Positions 1 through 64,000 of a stretch of DNA of 64,000 nt are shown here, piece by piece. The DNA is from Entomortierella parvispora E1425. Its lineage: Eukaryota > Fungi > Mortierellomycota. The stretch lies in contig BQFW01000001.1 in assembly GCA_020891255.1 (NCBI GenBank), positions 682,001 to 746,000 on the forward strand. Direction: 5' to 3'. The notes beneath the pieces are model-generated. The model was not told where the DNA came from. It saw only the letters and a list, made by a program, of their open reading frames with translations, and did no database searches. Made by a program: the position numbers and the translations under genes. The first letter of the stretch is position 1, and each line of letters starts with the position of its first letter.

Positions 1-1336
1 CCACCTGTCTCAACTCTGCTCCCTCCAATGCCTGTGCTTGATCAACCTTTCCCTGTCCATCTGACACATCTGCGTCAAGTCCTTGCATCTTTTCAAGATA
101 TGCGATCGCGGAGTCAACATGGGGCTCAATGTTTGCCTCGACGCTCTCAAGACCCTTTTGAACTTTATCCAGTCCATCTGCCAACTTAAGATGCGCCAAT
201 GGGGGAACAATGTAGCCAGCAATCGATACTCCATGTTTGACCATCCGCAGCATTCCCAGGATGTAGACACCATATTTCTGAAAGAACTCGTTCGGTCGAT
301 CAAGGTCATAGCCTTCGTGCTTGGCCATATGAATGTGATGAGGGATCTTGCTGTTGGTCGACTTGGTATGCTCGCCACACTCACACAAGAAGAAGAGCCG
401 GAACTTGTCCGTGAACGGACTCAGGATATCCAATCGAGAACTCTCCTTGGGCAACACGATGAAGAGTCGAGGGATGGGATATTCGAGTAGCTCATATGTC
501 TGAGTCAGGATGGCGCGGATCCCCTGTTGGATAGAAATCAACCGCTCGTTGGCTTGTCGTTGAAGCTCCATCATGTTTGTCATCATCTGCCTCATTTCCT
601 CCTGAAGTCCTTTGTTTTCACCCATTTCGTTTTGGAGGATACCAAAGTGCTGACGGAACTCGGCTTTCAACGCCTCTGCTTGCTCCAATTGCCCAGTCTT
701 CATGGAGGCCAGAAAGGACTCGTACAGCTGTCCTGATGTCTGCAATGAGGACCTTGCTGCCATTGTGATGGAGGATGGAAGGGCAGTCTGCGAAGAACCC
801 ATGTCACTGGCGCCTCGATTCAGGTCCTGTCTTTTCATTACGGCGAGCCGGACAAGTCTCCCCACCACAGTATCCGATCCAGGGATAGTAGACACATCGG
901 AAATCGATCCCGTAGAAACCACTGTTTCTTGAGTGGAGTATGATGTTGGACTCTGGGAAGATGAATCCGAAATGGATAAGGTCTCGACTGTGGAAGGGAT
1001 GGCGTCTGTGTTTTTCATGATAGCTTCCAGGATGACTCCTGGGTGATAGGGGATCCTTAGCGGCAGGATCCTACAAGAGTGCGTTGTATATTAGTTTAGT
1101 GCTCATTCGCAGTACCTCTTTGGAAACATGGGACCTTACTCCTCAAAGTCGTCGTTGACCATGAAAGAGACTATAGTATCATCGAATTGAACCGACTGAA
1201 GGTTCTCGAATGCAAACTGAATTCGGCTCCAGAGCACGATGTGACAATTGGTCTTGGGGTCCCAGAGGGCATTGATCTTGATGACAGGACCATCTGGGGA
1301 AGCTCGGAACGACTGGGAGACGGTGGCTATTGTCAT
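1..1336 (-). CDS. Lineage-expanded Mortierellaceae-type protein (N-terminal header domain, S/T-rich linker, coiled coil, YPIPRLFIVLP motif); 3' end runs off the window
   Basis: Exon 1 is 1336-1140 (MTIATVSQSFRASPDGPVIKI...DDFE). A GTAAGG..TTGTAG intron at 1139-1071 restores the frame into ILPLRIPYHPGVILEA. The frame stays open to the window edge through TYELLEYPIPRLFIVLP...HMAKHEGYDLDRPNEFF...ALEGAELR. From recall these motifs mark a Mortierella family that usually ends in RNI-like LRRs, but that part is not visible here. Confidence 0.8.
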
Positions 1337-1418
1337 TGAAAGTAGGACTTCACTTGGTTTTTGGACAAAAGAAGGTCAGGAGATGGAGAAAATGAGGATG
1401 GAGACGAGTCAAGAGTAC

Positions 1419-1450
<32 letters not shown>

Positions 1451-1651
1451 GAGCAGGGCAAACATTTTGCGTGCATGTGGCGTCGATCACTGGATTGCGG
1501 GCTGTGCTGGTGCCATCCCAGACTGGGACATTTCTGTCCTTGCGACTTGCCCTGGCGCATCAAGGTGTGTTGCTCTTGGTTGATTTGCCTGCTTTGAACT
1601 CCTAGCAACCACTAGCTAACCCTCGAGGAATCATCAGGAAGGACTGACAGA

Positions 1652-1680
1652 CAGACCAGACCAGACCAGACCAGACCAGA
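1652..1680. repeat. (CAGAC)n pentanucleotide microsatellite, ~6 units
   Basis: cagaccagaccagaccagaccagaccaga read directly, in the divergent intergenic region. Confidence 0.9.
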
Positions 1681-2382
1681 AAGAGCAGCGCAGACCGTTG
1701 ATTTGTCGCCACCAACTCGCGAATGGGATATTGGTGGCAAGCAGAGAACCAAAGCAGACAACCAACAGAGGCGCCACTCTCTGCACCCTCTCTGCTGTGC
1801 TCACCCGCCCCACCCTGAAGAAGCCGGGAACGTTCCGTCCAGAAAAGAGTCCGCGCTGCCTTTTGTGCTTTGCCCTGATTTCTAACTTTGCCATGGCTCT
1901 CTTTCTCACCCTTGCCTGTCCCCCCTTCGACTTTCTTTGTGCGTGCTTCGCCATGCTTGCCATCCCTACTCATATACAGCGCACAGCTGGCTCTCTGTCT
2001 GGTCCGCTCTTTCCCACACTTCCTCGTCACCCCCTCTTTCTACTACCGCCTCTCTCACGGCAAGTTCCCTTGCTGTCGAATCTGTAAGTCAACCTCCATC
2101 GAATGTGGAACATGGGGCATGGAGCTGATCCACATTCATGTCCATGTCCATTCAATGTCATCAGAGTATGAATGCCACTACGAACACATCATTCACCATC
2201 CCCCTGCCTTTGTAAACTCGTATGTTCTTCAGGCAAATCGAAACTCAAGCTGACAACCATCCTTCTTATAAGTCGATGTGAGTCAAAGGGATCCTCGAAG
2301 TGTTTTTTATTCTTTTTTCGCGCGCATCAAGAGATCCATAATTCTCATACTCTCTTTATTGTTACAAGTAGAATCGTCCGCC

Positions 2383-5300
2383 ATGCAAGCCGGTCTTTCC
2401 TCGACCCAATCTCTCCAGCTTGTCGCCAGTCTTATCAAAAGCTGCCAGGAATCCTCTGATCCCGGAATTCAACTCTGGTATTGCCAAAGTGCCGACGAGA
2501 CTCTGTCTACCCTGAAAAAGAGCGTTAACCGAAACAGCCTGGACTCACAAGAGAGGCAACTGAGAGAAGACATAGGCTGTGCCTATTTTCAATTGGCCAA
2601 AGTTGCGACTGGGCTGGATGCCAAGCTCGTAAAGAAATGGGGCGAGAAGGCTGAAAAGTGGGCGTAAGTGACTTGAGGTGCATGTCGTTTGGTTTGTTGA
2701 ACCTTGGTCTGACTCGAGGGCTTTTTGTTCTATAAACTGCAGGCCAGGACTCAAGACTGGGAGCAAGACCTCTTCTAAGAACAAAAAATGGACAGAAGAT
2801 ATCGCCACTCTTCCTGACAATATCTTTCCGAGAAATACCCGTGCACCAACACTCCCATGGACTTATCCCAAGGTCGACGCTGCTGTAAAAGACACACCAG
2901 AGCTAGTGTCCAGCCTTACTCTCCTACATCGAGCCTCGGAAAAGACCTTGCACAAGAATTCCCTGGATGAAAACACATTGAAATGGCTCGACGACACTGA
3001 GGTTAACGAGGACGAAAAGACGCGACTGAAAAGCCTGGCAAGGCAACTAAGCAGTACTTTCATTGAAGAGAAGATCAAGGACAAGGAAGCCGTGGCTGAG
3101 ATTGTTGTTTTAGCGCCTGTCTTGACCAAAGACGACTTCAGGAGGCTTCTCGGTGAATTCATCGATATGCTTAAAATGACGAGTCTTCTTGACTTGAATA
3201 TCCTCGCGGGTCTGGCTCAGCTTATCAAAGATGCCCCGCCGGATACTCTCCATCCTCAGGACCTTGTTACTATCTTGGACGTAGTAAGCAGTCGACTCCA
3301 AGCAACACACAGTCAAGCAAAGGATCATGTCCACACATTGGTGGTGACCGTCAACGACATCCTTGGCGCTATGGCAGACCAAGGGGTCTCTAAACTTGAC
3401 AAAGTCGAATTGCACGAGCCCCTACTCAATTTCCTGGTCAGTCTCTGGGATAGCTCGGACCCACATATCGTGTACCATGCAAGAAGTGCCTACCAAGCAC
3501 TTCTTTGCGTCCCTGACAACGAGCCGCTCTGGAAGGCAAGGCTCAAGCGAGTTTCAAATGTTGCGACGGGTGTTGTTAGTGTAGCTGCCGGGATTCATGG
3601 CCTTGATACTGGAAATCTCCTTGATGGTCTTGATCGACTCCAGGAGGAGTTTAAGCGAGCTGGCGAGTTCGTGCTAGCCGTTCGTTCATCGTACGCTCAC
3701 AACGATCTTATGACCAGTCTAAAGGAGGGCTTTAAAAGAAAGAACAAAGAACCATGGTACTCAGCACTCCGTAGTGCCGACGAATTCTTGAAGCTAGGGG
3801 AACTGGTTGATTTCAGGAAACTAGTATGTGAGGCACCCTTCAGGAGACATCAGTGGTTTTTGTGGGGCATTTGCGAACGTCTCGGAAATCTTGCTGCCAA
3901 CAAGCAATCCGTCTGGGAATCAATGGACCAACATGGTGCAGTCCTACTTCTGTGTGAGATATACAAAGACGACACCACGTGGGGTAGTCTCCCTGATCTG
4001 AAAAAATACATTCTTGACATTCTGCAGCAGTTGTCATCACCTACTATCGATGTTCCTGGTACGTTCACAATTTCGAACATGCAGACCTTTTATCATTCTT
4101 TAGTGTATCTAATCAACTCTCTAAATGAACATATAGAGGCGAGGGCTTCCTTTTATGAACTGTCAACGAACGGTGGTCCAGAAAAACAGATCCTCTACCA
4201 GGAGTGCGAAAAGGCAGGTCCAAGCAACTATCATATCAAAACAGGCATTTCACGATTTGCCGTGCCTTCCATGTTGGACCGTGTTCAGGGGAAGGCTGAC
4301 GTAAAGGCGGATCTAAGACGTATGGCTCGGAGGAAAGCAAGCGAGAAGAGAGAAGCCTCTTATATCCCTCCTCGTGCTAAGGATAATCTTCAAGCGTCTG
4401 ATGATACAGCCGTCGATCTAGCAGAAACCGTCGCCGGTTTCTTGAAAAGCGATCGCAAGGTTTTATTGCTTCTTGGTGACTCTGGTGTCGGAAAAACAAC
4501 CTTCAACAAGTTCCTCGAACTTCATCTTTGGAGCCAGTACCTGGTCAGGGAGGGATCGATCCCATTGTTTATCAGCCTGTCCGCAATCGAACGCCCAGAT
4601 ACCGACCTCATTCCTAAGCAATTGAGAAAACTTGGGTTTAAGGAAAATCAAATTAGGGGACTTCGGGACCGGCACTTTATTCTAATCTGCGACGGTTATG
4701 ACGAAAGTCAGCAGGTTCGAAACCTGTACACTAGCAACCACTTTAACCAGCCAGATCATTGGAGGGCCCAGATGATCATCAGCTGCAGAACAGAGTACCT
4801 TCCGACAGACTACCAAGGACGATTCGATCCAGGGGATGAAGGGACAGAGGAGGGACAATCTCTTTTCCAACAAGCAGTCGTTTCCCCATTTAACGACATT
4901 CAAATCTACAAGTACATGGAGAAGTACGTCGACCAGAATAATCTTCTGTGGAAGCTTTCCGATTACCTCAGGGTGATGGAAAAGATACCTAGTCTTCAAG
5001 AACTTGTCAAGAACCCCTACCTGCTCTCGATCGCGTTAGAGGTCCTTCCACGGCTGGCAGACCCGGGCCAAGACATTGAAGCTGAGAAAATCACAAGGGT
5101 GCGGATTTATGATGAATTCATGGCTCTTTGGCTTGAACGCGGCAGGAAGAAATTCGAGGAAGACAAGGAACTGAGTCATGAACAGAAGAAGGCCTTCCAA
5201 AGTCTCTGCAACGACGGATTTGTCCAGAGCGGAATGGACTTTATCAGGGACCTGGCGGTGGCCATTTTTGAGAAACAACACGGCAAGACCACAGTCGAAT

Positions 5301-8300
5301 ACTCAAAGAAAATCGACAAAGGGTATTGGAAGGATAGGTTTTTCAGCCTTGACGGCGAGGTTCCAATTCTCTGCAATGTTTGTCCTTTGAATCGCAACGG
5401 AAATCAAATCCAGTTTATTCATCGATCAATCCTGGAGTATGGGTTGAGTCTTGCCATCTTTAATCCTGCTTTGGAACAAGAAGGGTATGAAGTGGAAGAG
5501 CAGGCGCCGTCCCTAAAACGCAGAGGCAGCATTGCCTCTCGATTCAGCTTCGAAGTCGATGAATACAAGGAAGATCTTAAGAGGAACAGGACCGAGGACG
5601 AGGATTTGGACTCTCCATTGTTTAAGCGCAGTTACCTGAAGGAGAGGTCGATTATCCAACTCCTAGTGGAGAGGGTTCAGCAAGATACAACAGGATGTTT
5701 CAAACAACGCCTCTTTGGATATATTACAAAGTCTGCAGAAGCCGAAGAATACCGTACTGCTGCTGCGAATGCCATGACAGTTTTGGTCCGAGCTGGCGTT
5801 TGTTTCTCCCACGAAAACTTGAAAGGCATTCGAATTCCAGGCGCAGATTTGAGTTTTGGGATCTTTGATTCAACTCAACTACAAGAGGCCGACCTTCGGA
5901 TGACGAATTTACAAGGTGCATGGCTACGAAAGACGGATTTGGGTCGCTCAAGGATGGAAGGCGCCCAATTTGGAGAATGGCCAGCCTTAACCCACGAAAA
6001 GATGGAAGGCACATTTGCTTACTCACCGGACGGGAAGCTTCTGATGGCCTTGACAGAAGAGGGTGTGCTAATGTATCATACTTCAACCTGGACCTTGGCA
6101 TCTCTTCCTACCTCGATAAAAGAGGAGGCTGAAGCGAAAATCGCAACATTCGCGTTCTCGCCTGATAGCTCTCTCATAGCAGCCGGTAGAGATGACAACT
6201 CTGTTGTGGTGTGGAGAGCGAAAACGGGGATGATGGTCACCATGTTGGAGGGACACGCCGACCTTCCGAGAGATGTGGCTTTTGCACCTGAAAAAGGCCA
6301 TCAATTTGCTACCTGCGGCAATGATTCTACAGTACGACTCTGGGACAAGTCCCCTTTCCTTCAGGGCTCTGGAGATTGGAAGGCAGGCCTCGTTCTTAGA
6401 GGGCACAGGGGCCCTGTTTTAACAATCAAGTATGACAAAGGTGGGAACATCATTGCCTCCTGTGGTAACGACAAAAGCGTTCGGATTTGGGATCTCGCTT
6501 CGAGAATGTGTATTCATATCCTCACAGAACACACTGGTCAAGTGGCGGGAATATCCTTTTCCCCTGCAAATTCATCCGCATACCGCCAGCTCTCTTCGTT
6601 TGCATTCGATCACTCTATCAAGCTCTGGAACGCGGATACCGGCGTCTGCGAGCATACACTCCAAGGACACAAAGCAACCATCCGCGCAGTATCATACTCC
6701 CCGAAAGGAAACTACCTCGTCTCTGCGAGTTCAGACTGCACAATCAGAGTATGGGACACATTAACCGGTCGACTGGTTAACACAATTCAAGTCCATGCCC
6801 AAGTCAATGATGTCGTATATTCTCCGAATGGGTTACAGATAGCAGCTGCTTGCGACGACAGCACTGTCCGACTTTGGCACTCTGAAGACTGGACTACACC
6901 TGGCCCAATCCTTAGCGGTCATTCTGACGGAGTGAAGCACGTATCCTATGCTCCTGACGGCTTTCAGCTAGCATCCAGTGGCTGGGACGAATCGATACGA
7001 CTTTGGGTATCTGTTACATCCAATCAGCAGCAATATCGCAGACACAGGTCAGAGGTTACTCAAGTTTCGCGTCTTGAAGGGGGCAAGTTCATTGTATCGC
7101 GATGCAAGGATTCTGTGCGGATCTGGAACGACGCTACAGGAAGTCTTCGTCATTCGCTTCCGAATAACCTCAAGATCACCGTGATGGCGACATCTCCGTG
7201 CGGTTTGCAATTTGCCACTGCGGGAACGGCCGACAACATCATCAGACTGTGGGAGCCCCAAAGCGGACAGTGCAAGCTCAAACTATATGACAGCAAGGAA
7301 CGGACTGTCGCTATCAGTTCTTCGTCGGAACAGATGGAGCGGATCACCGATATTGCCTATTCGTCTGATGGCTACCGGCTTGCCTCGGGCTGTCTTGATG
7401 GAATGGTACGAATTTGGAATTGGCGCGACGGTACCTTGATACACCGATTAAAGAACAGCAACAAGGGGACACATTTGGTCTTCTCACCTTCTGGAAGCGG
7501 ATTGCTGGCTACGGCTGAAAGCAACATTATTCAAATTTGGGATGTTGTGAAAGGAGTGCGCCTTCACAAGTTGTACGGGAATCAAAACACGATCGAAAAA
7601 TTAGCGTTCTCGTCGGAAGGGGACTTTATTACCACGGCTGCTGTGGATGGCTACTTCCGAACATGGAGTACTCAAAGTGGTGCGTTGACTCTCACTTTAA
7701 ACCATGGATTCGCCAAACCTGCTCTGATGACTGCCGATGCATCCAAGGGCGTGATGGTCTCCTCGAACGGCCTACTGAGCGTCTATGATTTTCTGCAGAA
7801 GAAACGCCTTTGGGAACTTCCAAGTTCTGGTGGACGAGCAGCTGTAGCCCTTTCCCCGGATGGACGACTTCTGGTTCACAGCGCCAAGGATGGGCTTTTG
7901 GTCTTGTGGGACATCACCAATGGAAAGAGCGTGGGCCAGTTCAAGACTCTGACAAACCGTATCACCAGTCTAGACTGGAGCCTTGAAGAAGGAAAGGCTC
8001 AGACCAAGATCACCGTTGGTCATGAAGAGGGAGATATCAGTGTCTGGTCCGTAGTCGAGATGGCCCCTGCCCTCACTGACGCTGTAGTAATCTCTGCCCA
8101 ACAGAAATATGATTTCTTGCTACTGTGGACCTCTGCGAACAAGAAATTGAACGTGGAGGGCATGTCCATCGAAGGTGTCAAGGGCCTGAGCTCCACAAAT
8201 GCCCGATTGCTGGAGCAAAATGATGCGCGGGGTAAACCGGAAGGCCTGTGGAAGAAGGCCCAGAAGGTCATTACCATGAACAAGGTGATCTCCAACCTCA

Positions 8301-8326
8301 AGAAAGCGGTTCCGGTGGAAGAGTAA
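2383..8326 (+). CDS. NLR-like STAND protein: helical N-terminus, ARM-like region, NACHT, pentapeptide repeats, WD40 repeats
   Basis: Exon from ATG 2383 and a phase-2 intron at 2664-2742 (GTAAGT..CTGCAG) join the 1882-aa ORF. Walker A is LLLLGDSGVGKTT and Walker B is ILICDGYDE. Pentapeptide stretch LKGIRIPGADLSFGIFDSTQLQEADLRMTNLQGAWL, then >12 GH..WD repeats. Probable stopless intron at 4059-4136. The exact start may lie in a small upstream exon. Confidence 0.92.
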
Positions 8327-8394
8327 ACGACGTGGGGCCAATGGCGCCCTTTTTTTCTACTGCTAGATGTTTTTCGATTAAATATTTATTTCTT

Positions 8395-8551
8395 GTCGTC
8401 ATCGGACGAGAAACCAGCTCCTGTTGTCGCCGCTTCAGAAGATGCGGCTGTGGATCAGGCAACAGCAGGACTTCTTTTCATTTGATGAAAAAGTTGGCTT
8501 ACAAAGATGGCACGTCAGTGAGGGTGCCTGCTTCCTCGGGCAAGGAGGCTG

Positions 8552-8592
<41 letters not shown>

Positions 8593-8760
8593 GAAAAGTT
8601 GGTCAGAACTGGATATCAGAACCTGAATGTTCGGTGTAAAGTAAGCACATGGTGAACTATCTTAAGAGTGATGGCGAACATTGTTGGTACCACTTCCCCC
8701 TCACCTCCACCTCATAACAGATTTCTTCTTTGTAATCCTCTGCTGCAAACGCGTCGATTG
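8395..8760 (-). pseudogene. Decayed partial duplicate of the JJJ1/DNAJC21 3' end (last exon, last intron and part of the preceding exon)
   Basis: gtcgtcatcggacgagaaaccagctcctgttgtcg..gaagatgc aligns with 12875-12940. aaaaagttggct, gcctgcttcctc, the poly-A, gaaaagt..gtcagaa and agagtg.tgg.gaacatt..g.tacc follow in the same order as 12980-13225. 8700-8760 encodes FAAEDYKEEICYEVEV versus [17 protein letters not shown] in JJJ1. Internal deletions and stops are present. Confidence 0.85.
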
Positions 8761-9146
8761 TGGAGGGGCTGTGCTGCTGTGAGTGCGTTGCTTTTTTTTT
8801 TTTTTTTTGAAACAAAGGTGGTGTCCGACAACAGCGGCGAGCTGAGTCTTGGGAAAGAAAGGTTGCGCTCCCATCACCACGAATGGATTCTTCAAATGCA
8901 CAGACTCAAGACAACACCCACGGATCTCAGAGACGTCCGTGGTTGTCAGTTTGGGTCTTTGCGATGCCAAATATCCTGCCGGTGCCCTTGAAATTTTCTT
9001 TGTGGAACCACATGACATGGCGAAGCAGCACTTTCTCTTTGGAGATCACTCTTGCACCTTTCTTCCTTTCCTCCTCTCTTTGCCTTAATTCGACATCCCT
9101 TCCTGCCATCCCTCCTTCTTCAGTGACACGGCCATCCAGAGCGACC

Positions 9147-12100
9147 ATGGATGACACTATGGCGTCCCGCGCTGCTATTTCCCTGACTGGCTTCGAAAAT
9201 ATAAACCTCGATGGCTCCCATGGCCTTGACTCGTTGGTCATGAATTACTTTAGCGGTGCTGGCTTGACTGTCGTATTAAACGCACTCAGGTAACAAAGCC
9301 AACTACTCATACAAAAATACTCACAGCGACCCCTTCTTGAAACTCACTCCGTGAACATCCTCCCATCTCTTGCCATGAATTGACCCTTCAGATTTTTGGA
9401 CGGTATAGCCCAAGGAGATCCAGTTGCTCAAAATAATGCAGGGCGAATGTATGAGAATGGCGAAGGCGTTCCACAATGCTACAAAAAAGCCATGGAGTTT
9501 TATTTAAAGGCTGCCCGCCAAGGCAAAGCCGCTGCCCAGAACAACGTTGCTACCCTGTACCGTGACGGTAAGGGTGTTCTTACAAGCGAAACGGATGCCA
9601 AAGAATGGTTTTCCAAGGCTGCTAATCAAGGAATTGCCGATGCACAGTTCAACTTGGGAATGATCTATCGTCGAAACAATGACCGTACTCGGGCTATGGA
9701 ATGGCTCCAGAAGGCTGCCAACCAAGAACATGGAATGGCTCAGTTCAGTGTTGGCGCAATGTATTATGAAGGATATGGCGTTCCCCAGGACCTGTCGAAA
9801 GCCATGGAGTGGTATTTAAGGGCCTCCGATAAAGGATGCGCAATTGCTCAGTTTAGCATTGGCGCCATGTATGATAGTGGTGAGCGCGTTGGCCAGGACT
9901 GCTCTATTGCGGCTGAATGGTACTTAAAGGCGGCCGTCCAAGGATATGCCGAGGCTCAGTTTAACCTCGGCATCTTATACCAACATGGCAGAGGTGTTTC
10001 ACTAGACAATTCCTCGGCAATCATGTGGTACATGAGGGCGGCGGACCAAGGGCTCGTCCAGGCTCAGTATCATGTAGGACTTTTGCATCATGTTGGTGGA
10101 ACTATTTCACAAGACAAACTCAAAGCTGTAGAATGGTATTATAAGGCTGCCAGTCAAGGGAATATCGACGCGCAGTTCAGCCTAGGCACGATGTACTATG
10201 ATGGCGACGGCATCAGTCAGGACTGTCAGAAAGCGGAAGAGTTGTTTTTGCTAGCGGCCGCCCAGGGACACGCCACAGCTCAGTACAACCTAGGGTTCCT
10301 TTACCAACATACCAGAGCAGCCAAGATGGGTAATTCCATGGCTATTGAATGGTACAAAAAATCAGCTGACCAAGGGAACCCTGACGCTCTATTCTGTCTG
10401 GGGGTCATGTACTATCATGGCAAAGATATTCCGCAGGATCACACAGAGGCGTTGGAGTGTTACCTCAAGGCTGCGGAACAAGGACACGCAGCTGCTCAGA
10501 ACTACGCTGGATGCATGTACTGCGAAGGCCATGGAGTGCCCAAGGATTTCTTTCAAGCTGCAAAATGGTACACCCGGTCGATTAACCAAGGATTCGTCTC
10601 TGCTATGAAAAACATGGGCCACTTGTACGAACATGGCAAGGGTGTTCCCAAGGACTACCAGAAAGCTATGGAGTGGTTTCTAAAGGCAGCCGATCAAGGG
10701 AACACCAATGCTCAGAACAACATTGGGTCGATGTACGCTAGTGGCAAGGGTGTTCCCCAGGACTGCCAGAACGCTATGGAGTGGTATATGAAGGCCGCCG
10801 ATCAAGGGAACGCCAGTGCTCAGGACAGCATTGGGTCGATGTACTATAATGGCAAAGGTGTTCCCCAGGACTACCAGAAAGCTATGGAGTGGTATTTGAA
10901 GGCCGCTGATCAAGGGAACGCCAGTGCTCAGAACAACATTGGGATGATGTACTATAATGGCAAAGGTGTTCCCCAGGACTACCAGAAAGCTATGGAGTGG
11001 CTTCTGAAGGCCGCTGATCACGGGAACGCCGATGCTCAGATCAACATTGGATCAATGTACTATAATGGCAAGGGTGTTCCCCAGGACTACCAGAAAGCTA
11101 TGGAGTACTTTCTGAAGGCAGCCGATCAAGGGAACATCAGTGCCCAGTACAACATTGCTTGGATGCACGAAAATGCCAAGGGTGTTCGCCAGGACTACCA
11201 GAAAGCTATGGAGTGGTATCTGAAGGCAGCCGATCGAGGGAACCCCGATGCTCAGAACAACATTGGATCAATGCACTATGATGGCAAGGGTGTTCCCCAA
11301 GACTACCAGAAAGCTATGGAGTGGTTGCTGAAGGCCGCCGATCAAGGGAACGCCAGTGCTCAGGACAACTTTGGGTCAATGTACAAAAATGGCAAGGGTG
11401 TTCCCCAGGACTACCAGAAAGCTATGGAGTGGTATTTGAAGGCCGCCGATCAAGGGAACGCCAGTGCTCAGGACAACATTGCGTCGATGTACTATCATGG
11501 CAAGGGTGTTCGCCAGGACTACCAGAAAGCTATGGAGTGGTTTCTGAAGGCCGCCGATCAAGGGAACGCCAGTGCTCAGAACAACATTGGGACGATGTAC
11601 TATAATGGCAAAGGTGTTCGCCGGCACTACCGGACAGCTATGGAGTGGTTTCTAAAGGCAGCCGATCAAGGGAATACCTATGCTCAGAACAACATTGGGT
11701 CGATGTACACTAGTGGCGAAGGTGTTCCCCAGGACTACCAGAAAGCTATGGAGTGGCTTCTAAAGGCAGCCGATCGAGGGAACCCCGATGCTCAGAACAA
11801 CTTTGGGTGGATGTATGCTAATGGCAAAGGTGTTCCCCAGGACTACCAGAAAGCTATGGAGTGGTATCTGAAGGCCACCAATCAAGGGAGCGCCAGTGCC
11901 CAGATCAACATTGGATCAATGTACTATAATGGCAAGGGTGTTCCCCAGGACTACCAGAAAGCTATGGAGTGGTATTTGAAGGCCGCCGATCAAGGGAACG
12001 CCAGTGCTCAGGACAACATTGCGTCGATGTACTATCATGGCAAGGGTGTTCGCCAGGACTACCAGAAAGCTATGGAGTGGTTTCTGAAGGCCGCCGATCA

Positions 12101-12704
12101 AGGGAACGCCAGTGCTCAGGACAGCATTGGGTTGATGTACTATATGGGCAAAGATGTTCGCCAGGACTACCAGAAAGCTATGGAGTGGTTTCTGAAGGCA
12201 GTCGATCAAGGGGACGCCAATGCTCAGAACAACATTGGGATGATGTACAAAAATGGCAAGGGTGTTTCCCAGGACTACCAGAAAGCTATGGAGTGGTTTC
12301 TGAAGGCCACCGATCAAGGGAGCGCCAGTGCCCAGATCAACATTGGATCAATGTACTATAATGGCAAGGGTGTTCCCCAGGATTACCAGAAAGCTATGGA
12401 GTGGTATTTGAAGGCCGCCTATCAAGGGAACGCCAGTGCTCAGGACAGCATTGGGTCGATGCACTATAATGGCAAATGTGTTCCACAGGACTACCAGATA
12501 GCTATGGAGTGGTATCTGAAGGCAGCCGATCAAGGAAACGCCAGTGCTCAGAAAAACATTGGGTCGATGTACTATAATGGCAAAGGTGTTCCCCAGGACA
12601 AACAAAAAGCTACGGAGTGGTATCTGAAGGCCTCCGATCAAGGGAACGTCGATGCCCAGAACCACATTAGGCCAGTGATGGCGAAAATGTTCTCCTGGAA
12701 ATAA
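9147..12704 (+). CDS. Sel1-like repeat (SLR/TPR) protein, ~30 repeats of 36 aa
   Basis: Exon 1 is 9147-9289 (MDDTMASR..VLNALR). A phase-2 intron at 9290-9391 (GTAACA..CTTCAG) joins the 1102-aa ORF. Canonical Sel1 consensus AQxNIGxMYxxGKGVPQDYQKAMEWYLKAADQG. Confidence 0.95.
10635..12662 (+). repeat. Intragenic tandem array of ~19 near-identical 108-nt units
   Basis: ggtgttccccaggactaccagaaagctatggagtgg recurs every 108 nt. Sequence lines 11401/11941 and 11461/12001 are identical (540-nt offset). Confidence 0.97.
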
Positions 12705-12828
12705 GGAAAGATACTGAGCGGTATATGAAGGGCGTAGATCAAGGACGTGCCGACGTAGAGTAATGGATTTACATCCCGGATCAGGACATGCGGGATAGAC
12801 GGATTTATGGAAAACACGATTTTTATTT

Positions 12829-13083
12829 CTATTTGCGCTTTCCGCGTCCCTTCTTGCCTTTGCCTCTTGTCCGTTCGTCATCGGACGAGAAGCCATCTCC
12901 TGCTGTCGATGCCTTTGAAGATGCAGTCGCGGATCCGGCGAGAGGACTTCCTGAGGCTGTTGCAGTAGCGTGTCCAGTTTCTTTGATGTGATTAAAAAGT
13001 TGGCTCTTGGTATCAAAACTGTCTTTACAAACACGGCACATCAGAGATGCGCCTGCTTCCTCAAGCTAAGAGCGCAAGCATAC

Positions 13084-13119
<36 letters not shown>

Positions 13120-15231
13120 AAAAGTCAGTCAGAAATGATGGAGACCGTTCATCCTAAACGTGCGGGCAAATCTAATCACAACAGCGAATGATCGTCAGAG
13201 TGGTGGAGAACATTCCCGTTACCTTTTTCGCGGCTGCTTCTGATCTGGCCTTCTTTTTCTCCTTGCCGCTCATCTTTTTGGCTTTCGGTTGGCCGTCTGG
13301 GGACTCTGCTCTTGAGGCAGGAGCTGTCGACAACGGGGTGGCGCCATCCAGATCGTCGTCACTGTCCAGATTGCCGTTCTTTTGAGATTTTGCGCCTCGA
13401 CTGGGTGTGGGTGCTCTGGAGAGACGCACGGATCCGAGCAAATCGGCCAATCCATCCTGATCCATCTCATCCAATTGAGCCTCGTCAAACTCGTGTCCTG
13501 CTGTCATGACCTTTTTCTTCTTGTTCTTCTTTTTGGACTTGAGCGCAGAGTATACTGGGATAGGTTCTGGATCGGAAAGGTCCATTTCCACCTCTACCTC
13601 CTCCTCATCATATATTTCCTCGTCATAATCCTCTGCAAATGATTGTGTTTTAGCGCCATGAGAGTTTGGCATCACCAACTCCTCTTCCTCTTCATCCAGA
13701 TCGACATCGGATCCGTCCCGTGAATCCACGAGATTGGAGGAAGGTCCTCCTCCCAAATACTCATTCTCCTCGTGCATCATCTCTAATCGGATATCCTCCA
13801 CAGCCTTCAAATGCTTCTTGCTCCGCTCATGGTTCTTCCACTGACGTTCCGATTTGAAAAACTTGTCGCAAATAATACATTCAAATTCCTCATCCTCGTT
13901 GTCGTCCGATCCGGAGTCCTCCTCGTCCTCGTCCTCCTGGACGCGTGTCCATGCCTGCTCCTGGAATTGCTCCGCACGTGCTCGAAGTTGCTCCTTTTCC
14001 TTTTCTGCTCGTGCCTTGATATCCGCCTGGATCTGCTTTTGCTTTTGTTTTTGTTGCTCCTGGAAGGCGAGCCATCTTGGATCACGTTTCCTCACATATG
14101 ATGCCAGGGACTATTAAATAAATGCTACATGTGAGTTTTTTTTTTTTTTGGCCTTCAATAGTAAAAAAATATGCCCAACAACAAAAAAAAAACTTTACCA
14201 GGACAGTGTCGTTAAACTCCTTGCGAGCCGCATCTCTGAACTTTTTGTTTTCCTTTTCCATAGCCCTGCGGACACGACGATCGGGTGCCTCAGAAAGACG
14301 GAACTTGTCGCACCATGAAAAGCTCTTTTGGGTCGAGAAGGTCAGCCAGGCATTGTAGAATTGCTTGACATCCGAGTCTGAATTGTCGTCATACGCAGTG
14401 TTGGAAGATCCAAAGGTAGGGTAATGGACCTTGGCGCCTGCATCCTCATATCTGTCGTTGGAGGAGGCTTCCTCTTCCTCCTGCGCCAATTTGTCAAACA
14501 AGTTCCTGTACACCGCATAGAAACCCTATTCAAGAATAAAACAAAAGACAACAATATATGATGTTACTATCCATGATTTCGCTCCTACAATAAGGTTCTC
14601 TCCAAGGGGGTGATTATCTGCCGTCATGGCAATTTTCCTTACAGCAGCATTGTCCTTGAAACCCTTGTAGATAGAACTGCTAAAGTACTTCATCAACTCT
14701 GCGCTCGTTGTTCCTGCTGCTCCTTCTGCCTGATCTGATTTGTCATCTAGAAAAGATATTGAGAGTAAGGAGAATATCAGATAAGCAGTTCAAAAGAGGC
14801 CAGGACGACCAGTTTGAACTGTTTGTTGAATCCGCAGTTTCTTGTCAAATGCTGGCTCTCCCGCAGTTTTCGACTGTGTCTTTTTTTTTTTTTTTTTTTT
14901 TTGTTACCTCCACGAAGAATTGCATCGCGATGGGAATCGTACCAGGCACGCTCCTGTGGATCTGAGAGGACTTCGTAGGCCTCAGCGATGAAGGCAAACT
15001 GCTTTGTTGCCTCCTCTACTCGGTGATGGTTCTTGTCTGTGGAGGGAGGAAGAGACGGTTAATTTCAAATTTCTCTGGCAAGTTTGCTGCGGGGGAACCG
15101 GAGCAAAGGACAGATCTTTGCGGCGTTTTACCAGGGTGCCATTCCAGCGCTTTCCTGCGGTAAGCCTTCTTGATGTCAGTCTCGGACGCATTCTTGTCAA
15201 TGTCGAGAATGACATAGTGGCAGGTCCTCAT
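12829..15231 (-). CDS. JJJ1: DnaJ-domain / C2H2 zinc-finger co-chaperone (Jjj1/DNAJC21, 60S biogenesis)
   Basis: Six exons. J-domain [34 protein letters not shown]...[17 protein letters not shown], then [27 protein letters not shown], zinc finger [25 protein letters not shown] and C-terminal [23 protein letters not shown]. Confidence 0.95.
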
Positions 15232-15795
15232 GGCGGTGATTTGATTAGGTCGAACAAAGAATGAATGAATGCTGTGAATGTCAGAGAGTGCGCGAGTTGA
15301 GCAGCCATAAAGAAAAAAAAAAAATGGAAAAAGGCATTAAGGGTGCAATCTCGGGATGTATCGGTCACATGACCCATTGACACGTGCGCGATTTTTTCAT
15401 CTCTCCACTCCACCTTCTTCGGCTCCTTTGAGTCCGTGGAAAAAAAAAAAAAAAAAAAAAAAAAAAAGAAGGTAGTGTGATCATAGACACACACACCCTC
15501 TCGGCATCTTTCCTTCTCTCTCTTTCTCTCTCTCTTCCTTCTTTTCTCCACATCCCCCCATCCCCCATCCGTCCGACTGTGTCGTGTGCTCTTCTTTGTC
15601 TCGCCTCGCCTCGACTCTCCAAAGGCCGCTCGGATCAGATCCCCACACCGCATTCGCCTCTTTTTGTGCTTTTCTGTTTCTCTGCTCCATCATAAAGAGA
15701 CACCCAATCTCATCCTCCGACCCAAAGACCTTTGCTAAACACCACGGCCTGGACGTTCCCCGCACTCTTTTGCCTTTCCTCGTCCCAACTATTTG

Positions 15796-17803
15796 ATGGC
15801 TACTTTGTCCTCCCCCGCCTCGAGCTCAACCCTGAGTAGACTCAACCACGCCAACACTTCCAACAACAGCAATACCTCTATTGTTCAGAACGGGACGGCC
15901 ACGCCCATGCTGGCCTCGTCTGGTGCAAGCCAGGACTCGAACCAGGCTGAACTGAAGATGGCAACGGATGCAAAAGGACCTCATGGCCAGAGTGGACACA
16001 AGGACTCGAAGCAAAAGTATGCTGTCAGCAGAGACACAAAGTCAATGGATTATGTCGCCAGGACAATGGTCGCAGGAGGCATTGCCGGCATCACTGTAAG
16101 GCAAACTCCTCCCCTCTCACCCCTTGTCATGAACTCTATCCCTTCCCTTCAAGAAGATTGATCAGTCACAAGACCGATGGGCGCAATGGCGCTCGTCCAT
16201 CGTCAGGATCTGGATTTGTTTCGGCTCGCGGAATACAGAGGGACAGGGCAGGACAGGACCAGGAACGCTTGACTGTGCGCAGCTTAGTGGACACGTGCGA
16301 CCTTTGGCCCTCTTTAGTCAGACTTGGATGACGGCACGGTTCAAAAAGGATATCCACCCGCACTGCGCTGCAGAGAACCCTGCCGAAGGGCGGACTCTGG
16401 TTATGCGGGGGCTGCTGGACAGGATCTGACAGATGATCGTTTGACTGACTGTACCTCTGTGGGCGTATCCTTCCTTCAGAAATGTGGGGATGATAATATT
16501 TTTTCTTACTCTTTTTTTTTTCATTATTTTTTTCTCCCACGATCCCATAGGCCAAAACTGCCATTGCACCGCTGGATCGTGTAAAGATCCTGTTCCAAGT
16601 CAGCAACCCTCAATATGAGAAATATGCAGGTATGAACCACAGCTTTTGATTGTCACAATCTGAACGTGAGGTTAGTACTGTAGGAGGAAGTTAGCTCATA
16701 CTTTGGTTTTATGGGCTCTTAGGAACCTGGACAGGAGTATTCAAGGCTGCCCGAGATATCTCAAAGACTGGAGGCGTGCGGGGACTCTTTCAAGGAAATT
16801 CTGCGACTATTTTGAGGATATTTCCGTATGCTGCCATCAAGTTCATGGCCTACGAGCAGTACCGGAGTGTAAGTCTTGGGGGCGGAAACAGACAGTCATT
16901 GGATCATGAATACCCCTGCTTTGAGGACTCGGGAAAAGCCACATAACAAGGATGAACTCTTAACCAAAAGTCTTCTTCTTTGCCTACATCTAGTTTTTAA
17001 TGCCCACTAGAAGAGACGAAACCTCTTTCAGGAAGCTCGTGGCAGGATCCATGGCTGGTACGGTCATCAACTTTACTATTTTTTTTTTTTTTTTTTTTTT
17101 TTGGAAACGTTGGTTTTCATGGGCCAGTTGAGAGTAGATGAGCTAACTTTGCCGGCTTTAAATGATGTGGAATCTTCTAGGTGTCACCTCTGTGTTTTTA
17201 ACATACCCCCTAGACTTGATCAGAGTACGCCTCGCCTATGAGTCCAAGGCCACCCCTTACATGACTCTTGTCAACAAGATTTACAACGAACCAGCAGGAC
17301 GACAACGACCCGCAAGTGTGGCATGGCTCCCTGAATTGAAACTGTCCAACTTTTACCGAGGATTCCTTTGTTCGGTAGCAGGAATGATTCCATACGCCGG
17401 TGTCTCGTTCTTCACGCACGATGTGATGCAGCAGCTCTGTCGAGAGCATATTCCCTGGACGCTGAAGCAGAACCAAAGCCGGGGCCTGCCTGACAAGAAT
17501 GGAGACTATGCCCGACCTGAATTGAAGACGTCGGCAGAATTGGCCTGTGGAGGTGTTGCAGGCGCTTTGAGTCAGACGGCCTCCTACCCTCTGGAAGTGG
17601 TGAGGCGAAAGATGCAGGTAGCGGGCGCGTTGGATCCCAAGGTCTTTGTTGGGATGCGGGAGACGGCTCGGCAATTATACATGACAAAGGGACCCCGCGG
17701 TTTCTTTGTGGGTCTGAGCATTGGATACCTCAAGGTCACACCTATGATGGCCATTTCTTTTACTGTATACGAGCGCATGAAGAAGTTGTTGGCCATCGAC
17801 TAA
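15796..17803 (+). CDS. LEU5: Mitochondrial carrier, CoA transporter type (Leu5/SLC25A16)
   Basis: Five exons give [65 protein letters not shown] and [13 protein letters not shown]: three PX[DE]XX[KR] carrier signatures with Leu5-like context. Confidence 0.88.
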
Positions 17804-20800
17804 ACAAAAAAATACAGACCAGTTGTTGCTGCCGAACGATGCGCGCGGCCGCACATATAAAATACAATACAAGCATCTTTCTTTATTCCCATGTCATCTA
17901 TGTGCACAAAAATGTATCCTTTTCTACCTGCGTCTAGAGATGATGCACGCAGGCACGTTTTCTGGAAGTTACCTGTGAGAACCTGGTGTTTTGAGACAGC
18001 TCTGAGGATGGTAAAAGTGAAGCAAGAGGGGAAGTTGTCGAACTGAGGTTCATCCAAGGAATGTTGCTAATTTTCTATTTGTGTATTGCCCTCGTGGCGG
18101 CAAAACATTCATGCAGGCCGATCCGCCCTGAAACTGCCGTCTGCTTTGCTGTCATGCAGGGAGGGAAAAGGAGGGGAGGGAAGGCTCTGGGTGGAAATAG
18201 TCCAGGGCCAAAACAGGATGTGCACGGACAGAATAGCTCGCTATCCCGCGAGTTTTCTTCTCAATTGAAACATGGCATTCAATCACAACAACGATGTGGA
18301 GGAGAAGCCGCATTTAGAAAGAGCGCATGTACCGAGAGTGCCCAACGTGGAGAAAAAGATAGGGGAGGGAGGGAGGGAAAGACAGGGGGGATCAACCCAA
18401 CGGCAAGGGAGCACAGCGCTGGCCCAGGGGTCCACGCGAGGCCAAAGGGGGAACAGCCCAACCACGCTGAGACATTACCGAATGAATAATGCCTGTCCGT
18501 GCATCGGGTCGACGAATTTGCCTCGGTGATCAATATCCTGTGTGTGCGTCACGCGAGAACGAGAGGGAAGGAGGACATGAAGAAGAAAACGAGGGATAAA
18601 GAAAGAGAAAGTGAGGGGATTGTCTTTTCCCCTCAGGCGGGTAGTCGTTTTACCGAGTGGCTGGAGAAAGAGCAGCGGGGTCTTGAAAATGAAAAAGAGA
18701 GTTGATCTGCCAAAAAAATCCTTTGGGCGAAAAGCGCGTCATTTTCTTGAACCTCATTGTGGGTGAGGCGGAAGAGGAATGACAATCCATGACTATCGAT
18801 GGGAGAGGGGATGGCAAAAAAAAAGCGGACATTTCTATGTGGGCGCAGTTTTGAGAAAAAAGTAGGATCATCCGACTGCTCTTGTCCGAGTCATGCCGTG
18901 CTGAGGGGAAAACAAAAGGGAGAGCAACCAACCCTCCACACTCATGGCTACCCTGCTGGTTCTCCTTCCTAAATGGAGATGGGCGGGACTGACGAACAGG
19001 AAGGAGAAATGAACAAAGGACAGACGGCAAAACGCCATGTGTGAGAAAATGCAAAGAGAGTTCAACTCCAGCGGGCCCCACCCTTGCTGCGGATAATACA
19101 TTTCCAGGATTGTAAACCGCTCTTTTTCAAGTCTTCATCCTCATGCTGACTGTTGTTGACTGTTGGGTAGTGATTTCGGGGGGAATGAGGGTGCCTCTTG
19201 CCTTTGTGGAAAACTGCGGGAGGGGGAGGGGGGAAAAGGAAAAATGGAAACATCCATGGAGAAGCATCTAGGACTGGGCATGATGACCTTTTTTGGTCAA
19301 TTGTGGTCAGGTTGGATAACAAAAACAACAAGAAGCCTGTTGAGAAGTGGCAACTTACTTTTTTATGTTTTCTTTTTGCTTTCATCTGGAAAAATGAGCG
19401 ATAGTCTGCGTCTGTCTGTGTACCACAATCTCAACGGATCAAGGGCAGGTTTGTTGGTTTTTTTATTTCTTGGACTGTCAACAAACGTGTTGACAGATGC
19501 CAAGGTCAGGGAACTCGGTCAAGATCCATGAAAGAAGCAATTGCCTTTCCTCTCCCCACATTAATGTCTCGCAGTTTGCTCCCGGGATTCGGCAACAGAA
19601 GAGTACCAGCTGAGTGAACAATGGCGCCATTCCGGATCCGCCGGGTTCTTCACCTTGAAGGTTTACCCCCTTAAGCTCCCGCAGAGACAAGGTTCAACTG
19701 ACGCAGAGGATACCTTTCGTCTTTGTGCGCAGTGGAGGGAGCGGTGGCTGACTGTCTATCTGTTGCCCTTCCTGCTCTCCCTTTCTCTCTCTGACAAATG
19801 CTACCTGCGCAAAGCTGGCCCTCCGTCGTCAATGTCCAAGTGCCTGCCCTCCAATTGCTTCGCCCTTTCTTTGAAATGAGCATCTTGGCACGGCGTACTT
19901 GGCAGAGGATCCGCCGCCACCAGGGAATTGTTTACATACGCATAGAGGGAACTCAGCGTGCCATTGTACAAGGAAATGGGGGAGGTACACTGAAGGCCAA
20001 GGGAATCATTACTAAGAAATTGCCAGCGCGTTTTGTGCATGGTTACCACCATCCGGTTAGTGGGGGAAGAAAAAGGTGTCACGCAAAGACAACAGGGGTC
20101 GACAGATGATTTCTTCACTAAGGGCTTTGTCCTCTCAATGGGGTTGGAAATAGCCGAGGGTATCACAAGAAAGACAAAAAGAGTCAACGACGTCTTGCCC
20201 TTCCAAGATGGGCCGCTTTTGCTCTTTGACCACCTTCGTACTTGAAAGTTTCAACCCTGAACCAAAAAAAAAAAAGAAAATTGAAACCGTCTTTCTGATT
20301 GAATAGGAGATGAATTGAAAAATCGATTCCTCTCGGAAGTTTGTATAGCCTGACAAATCCAGAGATATCCCTTTGGCCTTGCTGACTTTTGAGCCGGAAA
20401 GGGTAAAGGCGCGGAGGAGAGCAACAAAGACCTGTGTTGGATGATCACGAACATGCAATTGGATTCGCTAGGTAAACGCACGATGTCATCTTTTTCCTGC
20501 CCTGCACCCTCTTTGTTGCTGGCGTTCAAACTGTTCCAGGGCAGACTCAATTGAGGTATCGAGTTTTTATTCTCTCTCTCTTTCTGGTTTTCTCCCACCG
20601 CTCCATTCGGGTCTGCGCGTTTTTTTCCCCTTCTCCCTCTCCATTTTCTATATAACTGGCCCCATCTCGCCATCGCCCTTCCTTTCCTCTCTTTCTGCTT
20701 CTGTTTTTTCTTTTATCTTCTATCTTCTACTATCACCCAACACCCGCCTATCTTCACTCACCGTCGCGTTTCAATATTTCTCGACATCCTTCCCCCCCTC

Positions 20801-20841
20801 CACTCGTAATCTAATCACCCTTCAGGACAAACATCACTCCA

Positions 20842-22865
20842 ATGGCTCCCTCCGCGACCTCGACAACGTTGATCACCCAACGCAACCGTGAAGACCTGGC
20901 CCTCTCCAAGACCTTGCACGGCACTACTTTCAATGAGGAGAACCACCAGGCCTCCTTCTTGACCAAGCTCAAGCAGAAGGATCGCGAGTTCCAGCCCGCC
21001 GTCGTCGACAACTACCTCAAGAACTGGAAGGAGGAACAACCCGAGAACGAGACCGAGGAGGCCAAGGCCGAACGTCAGAGCGCTTACAAGGCCGTCGCCA
21101 ACTCTTTCTATGACCTCGCCACGGATTTCTATGAGGTAAGAAAAATGAAAGAAAAAAAAATGGGGGAGGGCAGTGAACGAACGCGTTGAGAAATGACACG
21201 TAATGGACGACAAGAAGAAACACCGGCGGATTTAAGAGAAATGAAGGGAAGGGAAGGGGACCGGGAGTCAAGGAGGACGAAAAACAGGGATAGGGACTGT
21301 GCTCTGCATTGGTATGCATTAGGTCCACAGCAAAGGGAAGTGAGAAGGAGGCGAGGCAGCTGATTTTAACTTTCTCGTACTCCCCACCCCCTCTTCAGAG
21401 GATATCGATGACGACAAGTGTGGAGTGGGTCGGGTTCCATGTGCAACAACTGTGACCAATATCATGGAAATTCCAGAAAACCTTGGGAAATCGATTGCAG
21501 CCGAAAACTTTTTTGCCCTCGATAGAAAACGGATCACCGCCACTTCTGTGAAAATGGGGCGCTCTTGGGATTGATATGGAGGGTCAATTTATTAGCAAGC
21601 AAGGGATTCAAACGAGGGGAAGGGGAAAAGAGAAAGGGAGCGAGATCGCAGGCTCCGTTGGCGTAAGTGTCTGCCAAGGTTGGTGGCCTGATCTGCTGTC
21701 AATTTAGTGCCCACGCTGTGACTGCCGGGTCAGTCGGAAAGGGAAACGACGCGACGGACAAACAAACATTCCCCGATTTGGACGACAATCAAACGTGGCT
21801 CTCAGTCGATGCGTCGCTGAAGAGGAAGGGAAGACGGGGCAGGGGGAGGGAAGGAAGATGATCGCTGTGAGCAACTGAAAAGGAGTAGAAACAACCCTGG
21901 GGCAAACGAAAAACTACGCCCAGGTTCAACTGTGACCAACAAGGAATGCATCCTAAACATCATTCATTGTTTCTTTCCTTTCTGAATAGTACGCCTGGGG
22001 CACCTCGTTCCACTTCTGCAGATTCCGCCCTCGTGAGCCCTTCCAGCAGGCCATGGCCCGTCATGAGCACTTCCTGGCCGCCAACATGGGTATTCAGCCC
22101 TCGTTCAAGGTTCTCGATATTGGCTGCGGTGTCGGTGGTCCCGCCCGCGAGATCGGTCACTTTACCGGGGCCCACATCACTGGTCTCAACAACAACGACT
22201 ACCAGATCTCCCGTGCCCGCCGCTATGCCCACACTTTTGGGCTCCAGGACCGCTCCGACTTTGTCAAGGGTGACTTCATGAACATGCCCTTGGAGGATGG
22301 TTCTTACGATGCCTGCTATGCCATTGAGGCCACCGTCCATGCCTCCACCTTGGAGGGTGTCTATGGAGAGGCCTACAGAATCTTGAAGCCCGGCGGTGTC
22401 TTTGGTTGTTACGAGTGGGTCATGACTGACAAGTACGATGCCACCAACCCAGAACACTTGAGAATCGTCCGCGGATTGGAGGTGGGCAACGGTGTTGCCA
22501 AGATGATGACGCGCAAGGACTGCCTCCAGGCTTTGGAGACTGTTGGATTCACTGTTGAGAAGCACCAGGACATGGGCGAGACCGAGGACAAGATTAAGTG
22601 GTACTACCCCTTGGAGGGCGATATCCGCCAAGCCAACGCCTTCTGGGACTACTTGACCGTCTTGCGCACCACGACAGCAGGACGTGCCGCCACCACCTAT
22701 ATGGTCAGGACTTTGGAGGCTCTCGGATTGGCTGCTCCCGGCAGTACCAAGGTGTCGACGATTCTTCAGACGGCTGCCGACTCTGTGTTGGAGGGTGCTC
22801 TTTTGGGCATCTTCACGCCCATGTACTTCTTTGTTGCTCGCAAGCCCTTGGATGCCACCAACTAA
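20842..22865 (+). CDS. ERG6: Sterol 24-C-methyltransferase
   Basis: Exon 1 (20842-21135) ends NSFYDLATDFYE. After an intron at 21136-21989, exon 2 starts YAWGTSFHFCRF and includes KVLDIGCGVGGPAREI, GLNNNDYQ, YAIEATVHA and LKPGGVFGCYEW. Confidence 0.97.
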
Positions 22866-23069
22866 GAACAAAAACAACCCTCACTACCCCTCTCTGCACT
22901 CAATCGACTCCAAAATGTACATCATCACTACTACCAACACTATTGTATTTACCGGATTACTAATCCCTTAATAAATTACCCTATTCAAAAATAACCATGG
23001 CATTTCCAAAGCCTCTCTGGTACGAAAATGAACAGGAGAACCTCCTCAGGTAGAGAGAAGCGACGAGTA

Positions 23070-23225
23070 GGGGAGAGCGACCAAGTTTTGCGACCAAGTT
23101 GTGATGTTTGAAACGAAGTTGGTCGTTTCTCCATAAACGGGCAGAAAAAGTTGGTCGCAAACCTGGAAAGGAAACTTGGTCGCAAACTTGGTCACAAACT
23201 TGGTCGCAAACTTGATCGCTCCCCC
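23070..23225. mobile_element. MITE/foldback-like element with imperfect terminal inverted repeats and internal 12-nt tandem units
   Basis: Left end ggggagagcgaccaagttt matches the reverse complement of right end aaacttgatcgctccccc. The unit aaacttggtcgc occurs about twice in reverse at 23077-23100 and about six times forward at 23116-23219. No clear target-site duplication. Confidence 0.55.
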
Positions 23226-24690
23226 TTTTTAGTAGCGAACACAAAATGACCGACCGTACCTTGACCACTGGTGACTATAGATCTTTCATAGCATTCCGAG
23301 CGTCTTCAGTCCTAAATGTTGAAATCGCTAGCGCTTCCCAGGAGGAGGAGGAGGAGGTTGGATCACAGTTCGATGCCTTCCAATTGAAGAAAGTCTCATC
23401 CCAAGTTTGGAGCATCATACGACTCTTTAGTGCTAAATTGACCCGCCGGATCCTCATCGCCTTGTCCAACCCTCCCCTCCGATGCCGAGAAGGAGTGCTT
23501 GCTTTTAGCAGGCATCCGTCCTAGTCTCTCCTGTTGGACATTCAATTTGGGATCAAGTGCCTGAATCAGGTTCGCTCGCTCGAACCTTAAGTAGGTGCAG
23601 CCAGTCTGTGTCAGGATGCCCAGCTCCTGCCGTTCTTTGCCGTTGATGAAGCAAGTTCTGCTGTCGCCTACTCCTGTCATCGTTGTCACCATCGTCATCG
23701 TCATCGTCATCGTTAAAATCTCGAGTTGAATGTGACGCGATTCAAGGACAACTAGAATCGCGTCCATGAGCGCGGAAATGTGAAAAACGACATTCTTCGG
23801 TCGTGAGATGCTTGTCCAGCAGACATGGCCAGGGAATGAGAATGAGGATGAAGATGTGGCCATGCTACTCCCCTACCTGCATCCCCTGCAGTAAGTAGCT
23901 GGTGCAGGTCTGAGGTGTGGCTGTGCACTCCACAACCATACTGGCTGTTGGGAACACGTGTCGTGGACTGTCGATCTCTCTGAAGACCCTCGGGTGACGA
24001 AGAGCACTGAGGGCCATTGACAACAAGAGGTCTGTCCGCCTGTCCGTCTGACCCACAGACTGTCCCGCACCTTTGGCTTCAACTCCGTGTTTTTTTCATT
24101 TTTTTTATTTTTTTATTCCAATTCCGTCGCGTTCCAGCGTGGTTGCACCAAGGACGATCGTAAAAGCCAGGACGGTGCGATGCGCCACTCAAAATCAGGA
24201 CGGGGGACCAACCAGCAAAGAGTAGAATCACAATACGACCCTCTTTCTGCTACTGTAACGGAACCCTGAGGATGGAGCAGAATGCTGCTGACCCTTCGCG
24301 CCCTCTCGCTGCCAATGGTAACCGATGACGATAGCAACCTTTTTTCGCCTTCAACCCACTCGCTCTTTTTTCCCCCCTCCAGCTGGCAAACCCCACCCTT
24401 TTCTCTCTTCGAACATCTCATCCGTAGGCTTCTCTCATTTTGCGCTGCGAAGAAAGCAGCCTCTTGACTCACCATCCTCATCACCTACACCTGTCTTCCC
24501 GATAATCACCCCTGCATTGACTTGCATTTGATCAAACTGGATCTGCTCCATCCACACCACCATCGCATTTGTCATCCAGACCGGCACTCAGTACGATACA
24601 CCTTCATTTCAGCTTGACATTGGCTACTCACTTTATCCAAGTTTTCAACTAATCACCAGCTTTTGCCCTTTGACAGGCGGGCATTGCATC

Positions 24691-27600
24691 ATGTTAGGAA
24701 AAAACAATCATCCATCGAACAGTACCAATCCAACCAACAAGAAGCAAAAGAAATCAAAGAAAGTCAGACTACTTCGAAACCCATTCATCGAGCCTATAGC
24801 ACACACGCATCATGAATTCAACAACGGGGGTTGGAACAACCCCTTCTTGGATAGCAACGGTCTAGTGCTGCCAAGAGAAGTCACTCAAGATGTCGAGGAG
24901 GGTGACGATGAGGACGAACAAGACGAAGAGAGAACAGTCCAGGCCAGGAGAGAGGCATTGGCGGCTTTGGATCCAAAGAACAAATCGGCTTCCTTGCAGG
25001 CAGAGTTCAGGCCACTTAGGGCTCACATCCCCATCCACGAAGCAGCAACCTCGCCTGAACAATCCCCGGCACAGGATCGGGACCCATTTTCAGACGACAT
25101 GCAACTTTCAGCAACAGCAGCGGCGGAGGCGTCACCAGTCATGACAGAGACACCTCTTTCATCCACTTTTGTCTCCCATCCTCGCCCCCACCCCATGGGC
25201 CACAACCGTAAACCGAGCACCAGCAGCGTTCGTAGCCACAATCGAACTAGTAGCGTCAGCACTTCTGGCAATTCACTCTTGTCGACTCCAAAACGGGTCC
25301 CTGATATCGCAATCTGTCAAGCAACGCCCTCTCCACCCCCATCTATCAGATCTGGTCGCCACCATCATCGTGGATTATCTTCGGCAAGTATTGTTCAACA
25401 GAACTCTACCTTGCTCTCGACAAATTACACCCCATCGCCACTATCGCTTTGGTCAGATGACGCTGACAAAGATGCAGGACTCTCTGTCAGCACAAAGGCG
25501 TCTTCGAATCGATCCACGGTGATCTACAAGAATACATTCCAAAGAGTAGGCTCGGCATCTACAACATTCTCTTCTGAATCTTTGGGGAGTCGTACTGGAG
25601 ATCAAGGACAGGATGAGGGAATTCCAGACCATATCGGAGCACAAATCGGAACGAGGGTATCTTTGACTTTGCTAGACACAAACGAAAAGAGAAACACGTT
25701 TGGGCAGCGTCTTTATTCATCAAAGTGGTCAGGATCACAAAAGAAAAGCAAGGGGGACCATGGACTTTTATCCAACATTGATCCTTGGGATTTTTGTGAT
25801 GACATGCTAGGTCTTCATGGCTTTGATGACGATAGCGACGACAAGGTTACCGGTGGTCGAACCGGACTATTGTTTGGCGGAAACAATGAAAATGGTCCAT
25901 CCCCACTGAAAGGAAAAGTCGGCGGTCGTCGACGGAGCAGCGATGACCAGACCGGTGAAATTGTACAACGCTTTGGCAAACTCGGTAGGATTGGAGCTTT
26001 GGCGAGTGGTGCGATTTCAATGGCCAGCCACCCCAGCGACGTCGAAGACTGGATCATGCACCCTCGAACAGCAGCCATCCGAGGCACCTTCCACAAGGTC
26101 CACGATGTAGTTCCTGTCCCCATCAAGTCACCCCGACCATTGTCGTCTTCCTCCGACTATACTACAATCTCTCTCGCCTCACCACCTGCTCATCGATACT
26201 CCAATGCATTTGGAGGCAACCTTGAGCAAAGCGATATGACAGGCGGCAAAGGGGGCTCGCTTTCCAGAACTGGTTCCTTGGACTCGTTTTATCGACTCAA
26301 ACGTGGCGCGTCGTCTCTTTTGATGGGTCTTGGTTCTGTGACTCTTGGAGACAACCAGAACAAGAAGCAAGATACACAGGTACAGACGATGATGGATGGT
26401 GGTGCTGCTTCATTGTCGCCTACATTGCCTCGCACAGCAATGACAAGCCAGCGATCAAGCTCAATGACATTTGGTTCTCGAAAGTCTCCTTCTCCTCCTC
26501 CTCCTCCTCCTCCCCCACCATCCATTTCGACTTTTCCATCTCTACCCTCTTTTCATACTCTTCTCACGACAGGACTCAGCCGATCGTACACCGTTCCTTC
26601 GTCTTCCTCCTCGGGAAATATCTCCCCTCCTCCATTTTCACCCACAGCCTACCTGCGTCGATCTCAAACTACCGCGGCCACTGGAAGACCCATGTCGTTT
26701 TCGCCACCCATTTCTCGAAGAAAGAATACTCCTGTGATGATTCCCACGATCGTCGTCCCAGAGATTGTACACAACGGCGAGGCCTCCCCAAGGCCACATT
26801 CGGCTACCATGGTGACGTGCTCCGAGGGTGCTTTGGACTTTGCAGCTTCATCCATGACCATGATCTCTGGTGGCTGGGGCGAAGACGATGGACTTCAATC
26901 TGGATCACCCACCTTCAGTCTGCGCTCAGTTTCATCTAGAACTTTTCAACGATTGGTACCTGTCCAGCAAGGCGACAGCCATCTAAGGGTTCCTGAGCTT
27001 GCCAGTAAGAACCACACGCAGACAGGCTCGGGAACATCTTTGGCAACAGCCGCCATGGCCGCTGCTCAGCGTGCTCGATTCCAGCCTGTACCATCTAGCT
27101 CTCCCAGCGATCTACACAGGATAGCTTCTTCCGGCTCTGACTGTTCGATGACAGGGCCATTATCAGGAGATGACTTTATTGGACAGTTTGAGCGTGAGCG
27201 AGCCAGCGCAAGAAGAGCAGGGTTCGGATCTGTGGCTGGCTCGTCTTCCTCTACCTTGGCAAGCTCCCTTCACCAGAACAGTCAAACCCATGGGCTCCGC
27301 CAGACAATGGAACGGGGGCTTTCTTTTGCAAAGAGTGCGAGTTTCTTTGATAGCAGTAACAATAGTATGATCAGCACAGGTCATGATAGCCAACACGCTG
27401 ACGAGGACAAGAGCGTCAAAGGCTCTCGTCGGTCCTTCTTGCGTGGTCTGTTTGGCTTCTTTACTGGTACTTCATCGTCATCGGCTGCTGCTTCTGATCA
27501 GACTGCTCGTGCGCTGGCGGCGCACCACCATTTGCGACAAAGACAAGACTCGGGCCAGTCAGATATCTCTGAGAAACTGATGCATCTCCCAGAGCCTTCA

Positions 27601-28020
27601 CCCTTTGAGGGAATGTGTTCTTGCCGTGGGGTAGTCAACATCTCGAGCATGCTTCTGATCCTCTCTGGATTGATTCTCCTCATTCTCGGGTACCCAATTG
27701 CAGCCAGTATAAAGAAGGAACGGATGGAGGCGGAAGCAGAAGCCGCATCGATGGCAAAGTCTCTTTCTTCTGCGGCGTCAGTTCAATACTCATCTGCAGA
27801 GGCAGCGGCTATGGGAACGCCTAATGCGACGATTGCCAACCTGAAGTTGAATGAAAGCACAGTGTTGGAATCCAAATCGATTGGATCGTCGACAACAGGA
27901 ATAGAGAAGGTGGGACCCAGACCGCTGATTCAGGTCAAGTTTGCCATGATGGACAAATATAACCATTCTACGGGATTCCTGTTTAGCAAGGATTTTTACA
28001 ACCGGACGGCATCTCCATAG
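24691..28020 (+). CDS. Large S/P-rich low-complexity protein with one C-terminal TM helix resembling the Kre6/Skn1 anchor
   Basis: Single long ORF (ATG 24691). Hydrophobic segment CSCRGVVNISSMLLILSGLILLILGYPIA at 27615-27702. No globular domain recognised. Confidence 0.8.
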   Translation: MLGKNNHPSNSTNPTNKKQKKSKKVRLLRNPFIEPIAHTHHEFNNGGWNNPFLDSNGLVLPREVTQDVEEGDDEDEQDEERTVQARREALAALDPKNKSASLQAEFRPLRAHIPIHEAATSPEQSPAQDRDPFSDDMQLSATAAAEASPVMTETPLSSTFVSHPRPHPMGHNRKPSTSSVRSHNRTSSVSTSGNSLLSTPKRVPDIAICQATPSPPPSIRSGRHHHRGLSSASIVQQNSTLLSTNYTPSPLSLWSDDADKDAGLSVSTKASSNRSTVIYKNTFQRVGSASTTFSSESLGSRTGDQGQDEGIPDHIGAQIGTRVSLTLLDTNEKRNTFGQRLYSSKWSGSQKKSKGDHGLLSNIDPWDFCDDMLGLHGFDDDSDDKVTGGRTGLLFGGNNENGPSPLKGKVGGRRRSSDDQTGEIVQRFGKLGRIGALASGAISMASHPSDVEDWIMHPRTAAIRGTFHKVHDVVPVPIKSPRPLSSSSDYTTISLASPPAHRYSNAFGGNLEQSDMTGGKGGSLSRTGSLDSFYRLKRGASSLLMGLGSVTLGDNQNKKQDTQVQTMMDGGAASLSPTLPRTAMTSQRSSSMTFGSRKSPSPPPPPPPPPSISTFPSLPSFHTLLTTGLSRSYTVPSSSSSGNISPPPFSPTAYLRRSQTTAATGRPMSFSPPISRRKNTPVMIPTIVVPEIVHNGEASPRPHSATMVTCSEGALDFAASSMTMISGGWGEDDGLQSGSPTFSLRSVSSRTFQRLVPVQQGDSHLRVPELASKNHTQTGSGTSLATAAMAAAQRARFQPVPSSSPSDLHRIASSGSDCSMTGPLSGDDFIGQFERERASARRAGFGSVAGSSSSTLASSLHQNSQTHGLRQTMERGLSFAKSASFFDSSNNSMISTGHDSQHADEDKSVKGSRRSFLRGLFGFFTGTSSSSAAASDQTARALAAHHHLRQRQDSGQSDISEKLMHLPEPSPFEGMCSCRGVVNISSMLLILSGLILLILGYPIAASIKKERMEAEAEAASMAKSLSSAASVQYSSAEAAAMGTPNATIANLKLNESTVLESKSIGSSTTGIEKVGPRPLIQVKFAMMDKYNHSTGFLFSKDFYNRTASP

Positions 28021-29013
28021 CAAGAGCAAAACAAGAATATATTTTCTATCTATCCAATCATGTTTGAGAGGCCTAATGGCTTGAGTGGCGCCAAGGACAT
28101 GATTTGGACGCGTATTGGACGCGCGAGAAGGCGCAACTTAAGAGTCCCTCCAAGGAGAGGCAGCTGTGCACGGAGGGAGGGGACTCGACTCTGCCGTTCC
28201 CCTGGAACGTGGTCGATCCAGAGAGCATGGACGCAATCCCACGGGTCTCCAGACACTGGCAAATAATAATGTAATTGAGGGTGGAAGTGCTCTCAATTTC
28301 CCGCGTCCGTCCCCTCGAGCAGGCCATTATCGATTTTCATTCAATGGAAGGTAAAAATAGGCCGACACCGGCGCACATCCGCATCCCTGCCGCCCATGGT
28401 CCTTGCTGGCCTTGTCTTGCTTACCGTGCTTGTGCTGGAACGATGTTTATGCCGGATCGATGCTCTCACTTGGTGGTGTGTGTTGTGTGTCCACACGCGA
28501 GGTCGGTGGACTCTTGCCAAGAGGATCAAAGATGATGAAGGCCATTGGTCAACCCTTTTCCCTTCTCTCTTTATCCATCTTCATCTCCACTCTTCTCTTA
28601 TTAACCTTCATCCCCATCTTATGCCCCCCTCTTTGTGCGCCCATTCATCCCCAATTGTAACGTCTCCCACCCTCCATCGCCTCACGGACTTCTTGTATAC
28701 ACCTTCCTCTCATCCACTCACGTACTCAACCGTTGGGACCCAGTGCGCTCATTGCGGCACATATCCACAACCCTATCTCTCTTCATCCATCCTCACCTCC
28801 CTCGACATTTGCTATTGACCCCCGCTCCTGGCCTGCCCATTTGCGCCCATTAGAGCATCCACATTTCATTCAAGTCCCTTCTGGAAACATTTAGGTCTCT
28901 GACAAGAAACACAACCCCTGGCGGAACCCCTGGCTTCCTCTCCTTGTTCTTCCTCTCTGCCCCTGGCATAAGACCACAGAACCCAACACATACACAGCTT
29001 TGTCAAAAAAGTC

Positions 29014-32000
29014 ATGAGCGTCACCGGCAGCGCATTCGTCGACTTTGTGATTGGCTTTGCCGTCTCATTAGTTGCCTCGGTCATGAACGCAGCAGGACTC
29101 AACCTGCTCAAACTGGACCATGTTCGCAACAGTGCCTTGGCTCAGGACCGGCAACGGAATGAATGTGGCCGGCCCATGTGGCACATTGGCTTGTACCTCT
29201 ATGTGGCCAGTCAACTGGCTGGCAGCACAATAGCCCTCAGTAAGTGCTGTTTATTGCATGCGATAGACTGATAGAAAGACATCGGGCGTATTGATAGTGA
29301 TCTGACGTAGAAACGGGGCTCGATGGTCCCTCCCGCTGTTGACCCTTTTTGTTGGCTTGAACTTGGCTTACTGCTACACTCGAGAGACAATCTCCACCCC
29401 CGTGAATGAAAAAAAAATGAACAACCTTTCTAACTTTACTGTGTAATTTTTCCTCTCTAGATTTTCTCAAGACACAATGGGTAGCGCCACTAGGATCGAT
29501 TGCACTCATCTTCAACTTTGTATTTGCAAAGATTCTGGTTGGGACACAGATCACGCGGCAGGATGTTTATGGCACGATTGTCGTCATGGCGTCAGTAGTC
29601 TGGATCGTAGTCTTTGGAGGGATGAACTCTGGCGGTGACATTGAGGACACCTTGACGCTTGCCGACCTGAAAGCTCTGTTCTCGCGGGTGGTGTTCATCA
29701 TTTACTTCTCCATCCTGAACGCCATTATCTTTTCATTCTTGGCCCTGGGCATGTATGCATACTGGGCAATCTCTCTGGACGACGATTCAGGACAGATGCG
29801 GAAGAATATGAAGACAAAACTCACTCAACTCTTGGGCAAAAACCGTTTGGCCAGAGCCAGCGGATTGACACTGGAGGGCGATGAGGGTCTAGAGGCTGAG
29901 GCGAGGGATCAGAGACTGAAGAAGGTGGTGGCCATGATCATGTCCTCCTGTGGAGGTCTCTTGGCCAGTGAGACGTTGTTGTTGGCCAAGAGCGGCGTCA
30001 AGTTGATCACGTCGACTCTTGCTGGACAGAACCAGTTTACAGACAATTTGAGCTATTTCATTCTTTTTGTCTTGGTCTTCACGGCTATCCTACAGGTAAG
30101 CAATAGTAGCGAGGCAGGAGGAAGGGGCTTGAAAAGGAAAAGGAAGAGGATATCCCGGCTTCCCAACGTGGCGTTGACGAGAAATGTCTGTGTCATGATC
30201 TGGCAACGACTTCTGTTTAGGGCCTTATTTTAACTCTTTTTCCTATTCAACTTCCCTTGACTTGGGTGCTCTTTACATTTCGGCATAGGTATACTGCCTG
30301 AATACTGCCTTGAAGCTCTATGACTCGGTCCTGGTCGTCCCAACGTTCTATGGATTCTACACCGCCTTTGGATTAGTCAACTCGACCATTTATCTGAACC
30401 AGCTTGGATCCTATGAGCCTTGGGTTCTACTTTTGGTTCTCCTGGGCATCGCATCTTTGATCTATGGTGTCAGGATGCTGAGCGCGCCCAAACCTGAACT
30501 CAACCCGTCAGGAGGAGCTCTCTCAGCCCTGGACAATGGATACTTGGACGATGAGGATGACGATGCACATGAGATGGAGCACCGAAGCAAAGCAGGGAGC
30601 AAAGGGACCAAGAACATCCATGGCGACACGATTAAAGGACCCAAGAAAACCAAGCTCTCGACTCGACTCAAGAAATCCCTGAACAACAAACGACAGAGTC
30701 ATGCTGGTGCAGGAAAGACCCTGGATGAAGAGAATGACATACCATCGCTCTATAGCAGTCGCCGAGGGATGATGGACGACGAATCGAGTGAGATCTCCTC
30801 TACTCTTGGAGGAGCTAACAGCAGCAGTGGAGCTTCCGGCGTGGGTAGCATCGCAGGAACTTCGACCCGAACACGAGGCTTGAGCTTTGCAAGCAAATCG
30901 AGCTTCCAGTCAGATCCATTCAGGACCCCAAAAGACAGTCGATCGATTAACGAGGACTATATGGGAGGCGCTGGCGGTCAATCGCCCGCGTCTGCCGTGG
31001 GCACTAGACGATCATTGCCGTTCACCAATTCACCGTTGATGGTAGAAGAAGAAATTGAGCCAACGCATGTACTCGTAGATACCACAGAAGAACTAGATGG
31101 CTCTGACGATGAGGGCCACGCAGGCCATCAATTTCAACGGCAACAGCAGCAGCAGCAGAGGCGGGAGAGCATGTTGAAGGACTCGCTCAAGAACCTGACT
31201 ATGCACGAGAAGAGAGCTAGCTTGGGAAACCAGTGGTCGAGTCAGTCACAATCCCACCTCTTTCACCAACAACAATTACAGCAGACGCAACCAGAGCAAG
31301 GGCAACTTCCAACGAGGATTGACACGACTGCTGGACGGTCGCGTCGGGATTCTGCACGGTTATCCAACTCTGCGGGGGCTGTATCTGTGGAACACATGTC
31401 ACCCAGTCAATTCCGCGCTCATCTCACCAAATCCCGACCTTTGCAAGATGAGAGCAACGGCGCTGGTTTGGGTTATGAGGATAGAGATGGCTTGGATGAA
31501 GTTGTAGGATTCTCTTCTACTACGGCCTCGAATCAACCTTTGGCGCGAAGTCATTCTGTCCGCTGGTCGACAGGAAGTTCAAAGATTGATCAGGTCTTTG
31601 AGGATTTGAATCCGTTCAAGTCCATTAGTGGCTACCAAAACAACACTACAACTAGCAACAACCGGGAATCTATCGGAAGTGTGATTTCGGCCGCGGCCAC
31701 AGTTGCCATGGCAGCTGTTGGATCGACCATCCCCGCTTCTACAGGCCAAGCAACAGGGCCTGAAAGGCCATCGCATGGGAGACAGGACTCATTCACGGGA
31801 CTGCCATCCGAGTGGGATGTGCCTGGTCGGAAAAAGAGACATTCGATGCGATTTGGCGATGTTGTTCGATCGAACTCTGCTTCTGGCGGACTGAGCTCTC
31901 CCTCCACAGCCTCTTCAGCAGCCGCCTCTGCCGAGACAGGACCAGGTTCGGGATCGGGATCGGGATCGTCTTCATTGTCCTCCTCGTCCACCCCCTCGCA

Positions 32001-32211
32001 TTCGGGTATGCCATCACCTGCATTGAACATCACAAATACGACTTCTTCTGCTGAAGGGGCGATACCCTTTGCGTTTGCAGGCGGTGTGGTGGTGGATGAG
32101 AGGAATGGGCCCTCAGACTATGTGACGCCGTCCCCTCGAACTTCGAGGATCATGTCCTCGCCCGAGATCCAACTCACTGGATTCAACTTTCCGGCCTCCT
32201 TGGCATCATAA
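29014..32211 (+). CDS. NIPA/DUF803 family Mg2+ transporter-like protein with a long disordered C-terminal tail
   Basis: Exons 29014-29239, 29461-30095 and 30289-32211. Motifs LVASVMNAAGLNLLKLDH, WHIGLYLYVASQLAG, VAPLGSIALIFNFVFAKIL and QVYCLNTALKLYDSVLVVPTFYGFYT. Confidence 0.88.
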
Positions 32212-32530
32212 GTCATGCATGACACATTCAGCAAGATCTTGAAAAAAAAATAAAAAAATAAAAAAACACGAGCATTTTACCCAAAGAGTCCAAACGGTGC
32301 CTGAGAAAGAGGTGATTGGCGTACAAGTTAAGATGCCACAAGAACTGATTCACAGGTGCCTCTCCCAACCAGGTCCAAGGCACATATGGCAACGACAGTC
32401 TGATTTGGATAAAAATGTTGTATTTACAGGGCTATCGAGCAACAGAGTGGGGGACCTTAAGAGATCCCCGTGGAGGTATGTAGAAAGAGAAGGGCCTGCG
32501 TGTACCACTTGACGAATCCTAGGTTTGTTT

Positions 32531-33519
32531 TTACAACTCGACACGGCCGGACAACATTGAGTCCAAACGTCCGTTCTCCTTTGCGGCGACAAGATCAGAG
32601 TTGCCTATGTTTTTTTTTTTTTTAAAAAAAAAAAAAAAAGAAAAAAAAGAGATTGTTTAGCGCCAGGTCATAAGTTTGCTGTGGGTTGGAGAGAGGTCAT
32701 ATAACAGCTCAAGTCCAGGGATCAAGTGCTTTACCTCCGAGGTGCTGGCTGTTGATGAAGATGTTTGGAACGGTCTATGTTCAGATCATTCGAATTTTCA
32801 AATCCAGGTTTTGGGTTAGCTCCACATTCATTCAAATCGAACAAGTTCATTGGCGCCAGGCAAGAGTGTTCAAAACAGCCACTTACGCGCTGGCCAGTCT
32901 TTTGCTGAAGGTAGTCCTGGACTTCGGGACCGCCTTGCTCCTGATCGATCTCGAAGGTCTTGAATTGGATGCCCTTGCCGCTCAAGACCGATTTTGCGTT
33001 CTTGCTGTGACTATATCATACGACAACATGCCAGAGACAGTAGAGAAAAGACAAAGAGAGAGAGAGAGATAGACAGATGGATGGGTGCACCTCGTGTTAA
33101 GTCCTCGTGGAATACAGACTGTGTGGTTTTTGAATCAATTGAACGCGCCTAGAACAACCGTAGCACAATTGACAAAGCAAGGAAAGACTCTGCTCCCACC
33201 CCTGAATCGTCCGGTTTGAAATATGTCCCCCCCTTTTTGTTGTCGTGCGTTCTTGGTTCTTCATTCCTCTCTACCCCTCATTCAATCGACCTTTCCTCAT
33301 CCCCTGCCAGTCCTTTAGCATGCATTCAACACTCACGGGCAGTAGCTCTTGCTAAAGAGCATGACCTTGTTCTCGCCTGTATAGGTTCGTTCATTCGTTC
33401 AATGGAGCATGATTAGCTTTAGGTTGATCGTTTTTTCAAAGTTTTTGGCTCTGAGGTCAAGCGAGGACGGGGCACTCACGGATAAGTCTGTCGACCATGG
33501 CCTTGATGGATTCGCCCAT
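32531..33519 (-). CDS. Glutaredoxin (predicted CPHS active site)
   Basis: Five exons give MGESIKAMVDRLI / RENKVMLFSKSYCP / HSKNAKSVLSGKGIQFKTFEIDQEQGGPEVQDYLQQKTGQR / TVPNIFINSQHLGG / NSDLVAAKENGRLDSMLSGRVEL. The TVP and GG motifs are present. Confidence 0.9.
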
Positions 33520-34046
33520 TGTTGTTAGTAGAAACGAAAAGGTAGGTATGCTGATGAGGGTGTAGAGGGTAAAGAAAGGAAAACAAAAAAGACGAATGAG
33601 AAGGAAAAGGAGAGAATTGATCCTCCAAAGGAGTCAAAGTTCCAGCGCTTCGTATGAACCCTAAACCCTTCTCAGGGGCTGAGAAAAATATCCTGGCGTG
33701 GGGAGGAACGTCCAATTCACTCTTCTAATTTTTCTTTTCTCCAGTCCTTCCGCTCACCCACTCTTTCACACGCCCTTGCTCCATATCCCATCCTTTGCTT
33801 CACCCACCCCCGTTCATCAAGGAATGACAGACAGAAAAGTACCGGCAGTTTTCGCGGACCAAAAAATAAAAACAAAAAGCGTTGCTGAAGGATGTTGCTT
33901 GAGAGAATCACCAGAAATCGTCGTCTTGAGGAACCAATGGCTCCTTCCTGTGCTTCCCTCTCTCTGTCTAAAACTTCCCGGCGTGAGAAGAGGCCTCAGT
34001 CGTCTTGACCAAGAGCTAAAAAGAAAAATCTTTTGAGAAAGCAAAA

Positions 34047-34118
34047 AGCAGAAAACCGGGTTTGAACCGGTGACCTGCCGATCTGCAGTCGGCTGCTCTA
34101 CCACTGAGCTATTCCTGC
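34047..34118 (-). tRNA. tRNA-Cys(GCA), intronless
   Basis: GCAGGAATAGCTCAGTGGTAGAGCAGCCGACTGCAGATCGGCAGGTCACCGGTTCAAACCCGGTTTTCTGCT. Acceptor stem GCAGGAA/TTTCTGC, A and B boxes, anticodon GCA, U discriminator, followed by an oligo-T Pol III terminator. Confidence 0.95.
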
Positions 34119-36675
34119 TGTTCTTGTTGTATGAAAGTTTGAATCTCCGGTTGTTTAAGTATCTGGTACCCAGATTTGGTGGCGCATAATCACGTGACGT
34201 CCAAATTAAGGGTATGCACTGCAAACACGACCACTGGTTTTTTTTGAAAACAGCCCAGGAGCTGTACGAGGGGACCCTTTGACAAGGAAAAAAAAAAAAA
34301 AAAAAAGCCCAAGAGCTTTATAACCATGTCCATGAGCAATAGGGTATCGTGCCGACTTGCAAAGTGATACCTAGAGCAGTCTCACTGTGCTCCATAGACT
34401 CGCGTTTCTTTAGTTGGGCCATTTCTGTTCACGTTTAGCGTCGAAAATTGTTGACGCGCTTTGTTTCGTTCCTGTCCCCTTTATTTCTATTTTTCTTTTT
34501 CCATTTTTTTTTTTGTTGTTGTTGTTGTTATTGTTGAAGATGAGATGCATCCACCCCTTTTCATGTGCTTTTCATTCGCTTCATTATTGTCATTGTTAGC
34601 CTGGTGGTCCGTATCTTTTTATCTTTTTTTGTTCTTTTTTTGGTCGCATTTGCTCCAATTTGGCCCCTACGTTCTTGTTTCCAACCACATTTAGATCCAT
34701 AATGGATGGATCGCTATCGACCTTCCACAAAAGGGCAGGAGAGAGGAGGGGGGATATTCAAGATCAGGATTCAAGCCTGAGCAAAGTTGGTAATTCTCGT
34801 TGCATTTTTTGCGAAGGCAGTTGTATGCATCTTAACCTGCGAGCAATTGAAAGGAGAAGGTACGACGTCGGTGTTGTTCAATGGTCTCCTTCTCATAGAC
34901 CCTATTTTCTTTTTTTTTTTATTTTTTTATTTTTTTTGCATGGGCATGTCATGTTTGTCGAGGGCTTGACATGTGGGATGGGTTTTGGACACAACGCAGT
35001 CCGTGGCGTGGATGTGGGTTCATCGTTTTGTTCCTTTCCTTGTTTTTTTTTTTTTTTTTTTTTTTTTTTTGGTTGAGGGACCAAGCGTGCATTGCATCTG
35101 CTTGGATGGAACAGTTCTTCGGCGTCAGGCTCACAGATGGCGAAGGTTGTGGAGAGTCGGTTATCTATCTATCCGTCTGAATTGGATGCACACAATCGAA
35201 AACGAGCAAGTTTTTTTTTTTTTTTTTTTTTTTTTTTGGCGCGCACAAAATGGCTCGGCGTATTCTGCAACAATGGATAGACAATCAGAGTGACAAAAGT
35301 CGGCGTGGAACAAAGGGGATCAAAAGAAGGTTATTCCCAGGGTCGAGCGGGAAGGCGAGTCCATAGCGCGATAAGCTGCTGATGAAAAATAATAATAACG
35401 ATGCGAGAGAAGGCCGCCGGGATTGTGTTTGGGACCAGAGGACGAGAACACGGGGGAGGGAAGAAGGAAAGAAAAATATATAAATCCTCGAGGAGCTCAG
35501 GATGAGAGGGAAAGGAGCGAGTATGACATGATTGTGAACAACGTGAGCAAAGGAGGATGGTGTCAAAAAAACAGGTACAGGAGTACATTGCATGGCATGG
35601 CATATTGCACAAGGATGGCTTCGGCCCTTTTGGCGTCAGAGACGGCCATTGGCAAGGGTCAAAAGAAGATTGTCCATCGGCTGGTGCTGGCGTGGAGAGG
35701 CAATGGTGTGCTGAACTGTGGACGATCCGATGTGGTTCCTGAACCAAGGTGTCTTCATTTTCCAGTCTCTGATTAGGCCGACTGGACCTTAGCGAAGCAC
35801 ACCGTGCATTTTCCTTTCCACGGCTGAATGCTGGTCTGCCCAGTGACGAGATATCAAGATTGTGGATAATGATGCACCGACCACCCCTTCGCGAGGAAGG
35901 GGATCGCAATCTGTGAACCTTGGCCCTTCCACCCGCGATTTGCGAGCCAAAGGCTTGGAGCCCCTGTGCTCGTAACGATATCGGCAATTGCCCCAATTTC
36001 GTTCATCCCTCTTTTTCCTTCTTTACACCACCACCCCACCCTTTTCTTCGTTCCCCTCTTCTTTTCCTTTTTCTTCTTTCTTCATTTCTCAACACACACC
36101 ATAACCACTGCTTCCAGCACCTGTTTCATCGTTCTTCGCCAGCGTCTCGTTTTGGATACAGGATCATCGTCCGATCCCATTACCGTGGCGCCTGGTTCTT
36201 TATTCTTTTTGTTCCTCCATCACGGATACAGTCTTGGCTCCTTGGCTGGGACTTTCAACTCTCTTGGTATCTTTCTCATCATCTTGGCGTTCGTGTCATT
36301 GTACATAGCTCTCCCACCATTTCAGAAGAAAGGAATTCGATCCATCCACACCCGTGGGCGCTATCCCAGCCCGGCCCAGTCACTCTCGCGCTCCCCACAA
36401 CAAGACCTTGGTCGGCTTGTAGCCACACAGTTTCTTGACGTTCATTCCTGGTCTGTTCAGCACTGACCATCCCCTTCTTCTTTAACCTGTTTTTGACTCT
36501 TTCTTTTTGTTTGCCTCATATTCCTCTGTTGCTCTCGTTTGTTTGTCCTCTTTATCTTTTTTTTCCTTTCGCTCTGCTCAACTCTAAGGGAAAAACAAAT
36601 CTCCTATCCTCGCCACACTCTGAGTGTGTTGCCACCAATTCGCACATCGCCACCAGTCTACCAAGAAGACCCAAG

Positions 36676-39600
36676 ATGCTTACAACCCAGGTCCAGGTCC
36701 TGCTGTATGTAGGCAACATCCAGGTACGAAAGAAACTTGCGTATGGCCAAACGGGACACAGCTGGGTCGACCGACTAACAGCAGGACGGGGGTGAATGGA
36801 TGGTGCTCGGCGGGATCCCTTCCAACGTTCTAACCTGTTTCGTCTTCTTTCCCTCTTCCTCCACGTCCCACGCCGGTCGGTGTTGATTTTCACCGTCTCC
36901 CCTTGACCGTCTATCCTGCCCATGTGCCGACTTGCGATCCAAACAACGCGTCAACAACCCACCAACTAACACCCACCGCTAACGCTCCAATGGCTTGTCA
37001 TACCCTTTCCATACTATATCCCGTTGTTCCCGTCCCTGTCTCTCTCTGCCTGCGCCCAACCTTGGTCGGACATTCATTGACGGCGGTGGCATGGTGTTTG
37101 CACCTGTCTGGTTCTGATATTTTCTTCTGTATTTGATCCCTGCACCCGTTCTGGATCTCCCTTTTTACTCTATCGTCCTTGCCCCTTTGTTCACATGCTC
37201 TCAGATCGTGAGTTGCTCAGTCTTTATCCCCGTCCCGGCCATCGTGGTCAAGTCCCACCAGACGCTGGAGGCGATTCTTCCGTATTTGCCGCTAGCCTTG
37301 ACCTCCTCCTCGGCGGACACGGCTGTTGTTGCTCCAGTTCCCGCGATTGAGCCGCCAATTGACCCTCTCTGTCCCACGCTCTCTTCTTCTTCTTCTTTAC
37401 TTCCTGCATCCTCCACCTCCTTGATCCTTTCACCGTCCACGCCTTTGTCCTCTGCTTCCACCTCCACCCCTGTGCCTTCGTGCTCCTCCCCTACCTGCAC
37501 TTCCCCTGCTTGCTCCCATAAACACAGACACAGCTCCTCAACCTTGTCCCATTCCCATTCACAAGCCCATTCTTCCGCTCTCACCATCAGTCCGGATTCA
37601 TCCATCCCGGCCACCACCTGTATAAAGATCTCGCTCCGGCCCACCCCTTCTTTCAAACTCGTCAACCCAAAGTGTCCGCATCAACAGCAGCGGAATCGTA
37701 ATCTTCGCCATTTGAAGCAGCAACAACAGCAACAGGAACTCTACCTTCAACAACAACAAGAACAAGAGCTGCAAGAACAACGACAGCGACAACGAAGACC
37801 ACGCAGTCCTCCTCCTCCTCAGCTTTCTTCGCCTCCGTCTGCCCATCGGTCGCATTCTCAGTCCCATTCGCATTCCCATTCCCGCTCTCAATCCCCTTCC
37901 ACACAACCGCGGTCGCATCATAGTAGCCATCGCTCGTCCCATCGTCGCCATTCTCACCGTTGTACTCATAGCAGCATGACCAGTCTTTCAACTCGCCCCC
38001 AGACCTCGGTCTTGTTCACCTACCCTTACGTCGCTGCCTCCACCTCCTCTCCCAAGGTTGTCCAGGTCACTGGATCCTTCAACGACTGGCAACGGACAGA
38101 ACCGTTGATTTTGAATCCGGCCCAAGCTCGATTCGAGCTCGAGGTCACTGTCTCTTTGAAGGACGGATCGGAAGAGAAGCAAAAGATCCTGTTCAAGTTT
38201 GTCCTGGATGGTCAGGAGTGGGTCACGGACGCCTCTCAGGAACAGGAGCGAGACTATGCTGGCAACTTGAACAATGTGCTTGTCCTTGACCCAATCAAGG
38301 CCACGGTCACTCAGAACAACACCAGCAATGAAGAGTCCACGACTGAAAAGACAGAGACCGAGGAGGAGAGACTCGCGAGGTTGAAGCAAGAGGAGGAAGA
38401 CGATGCAACGATCCGTCAGTTGGGTGGCGGCATGTGGGGAGCCCCCTCCTTTGCCGTGAATGATCCTGTCAACTTGCCTGAGCACTTTGTAAACTCTGCT
38501 GCCCCCGTCGCTGCTGAAGAGGCAGAGGAGCGAGAGCAGGAGGATAAGCACGAGGATGAAGAGAAGGGTCTCCCGTCAACACCCGCACAGCAACCTGTTG
38601 TTGTGCAGAAAACAGAGCCCATTGCAGCTGTCGTGGAACAACCAACGGTCACCACCTCTTCTCCCGCTGTTGCTACTGTGGTTCTCACCCCTGCTGACAA
38701 GGAGGAGGAGGTAGAGGATGAAGATGACGAGACTATCAGGAGGTTGGGGGGTGGCATGTGGGGAACCCCTTTTTTCAAGGTGAATGATCCTGCTGCTTTG
38801 CCAGAGCATTTTGTCGAGGCTTTGGGCGCCACATCAATCACAGCCAACCCCGCCACCTCCACCTCAGCCTCAGATGAGGTGATTGTGGACAGGGAGGAAG
38901 AGGAGCTCTCAGAGGGAGAGGTCCTTCGGGACGATCTTTCTGGCACGATGGAGGGAACATTGATTGAAACCGTGGTCGACACCACGGAGGACATTGTCAT
39001 TGAAGATGCTCAGGGTAACTTTTTGGAAGAATCCATCACCACCAGCCGACAGGAATTGATCCAGGGCGAGGTCGAAGAGAAGGTGACCGAGGTCATTGAG
39101 ACGATCGAGGACATTGAGCCCGCCGACCCCATCGTGTCCACGCCACCCACCCCAACACCATCCTCAACAGCTGTGGTAGAAGGACCAGAGTCGACTACAT
39201 TGGTTGAGGAATCGACCGAGTCGGCTCAAAATGTGACTATGACTGAGACTGAGGTCCTCTCGGTCGGTGCGAATGGCGAGGAGACGACAGTTCTCGAAGA
39301 GACGATTACCTTCGTGGAGGGTCCAGAGGTCGACAGCACTAGCTTGCATTCACTTACGACAGCGATCAAGCCCGTGCAGGAAGGCGAGAATGTGCTGGTA
39401 GAGGCTGCACCTGAGGTGCATGTGCAGACACCACCAGTACAACCAGCAGAATCCAACCCTTCGGTCGCAAGTGCTGGTGATGCCAAGCCCTCTGTGGACG
39501 TGTCGACCATTGCGATTACAGCCAACTCGGCCATCTCGACATCCAATCACAGCCCTAGCAGTACTGCTAGGACTAGTCTTCATGGAGATCACCATGACGG

Positions 39601-39844
39601 CGACGGTGACTATGGTGTGGTTTACTTGCAGGGTCAACGACCTGTTCCTTCTGGCGATGCCACGCCAGCTGCAGACTTGTCAGTCGATGTTACTGCACAA
39701 GAGGTTCCTACTTTGAAGCCTTCGGTGCCTAGCAAGACCACGACCGCCACGGGACCCGTGGTGTCGACGACGCCTGCGGAAAAGACGGAAAAGAGCGAGA
39801 AGCGAAAGTCGTTCTGGAAAAAGTTGAAAAAGGTCCTCACCTAA
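36676..39844 (+). CDS. CBM48/AMPK-beta-type glycogen-binding domain protein (Mdg1/Crp1-like) with long acidic and Q/H/S-rich regions
   Basis: Domain VQVTGSFNDWQRTEPL...ILFKFVLDGQEWVTDASQEQERDYAGNLNNVL. The ORF is open from 37118, but the first in-frame ATG is at 37977. Proposed first exon 36676-36723 spliced (phase 0) to 37205; the start model is uncertain. Confidence 0.8.
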
Positions 39845-39986
39845 GCCAGTTTGCTCCCACTGGAGTTTCTACTATATCCCTCAAATAAATAACCCTTTGC
39901 CCTCCCAACTCAAGCCCGTAAAGCAGAACCAGAAGCTACCGCAGGGGAATAGAAAACCGCAGTGATCAGATATCACTCTCACTTTA

Positions 39987-40676
39987 ATGAATTGGATCAA
40001 GAGACATGAGTTGAGCGAATTGAAGCAATGCATTATCTACGACCGCGCTGACGTGCCTCATATCATTGCGAATGGTGTTTTGGACGTTTTGAAAATGAGA
40101 GAGAATTTCCCCAACTTTGCTTCACTCCAAAGACGATGTTTTGGCGGCTTTGGATAGGATAGATAGCCTTCTCCATCCGCTTCGTAATATCGGTGGCTAT
40201 GTATGGCGCTGAACAGTCACGGACAAATAAAGAGATCGCGACATTCATTCTCACGCCAACAGTCGAACATTACTCTCGGACAGTCGTGATGCATCTCCAG
40301 TGGGGGATTAGGTCATCGGGATGCACAGCTGGCTTCACCGCCCCCTCATCCGACCAGGATTCACTGAGAGCTGCCGATGAGATCCTGGAGGTGGCCTTTT
40401 CCTCTGCCGAAGTGGACACCTTTGAGCATACATAGGCAGAAGTGTGGGACAAAGGTCGTGCCATCTTGGGGATGCAGGCCCTCAGTGGGCTTCGAACGCA
40501 AAGGTGGAGTGGGGGATTAGGTCATCGGGATGCACAGCTGGCTTCACGGCCCCTTCATCCGACCAGGATTCCCTGAGAACTGCCGATGAGATCCTGGGGG
40601 TGGCCTTTTCCTCTGCCGAAGTGGACACCATTGAGCATACATAGGCAGAAGTGTGGGACAAAGGTCGTGCCATCTT
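39987..40676 (+). pseudogene. Decayed coding relic of unknown family
   Basis: Protein-like segments in three successive plus frames (MNWIKRHELSELKQCIIYDRADVPHIIANGVLDVLKMRENFPNF / DVLAALDRIDSLLHPLRNIGGY / TNKEIATFILTPTVEHYSRTVVMHLQWGIRSSG) are broken by frameshifts and stops. No family recognised. Confidence 0.35.
40299..40676. repeat. Near-perfect 169-nt direct repeat (40299-40467 and 40508-40676), 209-nt period
   Basis: Both copies run agtgggggattaggtcatcgggatgcacagctggc...gacaaaggtcgtgccatctt with only a few substitutions, separated by 40 nt. Confidence 0.95.
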
Positions 40677-41570
40677 ACCATCATGCCGGGAGTCACGAGT
40701 CGCCTCGTCTGAAAGCAGGGCAACCCACGCCAGGCTCGGTACCAAGTACACGTATCCAATATTTGGTAGAGTTCTGGACGAAAAGTCTGAGGCTGGAACG
40801 TAAATGCGGCGTGGATTGTCCTGGGGCGCAGCTCTGCGTTGCATCTAATCTCTCTGAACTCTCCCTTATCTACAGCCTACTTTATTGCACCGTGTCTCGG
40901 CTACTGCTGCATTCTGTATCATGTACAACCCTTCAAGGTACGTTTGCATTGTTTGCTGTAACATGAGTGGGAAAGCTTTTGATGGCTCTTTGGACATGCC
41001 TCTCTACGCGACGGGCCTATAGTGCCCATTGAGTTGACCGTGTTGTGCCGATAGCATACGCTTCATGCAACCCTTGGGAAGTCCGCTATTGTTAGGGCTT
41101 TACTTGTGGTGTCGACCTACATCGTTTTAGTCATGGCCGCATCCTACTTCTGATCATGCTTAGCAGAGATTGATTGGACGTTTCTTTGAGAATCGTCAAC
41201 ATTTTGTTTGAATTTGAGTTACCGCAATTGCCAGGTTCCTTAGCCACTGGCAGGGACTTATGGCTAAGATTATAGCTAAAGTAGGTGAAGGCAAGCTAAA
41301 GGCAAGGTAAAGCAAGGTAAAACTTCAATCACAAACAAGACAGTGATTGCTTTTGTGCTCGAACTTGCCCTAGGCTAGGCTTGACCTCAGCCCCTCAAAA
41401 CTGTCTGCCCCTTCCGCGTTGACCAAGACTTGCCTCCCAAATGCATTTGCCTTGCTGCTTTCTTTGGTTTCTGGATACAATTAAGAAACACATCAATGGC
41501 CCAGAGCAGGCAGGATAGAAAAGGTCATAAAGCTTTGGTGGCAACAGGTCTTTTTTTTATTTTTCTTTGT

Positions 41571-42905
41571 TCACATGGACAAATCGTTCAGGGCAACACA
41601 AACTGCTGCCTTCTGATGTCCGTTGTATTGTCGAATGGTATCTCCTGAAGCCAATTCCCACAGTCTAGCAACATGATCCGAAGACGCGGTCACCAGGTAT
41701 GCCGAGTCTGCCGAGAACGCACAGTCCCAGACCCATCGCTGATGACCAACAAGAGTCTTTTCCAATTCGAACGAGTAGTTGTCCGTCTTCCAGATCTTGA
41801 CCGTACTGTCGGCGGAACACGTCGCCAGATGTTTCACATCCGGTGAGAGGACGCATTTGGTAATGTACTTGTTGTGGGCGGCAAACTTTGTGATGGGCTG
41901 TAAATCTGTAAAGTCTCTCGTGTGCGCCATCTTCCACACATAGCAGTTGCCCTTGTTGTTGGCGGCTACGAGTGAAGATCCATCGTTGGCAACGGTCACA
42001 GATCGAATTGGTACATCCTCCTCAGGAACAAGTTCATGCGTGCAGGAGCTCTCGCCCAAATCCCACAGTTTGATGCTTCCGTTTTGATCGCAAGAAATAA
42101 GTTCTCCCTGGTTGGGGTGGATAACCACGTCGTTCACCGGAGCCTTGTGGTCAAAGTTCCTCTGAGCATCAGGGCATCTATCAAGACCATTTGTTATCTG
42201 TTATTTGATCTGTCCCCATCTGACAGAGCACGCCTGGGAATTCAAGCAGCGATCCTTACCGAATATCCCAGATTTTGAGCATATGGTCCTCACTAGCTGT
42301 GACCATCCACTTTCCCTCGCAGTGAAATGCGACCGCGGTGACATTTCCTGTGTGTCCCTTAAAGGAGAGAATTGGGTTGGGGTGTCCACTGTTGATGTCG
42401 TAGAGTCGTACATGTTGATTGCTAGCGGCTGCAAGGTACTGCTTGTCTGGCGATATACACAGTTTGTTCACTTGCTATTAGCACAAAAATGACATGAGTC
42501 GATAAAATGCCAGTTAGCAAAAAAGTAGGTCTTCCTGACAATAGCAGGTGCTGGACGTTGAAGGTGATGCGAGTCTTCTTACTGCGTCGGGGTGTTGAAT
42601 TGTCCTGGAGCAGATTCCACTCAGAGCCTCCCTAAATGATATTAGGAAATAGAGGTCAGTTTTCCACAGCGCGTTCTCTGGTCGCTCTCGACATGATGGC
42701 AAGGGGTTGATGGCAATTACCAAAAACGAATGACATGATCATAGCCAGCCGTTACGAGAATCACAGAGTGCGAGTCATGCTGTGGTTGTTGCTGCTGTTG
42801 CTGTGTATGGTGCTGCTGGTGTGGCTGCTGCTGTTGCTGGGGGTGGCCCTGGTTGGGGTAGTTCCCATGATGCTGGGGTTTGGCGTGTGGCCGCGCAGTT
42901 GGCAT
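41571..42905 (-). CDS. LST8: TOR complex WD40 subunit Lst8
   Basis: Four exons: SVILVTAGYDHVIRFW / EALSGICSRTIQHPD / QVNKLCISPDKQYLAAA..GHTGNVTAVAFHCEGKWMVTASED / PVNDVVIHPNQGELISCDQNG..GHQRWVWDCAFSADSAYLVTASSD. Q/H-rich N-terminal extension. Confidence 0.96.
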
Positions 42906-43272
42906 GGCGAGTTGTAATTATTCAGAGGGAGAGAATGACAGATGTGCCTCCTTCCTAGTTCCCGATGTCTACTGTGTCCAAAGAAAGTGGCTGTGGCGCT
43001 CTTGACTCTTTTGAACGGATATCCAGCAGCTTGCCAAGTGAAATGAAACTGGAGAGGGAAGTCAAAGACGGGCAGACAATGCATGCATGTCAAGGAACGG
43101 GCGGACCAGCAACGAAACGATCAATCGATGCACGTGACCAGTCAACCAGTCCTGCGACTCGTGTGTCACTTCCAGGCAAAGCAAATGCCACAGATCTGGT
43201 CACTCTGTCCCGTCCATCTCTGCTCCCTTCTCTTTCCTCCCTCCCTCATCCACCGCCATCGCCATTCTCACC

Positions 43273-45351
43273 ATGGCCCCTGTTATCTCTGACGAAATTG
43301 CCGCAAAGGCCAATGCCATCAAGGAGGAGGCCAACGTTCTCTTTGCCAGTAATGATCAGACTATCCTCACCATCTTCCACTCCCCTTCTCGCAACACACA
43401 AGCAAACCCACATTCCCTTTCCTGATGCCTTGCTCTCTTGCATGGAGCCACATGTTGTGTGCCACCAGGATTAAGACTGGTCCCTGATTCTAACTACGCC
43501 ATTGCTCCATCCACTTCATAGACAAGAAGTACGAAGAGGCTGTCGAAAAATACACAGAGGCCATCGAGCTCAACCCCAACGTTGCTGCTTACTACGCCAA
43601 TCGTGCCTTTGCACACACTAAACTGGAAGCCTATGGAGCCGCCATTCTGTACGAACATCTGAACTGCTGTGCAAATACCTTTTTTGTTTACCTTGTTTTC
43701 TTCAATGGACATCCCATTCAGAGGAGGCGATTCCAATGCACTGACTTTGTTTTTACATCTTGAATCCTTTTGTTCCTGGATACCTTTTTTCAAAAAAAAA
43801 AAAATATTAACCCCCAAACAGGGACGGAGACAAGGCCGTAGAGGTGGATCCCAAGTACCCCAAGGGATACTACCGTCGTGGTGTGGGCAAGTATGCATTG
43901 GCTCGTTACAAGGAGGCAGCCAAGGATTTCAGGGTCGTCGTCAAAATTGCGCCCAACGACAAGGACGCAAAGTTGAAGCTCGAGGACTGCGAAAAGACTG
44001 TGACCAGGATGGCATTCGAGAAGGCTATTGCCAGCAATGAGATCGTGAAGAAGGTCTCTGACTCGATCGACACACAGTCCATTATCGTAGAGGATTCATA
44101 CGATGGTGTCAGGATCGACGATGGCAAGATCACCAAGGAATTTGTGGACGATATGATCGAGCGGTTTGTCCAGCAAAAGAAGATCCACAAGCGATATGCC
44201 TATGAGGTAAAAAAAAAAGGAGATTTGTGGATCATCAAGTGCGGTCCTTGAAGCAGGAATTTTTCGATACTGACTGGGCTCTTTTGCATATGCATAGATC
44301 ATTCTTCAAGTCAGAAAGTACTTTATGGAACAACCCTCGCTCGTGGACGTGACTATTCCCGAGGATCACAAGTTGACAATCTGCGGAGATGTGCACGGCC
44401 AGTTCTATGATTTCAACAACATCTTCAAGCTCAACGGACGTCCCTCAGAGACTCACGCCTACTTGTTCAACGGCGATTTCGTGGATCGTGGAAGCTTCTC
44501 ATTGGAGATTATCTTGACTTTGTTCGCCTACAAGTTGTTGTACCCCACTGGAATGTATCTCACCCGAGGAAACCACGAGACCGATGACATGAACAAGGTC
44601 TATGGATTCGAGGATGAGGTCAAGGCCAAGTTCTCAGAGACCATGTTCAAGATCTTCTCAGAGACCTTTACGACTTTGCCCTTGGCCCATCTTGTCCAGA
44701 AGAAGATCTTTGTCGTCCACGGCGGTTTGAGCTCAAGAGACGACGTGACATTAGAGGAGATTAAGAATATCGACAGAATCGGAAAGGGACAACCAGGTCA
44801 GGGTGGTTTGATGTCAGAGTTGCTCTGGGCAGATCCCCAGCCTCTTCCTGGACGGAGTCCCAGTGCCCGTGGTGTCGGACAAAAGTTTGGACCTGATGTC
44901 ACGGAGAACTTCTGCAAGGTGAACGATATTGGTAAGTTGTCAGTGTCAGTGGATGGACACGAGGTCAATGAAACTTTGACGTTTTCTAGTTCAGTTCGCT
45001 AATAACTCTTTAAATTCCTTTCTTTCATATAGACATGATTATTCGAAGTCACGAAGTTAAACAACAGGGATACCATGTGGAGCACGACGGTCGCTGCGTT
45101 ACCATCTTCTCAGCACCAAACTACTGGTAAGAATCTCTATTCATAAAACTGCATGTGGAGGAAATAGTGAGGCGGTATCTAACGAGTACACTCTCAACGT
45201 TTTCAATAGCGACTCTGTCGGTAACAAGGGAGCATACATCAACGTGACACCGGATGCAGAAAAGACCTTCAAGTTGGATTATGTGCAGTTTGAGGCGGTA
45301 GAGCACCCAAAGACACAACCTTACGCCAACAGGTTCCGTGGAGGCTTCTGA
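43273..45351 (+). CDS. PPT1: Ser/Thr protein phosphatase 5 (TPR + PPP catalytic domain)
   Basis: TPR exons (AIELNPNVAAYYANRAFAH, DPKYPKGYYRRG) and PPP motifs GDVHGQ, GDFVDRG, RGNHE, HGG, IRSHE and FSAPNY. Confidence 0.96.
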
Positions 45352-45918
45352 ACCGAGGTTGTCAGGATTCTGGTGATCTTGGCATTGATAGTACTGACTC
45401 GATACCTCGTCTATCTAGCCTTGGACCTTCAACGGTCATCGTCTTTTTCTTCATCGTCCTCTTCTCCTCCTTCCCTCGCTACCTCCTTTGCTCTCGTTCC
45501 CTTTTGGCCCTCGCTGTCTTCTTTCGCCTCATTGTCCACGTTCATCACCACCGCTCCGATGAACTTGGTCACTGTCGCAAACAAAACATGGACCCAATTG
45601 GCAAAATGATTAGAAAAGGAAGTGAAGGAATTGTAGAGAGGGTTTTCCTTTAAAAAAAAGAATTTGGACGAGTTTCGAGCCTTCCAATATAATTAAACAG
45701 AGTTTTTTTTTCTGCAATTGCCCTCCATTACCTTTGTTTTTTTAAACTCGTTGATCCAAAGAAAGAAAGGGAAAAAAAAAGTGATAGCAATCATCTCGAC
45801 AGTGAAGACCAAGAACACCACCGAGGATAAATCAGGATATATTATTGACAAAAAAGGTAGCTAATAACAACAGGGGTAAAAAGTGAGGGAATGACAGCAA
45901 ACTAGCCTGGGATTGCGT

Positions 45919-47279
45919 TTAAGCAAGTCCGCAGATTGAAAGCTCTCTCATTTGCTGCAAGATTCCCTCAGCAGCTTCCTCGAGCTCATAACCCTCAGTC
46001 TCTGGTGGGAAGTATTGTCTCAAGCCCTCCAAAGTCGTGTGGGCATCCTGTGCGAAGGAGAGCTGGGACTTGACGACAGCCTCAAACGAAGGATCTAGGT
46101 AAGCAACACGAGAATCCACAATCTTTGGCAATTCAGTCGTCAACTGCGCATTCATTGTCTCGTACAGCTCCCGAAGTCGATTAGCCTCGTGCTCAGCCCT
46201 GGGCAACTTTCCAGCGTCCTCCGATGGCTTTTCGACCAACTTGCGGACTTTGGACCGTGCAGCATCATAATCCAACATTGTCTTGTTACGGCGTCTCACA
46301 GCCTCGTTGACCTCGGGGAAGTAAGCAGAGTAACGTCCTACGGGTTCCAACACTGAAGTTCTGTAAGCAGCATCCTAGAGTCATTAGGGGAAAAAGAATG
46401 AAGAAAAGAGGAGTCAGTGCCTAACAATATTTCAAGGCCAGAACGAAAAAAAAATAGACCATGGCTGAGCTTGTTCGTCTCCGTGGTAATGACTTAATCC
46501 CCGGTAACTTTTGGGCCTTTAGGCCCAAAAAAAATTTAAGCCCTTTTGTCGACTTACAACTTCATCCTGTGCTTGTTGTTCCAACTTGCCCACAGCTTCC
46601 TTGTATTTAACACCATAGATGCCCATGGGTGCTCCCTCGTCGTAGAATTGATCAATGGTGGCCGCAATCTTGACCTGAGATCCAGTCATATCTATCAAAT
46701 GTCCAATTGAAATAAAAAATGAAACGCGCGTCAGATTTCATATCGTTCCGTCTCGTCATTCTCTATGGTGTAGGCTCCATGGCTAGTGGGGATAGAAGCA
46801 TGGCAATAGAGAATGGTGGCGCTTACTTCGCACAGCTGCAGCGTATCCATTTGCTTCTGTGTGCAACTTGCCGACTTTCATTTCGAGACTAAAAAAAAGG
46901 GACAAAAAACAACAGCCTTGTTAGAATATCATGGTCATTCCTGCAGCCAGCCCGGTTCATCTTTGGTTGAAAAGAAATGTTGCCATGGTCCAGTCATGTC
47001 CAGGGCAGGGTCGAGAAATGTCAAGCTGATGCCATAGCGAAACAAAACACAAAACTCACTTTTTGAAGCGCTTCTCTTCTTCCTCAAACTCGCGGTCTGT
47101 GGTGCGCTCGACACTCCCAGTCTTGGTGAGTACAGAAGTTGTAGCGCGGTTGAGGTTCTTCTTGAAGCCAGCCCTATAAAGGGATGAGGATTGGAGAGTG
47201 AGCCTTAAATGGTGGCAAAACGAGAACAGGGGAGAGGGAAACAATTGTAGAAGAGCACATTTGCAACGTACCAGCTCAT
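45919..47279 (-). CDS. RVS161: N-BAR amphiphysin Rvs161/Hob3
   Basis: Exons give MSWAGFKKNLNRATTSVLTKTGSVERTTDREFEEEEKRFK...LEPVGRYSAYFPEVNEAVRRRNKTMLDYDAARSKVRKLVEKP...RVAYLDPSFEAVVKSQ; there is no SH3 domain. Confidence 0.94.
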
Positions 47280-48970
47280 GGTGGGTCGTTGTGAATGGGG
47301 GGAATGGGAGAGAAGGAGTGAGGCGCAGGGATGTGCTGGGAGGAGGAGGAGCGATGCTTCGAGGACTAGATGGGGGCTGGTATATTGATGAAATGTGAGA
47401 GCAGAGAAGAAAGAGAAGGAAGGGGAACGACAAGAGATGATGCTCTCTCCCACAAGTCGCGGTTTTGCGCCCCCTTCTCTTTCTTCGTCCGTCACCGCCG
47501 CACAGCCCCAAGAATTCACCTATGGGGTCAAGATGCTGAGTCCATATCCCCCATGTCCTTCGGAATAGGCTCTTCACCATCCCTTCACATGTTTTACACT
47601 TTTTGTCTCGTTCTCTTTAGTCTATGTGGTATAGCCATCCTTTATAGACGGCACGCTAATGCGAAGAAGAAATGGTGGATGGAATCGGCATTGTCTCATC
47701 ACATATTGGACAAGGAAGAGTGTTTCATGATCATCACCTCGGGATACGAATGTCCAACCCATGGCTTCCACGATGCATCTCACATCAAAGAATGCGCCTC
47801 CCTGCCAGTGAAATGCCGGTTTGTCGCCTTGGAAACCTACAAGCAAGCCCATTATGCCATTTTTGCATGCCAAAAGGGCGCCAGAATTGAAGCCACGAGC
47901 GATAGTTTGGCGCAGGGCCCTTATGAAAAGAAATATTGGAGGCCCTGTACCAATGAAATCCTCCTCCACATATGACACATAAAGGTGCCCTTTTTGTTGG
48001 CAAGACGAGTGATGAAGGAAACCGCCAGCACAACAATAAAGATTTATCTTTAGAGGTTGGCGTGGCCCGAGAGGTTTGAGATCTGACGCCAGATGAGCGC
48101 CCTTCAGAGTTGTTGCGGTCGTGAAATAGACATGACAGTATCGAACGAGTGGCGAGTGAGCGGATGAGTGGCTATATAAGGATGAGGACCGCGATATTGA
48201 CGTGGACGAAGGAGAGCGGAACGTATGTCATGTCGGTATTTCTGAGAGATAATAACAATCTTACATGCCAAGTTCGATCCAAGTTCTTGGTGGCTCGAGA
48301 AGGAGCAGGGGCAGCAGCGCCGATATTACGGCACAGATCATGGCTGTTTTTTGAAGATCGATCTGTGATAACCATCTGCACTTAAATGATTTCACGCGTG
48401 CTTGAAGGTGTTGCTTTTGACTGTCAGATCTACAATCAGCTGTGAAGAGTTGCCACTATGAGGGATCATATCTTGTCATTATTGTTATCCAGTCATTCGA
48501 TATCTAGCGCTGTATTAACAGGTGGCTGTGGTGTAAAGACAACTGGTGGGCAAGGAAGAATGACACTTTTTTGTTTTTTTTTTTTTTTTTTGAATTCGTG
48601 AGAGGAAAGGTCAAGTCGGCCACAACATTGAAGAAAGAGGAAAGTGAATGGATGCAGCAGACGAGTTGAGGGCAAGGGACCCATGCAAAAGAGGACAGAG
48701 CAGGACTCTCAGTCCCAACAGCGAAGTAGAGCGTCTTCTGCGTGCAGCCCACAGGCCAGCATGCCCTAAAAGATAGATGGACCCCTTAAAGATTTCCTTT
48801 TCAGGAGTTAACGAAAGGTTGACATTCGGACTCTGTGAGCATTCATTCATGGCTTGACCTTCATTCCCTCCTTCCTTCAGACATCCAGCCTAGAAGACAC
48901 GTCAGGACTCACCAGTAGATAGACAGTACTCTCGGATCAAAGGAAAAGCACAGAAGTACAACACGCGCCA

Positions 48971-49484
48971 ATGGCTCACCCTCACAAGCACCGCCTCTAC
49001 CGTGGGCACCGAGCAAAATCACTCAACATCACCGAGGAAGAACTGGTGGAAATCAGGGGTAAATATCATGGACTCTTCAACGTCATCCAGAGCTACCAAT
49101 GGATTGCTCTGTATATGCGTCAAGGAAAGGGACTCTTCGCCAAATCTTCCGCATGTCGCTGACCCTTCTGTTGTGCATACTCTTCTCTCTATGCTAGCTC
49201 GAGAACGCACCTTCGATGGCGCTTATTGGCGAACAGCAATGAAGTCCTTCAGCATGGGCATGCTCATCCTCCGACTCTTCACCCGATCTTTCTACAAGGT
49301 CGGCCTCCTCTTTGTCGTATTCGGTATGGCCATGCTCGGGATCGCCTTCCTGCGACGAAAAGCCGCCGGAGATGTCTTTGACCAACGGAAACCCTTTGAA
49401 ACCTCTGGGTTCTGGGTCATGATCACGACGCTGGTCACGACCATTACCTACTTTATCATCTTTGCTCTCATCATGAACCTATAG
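48971..49484 (+). CDS. Small DUF202-like 3-TM membrane protein
   Basis: An intron at 49059-49197 joins ...EEELVEIR to ARERTFDGAYWRTAM, followed by three hydrophobic helices. Confidence 0.82.
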
Positions 49485-49669
49485 GGCATTTGTCATCCTG
49501 TTTGCCGTCGGTCCCACTCTCTCGCTTTGTCATGCCCTGTAGAACTATTCATTTTTATACGTCGTAATATACCCATTCCTTTTTCGCTCAGCTGGACAAA
49601 CACCGTGGGAAAATATCGAGCTTTATGAATGAGATGAGATGATGCTGGATGCTAGGGGGTATAACTAAT

Positions 49670-51348
49670 CTAACGGATAGTGCTCTGAGGGCGCTCTCTC
49701 TCACGAACAAGAATATTTTGTCCGCAGACAAACAACATGTCTTTGCGAAGTGTATTCATTCCTGCTCCAGTGTACGAACTGACCATAAGTAGGCGTTCTG
49801 CGATCGCATGTCTATAAGTCTTTTTCAGCTCCTGTGTGGTTATAGAAAGGAAAGATTATATACACGTTAGTTTCATGTAGTTCTGGTCACTAAAAACATA
49901 GATGCCGTGGATGCCAATGTACCTCCTGGGTCACCATGTAGATTCGCGCGAGGTCTGGAGGAGGCACCAAATCGCACTTTGTGAGAACGACCTGGAATTT
50001 TTTCGATTTGCTACAGGATGATACAACAGAAATCGGGTTAAAGACTGGATTCAGAAAATCGTGAAAACAACAACGTAAAGACGTATTGAGCGGGTACCTG
50101 TCCAACATGGCCAAGAACTCTTTATCGGCAGCCTTCAATCCATGGCGAGCATCAATCATGACATAGATGCGCTTGAGAGTCTTGCGTTGTCCAATGTAGT
50201 CTTCGATCTAATTGAGTGAAAAATAAAAAGTTAGCCCACGTTCACCAACAGTAAGCCAAAGTTATTCCATATGGTGCCTGTTCCCGCCTTACCAGCTCCT
50301 TCCAGTTGGCCTTGTCTGCTTCCTTGGCAAAAGCAAATCCATATCCGGGCATGTCCACGACCACAAACTTGTCACCGCACTTGTAAAAGTTGAGCTGTCT
50401 GGTCAATCCTGGCTTGGAGCTCACGCGAGCCGTATTAGGGGATTCTGTGAGGGTGTTCAACATGGTCGATTTTCCAACATTAGAACGGCCCACGATCGCA
50501 ATCTCCTGCAAAACCGAGTCCCTGATCTTCAATTCCAAGGCTCTCTTCCGATCCTTGAGCTTTTGAATTTCCTCGGCCGACATGGGGATATGTGCTTTGA
50601 TTGCCTTTTGACCTTCCTCGCCTTCAGGGGCCGTTTCTGTTGTCTCTGTTGACTTTGTGCGCGATGCCGGATCTTGATCCTGCAATAGCTTTTCAATCTC
50701 TTCCAGGTCATCAAACAGATCAGGTCGGGTCATCTTCAAGAGAAGCTCTTCCTTAGGGACGCTCTTGGTCGTTCCGGCTCCGGCGACGAACCTCATTCCT
50801 GGGAACTTGACTTGCTCCTTTTCCACGATCTTGGATGTCCTTTGTTCGAACCAGACCTGTTTAGCTGGCAATCTCTTTTCCTTTTGCAACTGCTTGAAAG
50901 CCTCTGGATCCAGTTTTTTGTCCCAGGGTCGAATGGTCTTGTTTCCTCGAGTGGATTTGTCAAAGGACCAAGATTCAGCTTTGGAACCGAGACCTTGGAT
51001 CCGGATCTCGTTCATAAGTTGGGCCGAAGGTGTGATGGATCTGAACTGTTGTCGTTTGGATACAGACTCTGTCGATGATGTGGGGGTGCCCTTGGAGGAG
51101 GTAACTGATGAAGAGGGGAAAGGCTTCTTAGGCGCGGGTGGAGGGGTGACCAAAGGCGTCAATGAGTTGGGCACTGCACCCGCGAGAGGCTTTTCGTTCT
51201 TTGTCAACTGTTTGTGAAAGTACGGGAGCCTTGCAGAGCAGGTTTGGGTGGTGGAAAGGTGACGAGCTCCAGGATAGGTCCTAGCGGCGTTTGTCGGGCA
51301 AGAGGTGATTCCAGCCTTGAGCATGGTGCGGGTGTTGGCGATGCTCAT
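49670..51348 (-). CDS. EngB/YihA-type GTPase (Mrx8/GTPBP8-like), probably mitochondrial
   Basis: G1 EIAIVGRSNVGKSTMLN, G2 KPGLTRQLNF, G3 VDMPGYGFA and G4 VVLTKCD across four exons. The basic, S/T-rich N-terminus looks like a presequence. Confidence 0.92.
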
Positions 51349-51605
51349 TGCGGCGGTGGTAGGGATGGATGGATGCCGTACTGTGTCTGTCCTTATGGTG
51401 CAAGAGAGCGAGAAAGTGAAAAAGGGAACTTTGTATGAAAAAAAGAAGCGATCCGGTGGCTTTGCTCACAAGGGACTGTTGACCGCTCTTTGTCTCTCTG
51501 TCGGTGCTCTGTGTGCTGTGCCTGTCTGTCTGGTGATGGATGCTGGTCCCTTTCTTCATTCATTCATTCATTCACTACCCCACTCTGCTCTACTCGGACC
51601 GACTC

Positions 51606-54185
51606 ATGCCTGCCAGCAAGGATAGCAAGGACAGCCAAGACAGTGGCGACAACAGCGCTTCTGTTCTCGGAAAGCGTGTCCATGACGACTCGACAGATGC
51701 CGACGCTCCTGCCGTCGAATCAGGCACGTCCTCCTACTCCACGTCGACATCACTGCAAACTGCATCTCTGTCCATCTCTTTCCTAACCTTGAACATCACT
51801 GGTTTGGACCATTTTCTCATTCAACAGACTCGGACGATGACATTGGTCCCATGCCAGCCACCGCTGCAGACGAGGCCGCTACCAAGAAGCGCAAAAAGCG
51901 TAAGGATACAAGCCGATCAGACCACAACGCGTCAGAAACTGAGGATCAGCGAGGCATTGATTGTTAACCCTCGGTTGTTTTTATTGTCCATGATAGCCCT
52001 TCCTCATGAGCAGCTTTACATCTCTCGACTTCCCTCAGCCGAGATGTACGAAAAGAGCTATATGCACAGGGATGCCATCAACTTTATTACGGTGACAAAG
52101 TAAATGTTCATGACCGACATCATGGAGGATACAGCTGAATCAACTCTTTTGGATGCTGACCTTAAGAATGCTTATTTTCACTAGGAGTGACTTTGTCATC
52201 ACCACATCAGTCGATGGATACCTCAAATTCTGGAAAAAGACCGACTCGGGAATCGAGTTTGTGAAGCAGTACAAGTCTCATCTTGGTCTTATTGCAGGCA
52301 TTAGCGTATCGGATGATGGACTGCTATTGGCAACAATTGCTATGGACAAGTCGATGAAGGTTTACGATGTCATCAACTTTGGTACGCTATCTCTACTGGC
52401 TCTTTTTCTCCGGCATAGTCGAATTACTCTCAATACTAACATTTTCCCTCATTAGATATGATCAATATGATCAAGTTGGATTTTATCCCTAGTACCGTAT
52501 GCTGGGTTCACAAGCGCGGAGAGGCGCAAGCAAAATTGGCAGTGTACGTTTCGGACCAATCAACTGAGAATGTTCATGGTCTATGATTGATCTTCAAGTG
52601 GCTTACTCTCTACTCTTTCTTTTTCCGCTCTAGTTCTGATGCAGACTCTTCCGCCATTCATGTTTTTGATGGCCGTGGCGACGGAAAGGCATTATTTTCA
52701 ATCACAAAACTCCACAGTGCACCAGTAACGACGATGGCTTTCAATGATCGCTACAACTGTGTTATTTCTGCGGATGAAACAGGAGGATTCGAATACTGGG
52801 TACCAGATGAGGAACACAATGTCCCCAAGACTGTTGGATTTGAATACAAGACTCAAACGGATCTGTACGAATTTAAAAAGTGCCGGTCAACTGCTACCTC
52901 CTTGACCTTTTCCCAGGATTTCGAAAAGTTTGTCACTATGAGCACTAAGGATCGGCAGGTTCGCTTGTGGAAAACAAGAACAGGCAAGATGATCCGGAAA
53001 TACGACGAAAGTTTAGACGTCATTAACGAGATGCAGCAAGTATGAGTATTTTCAGACCCTGATAGGGAACGAGGATGTTGATATTATCTGCCGGGGTAGT
53101 TCTAACACGTCCTTTTTCAAAAAAAAAAAACAATAGACGGGACAAAAGATGTACAAATTGGACGACATGGAGTTTGGAAGACGTCTTGCAGGAGAGCGTG
53201 TTCTGATGAAGTCGACTCAGCAGAGCTGCCTCAACGCTGTTTTTGATGAGAGTGGTCATTTTTTGATCTACCCTACCATTTTTGGTATTAAGGTCGTCAA
53301 CACACATTCCAACAAGGTTGTCAAACTCATCGGAAAGTCAGAGCCACAACGGTTTATGAACATTGCTCTCTACCAAGGAGCACCAAAGAAAAAGAGCATG
53401 ATCACCATGGTATGTGATTGCCATGGTATCTGGTTTCAGGGCGAGGACTTGCGCGTTCGCAACATTCAGCTAACCTTTCCTTTCATTTTATGTACTAGGC
53501 TATGGCGGCTTCCGACAATGCTGTCATCAAAGAGTCTGAGCTTCGGGATCCCACATTGTTCTGCACCGCACACACCCGCAACCGATTTTATATGTTCACA
53601 GAACGTGAACCCGATCATGGAGCATCCTCTCACAAGGGTGACCGTGATGTATTTAACGAAAAGCCCTCTCGCGAGGAACAAACTATCGCAACAGCCCAGC
53701 ACACAAAGACTAAACTCGGAACAACTGCAATTTTGCGCACGACCATGGGCGATATTCAACTCAAACTGTTCCCAGAGTTGGTGCCCAAGACCGTGGAGAA
53801 CTTTGTGACACATGCGAGAAACGGCTATTACGACAATGTAATTTTCCATCGTATCATCAAGGCATTCATGTTGCAGACAGGAGATCCTTTGGGCGACGGT
53901 ACAGGAGGCACTTCTATTTGGGGCAGCGAATTCGAGGACGAGTTCCATCCAGATTTGAAGCACGACCGACCCTACACTCTATCCATGGCGAATGCAGGAA
54001 AGAACACGAACGGATCCCAGTTCTTCATCACGACAGTCCCTACACCTTGGTTGGATAACAAGCACACGGTTTTTGGAAGGGCGGTGACTGGAATGGACGT
54101 TATCCACAATATTGAAAACCTGAAGACTGACAAGACGGACAAGCCTTACGAGGAGGTCAAGATTCTGAACATTGAAATTCGCTGA
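51606..54185 (+). CDS. PPWD1: WD40 + cyclophilin spliceosomal PPIase (PPWD1/Cyp71-like)
   Basis: [41 protein letters not shown], and the cyclophilin domain [49 protein letters not shown]. About eight exons. Confidence 0.96.
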
Positions 54186-54702
54186 GTACTTTTTTTTTTC
54201 TTTCTCCAAGCGAGCGATGGATTGTTGAATAAAAGCACTCCTACGCCCTGCGTGATACTAAAGTGGTGGCGTCTAAGATGGATGTAGTACTGATATGTCG
54301 CTATCTTCAGGAGCGGCGCGAACATGCTTCCCCTCTTTTCCCTCTCGTTCTCTCCTTCCCTCCCTGCCGAGCCTCGTTACGATAACCTTCCTTGGGGTGA
54401 GAGATGATAGGACTCCATTCCTTTGGCCTTTTGGTCCTTTGGCTTGACAAAGTCCCCACGCTCACTCGCGTTGTACAGTCCGCGGATGTGGACTGTACCA
54501 CTTTTGTGCCTGTGCCCACAGTGCAGTGCAGTGGACAAACAACAGCCCATAAAAAAACTGTGCTCTTTCGCAGCCCCATTGCGCCCACGTTTTCACTCTA
54601 TTTGAGTCGACCATTTCCTCACTCTTCTGGCGCGATATGTCCCACAGCAACGCTTCTTTCTTCCTTACGACTCTTCTCATCCACCCCCCCAGTTCTTACT
54701 CA

Positions 54703-55348
54703 ATGACAGAGGCAACCATCAAGCACTGTATCGCTCAGCAGTGGCCTCGAGTTGTTGTGGGCCTCTTTGCTTTTTGGCATCTTTACAAGGGACTCGATGC
54801 CTTCCAAGTCGGTCTGCCTTTTGGCGACGTAAAGAGTCTTTTGCATGGTAAGTACGCCTGGTCAACACTTGCTGAGGTGGGTCCAAATACTTTCTTTACC
54901 CACCAGCACTCTTTCTACACTTTCTGTCACTCTTTTTAATCTTGAACCCAAACCGTTAACCCCTCTCCCACCAATTGGCAAAAACTGGATTCGAATCGAA
55001 AAAAAAGAGGAGCGTGTTTCCTACAGGACTTTCTTCATCCGATGTATTGTCTATGTTGTGGATAACAGCATCCGACTTAATGCCCCGCTCCGAAAATCGG
55101 TCTGGGCCACCAGGACCTCCTTGGGATTGTGGGGATCCGAAATCGGGAAGCTCATCCCCATTTTCCTAATGGGCCTGTTAACCAGTCTCGGTCTGTCAGA
55201 CAAGGACCTCGGTGGACAGTTGTCGACTAGGGATTGGATTCAACTCGCCTTGCATTTTGCTTTGTGCATCTTTCATGCCTGGGCCTTGATTGTCTACTCG
55301 TGGGATCTGCTGCATCAACGGCGCAATTACTGGGGTCGGCCACTCTGA
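54703..55348 (+). CDS. Unrecognised 4-TM membrane protein, paralog A
   Basis: Exon 1 MTEATIKHCIAQQWPRVVVGLFAFWHLYKG, phase-1 intron 54848-55007, exon 2 ...RLNAPLRKSVWATRTSLGLW...FHAWALIVYSWDLLHQRRNYWGR. Clearly paralogous to 57051-57803. Confidence 0.75.
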
Positions 55349-56637
55349 ATGCGCGATCTTGTAGGGCAGCTCAGTCTGTTTAACGAAAGAGAATCTATAT
55401 GTCAGGTTGGGAATACCGCTGTGAAATAAAACAAGACTTCTCTGCTGCATCTACTTTGCTACCGCGGACAACAAGTAGACTAACTAGTCGTCGAAGTGTA
55501 GTTCCAGGTTGAAGCTCGACGCGTCTCCTGGCCCTACCTCTCGGTCATAGCAGAAGGATCAACGGAGGGATCGCACAAAAGACATGTCCCTCTCTCCAAA
55601 CTGAGGGGGTGAACGAAAAAAAGAGCGCGCCATGGTCACGGGACTGATGATGTGTACAACGGACAAAAGGCTGCGCCCGTTTTTTTTTCGTTTCTCTCCT
55701 TTCTTCTCTACCTCCTTTCTTCTCTACCCTAGACTACCTCCGCGGCTCTTCGACGACAAGCCACATCTTCCACATGCCGTCAACTTCAAGGCAAAGACTT
55801 GGGTCCCATGTTTGCTTGTTTTGCTTTGCTCGTTTTGCTCGTTTTTTTTTTTTGCTTTTTTGCTTTTTTGCTCTGTTGTTTGGCCCAAGCCTGAGCAACC
55901 CCTCTCGCCAGTTCCAGCACCTTCGCTCCTCCCTCCCCAGCTTTCGGACCGAGAATCCCAGAGGTTTGCCGCCCGACATGAAAGCGAGGTGGTCGTTAGC
56001 CGTAAGTCCTTGACGGCGGGTCTATCGCATCAGCGCGATGTAATAAATGCTGGTAATCCCGTGGAAGTGTCTTTAGTCGGAAGACCGGGCGGTATATGAA
56101 CCGGCGCGAAAATCTGAAAGCTGTAAGATGCTCTGCTGCAAAGGGTTAGCCAGGTAAAGTATAAGGTAGGCGGGGTGCGATGGCCTGCCGCCTGCTCGTT
56201 GGCGCGCCCTGCACAGCTTTTTTCTTCCCGATGTAGGAGAACAAGCTGACTGAGAGCAGGCCATAGATAGACTTGCACTTCTGTTGTTTCCTTTCAGATA
56301 AACCTCTGGTCAAAGAAAAAAACTTTTAATCCATCTGTTGAAAACCTCTCGCTCACACACTCATTCGCTCAGGTTTTTGAGGAATATAGTGGCGCGTTGG
56401 ATATTACAGTCTTCTTAGGATCTGGAGGAACCTTTTCAACTCAATCATCAAGATGAGCGACTGTTGTCACCAATAGGGCATTGCGGCTTCGACATGGCAT
56501 GGCCTGGATGTTGGATCGAGGATACGCTGAGTACAAAAATCAAGGGGTGCCCTCCGGGAATGGGTTCCATTCTTCACCTTCATTAATGGTAGGTTCGTGG
56601 ACACAGCGAATGCGAATGATTTGATGAGAGCGAAACG

Positions 56638-56748
56638 ACGGAAGACAGTTCCGAGGCCAACTCTCTTCTACCAACAAAACGGAAGACAGTTCCGAGGCCA
56701 ACTCTCTCTCCTACCAACAAAACGGAAGACAGTTCCGATGTGAACTCT
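56638..56748. repeat. Tandem repeat, ~41-43-nt unit x ~2.7, each unit with the palindrome CGGAA-gacag-TTCCG
   Basis: acggaagacagttccga begins at 56638, 56679 and 56722. Confidence 0.92.
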
Positions 56749-57050
56749 CGAATGTTGCACACAAGGTCTCCTTTTCTTTGACCTTCTGACTTGGCACAAG
56801 ACCCGGAATTGCCTGACTTGCAAGTACAGTTTGCGCATTGACACACTTCACCCAATGGGCAAACAACTGCTCACTAGAATCCTCCCCGTTGCTTTTTGTC
56901 GACTTTACCCATTGCCACCCCATTTTTTTCTTGCCCTTATTTATACCCTTCAATTAATCACTCTGTCTCTTTTCGCGCGACATATCCTAACCACCACAGC
57001 CCCCCTCTCTTTCCCTTCCTCTTCTTCTTCTGCCACTTATTCTTTTTCTA

Positions 57051-57803
57051 ATGACAACTGCAACCATCAAGTATCGTGTTGCTCAACACTGGCCTCGGGT
57101 GACTATCGGCCTGTTCGCCCTGGGAGACCTCTACCGTGGAATCGGCCTCCTCTGGCTTGGTTTACATTTTGGTGACACCCTCCAGGACTTCTTTATGAAG
57201 GGTGAGTTATCCTCCTCTACTCTCGCAGACTCACTCGTACTTCCTCAGCACTCTCCTGGTGCTAATGTTTTTTTTCCCCAGCTACTAACGCTTTTCACTG
57301 CTGCCTTATCACATCCTCCATCTCCCATCATCAATGTAACCGAAACTACAAAAAAAAAAAAAAAAGTTCTTGACGAGCCTGAGCATGAGCCTGAGCACGA
57401 GCCTTCAGAACAAGAGCGATTCTTCAAAAGGAACATCATCATCTTCGCCATTTTCGCGATCTTCTTCAGCAGCATTAAGCTCTATGCCCCAGTTAGAAAG
57501 TCGGTCGTCGCCACAAAGATCTCGTTGGGACTCTGGCTCCTTGAGATTGCTGTGTTCCTGTTCAGTACTTTCGGGGTCCTGATTGCCCTCTACAACAAGG
57601 CAGACAATGATGAAGGCAAGCCCGTTTCGGCCTTGAATGCAATTCACGCAGTCCTAGACCTTGCTTTGAGCCTCTTCAATGGTTGGGCCTTGTTAGTCTT
57701 CTTGAGAGATCTGAAGCATCGACAGCGCGATGCCTGGGGTCGACTTGTCAGGACGGGAGGCATTCTTGAATACGATTCCGTTCCTGGAGAGCTCAGTCTT
57801 TAA
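57051..57803 (+). CDS. Unrecognised 4-TM membrane protein, paralog B
   Basis: MTTATIKYRVAQHWPRVTIGLFALGDLYRG. Phase-1 intron 57202-57366 (GTGAGT, TACTAAC branch site, AAG acceptor). Then ...KLYAPVRKSVVATKISLGLW...LFNGWALLVFLRDLKHRQRDAWGR. Confidence 0.82.
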   Translation: MTTATIKYRVAQHWPRVTIGLFALGDLYRGIGLLWLGLHFGDTLQDFFMKGELSSSTLADSLVLPQHSPGANVFFPQLLTLFTAALSHPPSPIINVTETTKKKKKVLDEPEHEPEHEPSEQERFFKRNIIIFAIFAIFFSSIKLYAPVRKSVVATKISLGLWLLEIAVFLFSTFGVLIALYNKADNDEGKPVSALNAIHAVLDLALSLFNGWALLVFLRDLKHRQRDAWGRLVRTGGILEYDSVPGELSL

Positions 57804-58895
57804 AAGAAGAAAAAAAGATATCCGGATAAGCTTGCTTCCCTGACTGTCTGCCCACAGCCGTGCAGCTCGTCTTAATAAATTGATATACTTGAATCCGACA
57901 CGGTGAAGTGAGTGCTTCGCAATGATTCAAAAAGCAAACACAGAAGTTAACCGTGATGTAGGCACCTTATGTGAGGGCGAGGTACGTTTGATCTCCTGTT
58001 CTTGGAACTTTTGGCGTGGCTAGTGCGGCGTGTTCCTTCGCCTGCATAGCACCCATCTGCCACCTGCTTGGTCAATGCACAAACAACAGCCCACGAAAAA
58101 AATGTCGCCAAGGTTTTCAACTTCCCCAGGCGCTCATTGTCTCTCTCTTCTTTCGCGCAACGGATTCTTACAAGTTACGTCGTCGTATTGTGGAAGGACT
58201 TGCTCTACCAACACTTTTGAAAAGGCCATACGCTTGCGAGCCTTGAGATATCGAGATCCACGGATTTGTTCAAGAAGTTCCCCATATGACTTCGCAAGCA
58301 GTGGAAATAGTGCCCACCCATTTAGGAGGGTCTGTTCTTCGAAATCTTCCACTATCTCTACTATCCGCTTCTCACAGAGTCGGATGAAACGCTGTCTTTT
58401 TGTCCTTCATATTCTAAGAGGCGGCATCAAGGGAGGAAGGGAAAGTAGTAATGAAGAGAAAAATAAAAAACGTCGTGCAAAAACAATCCAGTGCAAAAGA
58501 AAAAATGTCTTTCTACCCTTGTAACGTGGGTGGCCAATTGAGTGTCGTGCAATTTTGCACTTTACACGCTGTTGAATATGGCTCAGAACCATGTCCAATT
58601 CAAGCTCAGATATTGCAGTTTGTACGACCGCAAGTATGAATTACATGGCGGTGGCGCAGAAATGTCAACAAAAATATAAAAAGTCGAGAGCGTGGTCTTT
58701 CTCCTTTCTTCTCTCAACAACCACTTTCATTCTCATCGCCCTTCATCGCAGATTGTGTTGCCGCTCTCTCATCACTCTTATCGTCATCACCACTCAGCTC
58801 TTGCTCATCATCGCTTGACCTCGTTCCCAGTGTCTGAGCCTTTCTTCCCCCTTCCCCTGGAAAGATGTCGCTGTCACCATTTCTATTTTTTTAAA

Positions 58896-60224
58896 ATGGC
58901 ACAGACACATCCTCTCGAGTTACATGAGATTCGATCCAGAATTGCCTGTGGCCTTCAGCCCAAAGATCTTGCGTCCTGCGCGCGTGTGAGTCGTGACTGG
59001 AATGGCTCATTCACACCACCACTCTACAAGAGTGTCTCCATGATGGATAACGGACCTTCCATGGAAGCTGTCATGCAAAATAAGCGCTTGATACAACGAC
59101 TCCACATCAATAGTCCTCTCCTTTCAACCCTATCAACATCCGCACGAGTTGAATTCATTTCCAGCATCATGACCGGCTCAGTTCTCACTACTCTAGACCT
59201 GACAAGCACTCCGATAAGAGAAATTGAGGCCAGGGCACTAGCTCTGGCTATCGAGACCAATTCTACTCTGACTACCTTGAAGTTGAAACGTTGTTCGATT
59301 TCAGCGACAGGCGCACAGATGCTGGCAAAAGCACTCGAGATCAACGCAACTTTGACCTTTTTATCTTTGGATATGAACGATGTCAGAGAAAACGGAGCTT
59401 TAGCGTTGGCCGAGGCACTCAGGATTAACTCGACTCTTTCCACTTTGAATTTGTGGGGCAACAAAATTGAGGACCAAGGGGTTCAAGCGCTGGTCAGTGC
59501 ACTCAAGATAAATTCAGCTTTGTCCAGCCTGGGGCTGTGCGGCAATTTTATCGAGGATCAAGGAGCTCAGGAGCTGGCCGAGTTGCTCAAGACCAACTCG
59601 ACCCTTACCACGTTGGACTTGACATCCAATTGTATCGAGTGGTCTGGGGCTCAGGCACTAGCAGAGCCACTCAAGACGAATTCAGCTCTAACCACCCTGG
59701 AGTTGAGATGCAACGATATCGGGGATCGAGGAGCTCTGGCGCTGGCGGAGGCACTCAAGATCAACACGACTCTGACTGACCTAGACTTGGACCTGGGAGG
59801 CAACTCAATTGGACAAGATGGAGCCAAGATGTTGGCTGAGGCACTCAAATCGAATTCGGTTCTGAATAGTTTGGACTTGAGTGATAACTCAATTGGATGT
59901 AATGGAGCTGAAGTCCTGGCTCAGGCATTGAAGTTCAATTTGTCTCTAACCTGTCTTCATTTGGGATCCAACGGTATTGGAGACGATGGAGCGCAGGCAC
60001 TAGCAGAGGCACTCAAGACGAACTCTGTTCTGACCACTTTAGAATTGTGGTCCAATATGATTGGGGCCAATGGGGCTGTGGCTCTAGCTATGTCACTCAA
60101 GATCAACTCGACTTTGTCAATCTTGAACTTGATGGACAACCCTATCGAACACAATGGAACGCTCGCACTGAATGAGGTACTCAAGACCAACCCGACCGTT
60201 TCCATATCATACCATGCTAGCTAG
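58896..60224 (+). CDS. F-box-like N-terminus plus 12 RNI-like (28-aa) leucine-rich repeats
   Basis: HPLELHEIRSRIACGLQPKDLASCARVSRDWNGSFTPPLYKSV, followed by repeats such as NSTLTTLDLTSNCIEWSGAQALAEPLKT. Intronless. Confidence 0.9.
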   Translation: MAQTHPLELHEIRSRIACGLQPKDLASCARVSRDWNGSFTPPLYKSVSMMDNGPSMEAVMQNKRLIQRLHINSPLLSTLSTSARVEFISSIMTGSVLTTLDLTSTPIREIEARALALAIETNSTLTTLKLKRCSISATGAQMLAKALEINATLTFLSLDMNDVRENGALALAEALRINSTLSTLNLWGNKIEDQGVQALVSALKINSALSSLGLCGNFIEDQGAQELAELLKTNSTLTTLDLTSNCIEWSGAQALAEPLKTNSALTTLELRCNDIGDRGALALAEALKINTTLTDLDLDLGGNSIGQDGAKMLAEALKSNSVLNSLDLSDNSIGCNGAEVLAQALKFNLSLTCLHLGSNGIGDDGAQALAEALKTNSVLTTLELWSNMIGANGAVALAMSLKINSTLSILNLMDNPIEHNGTLALNEVLKTNPTVSISYHAS

Positions 60225-60662
60225 ATAGGACCCTCTTAAGCAAGTTGACAATAGAGGTTATAATTTGATCAAGTCTTCCAAACACCAAACCAACTTTGCC
60301 TGAACAACCGTAGTCTCTATTGTCACAGCACCATTGCTGCAAAGGTTCGATTGTTTCTTTATTTGAATATATTACACCATTCTTATCGACACACTAGCTG
60401 GTATTCTTAGACAGCAGCACTTTAGTCTAGAAATACAGAGTACAGTACATTCAGCATGTACACAAGCAGGAGGCCTTTCTTTCTAGTAGGTCCGATTTTT
60501 TTTTTTTTGCGTTGCATTCAAAGAAAGAAAAGCCATTGCCCGTTGCTTCGTTACCTGGTAGTTGCCATAGTAGATTCTATAGTCGCCGTTGATGTGAAGC
60601 TGAGCCAGGACAGCTTGAATGATGACAAGCAGAGCAACAAGCCGAAGAATGGCTCGATGCAT
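60217..60662 (-). pseudogene. Small secreted-protein gene, truncated or frameshifted in exon 2
   Basis: Exon 1 (60662-60555) encodes MHRAILRLVALLVIIQAVLAQLHINGDYRIYYGNYQ, a signal peptide. Intron 60554-60427 (GTAACG..TTCTAG). Exon 2 stops after TKSAAV, but a shifted frame continues LRIPASVDKNGVIYSNKETIEPLQQW. Confidence 0.5.
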
Positions 60663-61189
60663 GGTTTGAATGAGGTTTCTTGGTTTCTTTTACAAGTATG
60701 TGAGATGGGAGAAGAGGGTAAGTTTGGGGATGAAAGAGACAGACCAGAGAGGTGGGGAACGATGGTTTAAATAATAGTGATCCACATCATTTCGATACTT
60801 GCATCCGGATCAGATGGGGCGTTGACGCCGACCTCTTGCAAGGAACGTGCGCTTCTTTTTCTTTTTTTCCACCGTGGTGCATCCCCGGTAAACTGTCACA
60901 TCATCTCTCCTTGTTTTCTCACTCTGATTTCTTTCACACACGGATCTTTGAGTTCAAAAAAAAAAAAAAAAAAAAACATGAAGATCCCGGCTTACAAGAA
61001 CACCGCAAAATCACTCAAACGTTGGGCAAGATTGTCACTGCGCTGAATTCCCTCTTCCCTTTGCTCCCACTCGTTGTCTTTGTGCTTCTCACACTCGTCG
61101 TTGTCCTCGTCCACATTGTTTCTTGTCCTGTCCTTTCCTCGCCCTCCCCCTTGTCTTTGTCTTTGTCCCCGTTATTGACGCTGAAGGGG

Positions 61190-61519
61190 ACCCTCTTCAT
61201 CCGAGGCAGTATCTCCATCCTCCTCAGCAGCATTTGACTGTATGGCCCAGTCCAGAAATCGGTCGCGTGTGGGTTCTGGTGCCTAGATATCTGTGGGGTC
61301 ATGTTAGGTTTCCTCCTGGGCTTGTTTTCTATCTTCAATATATCAGGCAAAGATGGAAGCGGACAGCTCTCGCCGTGGGGTCAGATTGAATCCATCCCGA
61401 AACTAGACTTGGGACTCTTCCATGGTTGGGCCTTGTGTGTCTTCTTGAGGGATCGGGGATCTGTAGTACCAGCGGCGCGATTACTGGGGTCGACTGGCCA
61501 GGCCATGAGGTGTCCTTGA
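61190..61519 (+). pseudogene. 4-TM family paralog C, pseudogene
   Basis: TLFIRGSISILLSSI*LYGPVQKSV has a TGA at 61235 where A has CGA and B has AAG. LDLGLFHGWALCVFLRD is followed by a 7-nt duplication frameshift, then DL*YQRRDYWGRL in the shifted frame. No intact 5' exon was found. Confidence 0.8.
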
Positions 61520-61780
61520 TTTTGCTAGAAATATCAGATTTGGTACATCCTTGTGCAATAAAACACTGCTGTGCCCTTTTGTCGATCTACCTTGCAGATC
61601 TATACTTTGCTTTAACACCTTCATAATCTTAAGCTTGACGCGTCGAGAGCGCTAAAGCTCTGCAGCCTTTACCAGCAAGGACACATGGCTAAGGACTATG
61701 GTTATCAAGGAACATGCTCGAAGGCGAAACAAGGTTCAAGCCGATGTAAGTATATTTGCTAGATGACCAAAGACGCCCCT

Positions 61781-64000
61781 CTACTCTTCTATAACACTCT
61801 TCTTTGCATCCCCGAGAGAGCTGGTCGAAGCCTGGCTCTGCTCTCTGAACTTTGAGATCTTGCTCTTGCTCTTGCTCGAGAACGCCGCGATGGCACTCAT
61901 AGCCGTCGGTGTCAGCAAAGTTGATGAGGGTGATGATGAATGGCTGGACACCAGAGTAGTGCTGCTCCCACCCCAACCTTGATCTGTAGAGGAAGCTGCG
62001 GCCGCCAGAGGAAGGTCGCCTCTCTTCATCTTGGACGACGTGAAGGCCGAAATGACTGATTCCGCCAATTTCGTCTCTGCCCCTGCTTGCTGATTTTGTG
62101 TTTTGTTTTTCATGCTCGCGCCGATTAATCGCTCGGCTGCCTGTCGCAATGTGATGGTGGGAGCGGGTTCGCCTTTTGCGCCACGCTGTTTCAAGAGTCG
62201 AGCGTTACCGGCGCCTAGGTCAGTGACGCCCTCGATGCAGGTGTCGTTGGCCACTAACTTTCCATAAGCCGAGGTCCAAACCAATACAACCCTTCGCAAG
62301 GGTTCCTGCTTCTTGTCCTTCTCAAAGGTTCCTGAACGCGTTTCCTGACTCGAGGTGAGTGTTGAATCCACAGCTGGAGTTGGTTCTGGATTTTCAAGGA
62401 CACGCCAGGTGCTGACACTCATATCCTCACATCCCAAGCTAAAGCTGGTGCCCTCAAAAGTCGGATCCACATCCAGGCACGTCACTCGACCTGGCAATTT
62501 GTCCAGTACCGCCAGCGCCTGACCTGTTCGACTGCACCATACACGTGCAGAACTCTTCGCCATGTCACCGCCCGCTGAAATAATCCTTTCTCCATCAGGC
62601 GTAAAGGCAACACCGGTAACACTTCCACTATCGCCACACACGGAAAACCTCTGTTTGCCTGTTTCAACGTCCCAGACTTGGATATTCTGTCTAGAAACGT
62701 TGGATGCGATTTGTTTCCCATCAGGCGAGAACACAACAGACACCGTGCCATAATGCGTCGCCATTGTCGTCACAGCCTGTCCAGTCTTGGGATCCCACAG
62801 TCGGCATGTCTTGTCCTCGCCAGCTGATGCCAACAGTCGTCCATCGGGGGAATAGACGACACTCATAGCTCTATCGGTATGCCCCTTCAATATGAATTGA
62901 CATTCGCCAGTGCGTGGGTCCCAGAGTCGGATTGTATGATCGTTTGATGAGGATGCGATTTGATTCCCTGATGGTGAAAAGACGACACTTCTTAACGCGT
63001 CCACGTCGTTCAAGATCCGAACCAGCGTACCACGGTGTCGGTCCCACAAACGAAGCGTCCTGTCATAACTAGCCGAGACGACCAGATTGCCATCGGGTGA
63101 ATAGGCAACGTCCACGACCGCTTTTGTGTGGCCCTCCAAAACAAACTTGCACCGGCCAGCTGCAAGGTCATGCAATCGCACAGTTCCATCGTCACCGCAA
63201 GTGGCTGCCTCAAATCCAGTAGGGGCATGAGCCCAGCGGTGTATCTTCTCCCTGTGTCCAGTTTTGACTTCAATGGACTCACCAGTCATCTTATCCCATA
63301 GTCTAATACTCGAATCGGGACTCACAGAACCCACCATTTGACTTCCTGAAAGATATGACAAATGTAGAGGCGGTTGGGTATGGCCATCTCGGGCAGGAGC
63401 CGACTTTGCACTTCGGGCGTCCCAAAGGCGAATGGCCTTGTCTCGACCTGAAGATGCCAGCTGGAGACCGTTGGGGTGATATGCGATTCCATGAACAGCG
63501 ACATTGTGACCTTGAAGGGTTGCGATGTTGACACCAGTCTGTGCGTCCCACTGTCGCACAGTAAAGTCCCAACTGCTTGTGGCGACTTGGAGAGAGTCGG
63601 GTGAGAAGGCGATGGCGCGGACTACCTTAAAGTGTCCCTTCAAAATTGGCCCCGGTGCTCCTGTTTCCGCATCCCAAAGTCGCGCTGTCATGTCCTTGCT
63701 GGTGGTGGCGATCTGAAGTCCATTGGGTGAATATTCTATGGACGTAATGTCGGCTGTGTGTCCTTCCAAGGTGTAGAGGCACCGGCCACTGGCCACATCC
63801 CATATTCTTGCGGTACCATCCATACTTGCAGACGCAACCCGATCACCGGACCGAGAGAACTTGGTCATGACCACACTTTCAGTATGGCCACTGAGAACAT
63901 ATACACATTCTCCTGTCCTAGTGTCCCAAAGGCGTACGTTTTTGTCGTCGCAAGAGGATACTAGCAATTTTCCATCGGGCGAGAAGGCGACATGGGAAAC
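61781..64000 (-). CDS. WD40-repeat C-terminal part of a probable second NACHT-WD40 NLR-like protein; 5' part outside the window
   Basis: >728-aa open frame of GH..WD repeats. Its C-terminal cap LVWTSAYGKLVANDTCIEGVTDLGAGNARLLKQRGAKGEP matches LLWTSANKKLNVEGMSIEGVKGLSSTNARLLEQNDARGKP of the 2383-8326 gene. Confidence 0.88.
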   Translation of the reverse strand, partial: VSHVAFSPDGKLLVSSCDDKNVRLWDTRTGECVYVLSGHTESVVMTKFSRSGDRVASASMDGTARIWDVASGRCLYTLEGHTADITSIEYSPNGLQIATTSKDMTARLWDAETGAPGPILKGHFKVVRAIAFSPDSLQVATSSWDFTVRQWDAQTGVNIATLQGHNVAVHGIAYHPNGLQLASSGRDKAIRLWDARSAKSAPARDGHTQPPLHLSYLSGSQMVGSVSPDSSIRLWDKMTGESIEVKTGHREKIHRWAHAPTGFEAATCGDDGTVRLHDLAAGRCKFVLEGHTKAVVDVAYSPDGNLVVSASYDRTLRLWDRHRGTLVRILNDVDALRSVVFSPSGNQIASSSNDHTIRLWDPRTGECQFILKGHTDRAMSVVYSPDGRLLASAGEDKTCRLWDPKTGQAVTTMATHYGTVSVVFSPDGKQIASNVSRQNIQVWDVETGKQRFSVCGDSGSVTGVAFTPDGERIISAGGDMAKSSARVWCSRTGQALAVLDKLPGRVTCLDVDPTFEGTSFSLGCEDMSVSTWRVLENPEPTPAVDSTLTSSQETRSGTFEKDKKQEPLRRVVLVWTSAYGKLVANDTCIEGVTDLGAGNARLLKQRGAKGEPAPTITLRQAAERLIGASMKNKTQNQQAGAETKLAESVISAFTSSKMKRGDLPLAAAASSTDQGWGGSSTTLVSSHSSSPSSTLLTPTAMSAIAAFSSKSKSKISKFREQSQASTSSLGDAKKSVIEE

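Follow-up and report, generated by a model that had tools for sequence, protein, structure and literature searches.

Gene content of the locus

The window, a stretch of 64,000 nucleotides on contig 1 (C1) of the soil fungus Entomortierella parvispora, begins within a three-gene locus (C1, 680-695 kb) that successively comprises a YPIPRLFIVLP-family (YPIP) LRR gene, a NACHT-WD40 NLR gene and a Sel1-repeat gene. All three genes are real. They reside in an NLR-rich arm of the contig with 14 ARM_5 loci between 229 and 749 kb, and are flanked by genes including some of ordinary housekeeping type, for example a homeobox gene, a zf-C2H2_jaz gene and genes for an AMPK-CBM protein and a GTPase. The features are as follows, in window coordinates.

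1-1336, minus strand: YPIPRLFIVLP-family gene, 5' part (gene model and translation)
1337-2382, no strand: divergent intergenic region, 1,046 bp separating two start codons
2383-8326, plus strand: NLR gene EMPS_00163 (gene model; product P0001, 1,928 aa)
2978-3910, plus strand: ARM_5 (PF23948), N-terminal helical-repeat domain of EMPS_00163 (204.7 bits, 2.9e-60)
4460-4744, plus strand: best-matching stretch of the EMPS_00163 NACHT NTPase (PF05729), with Walker A
5840-5941, plus strand: pentapeptide-repeat stretch between NACHT and WD40 of EMPS_00163 (PF00805, 22.3 bits; cut-off, 20.2)
6014-7981, plus strand: WD40 β-propeller region of EMPS_00163, ~14 blades, about two propellers
9147-12704, plus strand: stand-alone Sel1-repeat gene (ATG at 9147, stop at 12704; ~1,151 aa)
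9444-10631, plus strand: Sel1 "head", 11 diverged units with a mean identity of 54% (nt) among themselves
10632-12683, plus strand: Sel1 "tail", 19 near-identical 108-nt units, including block duplicates

The YPIP gene starts at position 1336 and crosses the left edge of the window, extending 1,654 nt beyond it to C1:680346. Its annotated product (P0095, 974 aa) is encoded by a first exon (~1139-1336) and, after one intron, the main ORF. The protein opens with a small, conserved domain, followed by a coiled coil and a core of unknown fold that bears Cys/His residues, and ends in an RI/NLRP-type LRR. The AF2 model comprises the coiled coil, the unknown core and the LRR, the last of which has structural matches at Z-scores of 10-12, whereas structure comparison gave no match to the core above 5.7. 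A Pfam search revealed neither a Pfam domain nor a NOD, and a motif search found no Walker A/P-loop. There are at least 924 homologues, all annotated as "hypothetical", in this Mortierellaceae family. As judged from the model, the product is an LRR protein of ribonuclease-inhibitor type, and the family is uncharacterised.

The YPIP gene lies head-to-head with the NLR gene, as initially annotated, with start codons at 1336 (minus) and 2383 (plus); within the intergenic region, positions 1419-1445 form a poly(A/T) run of 27 nt. The same annotation had termed the two an NLR pair. We rejected the YPIP gene as an NLR on the absence of a P-loop and a Pfam NOD and on the model, so the proposed analogy with plant sensor/helper NLR pairs does not apply.

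EMPS_00163 is a canonical ARM_5-NACHT-pentapeptide-WD40 NLR, with the domains that had been assigned to it. Exon 1 (2383-2664) is followed by an intron (2665-2743) and the remainder of the gene (2744-8326, annotated exon to 8323), which has a further intron of ~78 nt. The ARM_5 match covers residues 101-411 of the ORF starting at 2678. The NACHT domain scores 29.5 bits (cut-off, 26.7), and its Walker A motif reads GDSGVGKT. The WD40 repeats, described beforehand as diverged, are indeed too diverged to be found as a DNA tandem repeat by Tandem Repeats Finder. The sole close relative of EMPS_00163 is a paralogue at C12 (69-72% identity). Homologues in Mortierella, Benniella, Podila, Linnemannia, Gamsiella and Dissophora share 33-49% identity, and the homologue search found no orthologue closer than about 45% outside the species. 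By its domains, EMPS_00163 would act as a standard STAND switch, in which the WD40/pentapeptide C-terminus may keep the NACHT ATPase inactive before a ligand is encountered, after which oligomerisation would gather the ARM_5 N-terminal domains to signal.

Anatomy of the Sel1 array

The Sel1 gene starts 821 bp past the NLR stop codon, directly 3' and on the same strand. It consists of exon 1 (9147-9289, 48 codons), an in-frame intron (9290-9391, GTAACA...CAG) and exon 2 (9392-12704). PF08238 matches at 962 bits in 29 stretches, and the array is counted as 30 Sel1 repeats. In agreement with its earlier description as a NOD-less Sel1 array, the product lacks a NOD and any domain besides Sel1; an extension of 48 aa at the N-terminus is all that it adds, and it shows no obvious signal peptide. 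It is best pictured as a putative cytosolic α-solenoid binder, the tail being the presumed binding part.

The units of the head are positional counterparts of units in the paralogous C12 and C5 genes. Tandem Repeats Finder reports the tail at 10633-12668, with a period of 108, 18.9 copies and 86% matches; 16 anchored units have a mean nucleotide identity of 86% (range 74-100%). In a comparison that took in six paralogous Sel1 genes, the best nucleotide match of every tail unit is within its own gene (0.79-1.00, against 0.74-0.84 to paralogues). Variation is focused at 11 of the 36 positions of the unit (1, 6, 16, 25, 26, 29, 30, 32, 33, 35 and 36), where dN/dS is 1.9 for these positions, chosen post hoc, compared to 0.23 for the rest. 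Such variation at defined surface positions would mark a binding surface that is being re-tuned rapidly.

The repeat alignments indicate that the last 16-19 units arose by recent intragenic amplification, probably through unequal crossing-over and block duplication. The initial annotation held that the array is being homogenised. The best matches within the gene agree with this, but homogenisation is only partly shown: the synonymous divergence of ~0.2 among tail units and a few identical block duplicates are equally compatible with continuing homogenisation and with a recent amplification that involved block duplication.

Recurrence of the gene pairs and its interpretation

The genome of E. 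parvispora harbours at least 77 ARM_5, at least 39 Sel1 and at least 36 YPIP loci, the NLR and Sel1 lists being lower bounds. The three-gene linkage, expected to recur above chance, is found at this locus only, an outcome that the initial annotation itself had named as refuting it. NLR and YPIP genes adjoin about as often as chance would give (1 case within 3 kb against 0.94 expected, and likewise at 5 and 10 kb), and YPIP-Sel1 adjacency was observed once against 0.32 expected. At C7, YPIP (minus) and NLR (plus) genes are divergent but ~7.3 kb apart; at C5, YPIP (minus) and Sel1 (plus) genes are head-to-head at a distance of ~0.8 kb, and NLR genes lie 10-20 kb off. These two YPIP genes are only ~24-26% identical to the locus YPIP gene and so do not represent duplicates of one conserved unit. 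The linkage did not extend to other Mortierellaceae either: neither of the two YPIP loci sampled (Gryganskiella, the closest homologues, 51-60% identity) has an NLR or Sel1 neighbour.

NLR-Sel1 adjacency is modestly enriched, slightly commoner than chance. Within 3 kb, 4-5 cases were observed, whereas uniform placement predicts 0.55-1.0 and local shift 1.2-1.9 (p ~0.003-0.04): four cases compare with 0.55 (p = 0.0025) or 1.22 (p = 0.024), and five with 1.03 or 1.9. Immediate adjacency is thus ~3- to 7-fold above expectation. It recurs at C12 and C10, with differing layouts: tandem NLR then Sel1 at C1, tandem Sel1 then NLR at C12, and convergent at C10. The C1 and C12 pairs are permuted in order and similarly diverged (NLR 76%, Sel1 73% nucleotide identity); the two genes were duplicated together once. 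Allowing for this co-duplication leaves 3 cases against 0.53 (p = 0.02, uniform) or 1.0 (p = 0.07, regional null).

Two in-genome fusions were also found. The annotated 2,327-aa protein P0220 at C13 has an ARM_5-NACHT-WD40x15-Sel1x3 architecture, in which three Sel1 repeats, with a distinct acidic linker, follow the WD40 domain in one frame, and a gene at C2 has ARM_5 spliced in frame directly to Sel1 repeats. Elsewhere, some STAND NTPases have a Sel1 array as their repeat domain, as in bacterial NB-ARC-Sel1 and Patatin-DUF7779-Sel1 proteins (DUF7779 being an NB-ARC-associated module) and in TIR-NACHT-Sel1 proteins. By contrast, 72 of the 77 listed ARM_5 loci and 34 of the 39 listed Sel1 loci are unpaired. 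In other genera of Mortierellaceae, none of four NLR loci sampled has a Sel1 neighbour; with the two YPIP loci, this sample is much too limited to rule out a pairing rate of 5-15%. In addition, the NLR search returned 94 proteins, of which 59 are fungal NLR homologues, and none of these 59 carries a Sel1 repeat.

On the observed gene models and domains, the sizes of the families, the anatomy of the repeats, the statistics of adjacency and the fusions, we somewhat favour the reading that the three genes are ordinary neighbours from three large, lineage-specific expanded families, with presumably no coupling among them. The C1/C12 co-duplication and family clustering account for most of the NLR-Sel1 recurrence. 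The enriched adjacency and the two fusions count against this reading, as do the Sel1-bearing STAND NTPases.

Alternatively, the NLR and Sel1 genes may form a two-gene module, in which the Sel1 array would provide fast-evolving recognition or adaptor specificity in trans by binding the WD40 or ARM_5 region of the NLR. The pair would be kept linked because matched alleles need co-inheritance, and the C13 and C2 fusions would be its Rosetta-stone versions. The enrichment, the co-duplication at equal divergence, the fusions, the STAND-Sel1 proteins of bacteria and algae, and the internally conserved Sel1 tail with focused non-synonymous variation beside diverged WD40 repeats are all consistent with it. 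Nevertheless, such a module is rather unlikely: just three separate-gene pairs exist among 41-77 NLRs, two of them co-duplicates, significance fades under the regional null (p = 0.07-0.09), at C10 the Sel1 member is a close paralogue (62% aa) whereas the NLR is a distant one (36% aa), and the dN/dS contrast depends on sites picked after the data were seen. The proposed association of NLR and Sel1 array finds partial support. That the two belong together has some backing, which is weak because of the C1/C12 co-duplicates, the mostly unpaired loci, the varying order and orientation and the lack of Sel1 neighbours at the four loci elsewhere; the pairing is a plausible but unproven lead.

Gene fission or decay, by which the Sel1 gene would derive from an NLR once bearing cis Sel1 repeats, or the reverse, with adjacency a remnant devoid of present coupling, could explain the in-frame Sel1 tail at C13 and the same-strand position of the Sel1 gene directly 3' of EMPS_00163. 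It is improbable, however: the 5' exon, intron and upstream region of the Sel1 gene are its own, and they are conserved in the C12 copy, which is situated upstream of its NLR; most of the 39 listed Sel1 genes are far from any NLR; and the C13 tail has three repeats only, with its distinct linker. Least probable is a three-component locus, in which the YPIP protein would be a second sensor or helper sharing a 1-kb promoter with the NLR and Sel1 a third, variable component, since the divergent start codons, the NLR-like tripartite layout ending in an NLRP/RI-type LRR and the looser echoes at C7 and C5 are outweighed by sequence evidence that already argues against it, namely a YPIP protein without NOD or P-loop, chance-level adjacency, a single trio, closest homologues lacking both neighbours, and no convincing motif common to the NLR N-terminus and its neighbours.

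Comparison with known systems

The "NLR_Helical" N-terminal domain (Pfam ARM_5, PF23948) was described in Mortierellomycete and Pezizomycotina NLRs by Wojciechowski et al. 2022 (PMC9815663), with the family most numerous in Linnemannia elongata. EMPS_00163 shares the order of ARM_5, NACHT and then repeats, but it has a close relative only in its own genome, at C12. Podospora HET-E, HET-D and NWD2 are NACHT-WD40 NLRs with repeats of high internal conservation. Similar to them, EMPS_00163 combines NACHT and WD40, and the locus bears near-identical tandem repeats with a few hypervariable positions. At this locus, however, high conservation is found in the Sel1 units of a separate NOD-less gene and not in the WD40 repeats of the NLR, and the NLR and its neighbours have no amyloid-type motif in common.

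Paired NLRs are known from plants, such as RPS4/RRS1 and RGA4/RGA5. In Sordariales, 13 head-to-head NLR pairs have been reported (PMC12258605). The present locus likewise has two divergent repeat-bearing genes ~1 kb apart, but only one partner is an NLR, the other lacking a nucleotide-binding domain, and the pairing is not recurrent. High-copy Sel1-like families occur in Glomeromycotina (Rhizophagus irregularis; PMC8647823, PMC8778642); like the present family, they are lineage-specific within Mucoromycota and rich in repeats, and are regarded as accessory or signalling genes. Sel1 repeats there are reported from MLKL pseudokinase-family homologues (PMC8778642), whereas the locus Sel1 gene adds only its N-terminal extension.

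Finally, P0220 unites NACHT and Sel1 as do bacterial STAND-Sel1 proteins, TIR-NACHT-Sel1 proteins and the NB-Sel1 fusion reported from Klebsormidium (PMC7145615). Compared to these cis arrangements, the Sel1 array at the locus is a gene of its own, and the Sel1 repeats of P0220 come after a full WD40 domain rather than in its place. The STAND-Sel1 proteins show that NLR-like proteins can use a Sel1 solenoid as their repeat or sensor module.

The three genes and their surroundings

The locus holds three neighbouring genes, the models of which were located on the DNA by tblastn. Coordinates without a prefix are window positions, and C1, C12 and so on denote contigs.

Genes of the locus and of the right end of the window
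1-1336, minus strand: 5' part of gene 1, of the YPIPRLFIVLP (YPIP) family
2383-8326, plus strand: gene 2, an ARM_5-NACHT-pentapeptide-WD40 NLR gene
9147-12704, plus strand: gene 3, a stand-alone Sel1-repeat gene
58692-60224, plus strand: F-box/LRR_6 gene
61781-63967, minus strand: WD40 end of a further ARM_5 NLR, the 5' part of which lies past the right window edge at C1:746.6-749.7 kb

The genome is that of E. parvispora E1425, a strain carrying the endosymbiont Mycoavidus sp. B2-EB (PMC8759367), and its assembly has 38.9 Mb in 20 contigs. On contig 1, the stretch from 229 to 749 kb bears 14 ARM_5 loci, and the second ARM_5 NLR at the right edge confirms that the window lies in an NLR-rich stretch. 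Ordinary genes flank the locus closely: upstream lies a homeobox gene, and downstream lie genes for a zf-C2H2_jaz protein, a GTPase and an AMPK-CBM protein. The locus is a set of expanded-family genes inserted among conserved ones, and no pure accessory island. The intergenic DNA flanking each gene carries long tracts of pure poly(A/T), 27-37 nt in length, at 1419-1445, 8552-8588, 13084-13112 and 15440-15467.

Gene 2 (product P0001, EMPS_00163) consists of an exon at 2383-2664 and, after an intron, a stretch at 2744-8326 with one more small intron. Its N-terminus matches ARM_5 (PF23948, 204.7 bits), which we take for a putative signalling or effector domain; under the name 'NLR_Helical', a long helical domain has been described at the N-terminus of Mortierellomycete NLRs (PMC9815663). 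The NACHT domain (PF05729) scores 29.5 bits against a curated cut-off of 26.7, with a Walker A motif GDSGVGKT at residue 646 of P0001. The WD40 region (PF00400, 253.8 bits, at least seven stretches), in front of which lies a pentapeptide stretch, matches many other β-propeller families too and comprises two propellers. Pfam matches and P-loop together bear out the domain string given in the initial annotation, and with a P-loop NACHT, C-terminal repeats and an N-terminal domain, gene 2 qualifies by its sequence as an NLR of the STAND type. The WD40 repeats had been called diverged, and so they are: their units were not detected as a DNA tandem repeat in gene 2, nor in the three paralogues checked. 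Homologues in other genera share only 33-49% identity with gene 2, and its sole close relative is the paralogue on contig 12.

The gene 3 model starts at an ATG at 9147, has a canonical 102-nt intron (9290-9391) and continues as a long frame ending at 12704, giving a protein of ~1,151 aa. The joined two-exon translation was used for the motif check and for a blastp comparison. A 48-aa N-terminus is followed by ~30 Sel1 units in register, 29 of them full 36-aa units and one a 32-aa variant. The Sel1 match (PF08238) reaches 962 bits over 29 stretches and no NOD is present, as had been proposed. The first 11 units, or head, are mutually diverged, with a mean nucleotide identity of 54%, and pair one-to-one with units of the paralogues on C12 and C5, reaching up to 94% nucleotide identity to the latter. 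A HMMER search with the Sel1 head returned 240,679 matches ranked by array length, none closer than 47% identity and none recognisable as a Mortierellaceae orthologue.

The last 19 units, or tail, are near-identical, and Tandem Repeats Finder counts 18.9 copies with 86% matches. Nucleotide identity among tail units averages 86% (range 74-100%), and for each of the 16 register-anchored tail units the best match within the gene (0.79-1.00) exceeds the best match in six paralogous Sel1 genes (0.74-0.84). Units 16-17 and 20-21 are a block duplicate (100%/96%). Codon differences in the tail are mostly non-synonymous (1,057, against 372 remaining codon differences), and 11 of the 36 positions hold 68% of the non-synonymous ones. 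The Nei-Gojobori dN/dS is 1.9 at these 11 positions, a value biased upward by site classes picked after inspection of the data and estimated from pairs within a single genome; it is 0.23 at the other positions and 0.63 overall, with dS of ~0.22. In our reading, the tail was amplified recently and its surface re-tuned. The initial annotation described the array as being homogenised; the divergence among tail units and their block duplicates agree equally well with this and with recent amplification by block duplication. In the C5 Sel1 gene, units 03-06 share 87-94% nucleotide identity with head units 02-05 of gene 3, compared to 78% overall, which hints that sequence passed between the contigs by gene conversion or that part of the gene was copied very recently.

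Gene 1 and the YPIP family

The translated N-terminus of gene 1 (MTIATVSQSF...) begins at 1336 on the minus strand, and one intron is followed by a long frame that bears the YPIPRLFIVLP motif and runs past the left edge. The main ORF has 891 aa (minus strand, 846-3518 in the fetched stretch L008), and the annotated product P0095 has 974 aa. No Pfam domain was found above noise, and a motif scan found no Walker A motif of the form GxxxxGK[ST]. An AlphaFold2 model of ORF residues 130-560, built with 40 homologues (pLDDT 78), begins with a long coiled coil and a small α/β region, and from about residue 380 onwards folds as an LRR of the ribonuclease-inhibitor/NLRP type. Fold search revealed that the modelled LRR resembles those of NLRP1, NLRP3, NOD2, RanGAP and RI at Z 10-12. 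Known-fold matches to the YPIP models were confined to this LRR half. The core, modelled separately (pLDDT 69), gave no fold match above Z 5.7; its best matches are helical hairpins, and none is a P-loop NTPase. Search of the ESM Atlas with the YPIP core returned scores of 0.78 at most, with F-box/LRR-like hints only.

Databases contain at least 924 members of the family, and those listed with a source name are all 'hypothetical' proteins from Mortierellaceae; the E. parvispora genome has at least 36 YPIP loci. In its layout, ~65 conserved N-terminal aa form a domain that is followed by a coiled coil, a ~200-aa core and the RI/NLRP-type LRR, and the family alignment shows invariant Cys/His positions (C..C, H...H.GY, W.C.DH) in the core. 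The family has no Pfam annotation, and the core has no match to a known fold. This layout is NLR-like in being tripartite, yet lacks any nucleotide-binding domain. We reject a degenerate NOD in the core, as both the P-loop and an NTPase-like fold are absent. Gene 1 is therefore an LRR protein of an uncharacterised family and no NLR, because it lacks what defines the central NOD, a NACHT or NB-ARC domain with a P-loop: no Pfam domain, no P-loop and no NTPase-like core were found. The description of this very large unannotated family is a by-product of the analysis.

Genes 1 and 2 lie head-to-head, 1,046 bp apart. The divergent arrangement that had been described as an NLR pair thus stands, but one of its members has no nucleotide-binding domain. 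NLR and YPIP genes are neighbours within 3 kb once in the genome, compared to 0.94 expected under uniform placement and 1.45 under local shift; YPIP and Sel1 genes likewise once, against 0.32 and 0.48. A second YPIP-family gene (minus strand) lies head-to-head with a Sel1 gene (plus strand) at C5:1072613-1078523 (L014:2613-8523). Genome-wide search across 77 ARM_5, at least 39 Sel1 and at least 36 YPIP loci found the NLR-YPIP-Sel1 trio at this locus only, so the proposal of a three-gene immunity locus fails on recurrence beyond chance.

Adjacency of ARM_5 NLR and Sel1 genes

All 88 candidates were scored, yielding 77 ARM_5 loci, 41 of which are close paralogues of the WD40-type; for Sel1 loci the count of 39 is a lower bound. 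Loci were either placed uniformly over the genome or each shifted by 30-150 kb, which preserves regional clustering.

NLR-Sel1 neighbours within 3 kb: observed; expected under uniform placement; expected under local shift
All ARM_5 loci: 5; 1.03 (p=0.008); 1.90 (p=0.039)
41 WD40-type NLRs: 4; 0.55 (p=0.0025); 1.22 (p=0.024)
Without the co-duplicated C12 pair: 3; 0.53 (p=0.02); 1.02 (p=0.07)
Separate genes only, C13 tail omitted: p=0.018 (uniform); p=0.09 (local shift)

The enrichment is gone by 25-50 kb, and it is therefore a property of immediate neighbours.

Loci at which ARM_5 NLR and Sel1 sequences adjoin
C1, this locus: NLR then Sel1, same strand
C12:451.5-461.5 kb: Sel1 then NLR, same strand
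C10:624.6-635.3 kb: Sel1 and NLR, convergent
C13:2,054-2,060 kb (C13:2054024-2059980, L013:2024-7980), plus strand: single frame with NACHT, 15 WD40, an acidic linker and three Sel1
C2:2,502.5-2,505.0 kb (C2:2502491-2504994, L032:7491-9994), plus strand: ARM_5 exon and Sel1 exon, no NACHT

The C13 paralogue forms, with an upstream ARM_5 exon, one annotated protein of 2,327 aa (P0220), named 'protein HIRA/HIR1' in the source. The ARM_5 and Sel1 exons on C2 are joined in frame by a canonical intron of ~127 nt (GTATGA...TTAG), and this gene sits in a cluster of six Sel1 genes (C2:2,486-2,508 kb). Superposition of C12:451170-461510 (L009 and L010) onto window positions 2329-12314 showed 76% nucleotide identity between the NLR genes and 73% between the Sel1 genes including ~400 nt upstream, so that the two pairs are co-duplicates, copied as a unit; the copies differ by a circular permutation of gene order. 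On C12, stops near 457.34 kb break the NLR frame where gene 2 has its small intron. On C10, a close Sel1 paralogue (62% aa identity) lies beside a distant NLR (36%), and this adjacency is probably an independent event.

The cross-species sample comprised four NLR loci, one each from E. chlamydospora, Benniella sp., M. polycephala and E. beljakovae, together with two loci of Gryganskiella cystojenkinii that hold the closest YPIP homologues. By precomputed Pfam calls and tblastn, in 10-kb flanks where the contig allowed, no Sel1 neighbour was found at any of the four NLR or two YPIP loci, nor an NLR neighbour at either YPIP gene. As the pairing rate within E. parvispora is ~6-13%, this sample has little power. 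NLR genes also form tandem pairs elsewhere in the Mortierellaceae: within a few kb upstream of the queried NLR, both L029 (E. chlamydospora) and L030 (Benniella sp.) carry another ARM_5-NACHT homologue, which in L029 is missing from the called genes. Scanning with a local HMM of the Sel1 units of this genome detected a Sel1 repeat in none of 120 YPIP homologues and none of 94 proteins from the NLR search, namely 59 fungal NLR homologues from other Mortierellaceae, two paralogues from the same genome and, for the rest, mainly prokaryotic or metagenomic WD40 proteins.

Architectures combining a P-loop with Sel1 are common in the HMMER search with the Sel1 head, and Sel1-seeded searches retrieved NB-ARC-Sel1, nSTAND1-Sel1, TIR-NACHT-Sel1 and Patatin-DUF7779-Sel1 proteins. 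The NB-ARC-Sel1 and Patatin-Sel1 matches are bacterial rather than fungal, judged by the gene context of both. In Klebsormidium, an NB domain is reported to be fused to Sel1-like repeats (PMC7145615), and in Rhizophagus, Sel1-like families are high-copy accessory genes, often on kinase-like proteins (PMC8647823, PMC8778642). Sel1 arrays can serve as sensor modules of NLRs.

Interpretation and comparison with known systems

Altogether, the initial observation was largely right, and its headline of an NLR pair was wrong. What survives is a modest association, statistical and architectural, that the sequences of this one genome indicate between ARM_5 NLRs and Sel1 arrays. We lean slightly towards the genes being neighbours without coupling. 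That NLR and Sel1 genes form a real two-gene functional module is possible, if doubtful. We consider it unlikely that Mortierellaceae have a split receptor, in which a rapidly re-tuned stand-alone Sel1 array would give specificity or an adaptor function in trans to an ARM_5 NLR with a conserved WD40 sensor, and the ARM_5-NACHT-WD40-Sel1 and ARM_5-Sel1 genes would be its fused forms. If true, such a receptor would divide the work in a way as yet undescribed among fungal NLRs, and would do so in a lineage with Mycoavidus endobacteria.

To our knowledge, ligands or partners are known for almost none of the numerous fungal NLRs, and the NLRs of early-diverging fungi have barely been studied. If Sel1 arrays work with ARM_5 NLRs, the two genes would make a concrete system open to testing, in a fungus that can be cultured and bears an endosymbiont. 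The present value of the analysis is mainly corrective, in that there is no NLR pair and the trio is unique to the locus; for the NLR-Sel1 lead, others can test the numbers, the two fusion genes and the loci given here.

Compared to sensor/helper pairs of the RPS4/RRS1 type, in which both members are NLRs, the head-to-head layout of genes 1 and 2 is alike, but one member is no NLR. Pairing of this type would be expected to be conserved among paralogues or orthologues, whereas NLR-YPIP adjacency is at the chance level and is missing at the closest YPIP homologues. In NLR-effector systems of the NWD2/HET-S type, a motif of the NLR N-terminus is repeated in the product of the neighbouring gene, which is not so for gene 2. 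Between its N-terminal 130 aa and the neighbours, the best match is a weak local alignment with little identity (for YPIP it scores 55, where shuffling reached at most 49; for Sel1 it scores 37), and it is unlike an amyloid-type, prion-forming motif.

The tail of gene 3 resembles the HIC repeat arrays of fungal NLRs, for which ~85% or higher nucleotide identity between units is typical: its units average 86% and are more alike within the gene than between paralogues. HIC arrays are further expected to vary at a few positions under diversifying selection, and the 11 positions of the tail, which were chosen post hoc, may be of this kind. However, HIC arrays form the C-terminal domain of an NLR, whereas gene 3 stands apart as a NOD-less gene that has a start codon, an intron and a stop codon of its own.
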